The position numbers were made by a program, and so were the translations under genes. The notes under the pieces are model-generated. The model had not been told where the DNA came from. It made no database searches and saw nothing but the letters and a program-made list of their open reading frames with translations. A stretch of 64,000 bases of DNA from assembly GCA_039190745.1 (NCBI GenBank), contig JBCCXZ010000013.1, forward strand, positions 8,863 through 72,862, given 5' to 3'. This DNA comes from Planctomycetota bacterium (GTDB taxonomy: Bacteria; Planctomycetota; Planctomycetia; Pirellulales; Lacipirellulaceae). Positions 1 to 64,000 of the stretch are shown one piece after another; the stretch's first letter is position 1; each line of letters begins with the position of its first letter.

Positions 1-186
1 TTCGTCTCGCTCCGCTGGGCCTTTGGCTTGTTTGGGGTCGCCGTCCTGACATGGATGTCCTGGGAAACGTTGAAGGTGCCCAACACGCAGAGCGCCACCG
101 GAATCCTCTATGTAGCGGTCATCGGCACGTTTGTGGGCGAGACCATGTCGATCCTGCTCTCCGCCGAATCGCTCTTCCCGCTATGA
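1..186 (+). CDS. 3' end of an integral membrane protein (partial)
   Basis: Frame 1 is open from the window edge: FVSLRWAFGLFGVAVLTWMSWETLKVPNTQSATGILYVAVIGTFVGETMSILLSAESLFPL, then TGA; two hydrophobic helices. Confidence 0.75.
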   Translation, partial: FVSLRWAFGLFGVAVLTWMSWETLKVPNTQSATGILYVAVIGTFVGETMSILLSAESLFPL

Positions 187-251
187 GCCAGCGCTTATAA
201 TGCCGGTTCGGCAACGTGCCCCTGCGAACGTCGCCCCTTCCGAAAGCCACG

Positions 252-728
252 ATGAACATCACCTTCGCTTGCCCGCAGTGCGGCTCCGCCCAGCGGCAAC
301 ACCTAGAGAACGACGCGAGCAGCCTGCCGTGCCCGGCGTGCGACCACACGATTGCCATCCCTGCCGGGGCGATCGAGGGTAACCAGGTCCGCCGTTGCCT
401 CGTTTGTCCCAGCACCGACCTCTTCGTCCGGAAGGACTTCCCCCAACGCGTCGGCGTGGGCCTGGTCGTTATAGGCATCGTTGGCAGCTCCATCGCCTGG
501 TACTACTCAAACCTGCTCTGGACCTTCGGCATCCTCTTCGCAACGGCGTTGATCGACGTGCTGCTATACGCCTTTGTCGGCAACGCACTGATGTGCTACC
601 GCTGCGGGGCGATGTACCGCGGCGCCGACGAGATTGACGTCCACGGCCAGTTCGACCTCGAGACGCACGAGAAGCACCGCCAGATCGAAGCCAGGTTGCG
701 TTCCACTAAGCCAAGCGGAGCCGTCTGA
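252..728 (+). CDS. Zn-ribbon membrane protein
   Basis: Four CxxC pairs (CPQC, CPAC, CLVC, CYRC) with two TM segments between the 3rd and 4th; ATG at 252 preferred over 216. Confidence 0.75.
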   Translation: MNITFACPQCGSAQRQHLENDASSLPCPACDHTIAIPAGAIEGNQVRRCLVCPSTDLFVRKDFPQRVGVGLVVIGIVGSSIAWYYSNLLWTFGILFATALIDVLLYAFVGNALMCYRCGAMYRGADEIDVHGQFDLETHEKHRQIEARLRSTKPSGAV

Positions 729-788
729 CTCCGCAGGCAGCAAACTCCTGCATGCTCTACCGCCCAAACAGCAAACGCCGACTGAAGC

Positions 789-3764
789 ATGGACGCTGAG
801 AGGAAACGCATACAGGAAGACCTCCGCGGCGTCCTCAAGGGCGAGGTCCGTTGCGACGACCTTTTCGTCCAGCTATACGCCACCGATGCCAGCATCTACC
901 AGCTCCGGCCACTCGGGGTCGTCCGTCCAAGGAACGACGACGACGTAATCGCTACGATACGCTACGCCGCCGCCAACGGCATCCCTGTCCACGCGCGTGG
1001 AGCAGGCTCCGGGCTCGCCGGCGGCGCACTCGGCGGCGGTCTTGTGATCGACTTCTCTCGTCACATGCGGCGCATACTCGAGATCAACGACGACACGGTC
1101 CGCGTGCAGTCTGGCGTTGGTCTAGCAGAACTCAACCGCCAACTCGGCCGCGTCGGCCGTGTCTTCGGAGTCGACCCCGCCAACCGCGAGGTCTCCACGG
1201 TAGGCGGCTGTGTCGGAGTCGACGGCTCGGGCAGCCGCTGGCCCGTGTACGGCTCGATCCGTTCCCACATCCAAACAGCTTCGGTCGTGATGGCAGACGC
1301 CACGCCGGTCCGCCTCGGGCCGCAGCCGACCGGTCGCGCCGCCGAGCTTACAAGTTCGGTGCAGGGCATCCTCACGCGGCACAGCGACGCGATCGAGAAG
1401 CACACGCCCCGCACGTGCGTCAACTCCAGTGGCTACGGACTGGGAGCGCTAGCTGCGCACTCAGGCGAGCCGCTCAATCTGGCGCCGCTCCTGGCCGGCA
1501 GTGAAGGCACGCTCGCGGTCATGACCGAGGCGACCCTCCGCACGCAACGGCGCCCGGAACACGTCGGCAGCGCCTTGCTGTTCTTCGAGTCGCTCGACGG
1601 CGCCGCCCGCGCCGCGGCGCAGATCAGGGGCCTGCAGCCCAGCGCCTGCGACTTGATGGACCGCCGCCACCTCAGCCTCGCCCGCGAGATGGACCCTCGC
1701 TACGAGCTTCTGATACCGGGCGAAGCAGAGGCCGTCTTGCTTATCGAGCACCGCGGAGAAACAGAAAACCACCTGGCCGGCGCCATCGAAGACACGCTCC
1801 GGCGTTTGCGATCTGACGCATTGCTGAAGTCGGGATCGTGCGTCGCAGTCCACCCGCAAGACTACCGCTTCGTGTGGCAGCTCGCCCGCAAATTCGTCCC
1901 GACGCTCTACCGGCTCGAGGGCGCTACCCGCCCGGTACCCTTCGTCGAAGACGTTGCCGTGCCGCCTGATGCGCTGGCGGAGTTCATTCAGCGGGCGCAG
2001 GAAGTGCTCAAGCGCAACCGCGTGACCGCATCGGTGTTCGGCCACGCCAGCCATGGGCAGGTGCACATCCGGCCGTTCCTCAACGTCGACGACCAAGACG
2101 ACGTACGCTCGATGGGCCGCCTTGCCGATCAGCTCTACGAGCACGTCTGGGAACTCGGCGGCACGATCAGCGGCGAACACGGCGACGGTCTCGGCCGCAC
2201 CCCCTACGTGCCCCGCCAACACGGGCCGCTCACCGAGGCGTTCCGCAGACTGAAAACGTTGTTCGACCCGCAGGGCATCCTCAACCCCGGGAAGGTCCTG
2301 CCTCTTGCCGATACGCAGCCGACGGCCAATCTGCGTCGTGTGCGGTCATCGCTCACCGAGCACGTCGCGCTCGAAGACCGCGCGCCTGGCACGTCCGGGC
2401 CGAGCGGCCAGCCGCTGGTCGAACTACAGCTCGACTGGAGCGCAGACGAAATGGCCCACGCCGCCCGGGTGTGCAACGGCTGCGCAGCCTGCCGGACAAC
2501 CTCGTCGGATACGCGGATGTGCCCGATCTTCCGCTACTCGCCCCGTGAAGAAGCCTCGCCGCGGGCTAAGGCGAATCAAGCCCGCGCCATCCTTACCGAA
2601 GCTCTGCCGGCCGGAGCCGCCCTTGAGGAAGATTTCAAGCAGGTCGCCGACCTCTGCGTCCACTGCCACATGTGTCGGCAAGAGTGCCCCGCGAACGTCG
2701 ACATCCCCAAGCTGATGATCGAGGCCAAAGCCGCCTACCTCGCGGTCAACGGCCAGACGGTGCACGAGTGGTCGGTGACCCATATCGAGACCCTTTGCGC
2801 GTTGGCGAGCCAGTTTCACCGACTCGCGAACTGGGGCATCCGCAGCCGGCCGACGCGTTGGCTCCTTGAGAAAACTCTCGGGATCGCCCAGGGCCGCAAG
2901 CTGCCCCGCTTTGCCGGCAAGCAGTTCCTCCACCGCAGGCACGAAAGACGCAAGGACAAACGGCAGGAATCGGGACAGGACGGCGGCAAGGCAAAGGTCG
3001 TCTACTTCGTCGACACGTATGCGAACTACTGCGACACGCAGCTCGGCGACGCCCTCTTGAAAGTGCTCCGCCACAACGAAGTAGAAGTCTCGATCCCAAA
3101 ACTCCAACGGCCTGCGGGTATGCCGATGATTTCCCGCGGCCTCCTCGACCCGGCCCGCAAAGACGCCGAGCAGAACGTCGGACTGCTCGCCGAGTCGATC
3201 CGCCGCGGCTGCACTGTCGTCGCAACCGAGCCCTCCGCCGTCCTCGCCCTCACGCACGAGTACCCCATGCTGCTGCCAGACGATCCAGACGCGAAGCTGG
3301 TCGCCGAGCACGCGGTCGAGTCGTGCCACTACCTCTGGCGGATGCACCAACGCGGCAAGCTGCGGCTCGATTTCGATCCGGTGCCGCTGAAAATCGGCTA
3401 CCACCAACCCTGCCACCAGCGGGCGCTCGATGTGGGCGCCCCCGCCGAACACTTGCTTCGGCTGATCCCCATGCTCCGCGTCGAAACCCTCGACCGCGGC
3501 TGCAGCGGCATGGCCGGCCTCTACGGCATGCAGCAGGCCAACTACCGCCGCAGCCTCCGGGCCGGCCTCCCCCTGCTGGCGGCGGTCCGGAAGGGCAGCT
3601 TCAAGGCGGGCGCTACAGAATGTTCCTGTTGCAAGATCCAGATGGAACAGGGCACGCTCAAACCCACAATTCATCCGCTTAAGCTGGTCGCCTTCGCCTA
3701 TGGCTTAATGCCCGAGGTGAAGCCGCTGCTGAGTAGGCCGGGTTCGGAGCTCGTGGTAACATGA
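789..3764 (+). CDS. FAD-binding and Fe-S-binding oxidoreductase (GlcD/GlpC fusion, YdiJ-like)
   Basis: YATDASIY, ARGAGSGLAGGA FAD motif, SGEHGDG, ILNPGK, CNGCAAC and CVHCHMCRQECP ferredoxin motifs, C-terminal CCG-like domains. Confidence 0.9.
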   Translation: MDAERKRIQEDLRGVLKGEVRCDDLFVQLYATDASIYQLRPLGVVRPRNDDDVIATIRYAAANGIPVHARGAGSGLAGGALGGGLVIDFSRHMRRILEINDDTVRVQSGVGLAELNRQLGRVGRVFGVDPANREVSTVGGCVGVDGSGSRWPVYGSIRSHIQTASVVMADATPVRLGPQPTGRAAELTSSVQGILTRHSDAIEKHTPRTCVNSSGYGLGALAAHSGEPLNLAPLLAGSEGTLAVMTEATLRTQRRPEHVGSALLFFESLDGAARAAAQIRGLQPSACDLMDRRHLSLAREMDPRYELLIPGEAEAVLLIEHRGETENHLAGAIEDTLRRLRSDALLKSGSCVAVHPQDYRFVWQLARKFVPTLYRLEGATRPVPFVEDVAVPPDALAEFIQRAQEVLKRNRVTASVFGHASHGQVHIRPFLNVDDQDDVRSMGRLADQLYEHVWELGGTISGEHGDGLGRTPYVPRQHGPLTEAFRRLKTLFDPQGILNPGKVLPLADTQPTANLRRVRSSLTEHVALEDRAPGTSGPSGQPLVELQLDWSADEMAHAARVCNGCAACRTTSSDTRMCPIFRYSPREEASPRAKANQARAILTEALPAGAALEEDFKQVADLCVHCHMCRQECPANVDIPKLMIEAKAAYLAVNGQTVHEWSVTHIETLCALASQFHRLANWGIRSRPTRWLLEKTLGIAQGRKLPRFAGKQFLHRRHERRKDKRQESGQDGGKAKVVYFVDTYANYCDTQLGDALLKVLRHNEVEVSIPKLQRPAGMPMISRGLLDPARKDAEQNVGLLAESIRRGCTVVATEPSAVLALTHEYPMLLPDDPDAKLVAEHAVESCHYLWRMHQRGKLRLDFDPVPLKIGYHQPCHQRALDVGAPAEHLLRLIPMLRVETLDRGCSGMAGLYGMQQANYRRSLRAGLPLLAAVRKGSFKAGATECSCCKIQMEQGTLKPTIHPLKLVAFAYGLMPEVKPLLSRPGSELVVT

Positions 3765-4003
3765 TCACCCGAGTGCTGCTGTTTGCCGCGGCCCGAGATG
3801 CCTGCGGCGACTGGATCGAAGTCGACGCGCCAGAAGGGGTGACCGCCCGAGAGTTGGTTGCATTGTTGGCGGAGCAGTTCCCAGCGCTTGAGCCGCTCCT
3901 GCCTCACTGCCGGTTGGCAATCGGTGAGGCCTATGCGGCGGACCATGCCACGGTGCCCCCCCACAGCGAGATCGCCCTCATTCCCCCCGTCAGTGGCGGT
4001 TAA
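3761..4003 (+). CDS. moaD: Molybdopterin synthase sulfur carrier subunit
   Basis: VLLFAAARD start, IALIPPVSGG C-terminus with Gly-Gly; ATGA overlap with the upstream gene. Confidence 0.92.
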   Translation: MITRVLLFAAARDACGDWIEVDAPEGVTARELVALLAEQFPALEPLLPHCRLAIGEAYAADHATVPPHSEIALIPPVSGG

Positions 4004-4035
4004 GCAACCCCACAAACGCCCCGCCTCCCATTCCG

Positions 4036-4476
4036 ATGATCCGAGTTAGCCCCGATCCAATCGACCTTGCGGAGCTGCACAAGCAGGCAGCCGATCCGTC
4101 GACGGGCGCGGTCGTGGTATTCGTCGGGGTTACCCGCGGCGAGACAGGGGGGCGACTCACGACCCGGCTGGCCTACGAAGCCTACGAATCGATGGCCGCC
4201 CGCGAGCTGGAGAGCCTGAAGCACCAAGCTGCTCAACGCTGGCCGCTTACCGCGTGTCGGCTCGTCCACCGCGTTGGAGATGTCCCCGTAGGCGAGGCCA
4301 GCGTCGCGGTTCTCGCTGCCAGCGCTCACCGCAACGAAGCCTTCGAAGCGGCTCGCTGGCTGATCGACACGCTCAAAGAATCCGTCCCGATCTGGAAGCA
4401 GGAACACTACGCCGACGGGTCCAAGGAATGGCAACACCCTGCGCCGGTGGAAACCCTTGAGAGAGGCAGCCCATGA
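4036..4476 (+). CDS. moaE: Molybdopterin synthase catalytic subunit
   Basis: GAVVVFVGVTR, LAYEAYESMA, HRVG, SAHRNEAF, LKESVPIWKQE. Confidence 0.95.
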   Translation: MIRVSPDPIDLAELHKQAADPSTGAVVVFVGVTRGETGGRLTTRLAYEAYESMAARELESLKHQAAQRWPLTACRLVHRVGDVPVGEASVAVLAASAHRNEAFEAARWLIDTLKESVPIWKQEHYADGSKEWQHPAPVETLERGSP

Positions 4477-5477
4477 CCAAGCCTCCTCAGGAGTCCACGC
4501 TGGTAGACGGCTTTGGCCGCGTCCACACCAGCCTGCGCGTCAGCGTCACCGACCGCTGCAACCTCCGGTGCACCTACTGCATGCCCGCCGAAGCGGTCTT
4601 CCGCCCGCGAGAAGAGCTGCTCACCTTCGAAGAAATCACTCGGGTGGTCGAGATCGCCGCCGGCTACGGGGTCAGTAAGCTCCGCCTCACCGGGGGCGAG
4701 CCGCTGCTCCGAGCCGGTTTGCACAAACTCATCAGCATGCTGCGAGGCGTGCAAGCCATTGAGGAGATCGCGCTCACCACCAACGGACTCCTCTTGCCAG
4801 AGCAGGCTCGGCCGCTCGCCGACGCAGGCCTCGACCGCTTGAACGTCAGCCTGGATGCCGTCGCAGAAGAAGCCTTCCAGCAAATCAGCCGCCGCCAAGG
4901 AGTCGACCGCGTCTTCGCCGGCATCGAGGCGGCCCAACTGGCTGGCTTCAAAAAAATCCGCGTGAACGCAGTCTCGCTCCGTGGGCTCACCGAGTCTCAG
5001 GTCGTCCCGCTCATCGAATATGCTCGCTCTCTCGGTCTGCAACTCCGGTTCATCGAGTTCATGCCTCTCGACGCCGACGATGCCTGGGTAGGCTCCGACG
5101 TCCTCTCCGGCGACGAGGTAAGAACCATCGCCGAAGACGCGTTCGGACCGCTCCAACCGACGCCGGGACCCGATTCCCACCAACCGGCAAGCGACTACGT
5201 CCTCTCGGACGGGACGCTGATCGGGTTCATCGATTCGGTGACCCAGCCGTTCTGCGCAACGTGCAACAGATTGCGTCTGACCGCGGAAGGACAGTTCCGG
5301 AACTGCCTGTTCTCAACCGAGGACTGGGATGTCCGCGAACTGCTCCGCAGCGTAGGCTCCGACCAGCAGATCGCCGAGGTGCTCCGTGAGTGCGTCCGCC
5401 AGAAACGGCCTGCCCACGGCATCGGCGAGGCCGGGTTCCAGAAACCCGAGCGGGCGATGTACGAGATCGGCGGATGA
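4473..5477 (+). CDS. moaA: GTP 3',8-cyclase (radical SAM)
   Basis: LRVSVTDRCNLRCTYCMP, RLTGGEPLLR, RFIEFMP, FCATCNRLRLT...C, C-terminal IGG. Confidence 0.95.
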   Translation: MTKPPQESTLVDGFGRVHTSLRVSVTDRCNLRCTYCMPAEAVFRPREELLTFEEITRVVEIAAGYGVSKLRLTGGEPLLRAGLHKLISMLRGVQAIEEIALTTNGLLLPEQARPLADAGLDRLNVSLDAVAEEAFQQISRRQGVDRVFAGIEAAQLAGFKKIRVNAVSLRGLTESQVVPLIEYARSLGLQLRFIEFMPLDADDAWVGSDVLSGDEVRTIAEDAFGPLQPTPGPDSHQPASDYVLSDGTLIGFIDSVTQPFCATCNRLRLTAEGQFRNCLFSTEDWDVRELLRSVGSDQQIAEVLRECVRQKRPAHGIGEAGFQKPERAMYEIGG

Positions 5478-6655
5478 GCACGACCGACCGAATCTACCTC
5501 GACAACGCTGCTACCAGCTGGCCAAAGCCCGAACCAGTCTACGCCGCGGTCGAACACTACCAAAGGAATGTCGGCGCGGCAGCCGGACGCGGAGCCTACC
5601 GAGCTGGACAACAGGCCGACCGGGTCGTTGCTCACGCCCGCGCTGCCTGCGCTGAGTTGCTCGGTGTTGCAGCTTCTAACCGTGTTGTATTCACATCGAA
5701 CGGAACCGACGCACTCAATCTGGCAATCCACGGAGTGCTCCGTCCTGGCGACCACGCAATCGGCACCCACTGCGAACACAACTCGGTGCTCCGGCCCTTG
5801 GAGCACGCCCGCCTAAAACTGGGAGTTGAGGTCGATCTCGCGCCGATCAATCCTGCCGGCGGCGTCGCCGCAGGCGCAATCGCCTCTCGCATTCGGCCCG
5901 AGACGCGGCTCGTTTGTGTTACACACGGTTCAAACGTCACGGGGGCCATTCAGCCAATTGCCGAGATTGTTGCCGCGGTCCGGAAGTCGGCCGCCCCGGG
6001 AGCCTTGGTGCTGGTCGACGCCGCGCAAACAGCAGGACACCTGCCCATCGACTTCGAATCACTAGACGCCGACCTGTTGGCCACTGGGGGCCACAAGGCC
6101 CTACTCGGGCCGCTGGGCACGGGGCTGCTCTGCTTGAGCGCATCGGCGGCCGAAGCCATCCGCCCGACACGCCAAGGCGGAGCCGGCGCCGACAGCACGA
6201 TGCGCACCCAACCCACGCCTCTACCCCAGAGGCTTGAAGCGGGGAACCTCAACCTGCCGGCACTTGCCGGCTTGGCCGCGGCGGCTGACTGGCTTCTCAA
6301 AGGAGGCTCAACAGAGTCGTCCGAGAACTGCATCCGTCAAACGCGGAAGTTGATCGATGGACTGTCCGGAGTAGGCGGCGTACGACCCTTCGGGCCGGGC
6401 GTGCAGGACAACCGGCTGCCAGTTGTGGCATTCTCTGTGGAGGGCTACGATCCGCAAGAGTTCGCGGCGGCTTTGGAGACCGTTGCCCTAGTCGAGTGCC
6501 GGGCGGGCCTCCACTGCGCACCGCTGGTCCACCGCACACTGGAATCGGATACAACCGGTGGACTCGTCCGCCTGAGCCCCGGCTGGTCCACGACGGACGA
6601 ACAGATCGACCAAGTCATTGAAGCCGTCGACCAACTGGTCGCTGCTTTCCACTAG
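5474..6655 (+). CDS. Cysteine desulfurase-like class V PLP enzyme
   Basis: IYLDNAATSWPKP, LVDAAQTAG, GHK (PLP lysine), RAGLHCAP (catalytic Cys); ATG 5474 overlaps the moaA stop. Confidence 0.9.
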   Translation: MSTTDRIYLDNAATSWPKPEPVYAAVEHYQRNVGAAAGRGAYRAGQQADRVVAHARAACAELLGVAASNRVVFTSNGTDALNLAIHGVLRPGDHAIGTHCEHNSVLRPLEHARLKLGVEVDLAPINPAGGVAAGAIASRIRPETRLVCVTHGSNVTGAIQPIAEIVAAVRKSAAPGALVLVDAAQTAGHLPIDFESLDADLLATGGHKALLGPLGTGLLCLSASAAEAIRPTRQGGAGADSTMRTQPTPLPQRLEAGNLNLPALAGLAAAADWLLKGGSTESSENCIRQTRKLIDGLSGVGGVRPFGPGVQDNRLPVVAFSVEGYDPQEFAAALETVALVECRAGLHCAPLVHRTLESDTTGGLVRLSPGWSTTDEQIDQVIEAVDQLVAAFH

Positions 6656-6671
6656 AGCTAGTAGCCACACC

Positions 6672-7100
6672 ATGCCCATAGCCTCTGCCGACGAACCCTG
6701 GTACCACGAAGGCCTCAGATTTACCTGCACCGGGTGCGGTGACTGCTGCACGGGCGCCCCGGGATACGTCTGGGTCAACCAGGCAGAAATCGACGCCATG
6801 GCTACCCGCCTTGGCATTTCACCCAACGATTTCGAGTCAAGGTTCGTCCGTCGGGTCGGCATCCGTCGCAGCCTTAAGGAGCACGCCAATTACGACTGCG
6901 TCTTCCTCGACCCCGAAACTCGGAAATGCGGCGTTTACGAGCAGAGGCCCCGGCAGTGCCGCACCTGGCCGTTCTGGAAGTCCACGACCAAGACCGAGGC
7001 TGCTTGGGAAGAAACTTGCGAGGTCTGCCCGGGCTCCGGCAAGGGACGCCTCTATCAATTGGAACAGATCGAAGCCCGTGTGGGGGAAATCTCCGTCTGA
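6672..7100 (+). CDS. YkgJ-family (CxxCxxCC) cysteine cluster protein
   Basis: FTCTGCGDCC, CVFLD, CGVYEQRPRQCRTWPFW, CPG. Confidence 0.88.
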   Translation: MPIASADEPWYHEGLRFTCTGCGDCCTGAPGYVWVNQAEIDAMATRLGISPNDFESRFVRRVGIRRSLKEHANYDCVFLDPETRKCGVYEQRPRQCRTWPFWKSTTKTEAAWEETCEVCPGSGKGRLYQLEQIEARVGEISV

Positions 7101-7355
7101 GCCTCCATCGGCCCAGAATCCCTAGGAGACCCCTGCGTTAATTTGTACCGGTTAGTTCAAGTTTGTCGGTTCAGAGCGTCGATGGTTGTCGCAGGGCCGA
7201 TTCCGAGCTCCCACGCCCGCGGCCCTGCGTGATCCGTCGCTTTTTTCGCTCTTTGACAACCGAATTACCGCAAGCTGCAGTTCTGCGAAGGGCTAGCATA
7301 GGCCTCTCAACCCCGGCTTTACCCCCGGCGTGACCCAGAGGGAGTGCCCGCAATG

Positions 7356-7384
7356 TTGACTCTAATGCTTACTGTAACTACACT
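7356..7384 (+). promoter_or_regulatory. Sigma70-type promoter for the HU/IHF gene
   Basis: TTGACT, 17-bp spacer, TACACT, about 115 bp upstream of the start. Confidence 0.6.
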
Positions 7385-7499
7385 TGGAGCTATTAAGACG
7401 CTCCTGTGGCAGTCGCTGCTTTGAAGCTAACCGCTTTTTGAGCTACCCGCGCCTGCACCTGACCGGCTCCTCTGGACGACCCTCCTCATAGGGGAATTC

Positions 7500-7931
7500 G
7501 TGGTGACAAAAAAAGAGATTGTCAAAACGATTTCCGATGAAATCGGCCTGACCCAGTTGAAGACGAAGGAAATCGTCCAAAAGACATTCGATGCGATCAT
7601 CGACACGCTGGTGGAAGACCAGCGGATCGAGCTCAGGAACTTCGGCGTGTTCGAAGTGAAGCGGCGAGCCGCTCGGAAAGCCCGCAATCCGCGGACCGGC
7701 GAGAAAGTGTTCGTCCCCGAGAAGTTCGTCGTAACGTTCAAGCCTGGTAAGGAGATGGAAGAACGCGTCCGCGAGATGGAACGCAAGGCAGCCGAGGAGG
7801 CAGCCCGCGAAGCCGCCGCGACCGCCGCCCAGAACACCGGCACGCCGATGAACCACGATATGCCGAACGGGGCTCCGCCTAGTGGCGAAACATACACGCA
7901 CACAAGCACTTACGAATCGAACAACGGCTAG
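7500..7931 (+). CDS. HU/IHF family DNA-binding protein with C-terminal extension
   Basis: [43 protein letters not shown]. Confidence 0.93.
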
Positions 7932-8185
7932 GTCGTCCGGAAGAGCAGGAACTCTTTCGCGAGGACCAGCGGGTAAGCAGGCATCTGGGCTCGGCGCACC
8001 GCCGACCCGACTGTAGGATCCGCCGGCTTTTCGACCGGCGAGCCTTCGCTAGCAAGCTTGCCAACCTATTCTGAGAACACTTTTCACTTGCGGATGGGGC
8101 CAACGCCGGCGGAGCCGGTTCGAGCCTCGGGATCGTCAGGCAGCGTCTACGGACGCCGTCGCGGCTCATGGAGGAGCTAGGAGAG

Positions 8186-8404
8186 ATGCGCAAAGGTCTA
8201 TTGGCGTTCGCGATGGCCTGCACGCTGGTGTCGAACACCGGCTGCTTGCTACCGCTGTATTCGGGCGACCCCGCCCGACGCTCGCAGCAACTGATCCACA
8301 CCTCCGAGAACCTCCGTGCGATCCTCAACGAGTGGGAGCGCATCTGGTTCTTGGATCAGCCCTCGCACCTAACGCCTCACAGCGTCCACGGCGGCGTCAT
8401 CTAG
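8186..8404 (+). CDS. Small hypothetical lipoprotein
   Basis: Signal peptide ending NTGC; AGGAG RBS before ATG 8186; SENLRAILNEWERIWFLDQPSHLTP. Confidence 0.7.
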   Translation: MRKGLLAFAMACTLVSNTGCLLPLYSGDPARRSQQLIHTSENLRAILNEWERIWFLDQPSHLTPHSVHGGVI

Positions 8405-8546
8405 CCCGGACGCTGTTTTCTGGCTGGTTTCTGAAACCTCATCTGTTTGCGCTCTCGGTGTGCGCCAACACCGGTCCGTTTGCCCTCCGCCGCCGGGCGT
8501 CTTAGATTGACGGCTTTGCCTACCCCGCCGGTGCCTCCGTCAGTAG

Positions 8547-9506
8547 TTGCCACACGCTCCACCGCCACCCGCCGCTCCGCCCGCCGTTGACCTGGCCGTC
8601 CAGTGCGGCCGGCTCCGCCTGCCCAACCCCGTGCTGGTCGCCTCGGGCACCTTCGGTTACGCGCGGGAAATGGAGAGCTTGGTCGACCTCTCCCGCTTGG
8701 GCGGAATCCTGCCCAAGACCATCACGAAGGCCCCACGCGCGGGCAACGCCCCTTGGCGTACGATCGAGACCCCGTCCGGCATGCTCAACTCGATCGGCCT
8801 CGACAACGACGGCATCGATGCGTTCGTTGAGCACCACCTGCCCTATCTGAGCGGCCTGGGCACGCCGGTCGTCGTTAGCATCGCGGGACGGAATCACGAA
8901 GAATTTGTTGCGATGACTGCGCAGCTCTCCGACTGCGTGGCGGACGCCGGGCTGCGGATCGACGCGGTGGAGCTGAACATCTCCTGCCCCAACGTCACCG
9001 GCGGGGTCGACTTCGGCACCGCCCCCGACAGCTGCGAGCGGCTGGTCGCGGCCTGCCGAGCCGCGGGCGAAGTACCGGTCATCGCCAAGCTGACGCCGAA
9101 CGTCACGAGTGTGGTCGACATCGCCAAGGCCGCGGAGGCCGGCGGGGCAGATGCGCTTTCGTTGATCAACACCTGCCAAGGCATGGCTGTCGACTGGCGT
9201 GGACGCAAGCCGATGCTGGGCAACGTCATCGGCGGGCTGAGCGGCCCGGCCATCAAACCGATTGCCCTCCGCTGCGTTTGGCAGGTCTCGCAGGCGGTCC
9301 GCACGCCGCTGATCGGCATCGGCGGCATCGCCTCGATCGACGACGTGATGGAGTTTCTCGTCGCCGGCGCCTCGGCGGTTCAACTTGGCACGGTCAACTT
9401 CTACAATCCGACTGCCTCGATGCAGGTGATCGATGCGCTGCCTTCCGCTGTGCAAGAACTGGGCGCCAGCCGAGTGCGAGACGTGGTCGGCACGCTGAGC
9501 ATCTGA
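8547..9506 (+). CDS. pyrD: Dihydroorotate dehydrogenase, family 1 catalytic subunit
   Basis: [44 protein letters not shown]; start approximate. Confidence 0.93.
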
Positions 9507-9569
9507 GAATTTAGATTGAAGATTGTAGATCGGCCTGCACCCCATCATTGCTCTCACACAACGGCACAC

Positions 9570-10553
9570 ATGAAGGTTCTCTCCGGCATCCAACCGACCG
9601 GCCCGTTCCATTGGGGCAACTACTTCGGCGCCATCCGGCAGTACATCGCTCTGCAGGAGGCCGAGCAGGCGTACTACTTCATCGCCAACCTGCACGCGCT
9701 GACCACGGTGCGGGAGCGGGAACTGCTGGAGCAGTACACCTTCGATGCGGCGATCGATCTGCTGGCGTTGGGTCTCGACCCCGAGCAGGCGGTCATGTTC
9801 GTGCAGTCGGACGTGCCCGAGGTGAGCGAACTCTGCTGGATCCTGATGACCGGCACCCCGATGGGTTTGCTGGAGCGGTGCCACGCCTACAAGGACAAGA
9901 AGGCGAAGGGCCTGGCGGCGGACGCGGGGTTGTTCGCTTACCCGGTGCTGCAGGCGGCGGACATCCTGGCGTTCAGCAGCGACACCGTGCCGGTGGGCGA
10001 GGATCAGGTGCAGCACATCGAGGTCTGCCGCGATATCGCGGGGAGCTTCAATCATAAGTTTGGCGACGTGTTTGTTCTTCCGAAGGCCAAGGTGTTGGAC
10101 GGGTCGGCCCGCGTGCCGGGGCTGGACGGGGAGAAGATGAGCAAGAGTTACAACAACTGGTTGGCTGTGTTCGAGCACGCCAACAAACAGAAGAAGCAGA
10201 TCATGCGGATCGCGACCGACTCGCGACCGATGGACGAGCCGAAGGAGCCGGAGGGCGACATCCTTTATCAGCTGTTCTCGCTGGTGGCGCCGGAGGCGGA
10301 CGTTACGGAAATGGCGGCGTTGTACCGTATGGGCGGGTTTGGGTACGGCGACATCAAGAAGCGGCTGGCCGCGGCGGCGGAGGCTTATTTTGCTGAGGCT
10401 CGCGGGAGGCGGGCCGATTGGGAATCGCGTCCCGACGACGTGCGCGACATCCTGAAGCGGGGCTCTGCGGCGGCACGCGAGAAGGCGAGCGGGGTTTTGG
10501 ATCGTGCTCAAGAGGCGTGCGGCTTGGTGGGGCATCTGGGATCTAAGATCTGA
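9570..10553 (+). CDS. trpS: Tryptophan--tRNA ligase
   Basis: [13 protein letters not shown] (HIGH equivalent), [22 protein letters not shown]. Confidence 0.96.
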
Positions 10554-10629
10554 GATGTAAGATTGAAGATGTGTGGGATGGCTTAGCCATCGTTTTTTCT
10601 GATCAGCGATCTGCAATCTTCGGTCTGCA

Positions 10630-11031
10630 ATGGCTCTCCAAATCCTTGGCATCGGCACGGACATCATCGAGTGCTTGCGGATTGCGCAGATGATTGAGCG
10701 GCACGGGGAAATCTTTATCAACCGGGTCTACACCGAGCATGAGATCGAGTACTGCTCGACGAAGAAGGCGGCGACGCAGCACTACGCGGGGCGTTGGGCG
10801 GCGAAGGAGGCGGTGCTGAAGGCGTTGGGCACCGGCTGGATCCGCGGGATCGCTTGGCGGGATATCGAGGTGCGGAACCTCAAGGGCGGGGCGCCGACCA
10901 TCGCTTTGCGGGGCGGGGCCCGAGAGGTTTTTGAGGGGTCGGGAATGAAGACGATGCACATCAGCATCAGCCACTGCCGGAGCCACGCGACGGCGTACGC
11001 GGTGGCGGAGGGCGAGGCGGTTGGGGGTTAG
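10630..11031 (+). CDS. acpS: Holo-ACP synthase
   Basis: GIGTDIIE, AGRWAAKEAVLKALGTG, HISISH. Confidence 0.95.
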   Translation: MALQILGIGTDIIECLRIAQMIERHGEIFINRVYTEHEIEYCSTKKAATQHYAGRWAAKEAVLKALGTGWIRGIAWRDIEVRNLKGGAPTIALRGGAREVFEGSGMKTMHISISHCRSHATAYAVAEGEAVGG

Positions 11032-11568
11032 GTTTTGACCCTCTGCGGCGTGATTCTCGCGGCGGGGACAAAAGCTCCTTTCTTTTGGCAAAGCAGGCCT
11101 TGGATTCTCCGGCGATGCGTAGCATCGCGGCTATTCTTCGGGTGACAAAAAGGCGTGGGGTTTTGTGCCTTTGCGCTCTGCATAAGTAGGTTTGTTTTGA
11201 CCGATCCGTTGATCGGTTTGGGCTGTGATTGCTGGGTGATTCCGATGCATAGGCGGTCAATTCGGGAGCTCGTTTTGCGGGTGAGTTTCCTGTCCGATGG
11301 GACGGAAGAGCCTCTCGCAGAGGCGCAAAGACGCAGAGGGCTGAGCAGCCTTGCGTGGGCTGCTCGCCGCTGGTGGGACGGGGGTTAGATTGTCAAAGAG
11401 CGGGGGTAAGTATATGTACTTAGGTATATACCTGGATGGCCATTTGCAAGGGAAATCGTGTGAAACATGACCGATCATCAGGATGTGCCAGATTGCTGGG
11501 CAGGGCACTCCGCCGGGAGTAGACTGCAGGCTGGTTGACCGCCTCACCCGAAACCTACGACGGACGCC

Positions 11569-13893
11569 ATGCTTCACTATCGCCCGCTTGCCGTTGCTTC
11601 TCTCTGCTACCTTTTCGCGGTCGGCGCTAACCACTCTCACGCCACGATCACCGAGGTGGGTGACGTTTCTGTCGGCGCCGATGTTCGGGTCGGTATCCAG
11701 TCGGTTGGAACGCTCGCGGTCGAAGCGCCTTCGGCGTTGGTGAGCGATAGGCTCACTGTGGGTGTCGGCCCGCTTTCGTACGGTGCGGTCCGGCTTAACG
11801 GGACCACCTGGGACAATACGGGCAATACAATCATCGGCGATCAAGGGCGGGGCGTCTTCCGCATCGAAGGCGGCGGGATTTACACCAACGGCCAAGACTT
11901 TGTGGTGGGGAGTAGAGCCTCGGGCGACGTTTCCGTGAGCGGGTTTGGGACCGCTCTGGCAAGCCAAGGAGCGCTGCGGATCGGGGAGTCTGGCTCTGGG
12001 CGGTTCACCGTCAGCGACGGGGGGTACGTATCGAGTGGTTGGACGACGATTGGTAGTCAACAGGAACTGCTGTCCTCGACGATCGCGACCGTGACCGGCT
12101 CGGGTAGTTTCTGGGACACCGGTCAGAGCTTGTGGCTCGGGGAAACGGGGCTCGCAAGCCTACGCATACAGGATGGCGGCGTCGTGCAGTCTGGAGACGT
12201 AGACGTTGCCCGGAGTGCTCTCGGGGCCGGCGAAGTTGAGATCGATGGGCCGGGTTCGCTGTGGGAGGTCGGTTCGCTTGACATGGGCATCGAGGGCCGG
12301 GGGGACGTGGTTGTACGAAACGGCGGTTCGCTGCTTTCGAGTGCCATCAGCCTTGGGTTTTGGTCGTACCCTAGTGGTTCTGTGATTGTGGACGGAGAGA
12401 ACTCCTACTTGCGGACTGATCAGGGCTTGAGTCTTGGTAACGGCGATTTCATTGTCCGCAACGGGGGGACGGCCGTGACGAGTGTCGGCCTTAACGGATT
12501 AGGGCGGGTTGTCATTGACGGAGCGACTAGCCGATTGACGTCATCTGGCCTGTTCGTAGATACGCAGTACGGACAGTTGACCGTGTCGAACGGGGGGACA
12601 CTGGAGGTCACCTCAGAGGTATTGAACACACCGGAGGGCACGGAGGTGCTGCTTTCCCAAGGCAACGTCTTGCTGGCACCATTAGGCCGTCAGGGCCGGA
12701 ATTGGAACAACAGCGGCACGATCCGCGGATCGGGGCGAGTTCTGGGTACGCTTTGGAATCAAGGGCAGGTAATCGTGGGGGCCGGGGAGGAACTGAATGT
12801 CGAACAAGGCCTCAAAAATGGGGGGTCTCCTAATGCCTCTAACCCCGGGATTGTTTCGGTTGTTGGCGGTCGCCTAGAAACCGGCGGTCGGTGGAACAAT
12901 CTCGAGAACGGGCTGTTCACTATCAGAGACGGCACGCTCGTTGTCCGAGGGTTTGCCAGCAGTAGCTTCTTCGCCAGTCAGGGTAACGAAACCGGCGCGA
13001 TTCTAGTGATTGAAAACTCCGACCTTCAATTTTCACAGACCGAATTCAACGGCTTTTTTAACTTTGGGGAGGTTCGGTTCACGGGGGGCGTAAGCCGATT
13101 CTCGTCGGGTTTGTTCAACAACTCTGGCGTTGTCTCGCTAGAAAGCCAGAGCCAGGTGACGTTCGAAGGCCCCGTCCTCAGCAACGAAATTATTTCTGTT
13201 GCCGACGGATCGAGCGCCGCATTTCTCGGTGACTACGAGGGCAGTGAGTTCGCGGGGGACGGCGAGCTGAGCTTTCATGGAAGGCTGCACCCTGGGCAAT
13301 CCCATGGGCCGTTCTCGTTGGGGGGTGCTGCGGAATTCACATCAACGAGTCAACCCCATGTGCAGGTAAGTCCGAACGAGAATAGTGTGGCTACGGAGTA
13401 TCTGGTGGAGGGACCGGCTGAGCTCGGAGGTGAATTGACAGTCGGCGCTTCGCAGCCTGTGGGCTTGCCTGGCGAAACTATAGAGGCTGTTGTCTTGAAC
13501 GCCGAGACGATTAACGGTGAGTTCGACATTACGCCCTCTGTCGGCTCGCACCTCGGCTCAGGGGTCATGTTCAACGGCCTTACTTACGACACAGAGAATG
13601 GCGTTGTCGTGATGTCGCTGACGCAGGCGATGGAGGCTGATTTCAATCTCGACAACGTCGTTGACGACGCCGACATGGCAATCTGGGGAGCTAACTTCGG
13701 CGACAGGTTTGCCAGTTTCGTCGAGGGCGACGCCGACTTCGATCGGGATGTAGACCTCGCGGACCTGATGATCCTGCAGCGGGTGATGGGGGCGTCTTCT
13801 GCCGCTGTTGCGGCCGTTCCGGAGCCGGGGGCGGGCCTTATGGTCGTTGCGGCCCCCTTGCATTGCGTCGGACGGCGTCGGCGGCGGGCGTGA
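11569..13893 (+). CDS. Secreted PEP-CTERM protein with beta-helix-like repeats and dockerin-like domain
   Basis: Signal peptide, repeated IG..G.G.L.V..GG motifs, ADFNLDNVVD..GDADFDRDVDLAD, C-terminal VPEPG plus hydrophobic stretch plus RRRRR. Confidence 0.85.
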   Translation: MLHYRPLAVASLCYLFAVGANHSHATITEVGDVSVGADVRVGIQSVGTLAVEAPSALVSDRLTVGVGPLSYGAVRLNGTTWDNTGNTIIGDQGRGVFRIEGGGIYTNGQDFVVGSRASGDVSVSGFGTALASQGALRIGESGSGRFTVSDGGYVSSGWTTIGSQQELLSSTIATVTGSGSFWDTGQSLWLGETGLASLRIQDGGVVQSGDVDVARSALGAGEVEIDGPGSLWEVGSLDMGIEGRGDVVVRNGGSLLSSAISLGFWSYPSGSVIVDGENSYLRTDQGLSLGNGDFIVRNGGTAVTSVGLNGLGRVVIDGATSRLTSSGLFVDTQYGQLTVSNGGTLEVTSEVLNTPEGTEVLLSQGNVLLAPLGRQGRNWNNSGTIRGSGRVLGTLWNQGQVIVGAGEELNVEQGLKNGGSPNASNPGIVSVVGGRLETGGRWNNLENGLFTIRDGTLVVRGFASSSFFASQGNETGAILVIENSDLQFSQTEFNGFFNFGEVRFTGGVSRFSSGLFNNSGVVSLESQSQVTFEGPVLSNEIISVADGSSAAFLGDYEGSEFAGDGELSFHGRLHPGQSHGPFSLGGAAEFTSTSQPHVQVSPNENSVATEYLVEGPAELGGELTVGASQPVGLPGETIEAVVLNAETINGEFDITPSVGSHLGSGVMFNGLTYDTENGVVVMSLTQAMEADFNLDNVVDDADMAIWGANFGDRFASFVEGDADFDRDVDLADLMILQRVMGASSAAVAAVPEPGAGLMVVAAPLHCVGRRRRRA

Positions 13894-13937
13894 GCTAGGC
13901 TTGTGCGGGAGCACTGCACACGCCAAGGGTTACGCAC

Positions 13938-14264
13938 ATGCCAGTTCGGCGAATCTCGGGAGCGGTGGTCGGCGTATTGCTCGGGGCGCTGATGGCGGCC
14001 CTGACGTGCCTGCCGCTGTGGCTGTTCTGCTACTTCGTGATGCTGCTGACGCTGGCGCGGTTGAGCCTCGCGGAGTGGATGGTTGAGAACCTGCTGATCG
14101 GGTCGGTTTGGCCGTATGTGATCGTGACGGTCGCATGGACCGCGGGCCTGGGCCTGGCGGGCTTCCTGTACGGCCCAACGATCTTCACGCGGCGTGAGCT
14201 GACGTGGCTGAACCCCCGGCGGCGCGGGCTGGAGCCGCTCGATCGCGATATGCTCGCCGGCTAG
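13938..14264 (+). CDS. Small hypothetical membrane protein
   Basis: 108-aa hydrophobic ORF filling the gap, with GC-rich codon usage. Confidence 0.55.
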   Translation: MPVRRISGAVVGVLLGALMAALTCLPLWLFCYFVMLLTLARLSLAEWMVENLLIGSVWPYVIVTVAWTAGLGLAGFLYGPTIFTRRELTWLNPRRRGLEPLDRDMLAG

Positions 14265-15520
14265 TTGCCGATGGCGACGAGGTACTCCTGCCGCTGGCCG
14301 CCTTCGCGCTTGGCGTAGCGGTGGTAGAGGCGGCCGTCGCAGGGGGTGAAGGTAGCGAACCCTTCGTCGCCGAGTTGGTTTTCGGCGATGGGCTGGTAGC
14401 CGTCGGGCGTGGCGGCGTAGACGAAGGTTGTGCCCGACTCGTTGGTGACGTAGAGCTTGCCGTCGACCAGAACGGGCGAGGCGCTGAAGGCGCCGCCGAG
14501 GCGTTCTTTCCACATCTCTTGGCCGTCGGCCGAACGCCAGCAGTAGGCGACGCCGCGGTCGGAGACGCCGTAGAGGTAGTCGCCCGCCACGAGCAGCGAC
14601 TGCTCGTAGCACTTGACGTTGTTCTGCCAGACGATGGCGTGGTCGCCGCCGGTGCGGACGGCGAGGGTGAAGGAGTCGGGGTAGCCGCCGCTGGCGAAGG
14701 CGAGGCCTTGGGCTTCGTCCCAGACCATGGTGCCGCAGGTGGCGAAGGTGGAACCGGCGACGCCCCAGAGCTCGCGGCCGCTGGCCGGGTCGTAGGCGGC
14801 GATGCGGCGGTTGCCGCTCATGATGAGTTGGGTTTGGCCGCCGACCGGGACGCGGGCGACGGAGGAGTAGGAGAGGCTCTGGGTGCGGGGGCTGAGCCAG
14901 GCTTGGCTGCCGTCGGCGGGGTTGAGGGCGACAACGGCGGACTCTGGGCCGTCGTACTCGCTGGTCACGACGACCAGCCCGCCGGCCAGGACGGGGGACG
15001 AGCCGAAGCCGAACTCGTAGCGGCGGGGGTCGAAGCCGGTGGCGCGTTTCTGCCAGACGGCGTTGCCTTCGAGGTCGAAGGCGGTGACCCACGCGGCGAG
15101 ATCGTTGCCGAAGAGGGCGTAGACCTGCCGGCCGTCGCAGGCGACGGTGGGGCTGGCGTGGGTGTTGTTGGGGTGGACCTTGGGGAGTAGTTTGCCGACG
15201 TGGGCGGTGGTTTGCTTGAGCAGGCGGCCGGTGGCGCGGTCGATGACCAGCAACGATTGCGTTTCGGCGTCTTCGTCGCAGGTGGTGAGGTAGATGCGGT
15301 CGCCGAAGAGCGTGGGCGAGGAGTGGCCTCGGCCGGGGATGGGGGTCTTCCAGGCCAGGCCGGAGGTTTCGCTCCACTGGGTGGGGGCTGCGGCGCCGGG
15401 GGCGGCGTGGTTGTTGCCGTTGGGGCCGCGCCACTGGGGCCAGTCTTGCGCCCGGGCGGTTGAGAAGGCCATCGGGGCGAATAGCAGCAGTGCTGTTTGC
15501 AGGAGGCGTGGGCGGTGCAT
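14261..15520 (-). CDS. PQQ-binding-like beta-propeller protein (BamB-like)
   Basis: Signal peptide, DWPQWRGPNGN, GHSSP, ASPT, FSASPV repeats. Confidence 0.88.
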   Translation of the reverse strand: MHRPRLLQTALLLFAPMAFSTARAQDWPQWRGPNGNNHAAPGAAAPTQWSETSGLAWKTPIPGRGHSSPTLFGDRIYLTTCDEDAETQSLLVIDRATGRLLKQTTAHVGKLLPKVHPNNTHASPTVACDGRQVYALFGNDLAAWVTAFDLEGNAVWQKRATGFDPRRYEFGFGSSPVLAGGLVVVTSEYDGPESAVVALNPADGSQAWLSPRTQSLSYSSVARVPVGGQTQLIMSGNRRIAAYDPASGRELWGVAGSTFATCGTMVWDEAQGLAFASGGYPDSFTLAVRTGGDHAIVWQNNVKCYEQSLLVAGDYLYGVSDRGVAYCWRSADGQEMWKERLGGAFSASPVLVDGKLYVTNESGTTFVYAATPDGYQPIAENQLGDEGFATFTPCDGRLYHRYAKREGGQRQEYLVAIGN

Positions 15521-15721
15521 GGGTCGTTCTCCGTAATCGTTCCTAAAGGATGGGTTCCAACCGCGGGTCCCTACCCTTGTGGTGTTCTACCTTCGGGCGG
15601 TTTGGGACGCTACCGTCGGCGTTCGTAATCGGGGGCCGTAATCGCGGTTGGCTGCGGCAGGACGCAAGGGCTACGATGGGCTGAGCAGCAACCTCTTCCC
15701 GCCGGGACCATCGACGGAACG

Positions 15722-16594
15722 ATGCCCAAACGCAAGAAAACCAAGCCGAAAACGGTGCCGCCGAGCTGGCGTGAGCGCTGGTACGAGGTGATCTTCGAGG
15801 CCGACACGCTGGCCGGCAAGCGGTTCGACGTGCTGCTGCTGATCGCGATCTTCTTGAGCGTGCTAGTGGTGATGCTCGAGAGCGTGCACTCGGTGCAGGA
15901 AGGTAACCGTCAGTTGCTGGTGAATGCGGAGTGGTTCTTCACGATTTTGTTTACGGTGGAGTACCTCGCCCGTCTGGCGTGCGCGAGGAGGCCGCTGCGG
16001 TATGCTTTCAGCTTCTACGGCGTGGTGGACTTGTTGGCCATCCTGCCGACGTACCTGACGGCGCTGCCGGTGTTAGCCGGTGACGCGGACACGCAGCGGT
16101 TGGCGGTGATCCGGGCGATCCGTTTGCTGCGGGCGTTCCGGGTTTTCAAGCTAGCGCAGATGCTCTCGGAAGCGACCGCGTTACGGCACGCTATCTGGTC
16201 GGCTCGGGCGAAGGTGGCGGTGTTCCTGTCGGTGGTGATCATCGCGGTGGTGATCGTCGGTTCGGCGATGCACCTGATCGAAGGGCGTGTGGACGAAGGG
16301 GACGTCCCGATCCGAAACGGCTTTGAGTCGATCCCGTCGAGCATGTACTGGGCCGTGGTGACGATGACGACCGTCGGCTATGGCGATGTCTCACCGACGA
16401 CGGCGATCGGCAAGGGGTTGGCGGCGTGCATGATGATGCTGGGCTACTGCATGATCATTGTGCCGACGAGCATCGTCTCGGCGGAGCTCGCCTACAAGGG
16501 GAAGAACTCCAGCAGCCGCACGTGCTCGAGCTGCATGGCGGAGGGGCACGACGCGGACGCCGTCTTCTGCAAGCGGTGCGGCGATCGGCTCTGA
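15722..16594 (+). CDS. Voltage-gated potassium channel (ion transporter)
   Basis: S4-like RAIRLLRAFRVFK, selectivity filter TMTTVGYGD, C-terminal CSSC/CKRC. Confidence 0.92.
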   Translation: MPKRKKTKPKTVPPSWRERWYEVIFEADTLAGKRFDVLLLIAIFLSVLVVMLESVHSVQEGNRQLLVNAEWFFTILFTVEYLARLACARRPLRYAFSFYGVVDLLAILPTYLTALPVLAGDADTQRLAVIRAIRLLRAFRVFKLAQMLSEATALRHAIWSARAKVAVFLSVVIIAVVIVGSAMHLIEGRVDEGDVPIRNGFESIPSSMYWAVVTMTTVGYGDVSPTTAIGKGLAACMMMLGYCMIIVPTSIVSAELAYKGKNSSSRTCSSCMAEGHDADAVFCKRCGDRL

Positions 16595-16603
16595 GGCTGG
16601 CCG

Positions 16604-17926
16604 CTACTCGGCCCGGAGCTCGACGCAGACGACCTGCTCGTCGTTGCGAGCGAACACGGCTCCCTGGGCGAAGGCGGGGTGACTCCAGACAACGGGGCGG
16701 CCAAACGAGTCGCTGGTCGGCTCGAGGATGGTTTGACGGCCGACTTCTTCGTAGGCTTCGGGCGTGAGGCGGGCGAGGATGAGCTCGCCGGTTTCGTTGA
16801 AGAGCCAGTAGCGGTCGGTCTCGCCCTGGCGGACGGCGAAGACCGTGCCGTGCCGGCCACGGCCGCCTTCGCCGAGGGTGGGGGCTTTGGTTTCCCAGAG
16901 CCGCTTGCCGGTGGCGGGGTCGACGGCGACGAGGATGCTGTCGTTGGCGTCGACGCCGTAGATGGCTCGGCCGTCGTAGATGGGCGTGGCGTTGGCGCTG
17001 GAGACGGAGGTTTTCGGCGTGCCGGCCCAGAGCACGTCTGGTTCGCCGCCCGCGATGCGGAACGACACCGAAGCGCCGTAGCCGGTTGCGAATAGGGCGT
17101 CTCCTACGACGATCGGCTGGGCGATCGACATGCCGTAGTTGGGCCGGATGGGCACGCTCCACTGATGGTCGCCGGTGGCGGGCGTGAGTCCGACGACCGC
17201 TTCGGGGTGGAAGACGACGAGTTCGCCGTCGACGAGCGTCGGCGGGCAGTAGCCGGGTTCGTAGGCGGAGAGCTTCCGCCAGCGTTCTTCGCCGGAGAGT
17301 TTGTCGAAGGCCACGGCCACGCTGCCCTCGCCGCCGACGATGCAGTAGAGGAGGTCGCCGACGACGAGCGGGTGCGCGGAGTGGCCCCACAGCGGGGTTT
17401 CGGCTCCGTAGTCGTTGGGGAAGGACTTCGACCATAGGAGCTTGCCGTCGTCGGTGCGCAGGCAGCGGAGGTCGCCCTCGGCTCCGAGAATGTAGACGCG
17501 GTCGCCGTCGACGGTGGGTGTGCAGCGGGGGCCGCCGGGGTAGGAGACGTTGTAGGGCCGGTCGTACTCGTGCCGCCAGAGTTCTTCGCCGGTGGCGGCG
17601 TCGAGGCAGCGGAGGCGTTCGACGCCGTCGAGTTCGTCGCGGCTGCCGGGGTTGTTGGTGATCTCGCCGGCGCGCTTCTCGTACTCGAACAGGTAAACGC
17701 GTCCGTCGGCGACGGCTGGCCCGGCGTAGCCCAAGTCGGCGGGCATTTGCCAGCGCGTCTTGAGGCCGCCCTCGGGCATCGACTCGACGAGGTCGGATTC
17801 CCGCCAGACGCCGTCACGCTCCGGACCGCGCCACTGGGGCCAGTCGGCGGCGTTTGCGGTAGCGGCGATGACGAGCGCAGCGAGCAGCGGGGCCGCCCAT
17901 GTTTGGGCTTGGCGGAGAGCGTTCAT
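16604..17926 (-). CDS. PQQ-binding-like beta-propeller protein
   Basis: Signal peptide, ADWPQWRGPERDG, GPRCTPTVDG, VVWSHPAFA. Confidence 0.88.
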   Translation of the reverse strand: MNALRQAQTWAAPLLAALVIAATANAADWPQWRGPERDGVWRESDLVESMPEGGLKTRWQMPADLGYAGPAVADGRVYLFEYEKRAGEITNNPGSRDELDGVERLRCLDAATGEELWRHEYDRPYNVSYPGGPRCTPTVDGDRVYILGAEGDLRCLRTDDGKLLWSKSFPNDYGAETPLWGHSAHPLVVGDLLYCIVGGEGSVAVAFDKLSGEERWRKLSAYEPGYCPPTLVDGELVVFHPEAVVGLTPATGDHQWSVPIRPNYGMSIAQPIVVGDALFATGYGASVSFRIAGGEPDVLWAGTPKTSVSSANATPIYDGRAIYGVDANDSILVAVDPATGKRLWETKAPTLGEGGRGRHGTVFAVRQGETDRYWLFNETGELILARLTPEAYEEVGRQTILEPTSDSFGRPVVWSHPAFAQGAVFARNDEQVVCVELRAE

Positions 17927-17976
17927 GGCGGGTGCCCCCTCGCTGATGCTCGGGGCTCCAATGGCTGCTGGGCGGG

Positions 17977-18477
17977 CTAAATGACTATGGGCTTGCTAAG
18001 CGTGCGGCGGACCGGGACGAACTGGCCGGCGTGCATCATCGGGTGCGTGGCGTTGAGGACAAACATCGAGCCTACCGTCGGGAACATCTGGCGGAAGTTC
18101 TCGTCCGGGTGGGGGTTGGGGGCGTCGAGTTCCTCCTCGGAAACGCCGTTTAAGACATCGTTCGTGGCGGCGCGTACCTTATCGAACAACTCGGCGTACT
18201 CGGCCTTGGTGTGGAACTTTGCCGGGTCGTCCTCGGTGGTCTGCTCTTTGGAGTAACACTCGGCGAAACCTTCGGGCAGATCGGGGGCGGCGCCCGGTTT
18301 GATCGTGTTCAGCAGCATGCACTCGGAGGCGATGAGGTGCCCCAGCTGCCACGCCAGGTGGTTGCAGCCTTCGCCGGGGCGGGTGAACAGCTCGGCGTCT
18401 TCGAGGTCGCCGATGTAGCTCTTGAGCACCATCGAGCTGGTTTCACTGCACGCCTGGATCGCCTGCATCGCGTTCAT
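17977..18477 (-). CDS. DinB family protein
   Basis: NHLAWQLGHL and HPMMHAGQ histidine triad. Confidence 0.85.
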   Translation of the reverse strand: MNAMQAIQACSETSSMVLKSYIGDLEDAELFTRPGEGCNHLAWQLGHLIASECMLLNTIKPGAAPDLPEGFAECYSKEQTTEDDPAKFHTKAEYAELFDKVRAATNDVLNGVSEEELDAPNPHPDENFRQMFPTVGSMFVLNATHPMMHAGQFVPVRRTLSKPIVI

Positions 18478-18527
18478 CGTTGGCCTCAGGAAGGATCGAG
18501 AATCTGGTTGATGGGACTAAGCCCGAC

Positions 18528-21308
18528 TCAGAACGGCGGCTCCTCGTCGACGGGCGCCGGCGTCTCGGACTTTTTCGCGGTCTTCTTGGTCGCGGACTTT
18601 TTCTTGGTGCTCTTCTTCGTGGTCGACTTTTTCTTGGCGGTCGACTTCTTTTTTGCGGATTTCTTCTTGGCCGCTTTCTTTTTCTTTGGAGGTGAAGCTG
18701 CGGCCTTCTCGGCGAGCATCGAGAGCGCCTCGTCGTAGGTCATCTCCTCGACGGTCATCCCCTTGCGTAGCGAGACGTTCGTCTCGCCATCGGTGATGTA
18801 CGGGCCGTAGCGGCCGTCGAGGATCTTGACCGGCTGCTCCGTGACGGGAGACGGTTTCTCGTACAACTTAAGCGGTTCTTTGGGCGCCGCGCGGCGGCCG
18901 CGGGTCTTGGGCTGGGCCAATAGGTCGACGGCCTGCTCGATGGTCACCTCCAGCGGCGAGACCTCCGCGGGGAGCGAACGCGTCTCGTCGCCGCACTTTA
19001 CGTACGGGCCGTAGCGGCCGTTGTGGGCAACGATCGGCTCGTTCTCTTTGGGGTGGTCGCCGAGGGTGCGCGGTAGGGAGAGCAGCTTGAGCGCCGTCTC
19101 GAAGTCGACCGTCTCGGGCGTCATGCCCTTGAGCAGAGAGGCGTTCTGCGGCTTCTCTTCGTCGTCTTTCTCTCCACGCTGGATGTACGGCCCGAAGCGG
19201 CCGACCTTGAGGTAGACCGGTTTCTGTGTGTCGGGGCAAACGCCCAAGGGTTCCTCGGCCTGCTGGGCCTGCTCGAGCAGCTTCAACGCCGCCGGGAGGG
19301 TCACCTCGTCCGGCGGGGTCTCGTCGGGCAGCGACGCGGTGCGGTCGCCCTGCTCGACGTAGGGCGAATAGCGGCCGACGCGGACGAACACGTCGTCGCC
19401 GCCATCGGGCTTGCCGATGAGGATGCGGCCGATCCGCGCGGGGTCGATCTCGTCGACCTTGTTCTCAAGCTGCTTCTTCAATCCCGGCGTGCCGTTGCCG
19501 TAGTAGAACTTTTCGAGGTAGGCGACGCTCTCCTGCTCGCCGCGGCTGATCGCGTCGAGGTCGTCTTCCATGTTGGCGGTGAACTGGTAGTCGACCAGGC
19601 GGGTGAGGTGCTCTTCCAGCAGGGTGACCACGCTGAAGGCGACCCAGGTCGGGACCAGCGCGCTGCCCTTCTTGAAGACGTAGTTGCGGGCGAGGATGGT
19701 GTCGATGATCGAAGCGTAGGTACTCGGCCGGCCGATGCCGCGTTCTTCGAGTGCCTTGGTGAGCGCGGCCTCGCTGTACCGGCCGGGGGGCTGGGTGTGG
19801 TGCTCTTTGGCTTCGAGCTCGGTGCAGTTGAGCAGCTCGCCCACTTCGACTGAGGGGAGGGCCTTCTCCTGGTCGGCGAGTTCGGCGGTCGGGTCGTCGG
19901 AGCCCTCGACGTAGGCCCGCAGGTAGCCGGGGAAGTCGATGGTCTTGCCGGTCACCTGGAAGACGCAGCCCTCGCCCTCGATGGTGATGGTCATGCGGCG
20001 GCCGCGGCTGTCGGCCATCTGGCTGGCGACGGTGCGCTTCCAGATGAGGTCGAACAACCGGAACTCGTCTTGGTTGAGCTTGGCCTTCATCACGTCGGGC
20101 AGTTCGAACGGGTGGCCCGCCGGGCGGATCGCCTCGTGGGCCTCCTGGGCGTTCTTCACCTTCGACTGGTAGCTGCGGGGCTCGGCCGGCAGGAAGTCGC
20201 CGCCGTAGTGCTCGTCGACCAGCTTGCGGGCGTCTTCGACCGCCACCGACGCGAGGTTGGTCGAGTCGGTACGCATGTAAGTGATGTAGCCGTTCTCGTA
20301 GAGGCTTTGGGCGACCTGCATCGTGCGGCGGGCGGTGAAGCCGAGCTTGCGGTTGGCCTCCTGCTGCATCGTGCTGGTGGTGAACGGCGCGTACGGCTTA
20401 GTGGTGTAGGGCTTCTCTTCGGCAGAGGCGACGCGGAACTCGCCGGAGCGGATACGCTCGACGAGCGCGTTGGCGGCGGGGCCGTCGAGCAGCGCGAGGT
20501 CGTCGGTCTTGGTCTTGCCGGTGTCGGGGTCGAAGTCCTTGCCCGCGGGGATGCGTTTTCCGTCGATCGAGACGAGGCCCGCCTCGAGGGCCCCGGCTTC
20601 GGCTCCGGCGGGTTTGGCGCCGCTTACCTTGGAAAAACGGCCGAGCAGGTCCCACCACTCGCCGGAGACGAACGCCATCCGCTCGCGTTCGCGTTGGACA
20701 ATCAGGCGGACCGCGACGCTCTGCACGCGGCCTGCCGACAGTTTCGGGCGGACCTTGCGCCACAAGAGGGGCGAGACCTCGTAGCCGTAGAGTCGGTCGA
20801 CAATACGGCGGGTTTCCTGAGCCCGGACGAGGCCTTCGTCTACCTCGCGGGGCTCGCGGAGCGACTCTTGGATGGCGTCTTTGGTGATCTCGTGGAACAC
20901 CAGCCGGTGGACCGGCACCTTGGGCTTGAGCAGTTCCAACAGGTGCCAGCTGATCGCTTCCCCTTCGCGGTCTTCGTCCGTTGCGAGGTAGAGGGCCGCG
21001 GCGTCCTTGAGCTTGTCTTTCAGCAGCTTGATGTGTTTGGTCTTGCCGGGCGGGACGACGTAGATCGGCTCGAAGCCGTCGGTGACGTTGACGCCGAGGT
21101 TGGACCACGGCTCGGACTTGTACTTGGCGGGAATCTGCTTGGCGCCCTGGGGCAGGTCGCGGACGTGGCCGATGCTGGCCTCGACGTGGAACCCGCTGCC
21201 GAGGTATTTGCCGATGGTCTTTGCCTTGGCTGGGGATTCGACGATCACCAGCGCTGGGCCGCTGCCCCCCGCGGCCGCTTTCTTGCTTGCTGCCTTCTTT
21301 TTCGCCAT
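18528..21308 (-). CDS. topA: DNA topoisomerase I (type IA) with C-terminal repeats and Lys-rich tail
   Basis: LVIVESPAKAKTI, ATDEDREGEAI, SAGRVQS, GYITYMRTDS, AHEAIRP, GIGRPSTYA, GRYGPY repeats. Confidence 0.97.
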   Translation of the reverse strand: MAKKKAASKKAAAGGSGPALVIVESPAKAKTIGKYLGSGFHVEASIGHVRDLPQGAKQIPAKYKSEPWSNLGVNVTDGFEPIYVVPPGKTKHIKLLKDKLKDAAALYLATDEDREGEAISWHLLELLKPKVPVHRLVFHEITKDAIQESLREPREVDEGLVRAQETRRIVDRLYGYEVSPLLWRKVRPKLSAGRVQSVAVRLIVQRERERMAFVSGEWWDLLGRFSKVSGAKPAGAEAGALEAGLVSIDGKRIPAGKDFDPDTGKTKTDDLALLDGPAANALVERIRSGEFRVASAEEKPYTTKPYAPFTTSTMQQEANRKLGFTARRTMQVAQSLYENGYITYMRTDSTNLASVAVEDARKLVDEHYGGDFLPAEPRSYQSKVKNAQEAHEAIRPAGHPFELPDVMKAKLNQDEFRLFDLIWKRTVASQMADSRGRRMTITIEGEGCVFQVTGKTIDFPGYLRAYVEGSDDPTAELADQEKALPSVEVGELLNCTELEAKEHHTQPPGRYSEAALTKALEERGIGRPSTYASIIDTILARNYVFKKGSALVPTWVAFSVVTLLEEHLTRLVDYQFTANMEDDLDAISRGEQESVAYLEKFYYGNGTPGLKKQLENKVDEIDPARIGRILIGKPDGGDDVFVRVGRYSPYVEQGDRTASLPDETPPDEVTLPAALKLLEQAQQAEEPLGVCPDTQKPVYLKVGRFGPYIQRGEKDDEEKPQNASLLKGMTPETVDFETALKLLSLPRTLGDHPKENEPIVAHNGRYGPYVKCGDETRSLPAEVSPLEVTIEQAVDLLAQPKTRGRRAAPKEPLKLYEKPSPVTEQPVKILDGRYGPYITDGETNVSLRKGMTVEEMTYDEALSMLAEKAAASPPKKKKAAKKKSAKKKSTAKKKSTTKKSTKKKSATKKTAKKSETPAPVDEEPPF

Positions 21309-21508
21309 GTCCGTTGAGCCGCAAACCTCTCCAAGAAGGACCTACGTAAACGCCCACACTGCATAGTGGGATTGCATTTACGTCGATCTGCAATAGAATC
21401 CGTCGTTTCGACGCCCCGCGTCGTCAATCATTACTGCCGCCCGGGTTCGGCTGTCAAGTAGCCGACCCAAGGAACCACCCCAGCGGCCCTGCTCCTCGGA
21501 ATCTTTCC

Positions 21509-23791
21509 ATGGCTAGCCCGTTTACCTATTTCCGCAAGTATCAGAAGGTCTTCTTGGCAGTTGCTGGTGTCCTCGCGATCGTTGTTTTTGTCTTTGCAGA
21601 CGCTCTGTCTAATCTCGTCGTCTCCGCCGCCGGGGGCGACGCGGGCGCGGGCAAAAGCATCGTGGCGTCGTGGAATGGCGGCGAGCTGACCGAGAGGAAG
21701 TTCGCCCGCTTGGTGCAGCGGCGCAGCTTCGTGAGCAGCGTGCTGCAGCGGCTGCAGATGACCGGCGTGCAACGGGTGTACGAGGCTGGGCAAGAGCCGA
21801 CCGAGCCCAGCGTGCCCAATTTTGTGATCCCGGAACAGACCGACATCAATCGTCTGCAGCAGGAGGTGGTCAACACCCACGTCATGGCAGACTTGGCCCA
21901 AGAGGCGGGCATGACCGTCTCTGACGGGGTGATCTTGCACTACCTGCAGCAGATGGGTTTTGAACGTGTGGAGGAATCGGAGATCCCGGCGATCTTGGAA
22001 GCGGCCCCCCTGCAGGCCTCGGCACAGTTCAAAGAGAACTGGCTCTTTGCGGGGCTCCGTGAGCTGCTGCTGGCCGACCAGTACACGCGGACGTTTGGTT
22101 CGGCGATTGCCACGCCGATGCCGATGGAGCGTTGGATCGATTGGACCTCGGTCAACGAACGGGTGGCGGTGGAGGCCGCGGTGATTCCGGCGGACACGCT
22201 GCTCGCGGAAGTGCCGGAGCCTACCGATGCGGAGGTCGCGGCCTTCTACGACGAACACAAAGAGAGACTAGCGGGCGTGCCGGACATTATCGGCCGTCGC
22301 GAACTCCCCGCGGCCACCCCCGGGTTCCGACGCCCGGAACGGGTCGTGCTGAAATACCTGGTGGGCGACCCGGTCGAGTGGAGCCAGAAGTACATCGACG
22401 AGATCACCGACGAAGAGATCGCGGACTACTACGAGCGGAACAAACGCTCTGAGTTTGTGATGACCGACTTCGGCTCGGACTTCGCCACGGAGTTTGACGA
22501 CGACCTCTTCATGGATGAAGGAGAAGGTGAGGAAGAGGGAGAGCCGGCTGAAGAAGCCGCCCCTGAGGGAGACGTGGAAGGCGAAGAAGCGGCCGAGGCC
22601 GAGTCGGGCGTGACGGAAGAGCCCGCCGCCGAAGCTGCCGATACAGAAGCCGTCGCTGAAGAGGCGGCAACCGAGGAAGAGGAAGAAGAGGAGGAGGCCG
22701 ACGCCTCTGACGAATCCGCGGACGAGAGCCCCTCCGGCGAAGGCGAGGGCGAGAGTGCCGACGGAGCGAACGCGGCCGAAGAGGGCGACGCCGCGGCAGA
22801 CGAAGACGTGAAGTATCAGCCGCTGGAGGAGGTGGCCGACCAGATCCGGGCCCGCTTGGCCAACGACCGGGCCGTGGTGGAACTGGAGAAAGTCGCCCAA
22901 GGGGCCTATTCCAAACTCAAGAAGAGCTACAGCCGTTACGGGCTGGCCGTTGTTGAGGCCCAAGCGGCGGGCGAGCCGGCCCCCGAGCCCCCGGCCGAGT
23001 TGCAGGACCTTTCGGCGCTCGCGAAAGAGACGGGCCTGACGATCGAAGAGACCCTGCCGCTCTCGCAGCTCGGCGTCCGCGATACGCCGGTGGGGCTGGC
23101 GGTCGACACCCGGACGGGCGATCGGTTGATCGTGCAAGCGGTGTTCGGCAAGCGCGGGACCGACCTGTACGAGCCGATCCTGGGGCGGTCGCAGTTCGAC
23201 GGCATCTGGTACATCACCCTAAAGACCACGCAGACGCCCGATACGGTGCCGCCGCTCGAAGAAATCCGCGACGAGGTTGTCGAGGAATGGAAAGCCAAAC
23301 GTGCGGGCGAGCTGGCGCTCGAGCGGGCGAAGAAACTCGCTTCGGATGCCGAACAGTCTTCGCAGACACTTGAGCAGATTGCTGAGGCGAACGGCTTGGA
23401 AGTGGTGACCACCGACCTGTTTAGTCGGCTCACGCTGGGTACGGCCCAGAGTGAGCTGCAACGCGGGGCCCGGTTGGGCGAGGCGCCGCCCCTGCAGGAC
23501 GTGGGCCAGCAGTTCTTGGACGACGTCTTCGGGCTGGTTGGCGATTCGGTCGGCGGAACGCACAACCACGACCAGAGCGCGGCCTACGTGGTGCGTGTTG
23601 CCCAGCGGGAGAGCACCGAAGCGGGGCTTCGGAGCCGGTTCCTCCGCGAAGCGAACACCTGGAGCGGCGCCATGCCGATGATGCGGGCGCGTCTGGGGGC
23701 GACCCAGCGAAACGTGGTGCAGAAGCTGCTCGCCGACCGGGCCGGGCTCGACCTCGAGCAGGTGGCGCGGGCGCTGCAGCCGCGGGAGTAG
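21509..23791 (+). CDS. Membrane-anchored PpiD/SurA-like periplasmic protein with long acidic insert
   Basis: N-terminal FRKYQK plus TM, PTDAEVAAFYDEHKE, ITDEEIADYYERNK, PLEEVADQIR and PPLEEIRDEV motifs. Confidence 0.65.
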   Translation: MASPFTYFRKYQKVFLAVAGVLAIVVFVFADALSNLVVSAAGGDAGAGKSIVASWNGGELTERKFARLVQRRSFVSSVLQRLQMTGVQRVYEAGQEPTEPSVPNFVIPEQTDINRLQQEVVNTHVMADLAQEAGMTVSDGVILHYLQQMGFERVEESEIPAILEAAPLQASAQFKENWLFAGLRELLLADQYTRTFGSAIATPMPMERWIDWTSVNERVAVEAAVIPADTLLAEVPEPTDAEVAAFYDEHKERLAGVPDIIGRRELPAATPGFRRPERVVLKYLVGDPVEWSQKYIDEITDEEIADYYERNKRSEFVMTDFGSDFATEFDDDLFMDEGEGEEEGEPAEEAAPEGDVEGEEAAEAESGVTEEPAAEAADTEAVAEEAATEEEEEEEEADASDESADESPSGEGEGESADGANAAEEGDAAADEDVKYQPLEEVADQIRARLANDRAVVELEKVAQGAYSKLKKSYSRYGLAVVEAQAAGEPAPEPPAELQDLSALAKETGLTIEETLPLSQLGVRDTPVGLAVDTRTGDRLIVQAVFGKRGTDLYEPILGRSQFDGIWYITLKTTQTPDTVPPLEEIRDEVVEEWKAKRAGELALERAKKLASDAEQSSQTLEQIAEANGLEVVTTDLFSRLTLGTAQSELQRGARLGEAPPLQDVGQQFLDDVFGLVGDSVGGTHNHDQSAAYVVRVAQRESTEAGLRSRFLREANTWSGAMPMMRARLGATQRNVVQKLLADRAGLDLEQVARALQPRE

Positions 23792-23812
23792 GGCTTCTCA
23801 AAACAGCAAACA

Positions 23813-23838
23813 CGGGGCCCCGAAGCGTCGGGGCCCCG
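23813..23838. terminator. Hairpin between convergent genes (probable bidirectional terminator)
   Basis: CGGGGCCCCGA-AGCG-TCGGGGCCCCG with an A-rich left flank. Confidence 0.6.
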
Positions 23839-23877
23839 CGTGCGTTGCTTTCTGCTCTCGGCTTCGGCTCTCGTCGC

Positions 23878-26097
<2,220 letters not shown>

Positions 26098-26197
26098 GAT
26101 TCGTCTTCCTGATACTACTGTTTTAGTCGAAATCGACTGGGGCGGGGGGTTTTTCTTAGGCCGGGCTGGTACGCGTCGGCGACTAAAAGCTGTGCGA

Positions 26198-26893
26198 CTA
26201 AAGGCTGTGCGGCAGCAGCGGTGCCATGAGTGCGGCCGCTCCGTGCAGGAACTGTTTCGCGACGGCTGCTCCGGTGAGTCGCTTGCTTCGCTCGGGTCGA
26301 TCCTGCCGACGCTGGGGTGTGCGTCGACGCCTTGCGGCGAGACCTTCGGAAGGCGTCGCGGCGGCGCTCCGGCGCCCGGTACGGGGCGAGCACTTGTCTT
26401 GTGGTTCTTGAGCGGCTGCTGGAGGGGTCGCGTCGCCGGCTTCGTTGCAAAGCGGTTGGCGGTCTTTCGCGGGCTCGGACTCCGCCGTGCGTTGGTTCGT
26501 CTCGCACCGGAAGGGTCGGCACTCGACGGCGTGGATCTGCATCGCGCGGTCGAGCCGCCGCCAGAGATCGTGGTCCTTCACGGGGACGCGCCGGCCGAAG
26601 TGCTCCCAGTGGAAGTCGCCCTCACGCCACTGGCCGAGGCCGGACTGCAGCCCGCGCCACACGTAGCGGCTGGTCGTAACCAGAGTGACCCGCGCGGGGC
26701 CGTCGAGCGCTTCCAAACCGCGGACGACGGACAACAGCTCCGCGCGTTCGGGCGACTCGTTGGGCTCCTCGTCCCATGCCGAGAGCCGCTCGTCGGAGGC
26801 GAGGTCCTCCAGGACGAAGCGCCAGAGCGACGCGCGTTCGCCGCAGGGGGCGGCCTCGGAGAGCAGCAAGAAGTGGCTGCCGGTGTTCTGCAT
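26198..26893 (-). CDS. RNase HI-like protein, probably catalytically degenerate
   Basis: [36 protein letters not shown] align with RNase HI motifs; acidic active-site residues not all present. Confidence 0.7.
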
Positions 26894-27150
26894 AACGCTC
26901 TCGGGACGCAATGCGCGAGAACGTTGCCCGCCTTGCCGGCAGGCAATCCAGATCCGTCGCGTTCCGCAGTGTGGGGAGGTCGACGCGCGTCCGAGCGGCG
27001 AGGCGATGCGGGCAGCACCGCCTACAGAAGCCTATCGGAAAGGTTTACGCAGTCACTCCAGCTTATCAGCAACAGAATTGGCGACTGAATTGGAAGCCGA
27101 GCAGGCAAATGGGTTGAGGCCCGTGGATGATTACCACGAGCTGGCTTCCA

Positions 27151-27220
27151 GGCAGCCTCTCTGAGGCCGATCGCGGTTCGGTCCTCAGGGCGGAATCGGC
27201 CTCGGAGAGGCCTCCTACAG
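27151..27220. repeat. REP doublet (GTAG/GTGG family), copy 1
   Basis: Degenerate GCCTCTCTGAGGCCGAT paired with inverted ATCGGCCTCGGAGAGGCCTCCTACA. Confidence 0.8.
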
Positions 27221-27260
27221 AAGCACCGAAGAAGAGCCCCCCACCCTTGTTCCGGCTACC

Positions 27261-27515
27261 CTACCGGGGTGGACGGCGGTTGTGTTGCTCGGCGACGAGT
27301 TCCGCGAGTCGGCGGCGTTGGGCGGCGGTGGCGTTGCCGTCGAGCACCGACCACGTCAGGCGGTTGATCTCGTTCTCGACGCTCTCCGGGGCCTGGTGGG
27401 CCTCCGGGGCCTTGTGAGCCTGGTCACGGCGGGCGTGCTCTCTGGAGAGAGCTGGGGTTTCCTCTCGCGACGGCTCCAGCCGCGGCGATTGGTTTGTTTC
27501 TAAGGGAGCGATCAT
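27261..27515 (-). CDS. Small hypothetical protein
   Basis: 84 aa, helical C-terminus EINRLTWSVLDGNATAAQRRRLAELV; AGGT RBS; sigma54-like site upstream. Confidence 0.55.
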   Translation of the reverse strand: MIAPLETNQSPRLEPSREETPALSREHARRDQAHKAPEAHQAPESVENEINRLTWSVLDGNATAAQRRRLAELVAEQHNRRPPR

Positions 27516-27575
27516 CGTAACACCTGTTTGGCTCGCTGAGATTCCGTTACGCGCCGGTGCGTCTGCTATTGCGTA

Positions 27576-27592
27576 TGCAACCGGCGTACCCA
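27576..27592 (-). promoter_or_regulatory. Putative sigma54 -24/-12 promoter
   Basis: TGGGTACGCCGGTTGCA on the minus strand (GG-N10-GC), 60 bp upstream of ATG 27515. Confidence 0.5.
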
Positions 27593-27937
27593 CCGAGGGC
27601 GTCCTGGCCGAAGCAACTCCTAAGTTCCGGCGTTGCATGCACTTCCGAGCCCTCCGCGCGTACTTCCATGCTCGGTCCTCTTTGAGACACCCCGAAGGCC
27701 GCCAGAGTTCAAGGCAATCGGTGCATTCGATCGATGCAGCGTCTCAGAACGCTGAATCAAAGGGTTGTAGCGGATTTGCGGCTGTCCGCTGGTCTCGGCC
27801 CCACCTTGAAGGCACTCGCGGGGCGCAGCGGCCGCCGTCAGACCTAGAGTTGTCATGCTCCAAAGAGTTGAAGTACTTGCACATCCATTTGCGCTATCGA
27901 GACAAGAACCCCATGTTCCTGAAAGCGGCGTCCTACT

Positions 27938-28327
27938 ATGCAATTCGGGCTGTTTCTCATTCACCGTCGGGTGATATCGCGTAGCGATTTCGTCCACGCT
28001 CTCGAAGTTCAAATGGCGTCCCGGCCCCAAATCGGCCGGCTTGCGCTCGAGAAAGAACTCCTCTCGGTTTCTCAGGTCTTCCAAGTCCTGAACGCACAGA
28101 GCGATATGCCCGATGAGATGTTCGGGGAGCTGGCGATCGAGTGCGGCATGATGACCGAAGCCGATCTGAAAGAGCTGCTGGACCTGCAGTCGGACCAGAC
28201 GAAGCCGATGTCGCAGGTGCTTGTCGACCTGGGCTACCTGACGCCCGAGCAGGCCGGGGAAGAGAAGGCCGAGTACCGCAAGGCGATGGAGAACCTGGGG
28301 ATCGGCGAGACGACCTCGGTCCTCTAG
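27938..28327 (+). CDS. Small protein of tandem MshEN-like helical motifs
   Basis: Repeats FGLFLIHRRVISRSDFVHALEVQ, IGRLALEKELLSVSQVFQVLNAQ, FGELAIECGMMTEADLKELLDLQ, MSQVLVDLGYLTPEQ. Confidence 0.7.
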   Translation: MQFGLFLIHRRVISRSDFVHALEVQMASRPQIGRLALEKELLSVSQVFQVLNAQSDMPDEMFGELAIECGMMTEADLKELLDLQSDQTKPMSQVLVDLGYLTPEQAGEEKAEYRKAMENLGIGETTSVL

Positions 28328-28340
28328 CGGTCGGGCTGCG

Positions 28341-29687
28341 TTACGCTTGCTCGCTCAGGTCGACGGCTTCCCCGAGCATCTTAGCGACCAGAGCTTTGTC
28401 GGGGCCGTCGGCCCCAAACGCTTCGGCAATCCGCGGGTGGACGAACACGCGGACCCGTTTGACGTAGTCGTCGAACTGTTCTTTGGCCAACGCCCGGACC
28501 ATGGGCGACACCTCGCCGAGAGGGAGGTAGGCGTCTTCTGAGCGGTAGTAGACCTCGGTGTTGAACTGCACCTCGAGCCCTGCGGGCGGGGCGTCGATCA
28601 GCACGTCGGTCGCCGAGGCCTTCATGCCTGTGTGTTCGGCGACGAGCGACGCCAACGCTTCGGAGCAAGCCGCGAGGTCGGAGTAAGAGCGTCGCCGCAG
28701 GCGGGAGTAGACATCGGGGGATTCAAAAAGGCTGTACTGCCCCACGCACTTGTAAAGAACGCGGCCGCCGAACAGGCCGTCGTAGAGAACTCGGTTGTCG
28801 GGGTCTTCGATCAGCCCAGCGAGGATCGGCGGGAGCGAGGCGTCGGTCGAGCGGAACACGTCGTCCCAGGGCAGCCGGTCGGCGAGGTTGTAGACCAGGC
28901 GTTGGAGCATCGCCGTGGCAGAACGCACGGTCTTGTGCCAATAGACTTCGCTGAACATGACGTACCGGGCGAACACCATGCTCTCGGCGGCCGTCTTGCC
29001 CTTGTCGGTGATGGCGAGCCCGTTGCCCGCTTCGTTCAGGCACAGGCTCTGCACGAGCCGAGGCACGTCGAGGTGCCGGCCGTAGGGGACGCCGGCGTGG
29101 AGGCTGTCGCGGGTGAGGTAGTCGATCTTGTCGATGTCGATGGGCCCCGAGAGCATGCTGCCCAGGATCGAGCCCGCGGGGTCGCCCCGCTCGCCGGCGA
29201 GCAACGCGGAGACCTCCGCCGCCTGAAGGCCCCAGTCTTCTTCGAGCGCTGCGGCGAGTGGTTCGGCGGCGAGCAGGCCTGCGGCGAGCGTTTCGTGCTC
29301 GGGCACTCCAGGCAGGTCGAGGTCTTCGATGGGGTGGCAGTAGGGCCAGTGTGCGACGTCGTGCAGCAAGGCGGCCGCAAGGAAAAGTTCTCCGTCTCGG
29401 GGGTCGACTACTTCGCGGAAGGCTTGCTGCGTGGAGAGTCGGTCGAGAAACAACAGGGCCGTGCGGTATGCTCCGAGCGAGTGCTCGAAGCGGCTGTGGG
29501 TGGCTCCGGGGTAGACGGTGCGGACCAGCCCGAGTTGGCTGACGCCCGCGAGCCGTTGGAACTGGGGGGTCTCGATCAGCCGACGCACACGCGGCGTCGT
29601 AGGAACGTCGGCGTCCGGAGGGATACGGACGATCTGCGCCCCGGAGCGGAGGGCCGCCAGTTCGGGGATGTCTGCCAGACGCGTCAT
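28341..29687 (-). CDS. HD-domain dNTP triphosphohydrolase family protein
   Basis: FQRLAGVSQLG, VYPGATHSRFEHSLG, LLHDVAH, DIDKIDYLTRDS, MFSEVYWHK. Confidence 0.88.
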   Translation of the reverse strand: MTRLADIPELAALRSGAQIVRIPPDADVPTTPRVRRLIETPQFQRLAGVSQLGLVRTVYPGATHSRFEHSLGAYRTALLFLDRLSTQQAFREVVDPRDGELFLAAALLHDVAHWPYCHPIEDLDLPGVPEHETLAAGLLAAEPLAAALEEDWGLQAAEVSALLAGERGDPAGSILGSMLSGPIDIDKIDYLTRDSLHAGVPYGRHLDVPRLVQSLCLNEAGNGLAITDKGKTAAESMVFARYVMFSEVYWHKTVRSATAMLQRLVYNLADRLPWDDVFRSTDASLPPILAGLIEDPDNRVLYDGLFGGRVLYKCVGQYSLFESPDVYSRLRRRSYSDLAACSEALASLVAEHTGMKASATDVLIDAPPAGLEVQFNTEVYYRSEDAYLPLGEVSPMVRALAKEQFDDYVKRVRVFVHPRIAEAFGADGPDKALVAKMLGEAVDLSEQA

Positions 29688-29711
29688 CCGAGGCCTCCGG
29701 TGCGGGCGCGG

Positions 29712-30425
29712 CTAAGCCCCGCCGAGTTGCAGCCCCGGCAGGACCGTCAGCCCCATCACGGCCCGGAGCAGCACGGTTGCCAACAGGTAGAGCGCGTAGT
29801 GGAAGAAGCCGGTGGTCATGTCGAGGTCGAAGCACACCAACGCGGCTCCGGCGCCCACCAGGGCGATCGGGATGATCATGCTGCCGACCCACATTGGCGC
29901 GAGGCCTGCTTCGAGCTGGTCGGGCCCGAACATCTGGTTCGCGACGAACAAGTAGACGCCCCAGAGCAATGCGTAGATCAGACCGCAGGCGAGCGATCGC
30001 ACCGCGACATCGGTTCCGGTGTAGGCGCCCAGTTCGGGGTCTTTGAGGAACGAGTACCCGGCGTAGGCCAGCGGCGGCCCGAGCAACACGGCTCCGGTGG
30101 TAAGCACCCAGAAGAGGTTGTCTCCCAGGTCGCTGTTCCGTAAGAGCCACGCGATCGCTACGGAGAGGATCACCAAGCCGGCGGTCACGGCGAAGACGTT
30201 CAGGCTGAACTTGGCTTCCTTGCGGCGGATCGGCTTGAGGACCGACTTGCCCTTTGAGTCGACCGCCCCCGGCTCGGGCTCGGGGGCGTGGATGACGACC
30301 TGGTCTTCGAGCTTGGGGATCTCGATCGACGCCTTGCACTTTGGGCAGGGGCCGGTCTTGCCGGCGTGCTGGTCGCCCACCGTGAACCGGGCATGACAAC
30401 TGGGGCAGGTGACGTTGATAGCCAT
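29712..30425 (-). CDS. Zn-ribbon membrane protein
   Basis: N-terminal CPSC...CPKC followed by about 5 TM helices. Confidence 0.75.
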   Translation of the reverse strand: MAINVTCPSCHARFTVGDQHAGKTGPCPKCKASIEIPKLEDQVVIHAPEPEPGAVDSKGKSVLKPIRRKEAKFSLNVFAVTAGLVILSVAIAWLLRNSDLGDNLFWVLTTGAVLLGPPLAYAGYSFLKDPELGAYTGTDVAVRSLACGLIYALLWGVYLFVANQMFGPDQLEAGLAPMWVGSMIIPIALVGAGAALVCFDLDMTTGFFHYALYLLATVLLRAVMGLTVLPGLQLGGA

Positions 30426-30477
30426 TCGCGGTTGGTGCGGGGTCGGTGGCGGCTGGTGACGAGCGGGCGCCGGCGCG

Positions 30478-30969
30478 TTAGTCGGTGTGTTTCAGGTCGT
30501 CTTCGTTGATCGCCAGGAAGCCCTTCGACTCGAGCGTGTCGAGCGCGATGTCGATGTTGTCGACCATCAGCGCGACCACCGGCAGGTCGTGCGGGCGTGC
30601 GATTACCGGGTAGACCTGCGAGATGTTCACCTCGGCCTGCAGCAGCGCCGTGCAGACCTGCAAGAGCGGCTGCGGACCCTCGGGCAGTTCGACCGCGATG
30701 AGGTCGGACTCGACGATGGCCAGACCGGCGCGTTCGAGAACCTCCCGCCCTTGTTCGGGGTCGCTCAGCAGGAACCGCACCACAGCGCACTCGGTGGAGT
30801 CACTGATCGTCAGGGCGACGATACGGACGTTGCTGCCCTCGAACCTGCGGACCACCTCGAGTAGCTGTCCGACGCGGTTCTCCAGGAAGACGGTGAACTG
30901 CCGGATCGAGGGGTAGTCCCGTCCGTGGAGGGTGGCGAAGCCGCTGCCGGCTCCTTCGCCGCTGCTCAT
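30478..30969 (-). CDS. Tandem ACT-domain protein
   Basis: RQFTVFLENRVGQL, second ACT LLQAEVNISQVY. Confidence 0.82.
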   Translation of the reverse strand: MSSGEGAGSGFATLHGRDYPSIRQFTVFLENRVGQLLEVVRRFEGSNVRIVALTISDSTECAVVRFLLSDPEQGREVLERAGLAIVESDLIAVELPEGPQPLLQVCTALLQAEVNISQVYPVIARPHDLPVVALMVDNIDIALDTLESKGFLAINEDDLKHTD

Positions 30970-31221
30970 GCGTTGCTCCTAGGACACCCTTTTCCAGCCC
31001 GCTTCGCAGGAAACTCTCTGGAAAGCTATAGGTCTGGAGAGCCTCGGGGGCCGGCCCTGACTCGTGGTTTGCCGAGGGCGGTTGCCCTCTAATCCGGGGA
31101 GTATACGGCTCAGCGTGGGCGGTTGCAACGTTCGCGGCGCGGGGGCCGGTTGGCCCCCAAAGCGGCATGGGATACGATCCACGACCCAGCCGACCAGCCA
31201 GATGCCCACCGACGGATCGCT

Positions 31222-31617
31222 ATGCAACACGAAATCGAGATCGAGGTCCGGTACTACGAGACCGACGGCCAAGGGGTGGTGCACCACGCCAACTACATGC
31301 AGTACTTTGAGCTGGCGCGGGTGAAGATGCTGCAGTCAATGGGCCACGACTACGCCGACCTCGAGCGAGACGGAGTGTTCTTGGTGGTCCACAGCATCAG
31401 CTGCCGGTACCACCGGCCGGCGTTGTTCGGCGACACGCTGCGCATCGTGACAAAGGTTGCCCGGGCGACCTTTGCCCGTATCGACCACACCTACGAAGTC
31501 TTCCGCAACGAAGAGCTGCTGGTCGACGGCAAGAGCACGATCGCCTGCATCGACCGCAACGGCAAGATCCGCCGGATTCCTTCGCATGTGCTGGGCGAGC
31601 CGGAAGAGCATCTGTAA
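31222..31617 (+). CDS. Acyl-CoA thioesterase (YbgC/FadM hot-dog family)
   Basis: VRYYETDGQGVVHHANYMQYFELAR. Confidence 0.88.
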   Translation: MQHEIEIEVRYYETDGQGVVHHANYMQYFELARVKMLQSMGHDYADLERDGVFLVVHSISCRYHRPALFGDTLRIVTKVARATFARIDHTYEVFRNEELLVDGKSTIACIDRNGKIRRIPSHVLGEPEEHL

Positions 31618-31648
31618 AGCCGCGAAGATTCCAAGGGGGCGTGAGGCG

Positions 31649-32224
31649 ATGGACAAAGTCTTAATGCTGGTGGGCGACTTCGTGGAAGACTACGAAGCGA
31701 TGTGCCCCCTGCAGATTCTGGAAACGTTCGGCTACCAGGTCGACACGGTCTGCCCCGAGAAGGGGCCGGGCGACACGGTGGTGACCGCGGTGCACGACTT
31801 CGAGGGTCACCAGACCTACTCGGAGAAGCGCGGGCATAACTTCCCCGTGACCACAGCTCTTCAGGAGGCGCGGGCGGCGGACTACGCGGCGCTGGTCGTG
31901 CCCGGCGGTCGCGCTCCGGAGTACTTGCGGCTGTTCCCGTCTGTGCTCGATCTGGTGCGTTCGTTCTTCGAGGCGGGTAAACCCGTTGCCGCGACGTGCC
32001 ATGGGCCGCTGATCCTCGCCGCCGCAGGGGTGCTCGAAGGCCGTACCTGCCAGGCTTACGTGGCACTGCAACCAGACATCGAGCAGGCCGGAGCGCACTG
32101 GGACGCTCCGAACCAAGGCATGAGCAGCGTGTGCGTCGACAGGATGCTGGTTACTGCCCCGGCGTGGCCTGCCAACGCGGCTTGGATGCGCGAATTGCTG
32201 AAGCTGCTGGGGCACGACCTCTGA
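31649..32224 (+). CDS. DJ-1/PfpI family protein
   Basis: GDFVEDYE, PGGRAPEYLR, ATCHG nucleophile elbow, VTAPAWP. Confidence 0.9.
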   Translation: MDKVLMLVGDFVEDYEAMCPLQILETFGYQVDTVCPEKGPGDTVVTAVHDFEGHQTYSEKRGHNFPVTTALQEARAADYAALVVPGGRAPEYLRLFPSVLDLVRSFFEAGKPVAATCHGPLILAAAGVLEGRTCQAYVALQPDIEQAGAHWDAPNQGMSSVCVDRMLVTAPAWPANAAWMRELLKLLGHDL

Positions 32225-32227
32225 TTA

Positions 32228-32300
32228 TGGGAGGGCTCTCTGAGCCCGAGTTCGGATAGCTAAGTGACCGTAATCGGCCTCGGAGAGGCCCTCCTACAGA
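32228..32300. repeat. REP doublet, copy 2
   Basis: TGGGAGGGCTCTCTGAGCCCGA paired with inverted ATCGGCCTCGGAGAGGCCCTCCTACA. Confidence 0.85.
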
Positions 32301-32333
32301 AGAGGCTTGTCGCTTCCATCTACTATTCGGCGC

Positions 32334-32373
32334 AAGAAAAAACCCGGCCGCGGCTTTGGAGGCCGTGACCGGG
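32334..32373 (-). terminator. Rho-independent terminator of the C26 gene
   Basis: CCCGGTCACGGCC/GGCCG-type stem followed by TTTTTTCTT on the minus strand. Confidence 0.6.
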
Positions 32374-32402
32374 CGACGGAATTGGTCGGTGGGGCGGAAG
32401 GG

Positions 32403-33146
32403 CTAAGCGACGAGCTTCATCGCGTCGGCCGCCTCGGTGGCGCCGGCGACGAACTCTTCGAAGATCCGCATGTCGAGCGCCGACGCGGTGTCGGCCTCGG
32501 GGTGGAACTGCGTGCCGACCGCGAACCAGTCGGGCATGGCGCTCTCGATGGCCTCGATGACGCCGTCCGGGCAGCGGGCGGTGACCTCGAAGCCGGGCGC
32601 CAACTCGTCGACCGCCATGTGGTGCCGGCTGTTCACGCGGAGCTCGCCGTCGCCGTAGACGCGGTCGATCAACGAGCCGGCAACGATCTCGAGCGTGTGG
32701 CGGTGGGCCGGGTCAAGCGGGTCGCGGTGCGGAAGGGCGGTTGGCATGTCCTCGGGGATGTGGAGCAGCAGGTTGCCGCCCTGCGAGACGTTCAAGAGCT
32801 GCATGCCGGCCCCGATCGCGAGGACGGGCAGGCGTTGCTCGGAGACGACCCGCATCAGCAGCCGGTCGAAGTTCTCCCGCCGCGGGTCTTGCAGCTTGAC
32901 GGTCGGGTGGAGCATCCAGCCGTCCCGGCGGGGGTCGAGGTCTGCGCCCCCGACGAACAGGACGCCGTCGAGGCGTTCGAGCACGGCGGCCACGTCGGCT
33001 TCGTCGTCGCAGGGCGGGAGGATCACGGGCACGCCGCCCGCTTTCTGGACCGCGTCGTAGTATCCAGATGAAACGAAGGTGAAGGCCGAGGTGTCTTGCT
33101 TGGGGCCTCGGTAGTCGGCGTTAAGTCCAATCAACGGCTTGGGCAC
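32403..33146 (-). CDS. Peptidase C26 / PuuD-like glutamine amidotransferase lacking the catalytic Cys
   Basis: KPLIGLN, AGGVPVILP, LDGVLFVGGADLDP, LAIGAGMQLLNV, VNSRHH, GTQFHPE; GTG start at 33146. Confidence 0.85.
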   Translation of the reverse strand: MPKPLIGLNADYRGPKQDTSAFTFVSSGYYDAVQKAGGVPVILPPCDDEADVAAVLERLDGVLFVGGADLDPRRDGWMLHPTVKLQDPRRENFDRLLMRVVSEQRLPVLAIGAGMQLLNVSQGGNLLLHIPEDMPTALPHRDPLDPAHRHTLEIVAGSLIDRVYGDGELRVNSRHHMAVDELAPGFEVTARCPDGVIEAIESAMPDWFAVGTQFHPEADTASALDMRIFEEFVAGATEAADAMKLVA

Positions 33147-33662
33147 GGTAATGCATTCCCTTTCTGGCGACACGTTGCGCGACGCCTCATTACCAGGAGA
33201 GTCGTGGGCGGCCAGAAGGGCGCGGGAAGCGGCGGAGCGGTTGTTTGGTAACCTAACCAACCGCCGCACTGGGATAGGTCGCTTCAGGCAACCACCCAGA
33301 ATCGATCGTCCGGACAAGCCGACACGATGCAAAGAAACCAAGCCGGCGGTTGCCGGCGGTCGCGCCTTCCGTGGCACGGGGTTCAAAGATCACGCACGAG
33401 GCAGGTCCGACCGCAACCAGGGCGGGCAGGCAAGGCGCTTGCCCGGAACGGTGTGCGGCCAGATCGACGTCCCTTTCGCTGGCCTCAAAAACTCCCTTTT
33501 TTGTGTGGCCGTGTCACGCGGCCGGATTGGAGATGCAAGTCTGAGGTGGAAAATAGGTCGATGCTGTCGGCGCGGCAAGTACTTGGAACATATTGGGTGG
33601 GATTGGGCAGTGCTTGCACAAGTTTTGCCGCAGTCGGGCTTGCGTGATTCGTAAAGGTCGGC

Positions 33663-34400
33663 TCAGAAGGCCGATTCGCAGACCCAGTAGCCGACCGCAA
33701 AGATGCCGGCGTCCACGAGCACGTGGCTCAACCAAGGCCCCCAAAGCGAGCCGGTCTTGTGGTAGAGCCACGCCCAGAACACCCCGCCGACTGCTACGCA
33801 GAGCGAGAACACCCAGGTCGTGGGCGATGCCCAGCCAAAGTAGTGGGCGAGCACGATGACGTGGTGGGCCATGAAGCCGAGCGAGGAAACAACAACCGCT
33901 GCGGCCAACGGGACGTGTTTCGCCATCCGGCCGAAGACGAACCACCGCCAGTAGTACTCTTCCAGGAAGGCGTGGGCGGTGCTGCAGAACAACGCGAATG
34001 CGGCAAACTTGGCGGGCGAATCCAGGCCGAGCCCGAGCAGTTTTTCTTGCATGGGGCCGATTGCCGACTCGAAAACGCCCGCGGGCTCCAGGACATAGCG
34101 GAAGCCGAGCACGGCCCCGAGGAAGACGGCGCTTCCGAATGCTAACCCCGCCTTTGTGCCGGAGGTCGAGAAAGGCCATGGACGGGGGAGGCTCCCCACG
34201 GCGTACCAGACCCACGCGACCGGCAGAGCGAACTGGACTGTTTTCATCACTGCGTAGGCCTGCCGCTGAACGCCCGTTGCGGCGTCGGCCGCCCACACGA
34301 AGTAGACGAGCGTCACCAGGCTGGGCAGCAGCATGGCCACGGCGAGCACCGCTAGCTCGGCCCCCCGTGAGGGGGAGTGGCGGTCGGGGGTTTCTTGCAT
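33663..34400 (-). CDS. CPBP (CAAX/Abi) family intramembrane metalloprotease
   Basis: LEEYYWRWFVF, FMAHH, WLSHVLVD, multiple TM. Confidence 0.85.
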   Translation of the reverse strand: MQETPDRHSPSRGAELAVLAVAMLLPSLVTLVYFVWAADAATGVQRQAYAVMKTVQFALPVAWVWYAVGSLPRPWPFSTSGTKAGLAFGSAVFLGAVLGFRYVLEPAGVFESAIGPMQEKLLGLGLDSPAKFAAFALFCSTAHAFLEEYYWRWFVFGRMAKHVPLAAAVVVSSLGFMAHHVIVLAHYFGWASPTTWVFSLCVAVGGVFWAWLYHKTGSLWGPWLSHVLVDAGIFAVGYWVCESAF

Positions 34401-34555
34401 AGCGAGTGGCGTGCTTGGTCTGACCTGATTGGCTCAGCTGGTGAGGCCGCTTTGGCCGCACTTGCTGTTCGCTGGGCCCGCCGATAGCTTGGGGTTTTGC
34501 CAGAGCAATTCAACCACGTCTGGATCGACCGCGATGCACTCGTGGTTCCCCGCGC

Positions 34556-35728
34556 ATGCAATATGAACGCGTCTGCATCGAGTCCCTCGGCTACAGCCTC
34601 CCCCAGGAGGTGGTTACCAGCGATGAGATAGAACGCCGTCTCGGGCCCGCCTACGAGCGGCTCCGGCTGCCGGCCGGCCGGCTGGAGCTGATGAGCGGCA
34701 TCCGCGAGCGGCGGTTCTTCCCGCCCGGCACGCTGCCGAGCGACGTGAGCAAAGTGAGCGCCCGCCGGGCGTTGGAAGCCTCGGGGCTGGAGCCCGAGCG
34801 GATCGGGGCCTTGATCCATGGCTCGGTGTGCCGCGACGTGCTGGAGCCCGCCACCGCGTGCGCTGTCCACGAGGCGGTCGGCCTGGGTCCCAACTGCGTA
34901 GTGCACGACGTTTCGAACGCCTGCCTGGGCATCCTGACGGGCATGGTGCACGTGGCCAACATGATCGAGCTGGGCCAGATCGAGGCGGGCATTGTGGTGG
35001 GTACCGAGTGCGGACGCACCCTGGTCGAGAACACGATCCGGCTTCTGAACGAAGACGCTTCCATCACCCGCCGCGACGTCAAGCAGTTTGTTGCGTCGTT
35101 GACCATCGGCTCGGCCAGCGCGGCGGTGTTGCTCTGCAGCAGCGACGTCAGCCGCACCGGCAACCGCCTGCTCGCGGCACGGGCGGTCGCGCACACCGAC
35201 CACAACGCGCTCTGCCGCAGCGACGGCATGGACGAGTTCATGCGGACCGACAGCGAGCAGCTGATGCGCCGCGGCGTTGCCGCCGCGGCGGAGACGTTCG
35301 ACGGTCTGATGGGCGAGCTCGGTTGGCAGGCCGGCGGGATTCAAAAATCCGTGTGCCACCAAGTCGGCTCGGCGCACCGGAAGCTCCTGTTCGACCGCCT
35401 GGGGCTGAACCCCGAGATCGACTTCTCGACCTTCGAGACGCTGGGCAACACGGGCGCGGCGGCGTTGCCGACCACGCTGGCGATCGCGGCCGAAGCGGGC
35501 CGGCTCGACCGGGGCGATCAGCTGGCTTTGATGGGCATCGGCTCGGGGATCAACTGCCAGATGCTCGGCGTCGACTGGCAGGAGCAACGGGTATCCGGCG
35601 GCGAGTGGGGCGCTCAGGAGGCGACCGACGACGTGAAGAAGGCCGCGGTAAATAGAGAGGCCGTGCCAGAGCCCAAGATGCTCAAGCGCCAGGCGCTAGC
35701 CAAACGCGTAGAACACTACGAGCACTAA
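34556..35728 (+). CDS. oleA: OleA-type 3-oxoacyl-ACP synthase III family enzyme
   Basis: RLELMSGIRERR, LEPATA (Glu), SNACLG (Cys), SLTIGSAS, HQVG (His), LGNTG (Asn), GIGSGINC match OleA rather than FabH. Confidence 0.8.
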   Translation: MQYERVCIESLGYSLPQEVVTSDEIERRLGPAYERLRLPAGRLELMSGIRERRFFPPGTLPSDVSKVSARRALEASGLEPERIGALIHGSVCRDVLEPATACAVHEAVGLGPNCVVHDVSNACLGILTGMVHVANMIELGQIEAGIVVGTECGRTLVENTIRLLNEDASITRRDVKQFVASLTIGSASAAVLLCSSDVSRTGNRLLAARAVAHTDHNALCRSDGMDEFMRTDSEQLMRRGVAAAAETFDGLMGELGWQAGGIQKSVCHQVGSAHRKLLFDRLGLNPEIDFSTFETLGNTGAAALPTTLAIAAEAGRLDRGDQLALMGIGSGINCQMLGVDWQEQRVSGGEWGAQEATDDVKKAAVNREAVPEPKMLKRQALAKRVEHYEH

Positions 35729-37315
35729 CAACAGCAGCGACACGCCGACGCCGATGCCGACGTAGAGCCCTACGGGGGGGCCGTAACGCGGCCCGCTGTA
35801 GCCCGGCGGGCGGAGCGGGTCGATTTCGCCTGGGGCACGGCTCGGACGCTTCGAGACTGGGTCTTTGCTCCGCTCGGCCTCGAGCGCCTCTTCGATGAGC
35901 GACTTCTTCGGCTTCTTCGGCTCGGGCTTCTTGGCGACGGTGTCGATCGCCGAGGTGAGGTCGTCGGTCGGCGTGGCTGTCTGCGAGAGGACGCCGTGGT
36001 CGGTCGATTCGGTCGCCTTCGCGGCGTTGGACTTGGCAGGAGACTTCGCGGTCTTGCGTTGCTGAGGGGAGTCTTCCTCGAGGGGCGCGAGTTCGAGGTC
36101 TTCTTCGTCGATCTGCGGCACGGGCGTGCTACGGCCGCCGGAGGAGCCGCCATCTAATACGCCGCTGCCGCTGTCGGTGCCCGCCTTGCTGAGCGCCGCG
36201 GCGAACCGGCCGTAGATGTCGCTGCCGACGCCGTCACTGCCTCCGCCTGGCTTGGCGGTCGACCCGCTCGCCACGTCGACGCCACGGTCGGCGAGCCAGT
36301 CCGCCATGCGGTCGGCGACTTCCTGGGCGGTCTGGTACCGGTCGGCCGGGTTCTTGGCCATCATGCGGTTGCAGATGGTCACCAGGCTCGGCGGTGCGTC
36401 GGGGCGGTCGATCAGGATGCTCGGGGCCTCGTCGCGTTGGTGCGCGAGCAGCCGCTCGGTGATCGTGCCCTCTGGGAATGGCGGGTGGCCGGTGAGCAGG
36501 AAGTAGAGCGTGCAGCCCAGGCCGTAGATGTCGGCTCGCTCGTCGGCGCCGTGGCTGTCGCGGGCCTGCTCGGGGGCGAGGTAGTCGGCCGTGCCGAGCA
36601 CGTTCTCGTTGTTGTCCATCGTGAGCGACGCTTCGTCGCCGATCAGCCGGGCGAGGCCCATGTCGAGCACTTTGACCGTGCCCTTGGAATCGACCAAACA
36701 GTTCGCGGGCTTGATATCGCGGTGGACGAGGCCCATGGCGTGGGCGTGCGCGAGCCCCCGCGCGGCCTGAGCGATGTAGTTTGCTGCCGTGTTGTAGTCG
36801 AGCGGCCCGTTCGTCTTGACCAGCACGTGGAGGTCTTTGCCGTCGACGAACTCCATGACCAGGTAGTGCGTCTTGCCGTCCTGGTCGAAGTCGTAGATCC
36901 GGACGATGTTGGGGTCGTCGAGCTTGGCGGTGGCGCGGGCTTCGATGCGGAAGCGTTCGAGGTAGGTGGCGTCCTCCACTCGGCTCGAAGGCAGCACCTT
37001 GATGGCCACCTTGCGGTTCATGAGGGTATGCTCGGCGGCGTAGACGCTGCTCATGCCGCCCTTGCCGAGGTGGCCCAGCAACTTGTACTTTCCGAGCTTG
37101 AAGCCCTTGTACTTGCCGGCCAGCAGCTTATCGACCTGCCACTGAGTGAGGATGCCCTCTTCGATGAGGCGCTTGGCCAAGTCCTCTTGGGTGTCCGGCA
37201 GATCGCCGCCCGCCTTCTCGCGGATTGCGGAGAGCGCCCGTTCGAGCTGCTCGTCCTCGACGAGCTGGCTGCGTCGGATCAGTCCTACAAAGCTGTCGGA
37301 CACCGTTTTGGTCAT
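35696..37315 (-). CDS. Hanks-type Ser/Thr protein kinase with C-terminal TM
   Basis: LGKGGMSSVY, VAIKVL, HRDIKPAN, DMG, GTADYLAPE, DIYGLG. Confidence 0.93.
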   Translation of the reverse strand: MTKTVSDSFVGLIRRSQLVEDEQLERALSAIREKAGGDLPDTQEDLAKRLIEEGILTQWQVDKLLAGKYKGFKLGKYKLLGHLGKGGMSSVYAAEHTLMNRKVAIKVLPSSRVEDATYLERFRIEARATAKLDDPNIVRIYDFDQDGKTHYLVMEFVDGKDLHVLVKTNGPLDYNTAANYIAQAARGLAHAHAMGLVHRDIKPANCLVDSKGTVKVLDMGLARLIGDEASLTMDNNENVLGTADYLAPEQARDSHGADERADIYGLGCTLYFLLTGHPPFPEGTITERLLAHQRDEAPSILIDRPDAPPSLVTICNRMMAKNPADRYQTAQEVADRMADWLADRGVDVASGSTAKPGGGSDGVGSDIYGRFAAALSKAGTDSGSGVLDGGSSGGRSTPVPQIDEEDLELAPLEEDSPQQRKTAKSPAKSNAAKATESTDHGVLSQTATPTDDLTSAIDTVAKKPEPKKPKKSLIEEALEAERSKDPVSKRPSRAPGEIDPLRPPGYSGPRYGPPVGLYVGIGVGVSLLLLVLVVFYAFG

Positions 37316-37715
37316 GAATGGTTTACCAACTACCACGCCCTCCGCCGCCGGGGCCTCCGCGAAGGCGGAAGCCCTTTCGGTGTTGGGACGCTTCGTTGTT
37401 CTGGGAACGCGATGATCGCGCCCCGGAAAAGGTGCTCTTTCTCTGTTGGGGGCTGTGGCTCCAACACATAGGGCCCGTGCTTCCCTGCCCCGTCGCTTCC
37501 TGAAACCCTTGCAACTGGTTGGACTCGGTAGTGTTGCCCGCGGGAACTCGGTAAACCGGTTTGCCGCGTGCTAGGTAGCCGCCTCCGGCTTCGATGATAT
37601 CACAGCCCCGCTGCTCAGGCCATTATCTCCGGGTGCGTCGCGGCATATTCCCGAGCAACCGCCCGTGGAACCATCCCAGTCCGTTCAATCGCGCACAGGA
37701 CACTTCGGATTACGA

Positions 37716-38525
37716 TCAGCGGTCGTCCGCAGAGGGTCGCACGAACTGCTCGTCGAAGTAGTTGACGCCCATCCCAGCGTCGATCACGAGGCTCTGGGCG
37801 TTGATGCCGCTAGAGCGGGGGCTGAGGAGGAAGGCCGTCGCCGCGGAGACTTCTTCGGTCTGCACAGCCCTGCCGCGGAGGGTGGCCCGTTCGGCGTAGA
37901 GGTAGGAATCGACGTAACCCGGGATGCCGGCGGAGGCTGAGGTCTTTAGGAGCCCGGGGGCGACTGCGTTGAACCGCACTTCGGAGAAACGGCTGAAAGA
38001 CTTGGCGAGAAACACAAGGCTCGAGTCGAGCGCCGCCTTCACAGGGGCCATGAATCCGTAGTTCTCCGCCGCCATTCTCGTGGTAGAGATAGAAACCGCC
38101 ACCACCGAGGCGTCGCTGGAAAACTGTTTCTTTAGAGCATTGGACAGGGCAACCAGGGAAAAGCAGGAGATGTCGAACGCACGCTGCATTTGGTTCCGAC
38201 TGGTCTCGTGGAACGGCTGAGGACCACCCTCGTAGTCAGCGAACGCGATCGAGTGGGCCAACCCGTGGAAGCCGTCGTAGGCGCCGGCGAGTTCTTCGGC
38301 GAGGCGGTCGATCTGGTCCTGGTGCTCGACGTCGCAGACGTGCACCGGCGAGCCTGCGAGCAGCTTGGCAGTCGATTCGAGCCGCTGTGGTGAGCGGACG
38401 ACGTAGACCACCTCAGCCCCGGCGTCCCGCAGGTCGCGGCCGACGTGGTAGGCGACGCTCTTGCGGTTCGCGACGCCGAAGACCACGATCCGGCGGCCTT
38501 CGAGTTGGAGGAAGTCAGTTGGCAT
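37716..38525 (-). CDS. fabI: Enoyl-ACP reductase (FabI-like SDR)
   Basis: [16 protein letters not shown], catalytic Y-x6-K (YGFMAPVK), TSASAGIPG. Confidence 0.85.
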
Positions 38526-38533
38526 TCGGAGGA

Positions 38534-38724
38534 TTCACCACGGAGACACGGAGGGAGAGGGAGTGCTGAAATGAGGAGGAAGGAAGTTTCCTAACTGTGG
38601 GAGGCCTCTCCGAGGCCGATTTCGGAATCGTAGCAAAGCGGAATCGGGCTCGGAGAGCCCTCCCACAAGGACAAGATTGAAAATCCCTCATCCGTCTCCA
38701 CGCCCACCGTGCCTCTGTGGTTAA
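38534..38724. repeat. Inverted ACCAC(A/G)GAG-CACGG repeat pair enclosing a REP doublet
   Basis: TTCACCACGGAGACACGGAG (38534) versus reverse complement TTAACCACAGAGGCACGGT (38706-38724). Confidence 0.65.
38596..38667. repeat. REP doublet, copy 3
   Basis: TGTGGGAGGCCTCTCCGAGGCCGAT ... ATCGGGCTCGGAGAGCCCTCCCACA. Confidence 0.9.
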
Positions 38725-39173
38725 CTCCCCTCAGGCTCGGCCACCGTGCAGGCGAACTCGCAGCGGCAGGCCACTTTGCCGTCGACGGTTACTTTGCCCT
38801 TCATGAAGTAGGCGTTGGCCAGGCGGTCTGTGAGCTCGACGTCGATCTGGATCGTGTCGCCGGGGCGGACCATCTTCTTGAACTGCACGTTGTTCAGCCG
38901 GGTGGCAACCGGCACGCCGCCGGCGTTGCCCTGGCCGGCTTGGGCCTCGACGGTGATCTTTGAGAGCAGCACGGCTCCCGCTTGCAGCGACGCCTCGCAG
39001 AGCAGCACCCCGGGCGTGAGCGGGTAGTCGGGGTAGTGGCCGCGGTACCAGAACTCGTCGCCGCTGAAGGTCTTGCGGCAGACGATGTGCTTGTCGTCTT
39101 GCTCGACGATCTCGTCGACGAGCAGGAACGGCTCGCGGTGGGGGATGGCGGCTTGGATCGCTTCTAGGGTCAT
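38721..39173 (-). CDS. fabZ: 3-hydroxyacyl-ACP dehydratase (FabZ family)
   Basis: IPHREPFLLVDEI, GHYP..PLTPGVLLCEA, FKKMVRPGD. Confidence 0.88.
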   Translation of the reverse strand: MTLEAIQAAIPHREPFLLVDEIVEQDDKHIVCRKTFSGDEFWYRGHYPDYPLTPGVLLCEASLQAGAVLLSKITVEAQAGQGNAGGVPVATRLNNVQFKKMVRPGDTIQIDVELTDRLANAYFMKGKVTVDGKVACRCEFACTVAEPEGS

Positions 39174-39180
39174 TCGGATT

Positions 39181-39293
39181 TAGCCACAGATGGACGCAGA
39201 TGAACACAGATTAAGAAAGGAGATTGAAGCCACACAACAGTCTGGACGGAACGCCGTAACTTATCTGCGTTTATCTGTGTCCATCTGCGGCTA
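39181..39293. repeat. Inverted array of 10-bp CACAGATGAA-like units
   Basis: TAGCCACAGATGGACGCAGATGAACACAGAT ... ATCTGCGTTTATCTGTGTCCATCTGCGGCTA. Confidence 0.8.
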
Positions 39294-39304
39294 TTCTCTT
39301 CCCA

Positions 39305-40762
39305 CTACGACGCCACTTCGCTGACACTCTCGGCCGGGCGGGAGCTGCCGGTCATCAGTTCGTTGTCGACGTCGCTGGCGACCATGCGGCCGTAGTTCAT
39401 CGCGCCCAGCCAGCCGGACATGATAATGCCGACGCTGCCGGCGTGGTAGAGACCGCGGACCTGCTCGGGGATCGAGCGGCTCACGGCGAGGCCCTCGAAC
39501 TTCGTGCCGAAGCTCGCCCCCGCGACGTGGTGCGTGTAGTGCTGGAACGTCCGCGGCGTAGACGCCTCGACGTGGTCGACGCGGTCGCGGATGTTGGGCA
39601 CGTACTTGTCGAGCGCGTCGAGCGTCGTCTCGCAGAGGTCGGCTTTGCTCGCCTTGTATTCGTCGTCCGGCAGGTGGGCCCAGTCGTCGTAGTTGGCGTT
39701 GGTGCTGGAGACGATCAGGCAACGCGGCTTCCCCTGCGGGCGGGTCCGCGGGTAGTAGAACGAGTACGTGCGGCTGGTGATGTCGCGGGAGAGCAACAGG
39801 TCGGTGCGGAACAACGGCGCGGTGGAGCTGAACAGCAGGTCGCCGGTCGACTCGTCGATCCGCTCGTCGGGCTTCAGCGCCATGTAGACCTGAGTGCTGC
39901 TGTTGTTGAGCCGCACGGCCTTGGCGTTGTCGACGAAGTTCTTGTCGAACTTGTCCTCGCCAATCAGGCGGAAGATCGTTTGCTTGAGATTGGCGTTGGA
40001 GACGACCGCGCGGCACTTGATCCGGCGGCCGTTGACCTCGACAGCGCGGACGCGGCCGCCGTCGCAGTCGATGCGCTCCACGTCGCAGCGGATGCGGATG
40101 TCGACGCCACTCTTCTTGAGGTCGGCTTCCATGAGCTCGATGAGGTGGTCGGTTCCGCCCTCGAAGGTGAAGACGCCCTTGGACATAAAGTTGCTGAAGA
40201 CGATGCCGTAGCTGATGGCGGGGTCTTCGAGCGTGCTGCCGTTGGCGTAGGTGATGGGCTCCATCAGCAGCCGGATGACGTCCTCGCGGCCGGGGAAGTA
40301 CTTGTCGAACAGCTCGCGCGTGGTGGTCTGCTGGTCGTCGTAAAAGTCCATGCCTCGGGCCTCGTCGAAGAAGCCTTGCACGGCAGCCGGCTCGACCTTG
40401 AAGTGCTCGATGAGCAGCTTGGTGAAGTCCTCGCGGTTGAACGAGGTGGTGAGCGAGAACATCGGGTTGTCGAACCGGATGCCCTTGAGCTGGACGATGC
40501 TGTCGGCGATCTCACGGGTCCAGTAGCGGCGGCAGCTCTTGACCATGCCGTAGGGGAATCCGTGGAGCGAGACGTCGAAGATGTGCCCGCCGGGCCGTTT
40601 GAACCAGGTGGCCATGCCGCCGAGCTTGTAGTGCTGTTCGAGGAGGATGACGGAGTAACCGGCGCGGGCGAGGATATTGGCGGCGGTGAGCCCGCCGAGG
40701 CCGCTGCCGATGACGGCGACGTCATACTCGTCCTTGGCACCTGCTAGAAAGTCTTTGGGCAT
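39305..40762 (-). CDS. Phytoene desaturase (CrtI)-family FAD oxidoreductase, copy B
   Basis: VIGSGLGGL Rossmann motif, [22 protein letters not shown]...GASFG. Confidence 0.85.
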
Positions 40763-40842
40763 GAGTGCTGCTTACGCTGCTCGTTCGCGAAATCGAAACC
40801 CCGATGGTATCCGACCTGGGCCGCCGCGGTAAGGCTCGGCAC

Positions 40843-42219
40843 TCACCGCAAACAGTGCTGGTTCGCCATGCCGATGCCGCTGACGATGCTGCCGATAATG
40901 CCCACAAAGCCCTGGTCGGTGCCGCAGACGAAGAGGTTCTCGAGGTGCGTCGTGCCGTCGAGCTGTTTCTCGGGGGCGCCGTAGATGGCGCCGTTGTCGT
41001 GGCCTGTGAAGCGGACAATGGTGGTCGGGGTGAACATGTCGGTGTCCACCACGCGGTGGCGGTAGTCGGGCACGAAGCGGCAGGCCGAGTCGGTGATGCG
41101 GTCGTACCAGCGGAGCTTCTCCAGGCGGTACTCTTCCTCGGGCAGGCCGGCCCAGTGCTCGAAATTCGCCAGCGCCGTGATGCGCATCACGCCGTCGGGC
41201 AGCGGCTCGTCGTAGACGAAGTTGTTCGGGCTGCAGATCACGCCGCTGCGGAGGTCGCACGGCTCTTCGGGCGGCTCCCAGGCAAACTTGTCGCAGTCGT
41301 TGTAGAAGGTGATCGTGCGGTCGTGCCCCACGTCCTGCGGCTGCACGTCGAGCGAGGCGATCGTCTCGCAGAACGTCAGCCGCCCCGGGCCGCGATCGGT
41401 CGGGGGCTGCGACGCGTTGCCGCAGAGCCGCATGGTTTCGACCCAACCGGCCGAAGAGAGCACGCGTTTGCCTTCGAGCCGCTCGCCCGACTGAAGGACG
41501 GCGCCCACGATTCGGCCGTCTTCTACCTCTAGCCGATCGACGCCGGCGCGGAGCTTCAATTCGCCGCCCAGCCCGCGGAACTTGCGGACGAGTTGCTTCA
41601 GGATGAGCCGCACGCCCGCGTGCGGGCGGCCAAGGCCCTCCATGAAGATGCTGCGGAACATGATGGAGAACTGCCCCCAGTCCATGTCGTGCTCGCGGGC
41701 CGAGCCGTAGAACATCAGCGGGCAAAAGAGCATCTCGACGAGCAGCGGCTCGCCGAGGATCTCGTTGAGCCGCTCGCGGGCGGAGATGTGCTGGTGCTCC
41801 TCAGCGAGGTCGTCGTACTCGACGATCGCGTCGATGAGCCGGTCGAAGTTGGCGGCCTCGCCGGGGAAGGCGGCGGCGATCTCGGAGCGGAGCAGGTCGA
41901 GGTCGTTGTCGAACCGGAACCGCGCACCGGGGAAGACGACCTCGGAACCGACCTGCGGGGAGATCTCCAGTTCGTCCCAGCCGATGCGGAGCTGCCGCAG
42001 CAGACGCGCGAGCGGGCCCTTCTTCGTGCCCTTGGGCGTAATGTTCGTGAGCGCGTGCAGGCCGACGTCGTAGTCGCGGCCGCGGAGGCGGTAGAAGGAG
42101 TTCAGCCCGCCGATGGTGTAGTGCCGTTCGAGGATGCAGACGCGCTGGTCGTAGTAGGCCAGGCGGATGCCGGCAGCCAGGCCCGACATGCCGGCGCCGA
42201 TGATGATCGTGTCGTACAT
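40843..42219 (-). CDS. Phytoene desaturase (CrtI)-family FAD oxidoreductase, copy A
   Basis: MYDTIIIGAGMSGL, LERHYTIGG, YDVGLHA, FTPTTI...GAIYG. Confidence 0.85.
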   Translation of the reverse strand: MYDTIIIGAGMSGLAAGIRLAYYDQRVCILERHYTIGGLNSFYRLRGRDYDVGLHALTNITPKGTKKGPLARLLRQLRIGWDELEISPQVGSEVVFPGARFRFDNDLDLLRSEIAAAFPGEAANFDRLIDAIVEYDDLAEEHQHISARERLNEILGEPLLVEMLFCPLMFYGSAREHDMDWGQFSIMFRSIFMEGLGRPHAGVRLILKQLVRKFRGLGGELKLRAGVDRLEVEDGRIVGAVLQSGERLEGKRVLSSAGWVETMRLCGNASQPPTDRGPGRLTFCETIASLDVQPQDVGHDRTITFYNDCDKFAWEPPEEPCDLRSGVICSPNNFVYDEPLPDGVMRITALANFEHWAGLPEEEYRLEKLRWYDRITDSACRFVPDYRHRVVDTDMFTPTTIVRFTGHDNGAIYGAPEKQLDGTTHLENLFVCGTDQGFVGIIGSIVSGIGMANQHCLR

Positions 42220-42300
42220 GGGCGTCGAGAGTGGTTGGTCGTGGGGGTTGGGAGGGACAAGCTGACGAGCAGTTGCTCCCACTCCCTGCTCCCGCTCCCA

Positions 42301-42561
42301 CTACACCTTCTGTACGTCCTTCATGAGCGGCTCGAGGTACGTCACGGTCGACTGCATGCTGGCGAGGTTCACGTAGTCGTCCTCGGGCACCTGGACGCGG
42401 TGGCGCTTGCGGAGCTCCATGACGATGTCGAGGAAGTCCATGCTGTCGAGTTCGAGCTGCTCGCGGAAGCTCACCTCGTCCTTGAGGTCGGTGAGGTCTT
42501 CGTCGGGGGCAATGGACTCGAGGATGTCGAGGATCTCTTCGCGGATTTCGGGGGGTGTCAT
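42301..42561 (-). CDS. Acyl carrier protein
   Basis: Acidic 86 aa, LELDSMDFLDIV with the phosphopantetheine Ser; AGGAG RBS. Confidence 0.92.
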   Translation of the reverse strand: MTPPEIREEILDILESIAPDEDLTDLKDEVSFREQLELDSMDFLDIVMELRKRHRVQVPEDDYVNLASMQSTVTYLEPLMKDVQKV

Positions 42562-42622
42562 CTGACGCTAACTCCTCCTGCGGGCCGGCGTCCACGCCGG
42601 CGTGTGGGTCGGGCGGGGCTCG

Positions 42623-43864
42623 CTAGGGCTTGGCGACGATCAACACCGAGTTGATGCCCAGCATGCCGAACGAGTTGTTAAGGATGTACTGGATGGGCTG
42701 CTCGCGGGCCTCGTTGAGCACCAGGCCGGGCAGATCGCACTCGGGGTCGAGGTTGTCGACGTTGATCGTCGGGTGGCAGACGCCGTCTTCGAAGCTTGGG
42801 AGATTGCCGGCGAGTTCGAGCGAGCCGGCGGCTCCCATCGCGTGGCCGATGAAGCTCTTGGTGTTGTTGATCATGGTGCGGTCGCTGCCGCCAAAGACGC
42901 GTCGCAACGCCTCGCACTCTTGGATGTCTCCGCTGGACGTGGCGGTGGCGTGCGTGCTGACGATGTCGATGTCTTCGGCGTTTAGCCGGGCCCGTTGCAA
43001 AGCGAGCTCGATGCAACGAGACTGCTGGTCGGGGTTGGGGAGGACGAAGTCGCTGGCGTCGCTGTTCATGGCGTAGCCGACGATCTCGCCGTAGACTTTG
43101 GCGCCGCGTCGGCGGGCAACGGGCAGGCGCTCCAGCGTGTAGAGGCAGCCGCCCTCGGAAACGACGATGCCGTTGCGGTCGCGGTCGAAGGGGCGTGAGG
43201 CGAGCGCCGGGTCGTCGTGCTCGGCCAGTGCGCCCTGGCTTGCGAAGCCGGCGAAGATGCCGAACGTGTGGATGCTCTCAGAGACGCCGCCGGCGATGGC
43301 GAGGTCGCACTCGCCAAGGGTGAGCATCTGGAGCCCTTGGATCAGGCCCGCGTTGCCGGCGGCGCAGGCTGCGCCGAGCGTGTAGTGGGGGCCGGTGATG
43401 CCCATATTGAGCGAGATCTCGCCCGCGGGGTTGTTCGCCACGGTGCGGGGGTTGTGGTGGTGGGACCACACCTTCGTGTCGTAGTCGAAGGCTTTGATTT
43501 CGTTGATCTCGTTCTCGGTCTCGACGTTGCCGTGCTCGGTGACGCCGATATAGACGCCGACGCGCTCACGGTCGGTGGCGTCCCAGTCGACGCCGGAGTC
43601 GGCCACGGCCTCGCGGGCGCAGAAGATCGCGACGCCGCCGGCGCGGGTGCCTCGGCGGACCTCCTTGCGTTTCTGGTACCGCAGCTCGTCGAAGTCGCAC
43701 TGGCCGGCGAGCGTCTTGCCGACGTAGCGGATCTCGTAATCGCCCACGCCGCTGCGGCCTGCGAGCAACGCCTCACGGTACTCCGAGAGGGAGTTGCCGT
43801 TGGGCGAGGTGAGGCCGACGCCTGTGATCACGATGCGCTGGTCGTCGTTGGCCGTACGGATCAT
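42623..43864 (-). CDS. Beta-ketoacyl-ACP synthase (FabF/FabB family)
   Basis: RIVITGVG, AACAAG (Cys), STHATAT (His), KSFIGHAMGAAG (His), NNSFGMLG. Confidence 0.92.
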   Translation of the reverse strand: MIRTANDDQRIVITGVGLTSPNGNSLSEYREALLAGRSGVGDYEIRYVGKTLAGQCDFDELRYQKRKEVRRGTRAGGVAIFCAREAVADSGVDWDATDRERVGVYIGVTEHGNVETENEINEIKAFDYDTKVWSHHHNPRTVANNPAGEISLNMGITGPHYTLGAACAAGNAGLIQGLQMLTLGECDLAIAGGVSESIHTFGIFAGFASQGALAEHDDPALASRPFDRDRNGIVVSEGGCLYTLERLPVARRRGAKVYGEIVGYAMNSDASDFVLPNPDQQSRCIELALQRARLNAEDIDIVSTHATATSSGDIQECEALRRVFGGSDRTMINNTKSFIGHAMGAAGSLELAGNLPSFEDGVCHPTINVDNLDPECDLPGLVLNEAREQPIQYILNNSFGMLGINSVLIVAKP

Positions 43865-43976
43865 TCGTGCAAGCGGTTCCGTCGCGAACGGAGTCGGGCT
43901 AAGGGGTGTACCGGGAGAATCGAATCGAACTTCCGAAACTACCCGCACCCCCCCGTTTTGACAAGGCAGCAGGGCC

Positions 43977-45269
43977 TCAGCGGCGTCGGGGCTCGGTTTC
44001 TAAGTGTGCCCGGTATTGCTCAGCTTGGGTCTGGCGGCCGAGGCGTTCGGTGATCGCCTCCCAACGCTGGGCGGCAACACGCAGGCTTTCGGCGGGTTGC
44101 GCATCACCGGCTGCGGCCGCTAGTACGGCTTCGCCCAAAGCCGCGGCGTACTCGTCCCAGCCGGCGATCCGCGGGAGCAGCAGCGGGCGCTCTACTAGGA
44201 GGCTCTCGGCCGCTGCTTCGGCGGCCCCCGGCCAAGCACTGACGCCCGGCCAGAGGTTTGCCTGCTCGATTTGGGAGCGTCGGAAGAACAGCGTCTCATC
44301 GCTCGACGAACTGAGCTGGGCGGCCGCGTCGCCGCTGGCCATCCACCCCAGCAGGCGGAAGGCCGAAGTCGCGTTCCGAGAGTCGGCGCTGACCGAAGCC
44401 ACCCGGCCGCGGTAGCCCAGCAGCGTGACGGGCCCGCGGCTCGTCGTAGAGCGCCACTTGTCGGTGACCTCGTCGTAGACCTGCGGCTTGCGCTGCAGAG
44501 ACTCGGCGGCGGGCACCCCTTCGGGCGGCTCGCCCCAGAGAGCGGGCCATCCCAGCTGCCATGTGGGTAGATCGTTGGCGGTTCCTCCCGGCGGACGAAG
44601 CTCTGCGGCCAGATTCCCAAGAGCACGCTCCATGACCGGGGTCGTGAGCCGCGGCCGCATCGAGTCGGGGTCGAAGAGCAATGCGTCGGTCCGTCGCTCG
44701 GGCAGCAGCGCGAGAGCCCGCGCGATCAGTTCGTGCGCAAGGGCTGTCGGGTCGGTCGCGCCACTCTTCACCGCCGTACCGTTAAGGCGCATCAGCGGCG
44801 GCAAGCCTAAGGGGACGGCAACCGTTTGGCCGTCGAAGACCATTGCCGGCCGGACCGCGGGCAGGAGATCGCCGTAGTCGAAGTCGTCGTCATCGAGAAC
44901 GGAGTCTCGCACCGGGCGGAGCCAGCCGCGGCCGTGCAAGGCGCCCGTAGCGGACGGCGGGTAGATCAACACGTCGGCGGGCAGCGTTTCGGACTCGAGC
45001 AGCTCGGCGAGCGAGGCCTGCTCGACGCGCAGTTCGGCGCCGGCGCGCTCGGCCCACTCGCCGCGGAGGCGGCCCAAGGCTTCGGCGACCACACCGTCGC
45101 CGACGACCAGCACGCTGAGGTTGGCGGCTCTTGGGCGGGGCTTGCTCAGGGCGCTGCTCGGCGGGGGCGTCGCCTCGCGCTTGCCGCAGCCCAGGGAGCA
45201 GAGCAGCAGACAAACCGCCAGCGCAAGCCGCTGACACCCAACGGCGTGCCTAGAATTGATGGACCGCAT
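43977..45269 (-). CDS. Extracellular solute-binding-like lipoprotein
   Basis: Lipobox SLGC, DVLIYP, WLRPV, C-terminal WEAITERLGR..Q..QYR typical of SBP family 1. Confidence 0.65.
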   Translation of the reverse strand: MRSINSRHAVGCQRLALAVCLLLCSLGCGKREATPPPSSALSKPRPRAANLSVLVVGDGVVAEALGRLRGEWAERAGAELRVEQASLAELLESETLPADVLIYPPSATGALHGRGWLRPVRDSVLDDDDFDYGDLLPAVRPAMVFDGQTVAVPLGLPPLMRLNGTAVKSGATDPTALAHELIARALALLPERRTDALLFDPDSMRPRLTTPVMERALGNLAAELRPPGGTANDLPTWQLGWPALWGEPPEGVPAAESLQRKPQVYDEVTDKWRSTTSRGPVTLLGYRGRVASVSADSRNATSAFRLLGWMASGDAAAQLSSSSDETLFFRRSQIEQANLWPGVSAWPGAAEAAAESLLVERPLLLPRIAGWDEYAAALGEAVLAAAAGDAQPAESLRVAAQRWEAITERLGRQTQAEQYRAHLETEPRRR

Positions 45270-45341
45270 GTGTTTTCCGAATGCTGCGATTGGACGACAC
45301 GCACAGGGCGCCTAAGCTGGCGTGGCAGGCAACCATTCTCT

Positions 45342-45415
45342 TGTGGGAGGCCTCTCCGGGGCCGATTACGGCTCGGGATACTGAGCGTAATCCGGCTCAG
45401 AGAGTCCTCCTACAG
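45342..45415. repeat. REP doublet, copy 4
   Basis: TGTGGGAGGCCTCTCCGGGGCCGATTACG ... CGTAATCCGGCTCAGAGAGTCCTCCTACA. Confidence 0.85.
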
Positions 45416-45479
45416 AATCACTCGTTTCAAGACTAACGCCGGAATGGGCCTCCGCGAAGGCCTCGTGAGAACGCTGCCG

Positions 45480-47122
45480 ATGGACGCCGGTCCCCCGCCA
45501 CAACCGACGCTCATCATCCGGCTGGCTGAGGTTGCGCTGATCACGGCGGTCTTCTGGATCGAGGGCGGAGCCCCGGCGCCGCACGTCAATGAGACGTACT
45601 ACTTGGTGAAGGCCCAGCACTATTGGGACCCCGGGTTCTGCGCGGGCAACCGGTTCCTGGAATCCGCCGACGCCCACGAGACGTTTTATTGGAGCGTCGG
45701 TTGGCTCGCTCAGTGGGTCTCGCTGCCCGCGGCGGCTTGGATCGGGCGGGGCCTCTGCTGGAGTCTGCTGGCGTTTGCCTGGCAACGGTTGAGTTGGGGG
45801 GTGGCGCCGGTGCGGTTCGCCTCGGTGCTTTCGGCGGCGCTGATGGTGTCGCTGGTCGGGCAGCTGCACTTCGCCGGGGAGTGGGTTGTGGGCGGGGTGG
45901 AGAGCAAGTGCTTCGCCTACCCGCTCGTGATGCTGGGACTGCACTGGATCGCAGAAAACAAATGGAACCGTGTCTGGCCGGCGCTCGGCTTGGCGGGGGC
46001 GTTCCATCCGCTGGTGGGGGGTTGGTCGGTACTGGCCGCGGGGTGCGTCTGGCTCACCGAGCCGGCAGACTCCCGCCCTGCCCTCCGCGGGATGGCGCCG
46101 TGGATCGTCCTGGGCGGCGTTCTCTCCCTGCCGGGCCTGTGGCCAGCGTTGCGGCTGAACGCGGGCGTCTCGCCGGAAGTCGCCCGGGAGGCGGCCCGGA
46201 TCTATGTGTTCGACCGATTGGCGCACCACTTGGCGCCGCTCAGCAAGCCGGGGTTCTGGATTCTCGACCGCGCCGCGCGGCACGCGGTGATGATCGTGCT
46301 GTTCGTCGTAGCGTGGCAGTGGCTGAAACCGCGGGCGGCAGCGCAAGGCTTGGAGAGGGTCTGCCGCTTCGCCGCGGCGACGCTGCTGTTCAGCGCGGCG
46401 GGCTTAGCCTGGGAGACGGCGACGGCCGGGGACGAAACGCTCGCCGCTTCGCTGCTCCGGTACTACCCTTTCCGGATGGCCGACGTTGCGCTGCCGGTCG
46501 CGGTGGCGTTGGCCGCCCCGGCGGTGCTCGTAGCGGTCGACCGCCGCACGCGGTACACGGCGCCGGCGACCGTGCTGCTCTGCCTGCTACCGGCCTGGCA
46601 CTTCAGCAGTGTGGTCGCAACACGGCTGGTCGACCCGACCGCGCCGGCCGACCGCGGCGTGCTGCTGCCCGACGACTGGGTCGATGTCTGCCGTTGGACC
46701 CGGGAGAACACGCCGCCCGACGCGGTGTTCCTCGGCCCCCGCAGCGGCCAGTCGTTCCACTGGCGGGCCGGGCGGGCCGACGTGGCCAACTGGAAAGACA
46801 TCCCGCAGGACGCGGCGGGGATCGTCGCCTGGCGTCGGGTCTGCCGCGACCTGTTCGAAGGGGTCGACGAGGCCGGCCACTGGTACACCTTCTACTCGTT
46901 GGCGTCGCAGGGCACGGCCAAGGTCGCCGACAACGCCTACCGCTACGGAGCAGACTTCGTCCTCACCGAGCGGTACCCTGTGCTGCAGTTGCCGGTGGTT
47001 TACGGCAACGGGTCTTACACGGTGTACTCGGCGGAGGCCGCCCTGCCCGCTTCTGGACTCCGGCCCCCCCAAACCGAACCTCCTGCGATTCCGCCGCCGC
47101 GCCAGACCGAAGATACCGCCCC

Positions 47123-47126
<4 letters not shown>
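45480..47126 (+). CDS. Multi-pass membrane protein (DUF6798-like)
   Basis: PHVNETYYL, AGEWVVGGVESK, FHPLVG, RLAHHL, C-terminal soluble WKDIPQ domain; start approximate. Confidence 0.7.
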
Positions 47127-47815
<689 letters not shown>

Positions 47816-47909
47816 GAACCTAGCGTTCCGTCTCAACCGTCCCCCCGCCAGTCGCCGATGAGAGGGACGTGTGCGTTTCCCGTACGCACAGACCCAGGGG
47901 GAATTCCAA

Positions 47910-48170
47910 ATGAAACGCGCTCTTTGCGCGGGGGCCCTGTGCATGCTGGCTGCCGCCGGCTGCCGCTACTGTAGCCCCTGCCTCGACTACACGCCGCCGG
48001 TCGCTGAGATCCAGTACGACCCGTGCGGCCCACGGGTGGGCTCCGCCTTCGGCGGGCCTCAGTTTGTCTCGCAACGCGCTGTCACCTCGCCGACGCCGCT
48101 ACCCGAGGGCGAGCCGATCGACCCGCAACCGACGGCGGAAGCTAGCGCTCCGGGTGATGCCGCTGATTGA
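47910..48170 (+). CDS. Small Cys-containing lipoprotein
   Basis: MKR + hydrophobic + AAGC lipobox; GGGGGA RBS. Confidence 0.6.
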   Translation: MKRALCAGALCMLAAAGCRYCSPCLDYTPPVAEIQYDPCGPRVGSAFGGPQFVSQRAVTSPTPLPEGEPIDPQPTAEASAPGDAAD

Positions 48171-49248
48171 ATCGGTCGGGGTCGAAAGGGTCTTCAAGAC
48201 GAGGCTTTTTTGCCGGCGCCGATAGCCGCTGCGCTGAGGCGGCATGCTTTTCGGTGGAAGCGGAATCCGAGCCGCTGTAGCTAGGCCCCTGGAACTCGAC
48301 CCGCCCCGGGACCACGCTGGCTGGGCCGGGCTCGACCGACGAGGCGGCGACGCGCGCCAGCACTTCTTTCTCAACACCGGCGAACCAGTCGCGGACGATG
48401 GCTTGCTGCTTCGGGTTGAGCGGCTGCGAGAGCCGGGCCCCGGCGAGGCCGTGGGGCCGTCCCGCATGGTCGACCATCCGTTCGGTCGCCTCGGCATCTG
48501 CGGTGAGCATCTCGAAGAGCCGGCGGAGGTTGGCCGTGGTCACGGCGGCGTGGCCGGCGCCGTCGATCGCCAGGCGATCGATCTGGAAAGTTCGGCCAGC
48601 AGTGGGAGCATGGCAGCCCGCGGCTCCGCATCCGCGGGCAAGGATCGGCTGCACACGCGACACAAACTCTCCGCGGATGTCTCGCGGAACCCTCCGCAAC
48701 CAGCGGGCGTCTTGGAGCGGGTCTTCGAGCTCGGCCTTGGCCGGCTCTTCTAGAGCCGTGGGCTGCATTTTACGGGCGTGTCGGACCGCTGAGCGGCTCG
48801 CCATTGCGGGTTGGACTTGGGCCGCGTTCAGCCGGCGCATCAGTGCCGCCACCCGCAGGTTTCGCGGGTCGAGCCGGGTGAGGTCGGCCATGCATTGCTC
48901 AGTTATGCCATGCCTTAGGCCCCAGGCGATCAGCTCGCACAGCTCGGCGGGATCAGCGGCGGAATCGTCCGTCTGCAGTTCGCGCCGCAACTGGGCGTAG
49001 GCTTCTTCGAGCGATCCGCAGATCATCCGCACCTTGTGGCGGGGCATCCGCAGCAGGCCGTGCGGCTGGGACACGACGTAGCGGTCGTTTTCCAATGAGA
49101 CGCGCCCCACTAGGACGTTGCTGTTGTGGAGCAGCACCACCGAGTCGCCCGGGCGAGCGGGCGTAGCGTGTCCCGCGCGGCCGCAGAAGGCCGCGAGAGC
49201 CGACCCGAAGGCCAGAAACCACCACAGTTTTCCGGCGTGCGGGTGCAT
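48142..49248 (-). CDS. Secreted hypothetical protein with a CX4CH motif
   Basis: Signal peptide; FVSRVQPILARGCGAAGCH. Confidence 0.7.
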   Translation of the reverse strand: MHPHAGKLWWFLAFGSALAAFCGRAGHATPARPGDSVVLLHNSNVLVGRVSLENDRYVVSQPHGLLRMPRHKVRMICGSLEEAYAQLRRELQTDDSAADPAELCELIAWGLRHGITEQCMADLTRLDPRNLRVAALMRRLNAAQVQPAMASRSAVRHARKMQPTALEEPAKAELEDPLQDARWLRRVPRDIRGEFVSRVQPILARGCGAAGCHAPTAGRTFQIDRLAIDGAGHAAVTTANLRRLFEMLTADAEATERMVDHAGRPHGLAGARLSQPLNPKQQAIVRDWFAGVEKEVLARVAASSVEPGPASVVPGRVEFQGPSYSGSDSASTEKHAASAQRLSAPAKKPRLEDPFDPDRFNQRHHPER

Positions 49249-49401
49249 GGCCGGGGGAGGCTAGGAAGGGCCGCCGGTTGGGTCAAGCCTGGAACGCCCG
49301 GTCGGCCGCTTCTATACTATCGCGCCTCGATACTGTCGCGATCGCGCGGAAGCTAGCGAGCCGCTCTACTGGAAGCCCAGCGTCGGGGTTCGAATAAGCC
49401 T

Positions 49402-49683
49402 GTGTCCGATCCCCCGCGAGAACAACTCCGGGCCCGTTTTGAGGGCCGCGTTCAGGGCGTGGGCTTCCGGATGACCGCACAGGGGGTCGCCGCAGGGTTG
49501 CGGGTGGCCGGCTATGTGAGGAACCTCGCCGACGGACGGGTTGAGCTGGTGGCCGAGGGCCCGCCGGCCGAGTTACACTCATTACTCGCGGGAATCCAGC
49601 AGCGGATGCGGGCCAACATCTCCTCGACCGAGCAAGCTTGGCACGCCGCAACCGGCGAGTACACGGGCTTCGAGATCCGCCGC
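49402..49683 (+). CDS. acyP: Acylphosphatase domain (no stop; reads in frame into the next gene)
   Basis: GRVQGVGFR, GYVRNLADGRVE, ends FEIRR and is followed by CAG rather than a stop. Confidence 0.85.
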
Positions 49684-49752
49684 CAGCTAAGCACCGTACG
49701 CCTGCACGACTATCGAATCCGAAATCCACGAACCGAGACCGATCCCCGTCCT

Positions 49753-51216
49753 ATGTCGAACCTCCCGATCTGGTTGACCCCCATCTGGCTCTTCTCCGTC
49801 GGCGTCGCCGGCGGCCTGCTCGTGGTAGCCGCGGTGGTCGGCGTCTGCTGGCTGGTGAAACGCCCCGCCGCGGAGGCGATGATCGAGGCAACGAAAGAGG
49901 GCATCCTGCTGCCGATCACCTACGTGGCGATCGCGATGACCGTGCTCGCCGCGATCGCGGCGCCCATCATGCCGGTGGACCGGATGCTCAGCTCGGTGAA
50001 GCGGTTGGGCGCGGTCGGCACGATCGAAACAACCACCACGGTGCCCGCGGGCACGAACGACCACAAGCTCACGGTCTCGTTCCGGGCCGACGAGCTGCAG
50101 AGCTACTTCTTCAGCAGCGAGCAGGACATCGCGATCAGCACCGAGCCGGAGAAGGGCTTCATCCAGCCGCTGATCCAGACCGACGGCGGCGCCCCCTACG
50201 AGTGGTCGCCCAGCAGCGAGTTCGGCCGCGGTTTCGAGGACGAGGTCACGGTGCTCTACCTGAGCAACCAGAGCGACCTCGACTCGGAGTTTACCGCCGA
50301 GTTTGTGACCGACGTCGAGATGCCGGAGGTGCATCAGCTCTCTGCGACGGCCTTTTCGGTAATCGGTCTCTACGGCCTCTACTTTTTGCTGCGGATCGTG
50401 GCGCCGCGGGCGTCGATTGTCGCCGCGGCGACCGCCAAGGAGGCCGTCTCGCAGCCGCTGTTTATCTTGCTCACCATCGCCGGCGTCGTGGCGTTGGTCT
50501 CCTACATCTTCATCCCGTACAACACGTTCGGCGAAGACGTGAAGATGCTGAAGACCTCGGGCATGACCACCATCAAGGTGCTGGCGATCGCCGTTGCGCT
50601 GTGGACCGCCAGCGTCTCGATCGCCGACGAGATCGAGGGCCGCACGGCCCTGACGGTACTCTCTAAGCCGATCGGACGCCGCCAGTTCATCCTCGGGAAA
50701 TTCTTAGGGATCGTCTGGCCGATCGTGCTGATGTTCGTGATCCTGGGCATCGTCTTCTTGTTATCGGTCTCGTTCAAAGTGGTGTACGACGCCCGCGAGT
50801 CGTCGAAGGTCACGCCGGTTTGGCAGGACTGCTACGTTGAGGTGGTGCGCATCATCCCGGGGCTGGTGCTCGCTTTCCTTGAGTCGGTGGTCCTGGCTGC
50901 GCTCAGCGTTGCGATCTCTACCCGCTTACCGATGCTGCCGAACCTCATCATCTGCGGCTCGATCTACGTGCTCGGGCACCTGGGGCCGCTGATCGTGAAG
51001 AGCGCCGCCGGCGAAATCGTGTTCGTCCGATTTATCGGGCGATTAATCTCAGTGCTGCTGCCGGTGCTCGACCATTATGAGATCGAAGGGGCGATCGCGG
51101 GCGCTTCGACCGTGCCAATGGAGTACCTCGGCTGGGCGCTGCTGTACACCCTGCTGTACTGCGCCGTGGCGATGCTGCTGGCTCTGATCTTCTTTGAAGA
51201 CCGCGACTTGGCGTAG
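49753..51216 (+). CDS. ABC-2 type transporter permease with N-terminal extension
   Basis: ATAKEAVSQP, DEIEGRTALTVLSKPIGRRQFILGKFLG, C-terminal FEDRDLA. Confidence 0.85.
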   Translation: MSNLPIWLTPIWLFSVGVAGGLLVVAAVVGVCWLVKRPAAEAMIEATKEGILLPITYVAIAMTVLAAIAAPIMPVDRMLSSVKRLGAVGTIETTTTVPAGTNDHKLTVSFRADELQSYFFSSEQDIAISTEPEKGFIQPLIQTDGGAPYEWSPSSEFGRGFEDEVTVLYLSNQSDLDSEFTAEFVTDVEMPEVHQLSATAFSVIGLYGLYFLLRIVAPRASIVAAATAKEAVSQPLFILLTIAGVVALVSYIFIPYNTFGEDVKMLKTSGMTTIKVLAIAVALWTASVSIADEIEGRTALTVLSKPIGRRQFILGKFLGIVWPIVLMFVILGIVFLLSVSFKVVYDARESSKVTPVWQDCYVEVVRIIPGLVLAFLESVVLAALSVAISTRLPMLPNLIICGSIYVLGHLGPLIVKSAAGEIVFVRFIGRLISVLLPVLDHYEIEGAIAGASTVPMEYLGWALLYTLLYCAVAMLLALIFFEDRDLA

Positions 51217-51223
51217 AACGGCT

Positions 51224-51296
51224 GGTGCCATGCCCACGCTTGCGTGGGCATGTGGTCTGGATTCAGCATGCCCACGCGAGCCTGGGCATGGCACCC
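51224..51296. repeat. Second REP-like doublet family
   Basis: GGTGCCATGCCCACGCTTGCGTGGGCATG ... CATGCCCACGCGAGCCTGGGCATGGCACC, a nested palindrome between convergent genes. Confidence 0.8.
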
Positions 51297-51309
51297 AGAA
51301 CTAGGGGAG

Positions 51310-52425
51310 CTACCCCGCTTTGCGGCGGAGGATGACGGTGTCGACGGTCGACCAGTTTTCCGCGGCTTCGATGACCGCCGGTACGGGCGTCGCGTGCGGG
51401 CCGATCCGACCGCTGTGCGAGCCGTCCCACTGGTGCGCCTCGACGCACTCGATCACCTGCTCGGCGACGGCCACCGCGTCGCAGCCGTCGGCCCCGCTCA
51501 CGATCGGCGTCTCGTTGGTGCGGATCGCACGCAGGAAGTCTTTCTGCTCTTCCAGGATCGCGTTGGCCTCCTCGCCCGGCACCTCTTTGCGGACCAGGTA
51601 CTCCTGGAACAGCTCGTCACGGAGCCGGCCCAACGCCTGGGGAGACATGTCGCGGGCCTGCACCTCGCGGCTGAGGACCTGGTCGGTCGGCTCGACCACG
51701 GTCGACTTGCGGTTGCCGAAGTCGATCGAGGCGAACCGTGTTGGTGTGAATACCGACATCGTCCGCTTCACGGCGTAGCTGACCCGCGAGGCGGTGAGCG
51801 TGGCGATGCAGCCGGTGGCGAATTTCAGCCGCGCGTTGACGATGTCTTCCCCGCCGCCGAAGACGCTCACGCCGAGGGCTTCGACCTTCTCCACGGGGGA
51901 CTGCACGAGCGAGAGCACCGCATCGATGTCGTGGATCATCAGGTCCATCACCACGCCGACGTCGATCGACCGGCCGGTGTAGCCGCTGGCGCGTTCCGCC
52001 TCGATGTACTTCGGGTCGTGCAGCCGGCCACAGACGGCGGTGAACGCGGGGTTGAACCGCTCGACGTGCCCCACCTGCAGGACGAGTTGTTGCTTCTGGG
52101 CGAGCTGCACCAGTTCGTCTGCCTCGGCGGCGGTCGGGCAGATCGGTTTCTCCACCAGCACGTGGACGCCGGCCCGCATGAGGTCGGACGCCACGTCGCG
52201 GTGCGTGACGGTGGGTGTAGCGACGACGGCGGCGTCGATCTCGCCGATCAGCTCGCGGAAATCGGCGACGGCGCGGCAGCCGTACTCGGCGGCGACGGCT
52301 TCGCGGGCCTCGGGCGAAGCATCAGCCACGGCCACAAGCTCCGTGTCCTCGAGCGACGCCGCGAGCTTGGCGTGGATTTTCCCTAGGTGCCCGACCCCGA
52401 TAACCGCCAGACGCATTCGACTCAT
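51310..52425 (-). CDS. Gfo/Idh/MocA oxidoreductase, GnnA-like
   Basis: AVIGVGHLG, HVLVEKP, QVGHVERFNP, DLMIHDID; overlaps the lpxA stop. Confidence 0.85.
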   Translation of the reverse strand: MSRMRLAVIGVGHLGKIHAKLAASLEDTELVAVADASPEAREAVAAEYGCRAVADFRELIGEIDAAVVATPTVTHRDVASDLMRAGVHVLVEKPICPTAAEADELVQLAQKQQLVLQVGHVERFNPAFTAVCGRLHDPKYIEAERASGYTGRSIDVGVVMDLMIHDIDAVLSLVQSPVEKVEALGVSVFGGGEDIVNARLKFATGCIATLTASRVSYAVKRTMSVFTPTRFASIDFGNRKSTVVEPTDQVLSREVQARDMSPQALGRLRDELFQEYLVRKEVPGEEANAILEEQKDFLRAIRTNETPIVSGADGCDAVAVAEQVIECVEAHQWDGSHSGRIGPHATPVPAVIEAAENWSTVDTVILRRKAG

Positions 52426-53231
52426 GCCGCTCTCCTTATGCTCTCTCGTCCCCGGCCGTGCCGACCTTCCTGCTGGTGTTCGATGAACCCGAGCAGGCGG
52501 CCGACCTCGTCGGTGAGTTGACCTTGTGCTTTCAGCAACTCCGTCGCGTGCGTGAGCCCCACCTTCGAGCGGTAGAGCAGCCGGTGCGCGGCGGCCAAAG
52601 AGTCGATTGACGCAGGAGAAAAGTGGTTTCGTTTGAGGGCCACGATGTTGATGCACCGCGGCCTGGCCGGCAGGCCCTCGACCAGCATGTAGGGGGGCAC
52701 GTCGTGCAGTGCGCGGCTGAGCCCGCCCAGGAAGCTGTAGCTGCCGATCGAGACGAAGTGGTGCACCGCGCAGCCGCCCGAGAGCGACGCGTGGTCGGCC
52801 ACGTGCACGTGCCCGGCCAGCAGGGTGCCGTTGGCGATGATGATGTGGCTGCCGAGTTTGCAGTCGTGCGCCACGTGGCAGTTGGCCATCAAGAGGTTGT
52901 CGTCGCCCAGGCGGGTGACGCCGTCTTCTTTTTCACTGCCGCGGTTGATGGTGACGCCTTCGCGGAGGGTGTTGCGGTCGCCGATGTCGACCCGGGTGTC
53001 GCCGCCTTGGTAGCTGATGTCCTGCGGCTCGGCCCCGACCACGACATTGGGGTACAGGACGTTGTCGGCTCCTAGCGCGACGCGCCCCATCAGATTGACG
53101 TTGCTGATGAGCCGGGTGCCTCGACCGATGCGCACCTCCGGGCCGACCACGCAGAACGGGCCGATCTGCACGTCTTCTTCGATGACGGCTCTCGGGTCGA
53201 CCCAGGCGGTGTTGGCTATGCTCGCGGTCAT
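52422..53231 (-). CDS. lpxA: Acyl-ACP--UDP-N-acetylglucosamine O-acyltransferase
   Basis: Hexapeptide repeats, PQDISY, REGVTINRG, CHVAHDC, LAGHV, HDVPPY. Confidence 0.93.
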   Translation of the reverse strand: MTASIANTAWVDPRAVIEEDVQIGPFCVVGPEVRIGRGTRLISNVNLMGRVALGADNVLYPNVVVGAEPQDISYQGGDTRVDIGDRNTLREGVTINRGSEKEDGVTRLGDDNLLMANCHVAHDCKLGSHIIIANGTLLAGHVHVADHASLSGGCAVHHFVSIGSYSFLGGLSRALHDVPPYMLVEGLPARPRCINIVALKRNHFSPASIDSLAAAHRLLYRSKVGLTHATELLKAQGQLTDEVGRLLGFIEHQQEGRHGRGRESIRRAA

Positions 53232-53286
53232 CGCGGCGGGCTCAAGCGTTTCTAGGGGGGGTGGGTTTCGTGTGGTCGGCTGGCCG

Positions 53287-54159
53287 CTAGGCCGCTCGGG
53301 TGTTGATCTCTTGTTGCGCAGCGGACCGTAGTTTGGCAGCGAGCTCGGCGTTGAGCTTGTGCCCGCTGCGGCTGGCGATCACCCGCGCACGCAGGTCGAG
53401 CCCGGCCAGCGCCAGGTCGCCCACCACGTCGAGCGTCTTGTGCCGGGCGCACTCGTTGTCGAACCGCAGCGTGTTGCCGATCAGGCCGGAGTCTCCGAAC
53501 ACCAGCAGGTCGGTCGGTTTGACGTGCGTGCCCAGCCCCTGATCGATAAGCGTCTGGGCGGCGGACTTCAGCAGGAATGTTCGGGCTGTCGAGATCTCCT
53601 TGCGGAAAACGCTCGGCGTGATCTCGGCAGAGTACGACTGCTTGGGCACGCCCGACCCGCGGGGGTACTCCAGGCGGAACTCGGCGGAGAAGCCGCCGGA
53701 TTCGTGCGGCCGGGCCTCGACCCAGGCGTCGCCGCTCTCGACGCGGAACGTCTCACGGACCTCGTAGAGACGCGTCGCGGCGTCTTGTTCGACGACGCCG
53801 ACCGCGTCGATGGCGTCGACGAACACCGAGGCCGAGCCGTCCATCCCCGGCGCTTCGGGCCGATTCATCCAGATCTCGCAGTTATCGATCCCTAGCCCGT
53901 AGGCGGCGGCCAAGAGGTGCTCGACCATTTGCACCTGAACACCCCCGGTTTCGAGGTTGGTGCGTCTGGGCACGTCCACTCGGTGAGCAGCGTCGGCGGG
54001 CACTCGTGCCCCGGGCCCCAGGTCGTCGCGGACAAAGACGATACCCGCCCCGGGCTGGGCCGGGCGGAACCGGACCGTTACCCGTTGGCCAGACCAGTAG
54101 CCGTGGCCGTCCACCGCCACCTCGCCGCCGAGTGTACGCTGCTTGCGTGACTGGACCAT
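53287..54159 (-). CDS. lpxC: UDP-3-O-acyl-N-acetylglucosamine deacetylase
   Basis: KQRTL, VEHLLAA, MDGSA, ARTF, RHKTLDVVGDL, SGHKLN. Confidence 0.93.
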   Translation of the reverse strand: MVQSRKQRTLGGEVAVDGHGYWSGQRVTVRFRPAQPGAGIVFVRDDLGPGARVPADAAHRVDVPRRTNLETGGVQVQMVEHLLAAAYGLGIDNCEIWMNRPEAPGMDGSASVFVDAIDAVGVVEQDAATRLYEVRETFRVESGDAWVEARPHESGGFSAEFRLEYPRGSGVPKQSYSAEITPSVFRKEISTARTFLLKSAAQTLIDQGLGTHVKPTDLLVFGDSGLIGNTLRFDNECARHKTLDVVGDLALAGLDLRARVIASRSGHKLNAELAAKLRSAAQQEINTRAA

Positions 54160-54272
54160 CTACCAACCATCCCTGCGGCCGCCGCGCGAAGAAGCGGGCG
54201 GGGCCGCGGAAGCATCCGGGCAACACCGGCCCGGCCTATCTCGACCGGGCCCCAATAGGGCAGAGCGACCGT

Positions 54273-54911
54273 CTAGCGGGTCTGTCCGCTCCCGGGCTGG
54301 TTGGCAACGCGACGGTTCAGCAGCGCCAGGATGTCCGGAGTGATGTCCACGTTGTTCTGGAAAACCACCGGCTTGTTGATCCCGCGTAGCACGTCCTCGC
54401 GGCGGTTCGGGTCGACCTGCTCGCCGTTGAAGCGGAAGACCAGCCCGATGTTGTTCTGCTGCGCGAAGTAGCTCACCGCGTTGTTCACTTCGAGGTAGGT
54501 TTGGTAGTAGACCTTGGCCTCTTTCTCGATGATGTCCTTCTGAGCACGCTGCAGCTTGAGGGTGAACTCAGCCTTCATGCGGGCGATGTCTTCGTCCGCC
54601 TGGCGGAACTCGGGCGTCCCGGCGTTGAACTGCCCCTTCTCGGCCTCCTTGGCCTGGATCGCGTCGCGCTCGCCCTTGAGGCTCGTGTCGGCGGTCTCCT
54701 TCTCGGTCTTGAGGGCCTTCATCTTCGCGTCGAACGCCTGATAGTTCTTGAAGATGTACGGCACGTCGACCACGGCGATGCCGAAGCGGTTGGCGTTGGC
54801 GCCAGCGGAGTTCTGCTGTGCCTGGGCCGGGAGGGAGGTGAAAAGCCCGAGAGCGAAAAGCCCGAGGGTATAAGGTCCGAGGACCTTGGCGGGGACCATC
54901 AGAGTCTTCAC
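54273..54911 (-). CDS. skp: OmpH/Skp family periplasmic chaperone
   Basis: Signal peptide, IAVVDV..IF, coiled coil, DITPDIL; lies upstream of lpxC. Confidence 0.82.
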   Translation of the reverse strand: MKTLMVPAKVLGPYTLGLFALGLFTSLPAQAQQNSAGANANRFGIAVVDVPYIFKNYQAFDAKMKALKTEKETADTSLKGERDAIQAKEAEKGQFNAGTPEFRQADEDIARMKAEFTLKLQRAQKDIIEKEAKVYYQTYLEVNNAVSYFAQQNNIGLVFRFNGEQVDPNRREDVLRGINKPVVFQNNVDITPDILALLNRRVANQPGSGQTR

Positions 54912-55431
54912 GTCAGCACTCCTTGCTGAAATCGGTCGTCCTGACCGGCGTCATGGGACCCGCTCGCCACGGCGTGGCGCCGCTGTTTCGGGCGGCGGGA
55001 AAAATTGCGGCGAGTATTCTGCCGACGGGCCCTCTCCCCGTAAAGGGCACTTCCGCCCTGGGGAGAAACGCACTTCGTTTCCGCGCCATGAGGTGGGAAG
55101 CCGCCACCGCGTCGCGCCAACCTGCACGCACTACGCAACCGTTGCGTCCGGAACCTAAACCCTGTCAATGTAACGATTTCCGCATCCTAACTAGCTGAAA
55201 AAGCACTACCAAGATTTGCCTGCTGAGCATAGAATCGGGATGCGTTAAGAGGGCAGCAATCTGATCAGTTTCTGATCGCAACCGTCTACCGGTTTGTGGC
55301 AACACGGGCCCAGGCGCGTTGTCTGTACGGTTGTGTGCCCGCTTCGCCACCGCACAGTGAGCCGCCCGGCGGGAGCGACTCATCGACCGCGTATATCGAC
55401 AGACCAACGACTCCAGAAACGGTCCGGCATC

Positions 55432-57231
55432 GTGGCTTCCCTGTTCGTCATCCAAGGGCGAGACCAAGGCACGCGCTTCCAACTCGGCGGCGAAGTGCAC
55501 ACTATCGGTCGCACCCCCGCCAACTCCGTGCGGCTACACGACACCGAGGTCTCGCGCGAGCACGCCGAGCTCGTCCGCAAGGGCGACATCTACGTCCTCA
55601 AAGACCTGCACAGCTCCAATGGCAGCTTCATCAACGGGCAGCAGGTCACCGAGCAGGAGCTGGTGAGCGGCGACCAGGTACAGCTCGGGCGCTCTCGACT
55701 CCTGTTTACCGGGTTCACCGAGGAGAACGTCGACGACGTTGCTTCGCAGGTCGACATTGTGGCCCGCGTGAACCAGGACGACGGGTCGCGGATCGTCTCC
55801 TCGCTCAGCCAGAGCGGCAACAGCGAGTGGATGCTCGCCGACGCCGGCGAGAGCTCCAGCCCCTGGCTCGCCCGGGCGCGGAGCAACCTGCAGATTATGT
55901 ACCGCACGGCGCTCGCCGTGAGCCACACGATGGACATCGATCAGCTGCTGGCGCGGATCATGGAGATGATCTTCGACTGGGTCGACGCCGACCGCGGCTG
56001 CATCATGCTTAAGGACGAAACGGGCAAGCTGCTGCCGAAGGTCCGCCGCCACCGCCGCGGTGTGAGCGCCGACGAGAAGATCACGATCAGCAAGACGATC
56101 CTCGATTATGTTGTCGACAAGAACGAGGGCGTCCTGACCAGCAACGCCCGCGACGACAAACGATGGGACCCGGCCCAGAGCATCGTCAAGCTCGGCGTCC
56201 GCGAGGCGATCTGCGTCCCCATGCAGGGCCGCTACGACGTGGTGGGCGTGATTTACATCGACACCTCGGTCACGCCGCAACGCCTGCTCAGCGGCAACGG
56301 CGGGCCCAATCAGTTCAGCGAGGAGCACCTGCGGTTGATGATCGCGATGGCCCACCAGGCCGCGCTCGCCGTGGAAGACACCTCCTACTACAAGGCCCTG
56401 GTGCAGGCGGAACGGCTCGCGGCAATCGGCCAGACGATCGCCTCGCTCTCGCACCACATCAAGAACATCCTGCAGGGCGTGCAGGGCGGCAGTTACCTCA
56501 TTGAGCTCGGCCTCGGGGAGCACGACAAGGCCCGATTTACCGAAGACGGCCCCGACGCCGCCGCGTCTGAGAAGGCCGTCGCCTCGATCCGCAAGGGCTG
56601 GGGGATCGTGGAACGCAATCAGGAGCGGATCTCCAACCTCGTGCTGGACATGCTCACCTTCAGCAAGGAGCGGGTCCCGGAGCCGACCCCGACCGACCTG
56701 AACCAGGTCCTCCGCGAGGTGCACGAGCTGATGCAGATCCGCGCCTCCGACAGCGGTTCGGAGTTGCTCACCGACCTCGACGAAGACCTGCCCGAATTGA
56801 TGGTCGACCCCGAGGCGATCCACCGGGCGGTGCTGAACCTGGTCTCGAACGCGATCGACGCCTGCGACGGCATCGACGGGGCGCGTGTGACTATCCGCTC
56901 GCGATTCAACGGCTCCGAGAGCCGGGTGCTCATTGAGGTCGAGGACAACGGTGCCGGCATCGCGCCCGAGGACGTCGAGAGCATTTTCAACGTCTTTGTT
57001 TCCGGGAAAGGCAGCCGGGGCACGGGCCTCGGCCTCTCGGTAACTCAGAAGATTGTCGAGGAACACGGCGGCCGCATCAGCGTCGAGAGCGAGCCCGGCT
57101 CGGGCAGCCGTTTCCAGATCGATTTGCCGGCGGCCGTGGTGCAACAGAAGTCGGCCCACGATGCGCAGCGTGCGACGCAGTCGATCCCGGCCCCCGACCT
57201 CTCGCCGCAGCCGCCGTCTCAACCGGCTTAG
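55432..57231 (+). CDS. Cytoplasmic FHA-GAF-histidine kinase
   Basis: IGR..SREHA..SSNGS (FHA), ICVPM..GVIYID (GAF), LSHHIKN (H-box), NLVSNAIDA, DNGAGI, GTGLGL. Confidence 0.9.
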   Translation: MASLFVIQGRDQGTRFQLGGEVHTIGRTPANSVRLHDTEVSREHAELVRKGDIYVLKDLHSSNGSFINGQQVTEQELVSGDQVQLGRSRLLFTGFTEENVDDVASQVDIVARVNQDDGSRIVSSLSQSGNSEWMLADAGESSSPWLARARSNLQIMYRTALAVSHTMDIDQLLARIMEMIFDWVDADRGCIMLKDETGKLLPKVRRHRRGVSADEKITISKTILDYVVDKNEGVLTSNARDDKRWDPAQSIVKLGVREAICVPMQGRYDVVGVIYIDTSVTPQRLLSGNGGPNQFSEEHLRLMIAMAHQAALAVEDTSYYKALVQAERLAAIGQTIASLSHHIKNILQGVQGGSYLIELGLGEHDKARFTEDGPDAAASEKAVASIRKGWGIVERNQERISNLVLDMLTFSKERVPEPTPTDLNQVLREVHELMQIRASDSGSELLTDLDEDLPELMVDPEAIHRAVLNLVSNAIDACDGIDGARVTIRSRFNGSESRVLIEVEDNGAGIAPEDVESIFNVFVSGKGSRGTGLGLSVTQKIVEEHGGRISVESEPGSGSRFQIDLPAAVVQQKSAHDAQRATQSIPAPDLSPQPPSQPA

Positions 57232-57282
57232 CGGCTCAAACGGCTTAGCGGCAGCCGGACTCACGGCGGCTTCCGCCGCGGG

Positions 57283-57939
57283 CTACCGCTCCGGCACGAA
57301 CGGGTTCGACCGTTTCTCTCGCCCCACCGTGGTCGCGGGGCCGTGGCCTGGGAGCACCACCGTGTCGTCAGGGAGTGGGTAGAGCCGCTCGCGGATCGAG
57401 GCTTCGAGCTCGCCGAAGTCGCTGTCGGGGAAGTCGGTGCGGCCGACGCTGCCCGCGAACAGCAGATCGCCGCCGAACACCTGGGTGGGAGTGACTCCGC
57501 CCGCCACGAAGACCACGTGGCCTTTGCAATGGCCGGGCGTCAGTCGGACGTCCAGCGGGATGCCCGCGGGCTCGATCTGCTCTCCGTCTCGCAGCAGCCG
57601 GTCGGCCTCGGGGCTGATGAGGTCGACGCCGAACCCCGAGGAGAGGTTGGCGACGGGGTCGGTCAGCTTCGGAGCGTCGATCTCGCCGATCCACAGCGGG
57701 CAGTCGGGCCAGCGGTCTTTCATGGGACCGTTCCCTGCGATATGGTCGGCGTGGCCGTGGGTGCAGAGCACCGCGGCGGGCGTGAGCTTCTGCTCTTCGA
57801 TCACCGCGAAGATCTTTTGCGGCTCCATTCCGGGGTCGATCACGATGCAATCGTCCCTGCCGGCCAGGGCGGCGACGTAGCTGTTCTGGCCGAACATCTG
57901 GGAAACGACCCTGAATAGCCGTAGCGTGTCTGACTGCAT
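57283..57939 (-). CDS. MBL-fold metallo-hydrolase (glyoxalase II-like)
   Basis: THGHADHI, TPGH, GDLLF..SVGRTD, PGHG. Confidence 0.9.
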   Translation of the reverse strand: MQSDTLRLFRVVSQMFGQNSYVAALAGRDDCIVIDPGMEPQKIFAVIEEQKLTPAAVLCTHGHADHIAGNGPMKDRWPDCPLWIGEIDAPKLTDPVANLSSGFGVDLISPEADRLLRDGEQIEPAGIPLDVRLTPGHCKGHVVFVAGGVTPTQVFGGDLLFAGSVGRTDFPDSDFGELEASIRERLYPLPDDTVVLPGHGPATTVGREKRSNPFVPER

Positions 57940-58311
57940 CGATCCCTCCGGGTGATAGCACCGCGGCCGACCGGCCTTCCACGGCGGGGCCTGCTCCGCT
58001 ACGATCCGCCGCGCAGAGCGGCTCCGGTTGGGCGGCGCGCCTTGCCAAGGCCGATTCTGCGGGTGATTCTAAATGTTTGAGCACCCCGAGGCGATACTTA
58101 GGTAAGGCGCTCCTGGCGGCCGCCCCACGGCCGTGCCGCGTTTCCCTGGCGAACAAAGGCCGGGCCGGCGGCGTTCCTGCCAAAGCGAGCTTACCGACGC
58201 GAGCCGGGATGGACCCCGCGCCCGCGGACGGGACCCCAAGGGGCCCGCCTACCTGCCGATTCCTTACCTAGCAGTCCCGCGGCGTCAGGTCGCACGGAGG
58301 AGATTCGAATC

Positions 58312-59220
58312 ATGCGGATCCGCACAGCCGCCCCCGCGATCACGCTGGCCCTGCTCGCGATTGCCTCGCCAGCCCGCGCCGGCGAAGAGGCCCCCCGCTT
58401 CGAGCCCGTCTACCGGGTGAACCACGAGGAGCAGGTCAATGGCTCCGCGGCGGGGCAGCAGCCAGAGATGGTGGCCGCCCGCGTGAACCCCAACCCCGAA
58501 GGGTTCAACTTCGCGCAGCGTCCGGGCGAACACCCGCTGATGCCGGCCCTCCGCTTCGCGAAGCTCGGCCTGCAGAACATCGACGCGAACATCCAGGACT
58601 ACAGCGCCCTGCTCTACAAGCAGGAGCGGGTCAACGACGTGCTGAATGAAGAAGAGGTGGCCTTCGTGAAGGTCCGCCACCAGCCGTTCAGCGTCTACAT
58701 GTACTTCCTGAAGCCGCACAAGGGGCGGGAGTGCCTGTACGTCGACCCGCAGAACGGCGAAAAGGGCAAGCTGTACGCGATGGACTGCGGCTGGCGCCGC
58801 CGGTTGGGCGTGTTCCCGCTCGACCCCGACGGGGCGCTCGCCATGAAGGGCCAGAAGTACCCGATCACCAAGATCGGCATCCGCAACCTGACGACCGAGC
58901 TGATCGACGTCGCCACGAACGACACGAAGTTCGCCGAGTGCGAAGTGGTCGTGGGCGACAACGTCATCATGCAGCGGCCGGTGAAGCAGATCACTGTGAC
59001 CCACCCGGTGCCCCGCCGGAACTTCCGTTTCCACAAGGCGGAGGTTTTCATCGACAAAGAAATGCAGGTTCCCATCCGCTACGCGGCTTACCTGTGGCCG
59101 AAGAACCCCGGCGAGGCGGCTCCGCTTGAGGAGGCGTACACCTACGTCAACATCAAGACCAACAACGGATTCACCGACGCCGACTTCGACAAGGACAACC
59201 CGAACCTGTTTAAGAAGTAG
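58312..59220 (+). CDS. Secreted DUF1571-like protein
   Basis: Signal peptide, DYSALLYKQERV, KVRHQPFSVY, YPITKIGI, EEAYTY, DFDKDNP. Confidence 0.75.
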   Translation: MRIRTAAPAITLALLAIASPARAGEEAPRFEPVYRVNHEEQVNGSAAGQQPEMVAARVNPNPEGFNFAQRPGEHPLMPALRFAKLGLQNIDANIQDYSALLYKQERVNDVLNEEEVAFVKVRHQPFSVYMYFLKPHKGRECLYVDPQNGEKGKLYAMDCGWRRRLGVFPLDPDGALAMKGQKYPITKIGIRNLTTELIDVATNDTKFAECEVVVGDNVIMQRPVKQITVTHPVPRRNFRFHKAEVFIDKEMQVPIRYAAYLWPKNPGEAAPLEEAYTYVNIKTNNGFTDADFDKDNPNLFKK

Positions 59221-59255
59221 GGTTCAGAGGTCGGAGGACAGAGGCTAGAAAATAG

Positions 59256-59287
59256 AGCCGCCGACCTATGGGTCGGCGGCTTTTTTT
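59256..59287 (+). terminator. Rho-independent terminator
   Basis: AGCCGCCGACC-TATG-GGTCGGCGGC followed by TTTTTTT. Confidence 0.88.
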
Positions 59288-59344
59288 GTGCGCTGCGTTT
59301 GCTTGTGTGCATGGCCCGGCGAGGCGTAGCTCGCCGGCTGCGAA

Positions 59345-60916
59345 TCAGTAATCGACCGCTTCCTCACCGGCCCGCGTGAGGAGCTTGCGGAGCTGTTGGC
59401 CAAGCTTGCTCTTCTCCTCGATCACCTGCACGGAGCCGTCGCAGAAACCGAAGATCTGTGACTCTAAATCCGAGCGACGCAGGTAGTCCCAGGCGTTGGC
59501 GAGATCGACCTCCCAGTCGTCTGGTTTCGTCCAGATGACCGAACGCTCCGGCGGGACAATCGTCGTCAGGACCGTCATGCTCGTGCCGTCTTTCACGTCG
59601 CGGAAGGTCAAGTCCTGATCGCCCGGGAAGAGCGTCTCGGGGCCGTTCGGCACGACGATCATCGTGCGGCCGCTCTGGGCGAGCCTCAAGTGCGCGGGGT
59701 CTGGGTCGGCGTACATGTACGGCATCTCAGAGATCAACGCAAAGTTGTGCTCGCTGTCCCAGGGCTCGTCGTGACGGAAACGCTCGTAGAGCTCTTGCTC
59801 GTCGAGGTAAGGGAGCAGCCTGACGCGCCAGCTCAGGAGCGGCCGGCCGTCTTCGCTGAGCATCGCGGGGCGCGGGAAATGGCCACGCGCATCTGCGTGG
59901 TTCAAGAAGGCCAGTCCGATATGCTTCAGGCTGTTTATGCGGGTGGCTCGATAGGCCGATGCGCGGGCCGCCTCGACGGGCGGTTTGGCCAGGGCGACGA
60001 GTTTCTCTAGATCGCCCGTTTGCTGACTCAACTCCAAGACCACTGCCTTGTTCCGCAGCTCCGGCGTCAGTGCTTCGGCAATCTCGTCGCGGAACTCCTG
60101 CGACGGGAGCACGGAGTCGAGTTCTTTGGCCGTTCGCATGTAGTCCAACCCCACAATCGCCGCGGAGCGGACCGCGTCGGCCGAAGCCGAGTCGGCGGCC
60201 TGCACGTGCAGCACCAGGCCGGGCTCAGGAGGCAGCGCAAGCTCGATTCCTCCCCACTTCAGTTCGTCTGCAATCAGCCTACCCGTGAGAGATTCGAAAG
60301 GCTCCGGCAGGCGTGGGAACATCTCACGCACGACCCGACGGGTGTCTTTGCTGCCGAAAACTAGCAAGCCTGCGGCGCCGTTCCCCAGCGCCTTCCAGGC
60401 GTCGACCAGCTCGGCTCCTCGGTTGCCCTGAGCCTCCAGGAGTTGCTGAACTTGGTCGTCGTGGACGCCGGCCAGCAGCACGCCGTCGCGCTCGGCAAGT
60501 TTCAGCGGGGGTTCTCCGTCGCCGCCGGCCATGGCCATCAAACCCTTGAGCATCGCCTGCGCAGCGTTGGCGTCGCCGTTGGACCGCAGTGGAGCCACCA
60601 GCATCGGCCCCTGGTACTGGACCGCACTCGGACTGAGCAACGCGTAAACGCGCTCGATGCCGACCCCGCGGAAACCGTCGAGCATGCCGGTGGCCATCAA
60701 GAGTTGGCCCGTCATCCCCTCGCGCTGTTCGGGCGTCGTGACCCCGGTTTCTTCCGCCATGTCGGCCAGCGCGGCTAGGTCGATCGCCTCCAGATTGACG
60801 TACGCGATCGCGGCCACGTCATCGGTAATGTAGCGCTCGACCGCGGAGTGTTCCGCCCCGAGGCACCGCAAGCTGCAAACAAGCGCCGCCGCGGCAGCCA
60901 TCGTTTGAAATCGCAT
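59345..60916 (-). CDS. Secreted protein with C-terminal DUF1559 domain
   Basis: ARASA...NSLKHIGLAFLNH, LLSWRVRLLPYL, EPWDSEHN, DGTSMT, WTKPDD, FCDGSV. Confidence 0.82.
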   Translation of the reverse strand: MRFQTMAAAAALVCSLRCLGAEHSAVERYITDDVAAIAYVNLEAIDLAALADMAEETGVTTPEQREGMTGQLLMATGMLDGFRGVGIERVYALLSPSAVQYQGPMLVAPLRSNGDANAAQAMLKGLMAMAGGDGEPPLKLAERDGVLLAGVHDDQVQQLLEAQGNRGAELVDAWKALGNGAAGLLVFGSKDTRRVVREMFPRLPEPFESLTGRLIADELKWGGIELALPPEPGLVLHVQAADSASADAVRSAAIVGLDYMRTAKELDSVLPSQEFRDEIAEALTPELRNKAVVLELSQQTGDLEKLVALAKPPVEAARASAYRATRINSLKHIGLAFLNHADARGHFPRPAMLSEDGRPLLSWRVRLLPYLDEQELYERFRHDEPWDSEHNFALISEMPYMYADPDPAHLRLAQSGRTMIVVPNGPETLFPGDQDLTFRDVKDGTSMTVLTTIVPPERSVIWTKPDDWEVDLANAWDYLRRSDLESQIFGFCDGSVQVIEEKSKLGQQLRKLLTRAGEEAVDY

Positions 60917-60934
60917 CGATCGGGCTCCTGGGTC

Positions 60935-60964
60935 TCTGTGTTTATCTGCGTTCATCTGTGGCTA
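60935..60964. repeat. Single arm of the CACAGATGAA repeat family
   Basis: TCTGTGTTTATCTGCGTTCATCTGTGGCTA; a weaker copy lies at about 62481-62509. Confidence 0.7.
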
Positions 60965-62467
60965 TTCTCCCTCTGCAAGCGTCAGCTCGAACCGCCGCCC
61001 GACGCCGGGGAAGCCATCGCTCATGGGCTGTTCCACAACCGCGGTGTCTCGCTCCAGGCGGTAGCGGTAGTCTTTGCCCGTGGCGGGGTTCTTGGGCAGC
61101 GGCACGATGGTCACGTCATCGAGCGACGCGGGCCAGCCGCCATTCTCCGCGGCGTGCATGCGGAGTGCCTCAACGAGCCGCAGGGCGTTCATGTCCCACT
61201 GCATGCGAACCTCCGCGGTCCGCGCGGCTTCGACCGCCGGGAGTAGGAGCGATGCCACGATCGCCCCGTAGTTGCCGAGGGAATTACCCGCCTGGTCGAA
61301 GACGTCGTTCAACTCCTCCGCACGGGCGCGGGCTTCCCGCCAGGGCACGTAGAGCCACTTCTCGGCCTCATCGGCGACCCGCCGGAACTCTCGGTGACCG
61401 TCCAGTAGGATGACCTGCCCAACGGCCATTGCTTCAACGAGTGCCGGATCGATTCCTGAAGCGAGCAGGCGCTGTTTCGCCGAGGGGTACATCACGAGCG
61501 CTGCTCCTGTGGTGGCGAGCCCTAGCAGCGCTCTTTCCTGATGCACCAAAGCGGTCTTCACCCCGCCGGAGACAAGGCCGAGCGTTTCATCAACCGCTTC
61601 ATTGAACAACCTAGCCCACTCTTCTGGCGAGTGTTCGGCGTTCTCTGCCTCATCCATCGCGGGGACGAGGCGAGAACCCAAAGACATCTCGAACCGTGTC
61701 GCCCGCCGCAGGTCGATCGGCTGCACTTCGCCTAGCGCCCAATAGAGGTTGGGGGAACCGGGCGATGCCGCAAGGTCGACGGCGTTGGCAGTGGTTACGC
61801 CGTGGATGGCCAGCCCCACCAGCCCGTTCACAAGCGTCTCGCCCGTCGCGACATCCTGACCGAGGCGGTAGTTCATCCTCATCAGGTCGATTGCGTCTTC
61901 GTACCGACCCTCGGCGATCGCCAACCGCGTCTGCAGTGCAACCGCCCGGCAGAGCGAACGCATCTCCTGCGTCGCGGGGAGCAGGAACGCGATCGTGTCC
62001 AGCCCGCTCATCTCAGCGAGGTCGAATCCGAGATCGCAATCGCGCCGTTCGGTTCCGCGGCGCACGAATTGGTTAACGACCGTGTCGAAAGCTGCGGCCG
62101 CCTTCCGCATGTCGTCCATCGGCAGGTCTTCGATGGGGACGGACGTGCCGTACCAGTCGTCGACCGCCTCGCCGTACTTGGTCCGGACGCCTTTCCAGCT
62201 GCCCCGGAGGGTGTTCTCCGCCATCGAGCGGAAGTAGTGCGTGGCTGCGTTGCCACGTTTGAGCTTGTGCTCCGGCAAGACCAACCGGTGCTTGAGCGCG
62301 GGGACGGGCTCCGCGGCGGGCGTGACCGTCATCCGATACACCATAATCGTGCCGCCGTCGACTTCTTCTTCCGCGGTCACGAGCCCCGCGCGGGTCGATA
62401 TCGGCCAGCTAACGACCAGGCAAGCCAGGCTGAGACTCCGAATCCAGCAAGACGCGCTTCCCAACAT
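60962..62467 (-). CDS. Secreted hypothetical protein
   Basis: Signal peptide; 501-aa helical ORF; C-terminal EALRMHAAENGGWPASL..PKNPATGKDYRY. Confidence 0.8.
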   Translation of the reverse strand: MLGSASCWIRSLSLACLVVSWPISTRAGLVTAEEEVDGGTIMVYRMTVTPAAEPVPALKHRLVLPEHKLKRGNAATHYFRSMAENTLRGSWKGVRTKYGEAVDDWYGTSVPIEDLPMDDMRKAAAAFDTVVNQFVRRGTERRDCDLGFDLAEMSGLDTIAFLLPATQEMRSLCRAVALQTRLAIAEGRYEDAIDLMRMNYRLGQDVATGETLVNGLVGLAIHGVTTANAVDLAASPGSPNLYWALGEVQPIDLRRATRFEMSLGSRLVPAMDEAENAEHSPEEWARLFNEAVDETLGLVSGGVKTALVHQERALLGLATTGAALVMYPSAKQRLLASGIDPALVEAMAVGQVILLDGHREFRRVADEAEKWLYVPWREARARAEELNDVFDQAGNSLGNYGAIVASLLLPAVEAARTAEVRMQWDMNALRLVEALRMHAAENGGWPASLDDVTIVPLPKNPATGKDYRYRLERDTAVVEQPMSDGFPGVGRRFELTLAEGE

Positions 62468-62521
62468 CTCACACCCCTCCTCTGCGTTTAGTTCTGTTCA
62501 TCTGCGGTTCGGGCTGCCCAC

Positions 62522-63055
62522 TTACGAAGCGTCCGAGGGCAACAACTCGGAGAGGATCTCCCGGCTGCTCTTCGGCCCGCCTTCCGGCTCGACCGCGAGC
62601 CGCGCCGGGCGGGAGTAGTCGACCCACTGCGAGCGCAGCGCGCGTTCGCGGAGCGCGAGGAACGGGGCCTCGTCCGACCAAACCCGCACCGGGAGCCGTA
62701 CAACCGCCGGCGTTGCAACGATGGTCTCAGGAGGCGATGTATATGTGGGAGGGCTCTCCGAGCCCGATTCCGTGCTGCTTGCCAACGCGGCTTCCGACCG
62801 CAAATCGCGGGCTGGCTGCAGCCACAACACCGTGGCCAAGCAAGCCGCCGCCGCGGCGCTGAGCGGCAAGCCGATCGCCCGCAGCGGGCCGCCTCTGCGC
62901 AGTTCGCGCTGAGCCGCCGCGTATCCGGCTTGGTACATCACCGCGTCGCGGTCAACGCCTGCCTTTGGCAACGCCGCCAGCCGCAGACGCTGCTCCAGAT
63001 TGCTCAGTCCTGCCGGCAGGGCGTCTGGCCCGCCTTCTTTTCTGTCTCGAGGCAT
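62522..63055 (-). CDS. Putative single-TM anti-sigma factor
   Basis: Overlaps the ECF gene 3' end; LEQRLR, DRDAVMYQAG, TM AAAAACLATVLW. Confidence 0.6.
   Translation of the reverse strand: MPRDRKEGGPDALPAGLSNLEQRLRLAALPKAGVDRDAVMYQAGYAAAQRELRRGGPLRAIGLPLSAAAAACLATVLWLQPARDLRSEAALASSTESGSESPPTYTSPPETIVATPAVVRLPVRVWSDEAPFLALRERALRSQWVDYSRPARLAVEPEGGPKSSREILSELLPSDAS
62744..62769. repeat. Single REP arm inside a CDS (copy 5)
   Basis: TGTGGGAGGGCTCTCCGAGCCCGATT. Confidence 0.8.
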
Positions 63056-63528
63056 GACTCCTCCAACAACGCTTTGAGCCGCTTCAGCGCGGCCGCGTAT
63101 CGACGGTGGGCGGTGCTCGACGACGTGCCGACCAAACCCGCCACTTCTTCCCAGCTCAAACCACTCCACACACGCAGGACGATCAGCTCTCGGTCCTCAG
63201 GGCCGAGCCGATCGACCGCTGCGAGCAGCTCCGCGTTCTCCGCTTCGGCCCCGTCCTCGGTCGCCTCCGGTCGCAGCCTTAGGGCCTCCTGCTCACGCCG
63301 GACGCGGCGACGCTGCGATCTTGCCGCGTTGAGCGCGCGGTTCCGCACAACGCGGTACAACCAGCCCGTAACACTCTCTGGCTCTTCGGAGAGCCCGGCC
63401 AATTCGACGAACGCTTCCTGAACGCAGTCGTCGGGGGCGGTCGTCCACTGGGCGGCGTAGAACGCGAGCGCATCGGCGTGCCGATCCATCAGCTCCGCAA
63501 TCCGAGATGCGCCGATCGTCGGCCGCAT
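63004..63528 (-). CDS. ECF RNA polymerase sigma factor
   Basis: DDCVQEAFVEL, WLYRVVRNRALN (region 2), RELIVLRVWSGLSWEEVA...STAHRRY (region 4). Confidence 0.88.
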   Translation of the reverse strand: MRPTIGASRIAELMDRHADALAFYAAQWTTAPDDCVQEAFVELAGLSEEPESVTGWLYRVVRNRALNAARSQRRRVRREQEALRLRPEATEDGAEAENAELLAAVDRLGPEDRELIVLRVWSGLSWEEVAGLVGTSSSTAHRRYAAALKRLKALLEESCLETEKKAGQTPCRQD

Positions 63529-63697
63529 AAGGCTCCCTGTGGCAAGCGTGTTTACAGAAAGAACACCGCCCGGGCTCCAGCTTCCCAAGAAAAGCCGCCC
63601 GATGCCACGAGAAGCCCGTCAGAGCAGAGATCAAGTCCCAGAATCAAGCCCCGTTCGGGCTACGTCACTCGGGATTCGATGTCTGAGTCAAACGGCA

Positions 63698-63770
63698 TGT
63701 GGGAGGCCTCTCCGAGGCCGATGACTGTTTCCAATGCCAAGCGAAATCGGGCTCGGAGAGCCCTCCCACA
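63698..63770. repeat. REP doublet, copy 6
   Basis: TGTGGGAGGCCTCTCCGAGGCCGAT ... ATCGGGCTCGGAGAGCCCTCCCACA. Confidence 0.9.
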
Positions 63771-63821
63771 TAGAGAAGAGAGAGCAGCCGGTTCCTTACG
63801 AACCCGATTCGTTGCCCAAGC

Positions 63822-63908
63822 CTAGTAGGCGTTTTCCTGCCGCAGGACGACCGCGGCGGTCCGCAGCAGGATTTTGATGTCCATCCAGAGCGACCACTCG
63901 CGGATGTC
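63822..63908 (-). pseudogene. Orphan 3' end of a WcaJ/WbaP-type sugar transferase gene
   Basis: Translates DIREWSLWMDIKILLRTAAVVLRQENAY-stop; in-frame TGA immediately upstream, then AT-rich unrelated DNA. Confidence 0.75.
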
Positions 63909-64000
63909 TCAATTCCCATATCTCTAATCTTTGAGATGGTATAGAGTCAGCTGTATTTAGAATCGCCTCGTAAACTCTGTGATCAGTCACTGGATCAAGC

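Follow-up and report, generated by a model that had tools for sequence, protein, structure and literature searches.

The window analyzed in the present study, a stretch of 64,000 nucleotides from a Planctomycetota bacterium of the Lacipirellulaceae, carries at 37716..43864 a block of six co-directional minus-strand genes in the order KS-ACP-FP1-FP2-FabZ-FabI-like, separated by intergenic gaps of 61-195 bp (Table 1). The original prediction had described these genes as a type II fatty acid synthesis (FAS II)-like operon with two flavoproteins, and all six are present with intact catalytic motifs, including Cys167, His305 and His341 of the KS and the DSM motif of the ACP (Ser40). The start of FP1, the ATG at end 42219 of this minus-strand gene, agrees with its homologues. 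Because all six genes were observed together in 65 of 180 FP2-anchored loci, the block is not a product of chance. The flanking open reading frames scanned included neither a FabG nor a chain-length factor nor a phytoene/squalene synthase, and the sole radical SAM match, a MoaA-type gene, lay at a distance of 32 kb. These absences had been noted in the original prediction; that of FabG holds for the locus of this genome but not for 27 of 180 related loci, which have a dedicated FabG. A scan of the locus returned 0 promoter-like sites versus 0.6 expected and 8 terminator-like sites versus 7.4 expected. In addition, an OleA-family gene overlooked in the original prediction lies 2 kb downstream of the operon and converges on it; its profile, PRK09258, is taken here to represent the OleA family. 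The intervening Ser/Thr kinase gene is probably a lineage-specific passenger, a kinase match being found in 23 of 100 loci and this position mostly in close relatives.

Table 1. Genes of the operon and associated genes (window positions unless a contig is given)
Feature	Coordinates	Strand	Remarks
KS, beta-ketoacyl-ACP synthase	42623-43864	-	413 aa; PF00109/PF02801
ACP, acyl carrier protein	42301-42561	-	86 aa; PF00550
FP1, CrtI/amine-oxidase-fold FAD protein	40843-42219	-	458 aa; PF01593
FP2, second CrtI-fold FAD protein	39305-40762	-	485 aa; PF01593
FabZ-type dehydratase	38721-39173	-	150 aa; PRK00006
FabI-like enoyl reductase, divergent	37716-38525	-	269 aa; PF13561
Ser/Thr kinase, between FabI-like and OleA genes	35696..37336	-	PF00069
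OleA-family head-to-head condensing enzyme	34556-35728	+	PRK09258, 429 bits versus cut-off 285
oleB homologue	C1:107101-107967		Contig other than that of the operon; 45-57% identical to related-locus copies (range for oleB/C/D)
oleC homologue	C1:122680-124311		Contig other than that of the operon; 45-57% identity range
oleD homologue	C1:121548-122540		Contig other than that of the operon; 45-57% identity range

With 327.6 bits, the KS falls short of the fabF cut-off (493.75), and its Cys167 and His341 are invariant in 53/53 aligned rows (His305 was read from the sequence and lies outside these counts), as are the family-specific motifs TEHG (109-112), HHHN (135-138) and SFGM (398-401). The ACP, with Ser40 in a DSMDFLDIVME motif found in 21/21 rows, scores under every AcpP cut-off. 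Judged from sequence, the KS appears to be dedicated, and the ACP private, to the cassette. The dehydratase reaches 114.3 bits against the PRK00006 cut-off of 113 and keeps His46 and Glu60 in 87/87 rows, where Glu is presumably the FabZ state and Asp that of FabA. The FabI-like enzyme, at about 150 bits, falls under all FabI cut-offs; Ile146, Tyr156 and Lys163 are each conserved in 65/65 rows, and Ile146 replaces the pocket Tyr found at this position in the housekeeping FabI copy.

FP1 and FP2, which share about 25% identity, both contain GxGxxG and exceed the PF01593 cut-off, and their models (pLDDT 92.1 and 90.9) match 4REP and 4DGK, placing them in the CrtI/amine-oxidase superfamily; 4REP is the best fold for FP1 (TM 0.74, 16% identity) and for FP2 (TM 0.73, 18% identity). 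The best profiles were TIGR02730 for FP1 (86.0 bits versus a cut-off of 586.9) and TIGR02733 for FP2 (107 bits versus 549.7). Identity as CrtH/CRTISO isomerases was rejected, as FP2 also reaches only 89.1 bits on TIGR02730, and so was identity as CrtI/CrtN desaturases, based on 53.3 bits for FP1 and 89.2 bits for FP2 against the TIGR02734 cut-off of 238.1. Moreover, a quick tree with SH-aLRT support only placed FP1 (13 rows, support 100), FP2 (18 rows, support 100) and the crtI family (8 rows, support 99) in separate clades, so that the grouping with true carotenoid desaturases that would have counted against the original prediction was not observed. Neither protein has a transmembrane segment (best 19-residue hydropathy 1.44), one relative (P0123) has an FP2-FabZ fusion, and FP1 is predicted to act on enoyl-ACP. 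A plasmid search gave 18 records, with identities of at most 47%, or at most 26% for near-full-length matches, so that no plasmid orthologue was recognized.

The destination of the pathway, OleABCD olefin synthesis, had been missed by the original prediction, and several lines of evidence point to it. First, gene order supports both the identity of OleA, which precedes oleB-C-D in related loci (L112, L116, L118, L120, L124 and L181), and its association with the cassette. Among the 41 loci that are 19 kb or longer and contain the complete six-gene cassette, 37 have an ole gene, and all four ole genes occur in 11 of 180 FP2-anchored loci. FP1 and FP2 flank oleABCD in the Smithella locus (L181), and in a Halobacteriovoraceae locus (L179), an inverted KS-ACP-FP1-oleABCD block adjoins FP2-FabG-FabZ-FabI. 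In some genomes the cassette genes are dispersed, and oleA lies at most 16 kb from FP2 in only 26 of 61. The oleB, oleC and oleD homologues score under the narrow equivalog cut-offs for these three proteins; the L181 copies, under them as well, match the OleC and OleD models best. Of the 5 pfaD genomes inspected, 4 have pfaD-pfaA-pfaBC leading directly into oleA-B-C, the position that the cassette occupies in FP genomes.

Second, in one set of 301 Planctomycetota genomes, FP2 and a cassette KS orthologue were found in the same 61 genomes, oleA in 109 and pfaD in 48. FP2 was accompanied by oleA in 61/61 genomes and by pfaD in 0/61, pfaD by oleA in 47/48, and exactly one supplier, FP2 or pfaD, was present in 108 of the 109 oleA genomes. 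In the host's own family, FP1 was observed in 60/61 genomes and pfaD in 0/61; two families are mixed (f4, with 22 FP and 2 Pfa genomes; f49, with 2 and 4). The OleA proteins sort by supplier, 27 of 28 Pfa-partnered OleAs falling in one clade with 2 changes on the tree; independent events are therefore few, Fisher p values overstate the exclusion, and the exclusion may mean just one ole module per genome. The pfaD exclusion together with ole linkage strongly supports the core of the original prediction, a dissociated, Pfa-independent route to polyunsaturated chains on ACP. Since in these 301 genomes the cassette always occurs with oleA and never with pfaD, it likely represents a second, hitherto undescribed bacterial way to polyunsaturated chains.

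Third, the olefin C31:9 is a common planctomycete lipid. In the available sections of the reports, C31:9 (hentriacontanonaene) is attributed to Pfa plus OleABCD in Shewanella and Geobacter bemidjiensis, with type I/J clusters in Gemmata and Planctopirus (PMC6463001, PMC3098273, PMC4882568), Shewanella C31:9 requires Pfa-derived 16:4n-3, and Xanthomonas-type Ole systems draw on ordinary fatty acids (PMC6463001). Lacipirellula parvula, whose FP1 is 80% identical to that described here, is an unpigmented facultative anaerobe with n-C31:9 at 2.8%, the only hydrocarbon in its table, in which no polyunsaturated fatty acid appears among the listed components (PMC6995999, accessible part). It is the one cassette-bearing species tied to C31:9, FP1 having been seen there and absence of Pfa taken from the family sample. 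In 2009, Rattray et al. proposed that CrtI-like genes in FAS II clusters of anammox bacteria and Desulfotalea form an anaerobic PUFA route (PMC2649909); the genes named in the portions at hand are kuste3336 and kuste3607 of Kuenenia and DP1860, DP2405 and DP2406 of Desulfotalea psychrophila, which makes C31:8/C31:9 and has an adjacent flavoprotein gene pair (PMC2649909, PMC4790861). The literature covered, which excluded most subscription journals and supplements, contained no description of the cassette and no route to C31:9 other than via Pfa synthase; FP1 and FP2 may be listed in the SI of PMC9907078.

Herein, we propose that the operon is a dissociated, Pfa-independent type II line that stands in for Pfa synthase by supplying a polyunsaturated 16:4 chain, its cis double bonds likely due to the two flavoproteins, to OleABCD for C31:9, and we consider this likely as a whole. 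That the cassette feeds OleA is highly probable; an all-cis 4,7,10,13-16:4 chain and C31:9 as the product are proposed with good confidence; and the chances are evenly balanced that FP1 and FP2 isomerize trans-2-enoyl-ACP in an oxygen-independent, redox-neutral manner. The private line would consist of the KS, ACP, FabZ and FabI-like enzyme, joined in many relatives by FabG, together with the two flavoproteins. For FabD, FabG and presumably a PPTase, it would depend on genes elsewhere in the genome. One flavoprotein may shift the trans-2 double bond to cis-3 and the other may turn it to cis-2, in place of the dehydratase/isomerase domains of Pfa, while the altered FabI-like enzyme would reduce in every third cycle only. 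The cycles would then run in the order C4 reduce, C6 cis-3, C8 cis-2, C10 reduce, C12 cis-3, C14 cis-2 and C16 reduce, and OleABCD would join the resulting 16:4 chains into the C31:9 olefin. A Pfa cluster (L165) contains a FabA-like domain and fabA was found in 0/5 FP genomes; the cis-setting activity would therefore be missing unless the flavoproteins supply it. The isomerase scheme also has its difficulties. Saturated, cis-3 and cis-2 substrates would all have to be taken by a single KS without a chain-length factor; cis products are uphill, and a selective KS is needed to pull them. The solved relatives, only 16-18% identical, are desaturases rather than isomerases.

Alternatively, the cassette may supply OleA as above with FP1 and FP2 acting as redox enzymes, either as dehydrogenases on already unsaturated acyl-ACP or as a dehydrogenase and a reductase that together form a polyene and then remove its conjugation. 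Such chemistry has been proposed for the CrtI-like genes of FAS II clusters, as far as the text at hand goes (PMC2649909). Despite the closest folds and sequences being the desaturases 4REP and 4DGK, and some sources naming FP2 homologues retinol 13,14-reductase, this alternative appears unlikely: the conserved neighbors include no recurrent electron-transfer partner, and the FP clades are distinct from the anammox clade. Moreover, CrtI-type desaturation extends conjugation and yields trans polyenes, unlike the cis, methylene-interrupted 16:4.

It is also conceivable, though improbable, that the cassette feeds OleA a different chain, be it saturated, mono-unsaturated, conjugated or modified in another way, and that C31:9 arises through oxygen-dependent desaturases or another route. 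The OleAs of FP genomes do form a lineage apart from Pfa-partnered OleAs, oxygen-dependent desaturase matches (PF00487) number 5 in this genome and occur in 4 of 5 FP genomes tested, and ordinary fatty acids suffice for Xanthomonas-type Ole systems. However, one genome (G132) with cassette genes and oleA has no PF00487, fabA or pfaD match, the cassette is found in Smithella, an anaerobe, and a private ACP, KS and reductase would be needless for ordinary chains. The lipid table of L. parvula likewise speaks against a different chain.

Finally, a role of FP1 and FP2 in carotenoid or hopanoid metabolism, or an identity of the operon as housekeeping FAS II or as a ladderane-type cluster, is very improbable and already largely refuted, despite the CrtI-family annotations and the pairing of FAS II with CrtI-like genes in anammox clusters. 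Against a carotenoid role, this genome (95.5% complete) has no phytoene/squalene synthase match (PF00494/SQS_PSY; present in 3 of 5 genomes searched) and no crtI over cut-off, and true crtI-family pairs occur in the Pfa-type genomes G277 and G297 but not in the FP genomes G003 and G161. Against a housekeeping role, which the original prediction had itself raised, the KS, ACP and FabI-like protein score under cut-offs, a separate set lies on other contigs (fabD-fabG-fabF on C10, fabI on C15, fabZ on C6/C85), and the cassette is confined to 61/301 Planctomycetota genomes. Against a ladderane-type cluster, the block has one canonical KS, no radical SAM gene and no second non-canonical KS, and no radical SAM gene was seen among the recurrent neighbors of the cassette, whose sequences were judged by eye. 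The earlier comparison with ladderane clusters stands as a likeness of FAS II genes with CrtI-like genes, but a distant one, since the anammox-type flavoproteins (clusters L274/L275 of one genome, G026, so classed because their gene order matches the published one by eye) are 21-25% identical to FP1/FP2 and fall in another clade. A Pfa synthase in this genome was likewise rejected, as it has no pfaD and the best match to a PfaA query is a modular PKS of 2681 aa on contig C21 at ~30% identity, as was a type II aryl-polyene PKS, as there is a single KS with an active Cys, no recurring second KS-like gene and no KS/chain-length-factor pair.

Because 61 of the 109 oleA-bearing Planctomycetota sampled have no pfaD but hold the cassette, more than half of them, the cassette can be named as the probable missing supplier of C31:9. 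In its widest form, our proposal is a third route to methylene-interrupted PUFA besides oxygen-dependent desaturases and Pfa, in which seven small soluble proteins, with the CrtI-fold pair as ACP-dependent cis-3/cis-2 isomerases, would program omega-3 16:4 without oxygen. This route would be spread over Planctomycetota, Bdellovibrionota and Smithella and would explain C31:9 in pfa-less planctomycetes; the proposal might equally prove right or wrong. With the cassette, six or seven small genes suffice for a direct test of the anaerobic, FAS II-based PUFA route proposed in 2009. Should the flavoproteins indeed set cis double bonds on ACP, the CrtI fold would gain a new chemistry, double-bond programming could be studied or engineered in a system far simpler than Pfa, and a genomic marker would be at hand for reading C31:9 in sediments.

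Compared with known systems, the cassette is similar to Pfa-OleABCD in lying beside or inside oleABCD, in its KS, ACP, KR, DH and ER activities, in its co-occurrence with oleA and in the report of C31:9 from a cassette-bearing species. It differs from Pfa in consisting of small stand-alone proteins with one ACP and without a chain-length factor, acyltransferase or FabA-type isomerase, in having a FabI-like enzyme in place of PfaD and two CrtI-fold flavoproteins, in never occurring with pfaD in 301 genomes, and in its own OleA lineage. With the Kuenenia and Desulfotalea clusters, it shares CrtI-like flavoproteins amid FAS II genes and the idea of a Pfa-free PUFA route, whereas those clusters contain radical SAM enzymes and a non-canonical FabF, no ole link is drawn for them in the available text, and the anammox-type proteins are distant, as described above. 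With CrtI/CrtN/CrtD and CrtH/CRTISO (TIGR02734, TIGR02733, TIGR02730; PDB 4DGK, 4REP), FP1 and FP2 share the FAD-binding amine-oxidase fold (TM about 0.73 to 4REP), but they reach 53-107 bits against cut-offs of 238-587, are 16-18% identical, form separate clades, and reside in a genome without an isoprenoid precursor synthase. The head-to-head condensation genes oleA-D are common to this system and to the OleABCD of Xanthomonas and Stenotrophomonas, which is fed by housekeeping FAS II, whereas here a dedicated acyl-chain line is attached.

We regard the six-gene cassette as a genuine and conserved module, undescribed so far, that quite likely supplies acyl chains to the OleABCD head-to-head olefin pathway in place of Pfa, the multidomain PUFA synthase; the downstream pathway is known and so, probably, is the product. 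No description of the cassette was found in the literature searched, and the available text of a planctomycete carotenoid paper (PMC9907078) contains nothing on it. The six co-directional genes of the original prediction were all found in place on the minus strand, their classes confirmed, with intergenic gaps of 61-195 bp. An OleA-family gene, absent from that prediction, converges on the operon 2 kb past its end, beyond a Ser/Thr kinase gene. Its model, PRK09258, is taken by us to be the OleA family, and gene order in relatives supports reading it as OleA. The oleB, oleC and oleD homologues of this genome (G000; 3.9 Mb, 95.5% complete, with its nearest named homologues in Lacipirellulaceae) are located on contig C1. 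The kinase and a CPBP protease gene also stand beside oleA in close relatives (of 100 loci, 23 have a kinase match and 10 a protease match). At 3 kb from oleA lies a hot-dog thioesterase (4HBT), a fold class that it shares with PfaT/Orf6 of pfa-ole loci; the 45 neighbour clusters that recur most often do not include it. The lpxA, lpxC, topA and MoaA-type genes of the window are ordinary.

Cassette genes and neighbouring features in the window
Feature	Position	Strand	Remark
KS	42623-43864	-	Pfam/NCBIfam class confirmed
ACP	42301-42561	-	Pfam/NCBIfam class confirmed
FP1 flavoprotein	40843-42219	-	Pfam/NCBIfam class confirmed
FP2 flavoprotein	39305-40762	-	Pfam/NCBIfam class confirmed
FabZ	38721-39173	-	Pfam/NCBIfam class confirmed
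FabI-like reductase	37716-38525	-	Pfam/NCBIfam class confirmed
OleA-family gene	34556-35728	+	PRK09258, 429 bits vs cut-off 285
Ser/Thr kinase	35696-37336		
CPBP protease	33663-34400		
4HBT thioesterase	31123-31617	+	
DUF6798 membrane protein and HAD hydrolase	44826-47815	+	upstream of operon

First, a single set of 301 Planctomycetota genomes was searched for each marker: 61 have an FP2 orthologue (60 at E < 1e-160 and one partial match; 53-79% identity in genomes other than G000), the cassette KS occurs in exactly these 61, and 109 have oleA and 48 the Pfa marker pfaD. All 61 FP2 genomes carry oleA, as do 47 of the 48 pfaD genomes; FP2 and pfaD never occur together (0/61), the correlation with Pfa absence that the original prediction had asked about, and exactly one supplier, FP2 or pfaD, is present in 108/109 oleA genomes. 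The exceptions are G002, with a divergent OleA (contig C81:4081-5127) and neither supplier found, and G299, with pfaD and no oleA match. Divergent OleA-like second copies were seen in G043 (C266:30264-31253) and G062 (C60:56678-57670). Eight families are FP-only, 17 Pfa-only and two mixed; in the family of G000, FP1 occurs in 60/61 genomes and pfaD in 0/61, and pfaD was found in none of five named FP-bearing genomes. Only 26 of the 61 genomes have oleA within 16 kb of FP2, and the co-occurrence survives loss of linkage. In four of five pfaD genomes opened, pfaD-pfaA-pfaBC runs directly into oleA-oleB-oleC; in the fifth, G272, the 39 kb surrounding pfaD showed no block of this kind. In a quick tree built on a selection of 65 labelled rows from the available ones, OleA sorts by supplier (27/28 Pfa-partnered OleAs in one long-stemmed clade; two label changes in total), and the pattern is thus one of two whole modules replacing each other, with few independent events. 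The pattern is likewise consistent with OleA having co-adapted with the ACP that donates its chains, an idea put forward for Pfa (PMC6463001).

Second, 180 FP2-anchored loci were compared: the best 80 of 594 genome matches, 20 regions picked from the 61 FP2-positive genomes so that distant families were represented, and, out of 557 metagenome matches, the best 80. The loci do not form an independent sample: L181 and L226 share one arrangement. All six genes were observed in 65/180 loci, at least one ole gene in 75 and all four in 11; when only six-gene loci of 19 kb or more are counted, 37/41 carry an ole gene. In many Pirellulales loci oleCD precedes KS and oleA follows FabI; elsewhere oleABCD is divergent from the cassette (L112, L116) or precedes it with an unannotated gene between (L118, L120, L124), or oleAB lies immediately 3' of FabI (L117, L126, L212). 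L181, whose FP2 has a named match from Smithella sp., is a single run, KS-ACP-FP1-oleABCD-FP2-FabG-FabZ-FabI, and the family reaches Bdellovibrionota (Halobacteriovorax-type loci L179 and L237, and Bacteriovoracaceae proteins). The noted absence of a nearby FabG holds for G000 but not for all relatives, a dedicated FabG following FP2 in 27/180 loci. In the metagenomic P0123 (625 aa), FP2 and a FabZ-type dehydratase are fused in one protein. A gene of about 200-250 aa directly 5' of KS is conserved in seven distant loci (L115:5190-5954; L114, L118, L120, L122, L124, L127); by eye it resembles a DNA-binding regulator, with no Pfam/NCBIfam match at the thresholds used. L227:3019-8390 holds two tandem oleA-KS pairs ahead of FP1-FP2, a duplication or an assembly artefact. 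Inserts of 2-4.5 kb are frequent in the FP1-FP2 gap, and in some genomes FP2 is isolated with the other cassette genes kept elsewhere (L079, L075, L023, L003, L222).

Third, the cassette is not the sole housekeeping set, since G000 has a separate fabD-fabG-fabF (C10), fabI (C15) and fabZ (C6, C85). The cassette KS scores 327.6 bits against the NCBIfam fabF cut-off of 493.75, and the ACP and FabI-like protein also fall under housekeeping cut-offs. In the reductase, Ile146 replaces Tyr (invariant in 65/65 aligned rows), and the polar KS motifs TEHG and HHHN are invariant in 53/53; these residues might fit altered substrate selection. G000 also encodes a 2681-aa modular type I PKS beside an adenylation enzyme and a flavin-dependent gene (C21:2889-13079), which was rejected as Pfa; pfaD was not found in this genome.

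Regarding the product, Lacipirellula parvula, whose FP1 orthologue (P0019) is 80% identical, contains n-C31:9 at 2.8%, its only listed hydrocarbon, and is unpigmented and facultatively anaerobic (PMC6995999); it presumably lacks Pfa, as the sample of its family suggests. Planctomycetes commonly contain C31:9 (PMC3327967), and in the text available the only planctomycetes for which Shulse and Allen give Pfa-like clusters are Gemmata and Planctomyces limnophilus (PMC3098273). In Shewanella, C31:9 depends on Pfa-derived 16:4n-3 (PMC6463001).

Homology between FP1 and FP2 extends along the length of both (hhalign probability 100, 24% identity), and their models are confident (pLDDT 92.1 and 90.9), with no membrane segment seen. 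The best fold match is gamma-carotenoid desaturase 4REP (TM 0.73-0.74, 16-18% identity), and such a predicted fold does not fix a reaction. Pfa has dehydratase/isomerase domains for its cis-bond steps, and the Pfa cluster L165 shows a FabA-like domain. By analogy with Pfa chemistry, all-cis 4,7,10,13-16:4 made from two-carbon units would need a repeating three-cycle programme: full reduction, a trans-2 bond shifted to cis-3, and a trans-2 bond converted to cis-2. In contrast to Pfa, the sole cassette dehydratase is a Glu-type FabZ (87/87 aligned rows), and fabA was found in none of five cassette-bearing genomes; G000 has none. Two cis-setting steps would thus be left without an enzyme and two flavoproteins without a job, which favours isomerases over desaturases; we therefore propose, at roughly even odds, that FP1 and FP2 are redox-neutral isomerases for these steps. 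A desaturase role is less favoured, because desaturases of this fold make conjugated chains. Against the isomerase proposal, five oxygen-dependent desaturase-family genes of G000 are another potential source of the double bonds, but G132 combines the cassette genes with a lack of any such gene. Carotenoid desaturase identity was rejected: the CrtI, CrtD and CrtH models, with cut-offs of 238-587, give FP1 and FP2 53-107 bits, and the two flavoproteins form one clade each (support 100) apart from the crtI family, with which the original prediction allowed that they might group, in a tree that separates groups rather than their deep order. Neither a squalene/phytoene synthase nor a crtI-family gene over cut-off was found in G000. 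The closest plasmid-borne outgroup flavoproteins (L288, L289, L290; 24-25% identity) neighbour a ketosynthase gene (Streptomyces), an acyltransferase and AMP-ligase (Persicobacter), or NRPS and PPTase genes (Bacillus cereus), suggesting that the FP-related branch often serves carrier-protein pathways.

An anaerobic FAS II route to PUFA with CrtI-like enzymes was proposed by Rattray et al. (2009; PMC2649909), who noted the adjacent pair DP2405/DP2406 in D. psychrophila and detected C31:8 and C31:9 in that species, which lacks Pfa. For the Kuenenia proteins, Javidpour et al. (2016; PMC4790861) observed no phytoene desaturase activity. In the family of G026 (f30), no FP2, oleA or pfaD match was observed in 23 genomes; G026 itself has CrtI-like genes in two FAS II clusters (L274, L275), whose gene orders match published anammox clusters by eye. 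The likeness to ladderane clusters that had been drawn stands for the pairing of CrtI-like genes with FAS II, but not for the proteins, the two of G026 being 21-25% identical to FP1 and FP2 and lying outside their clades.
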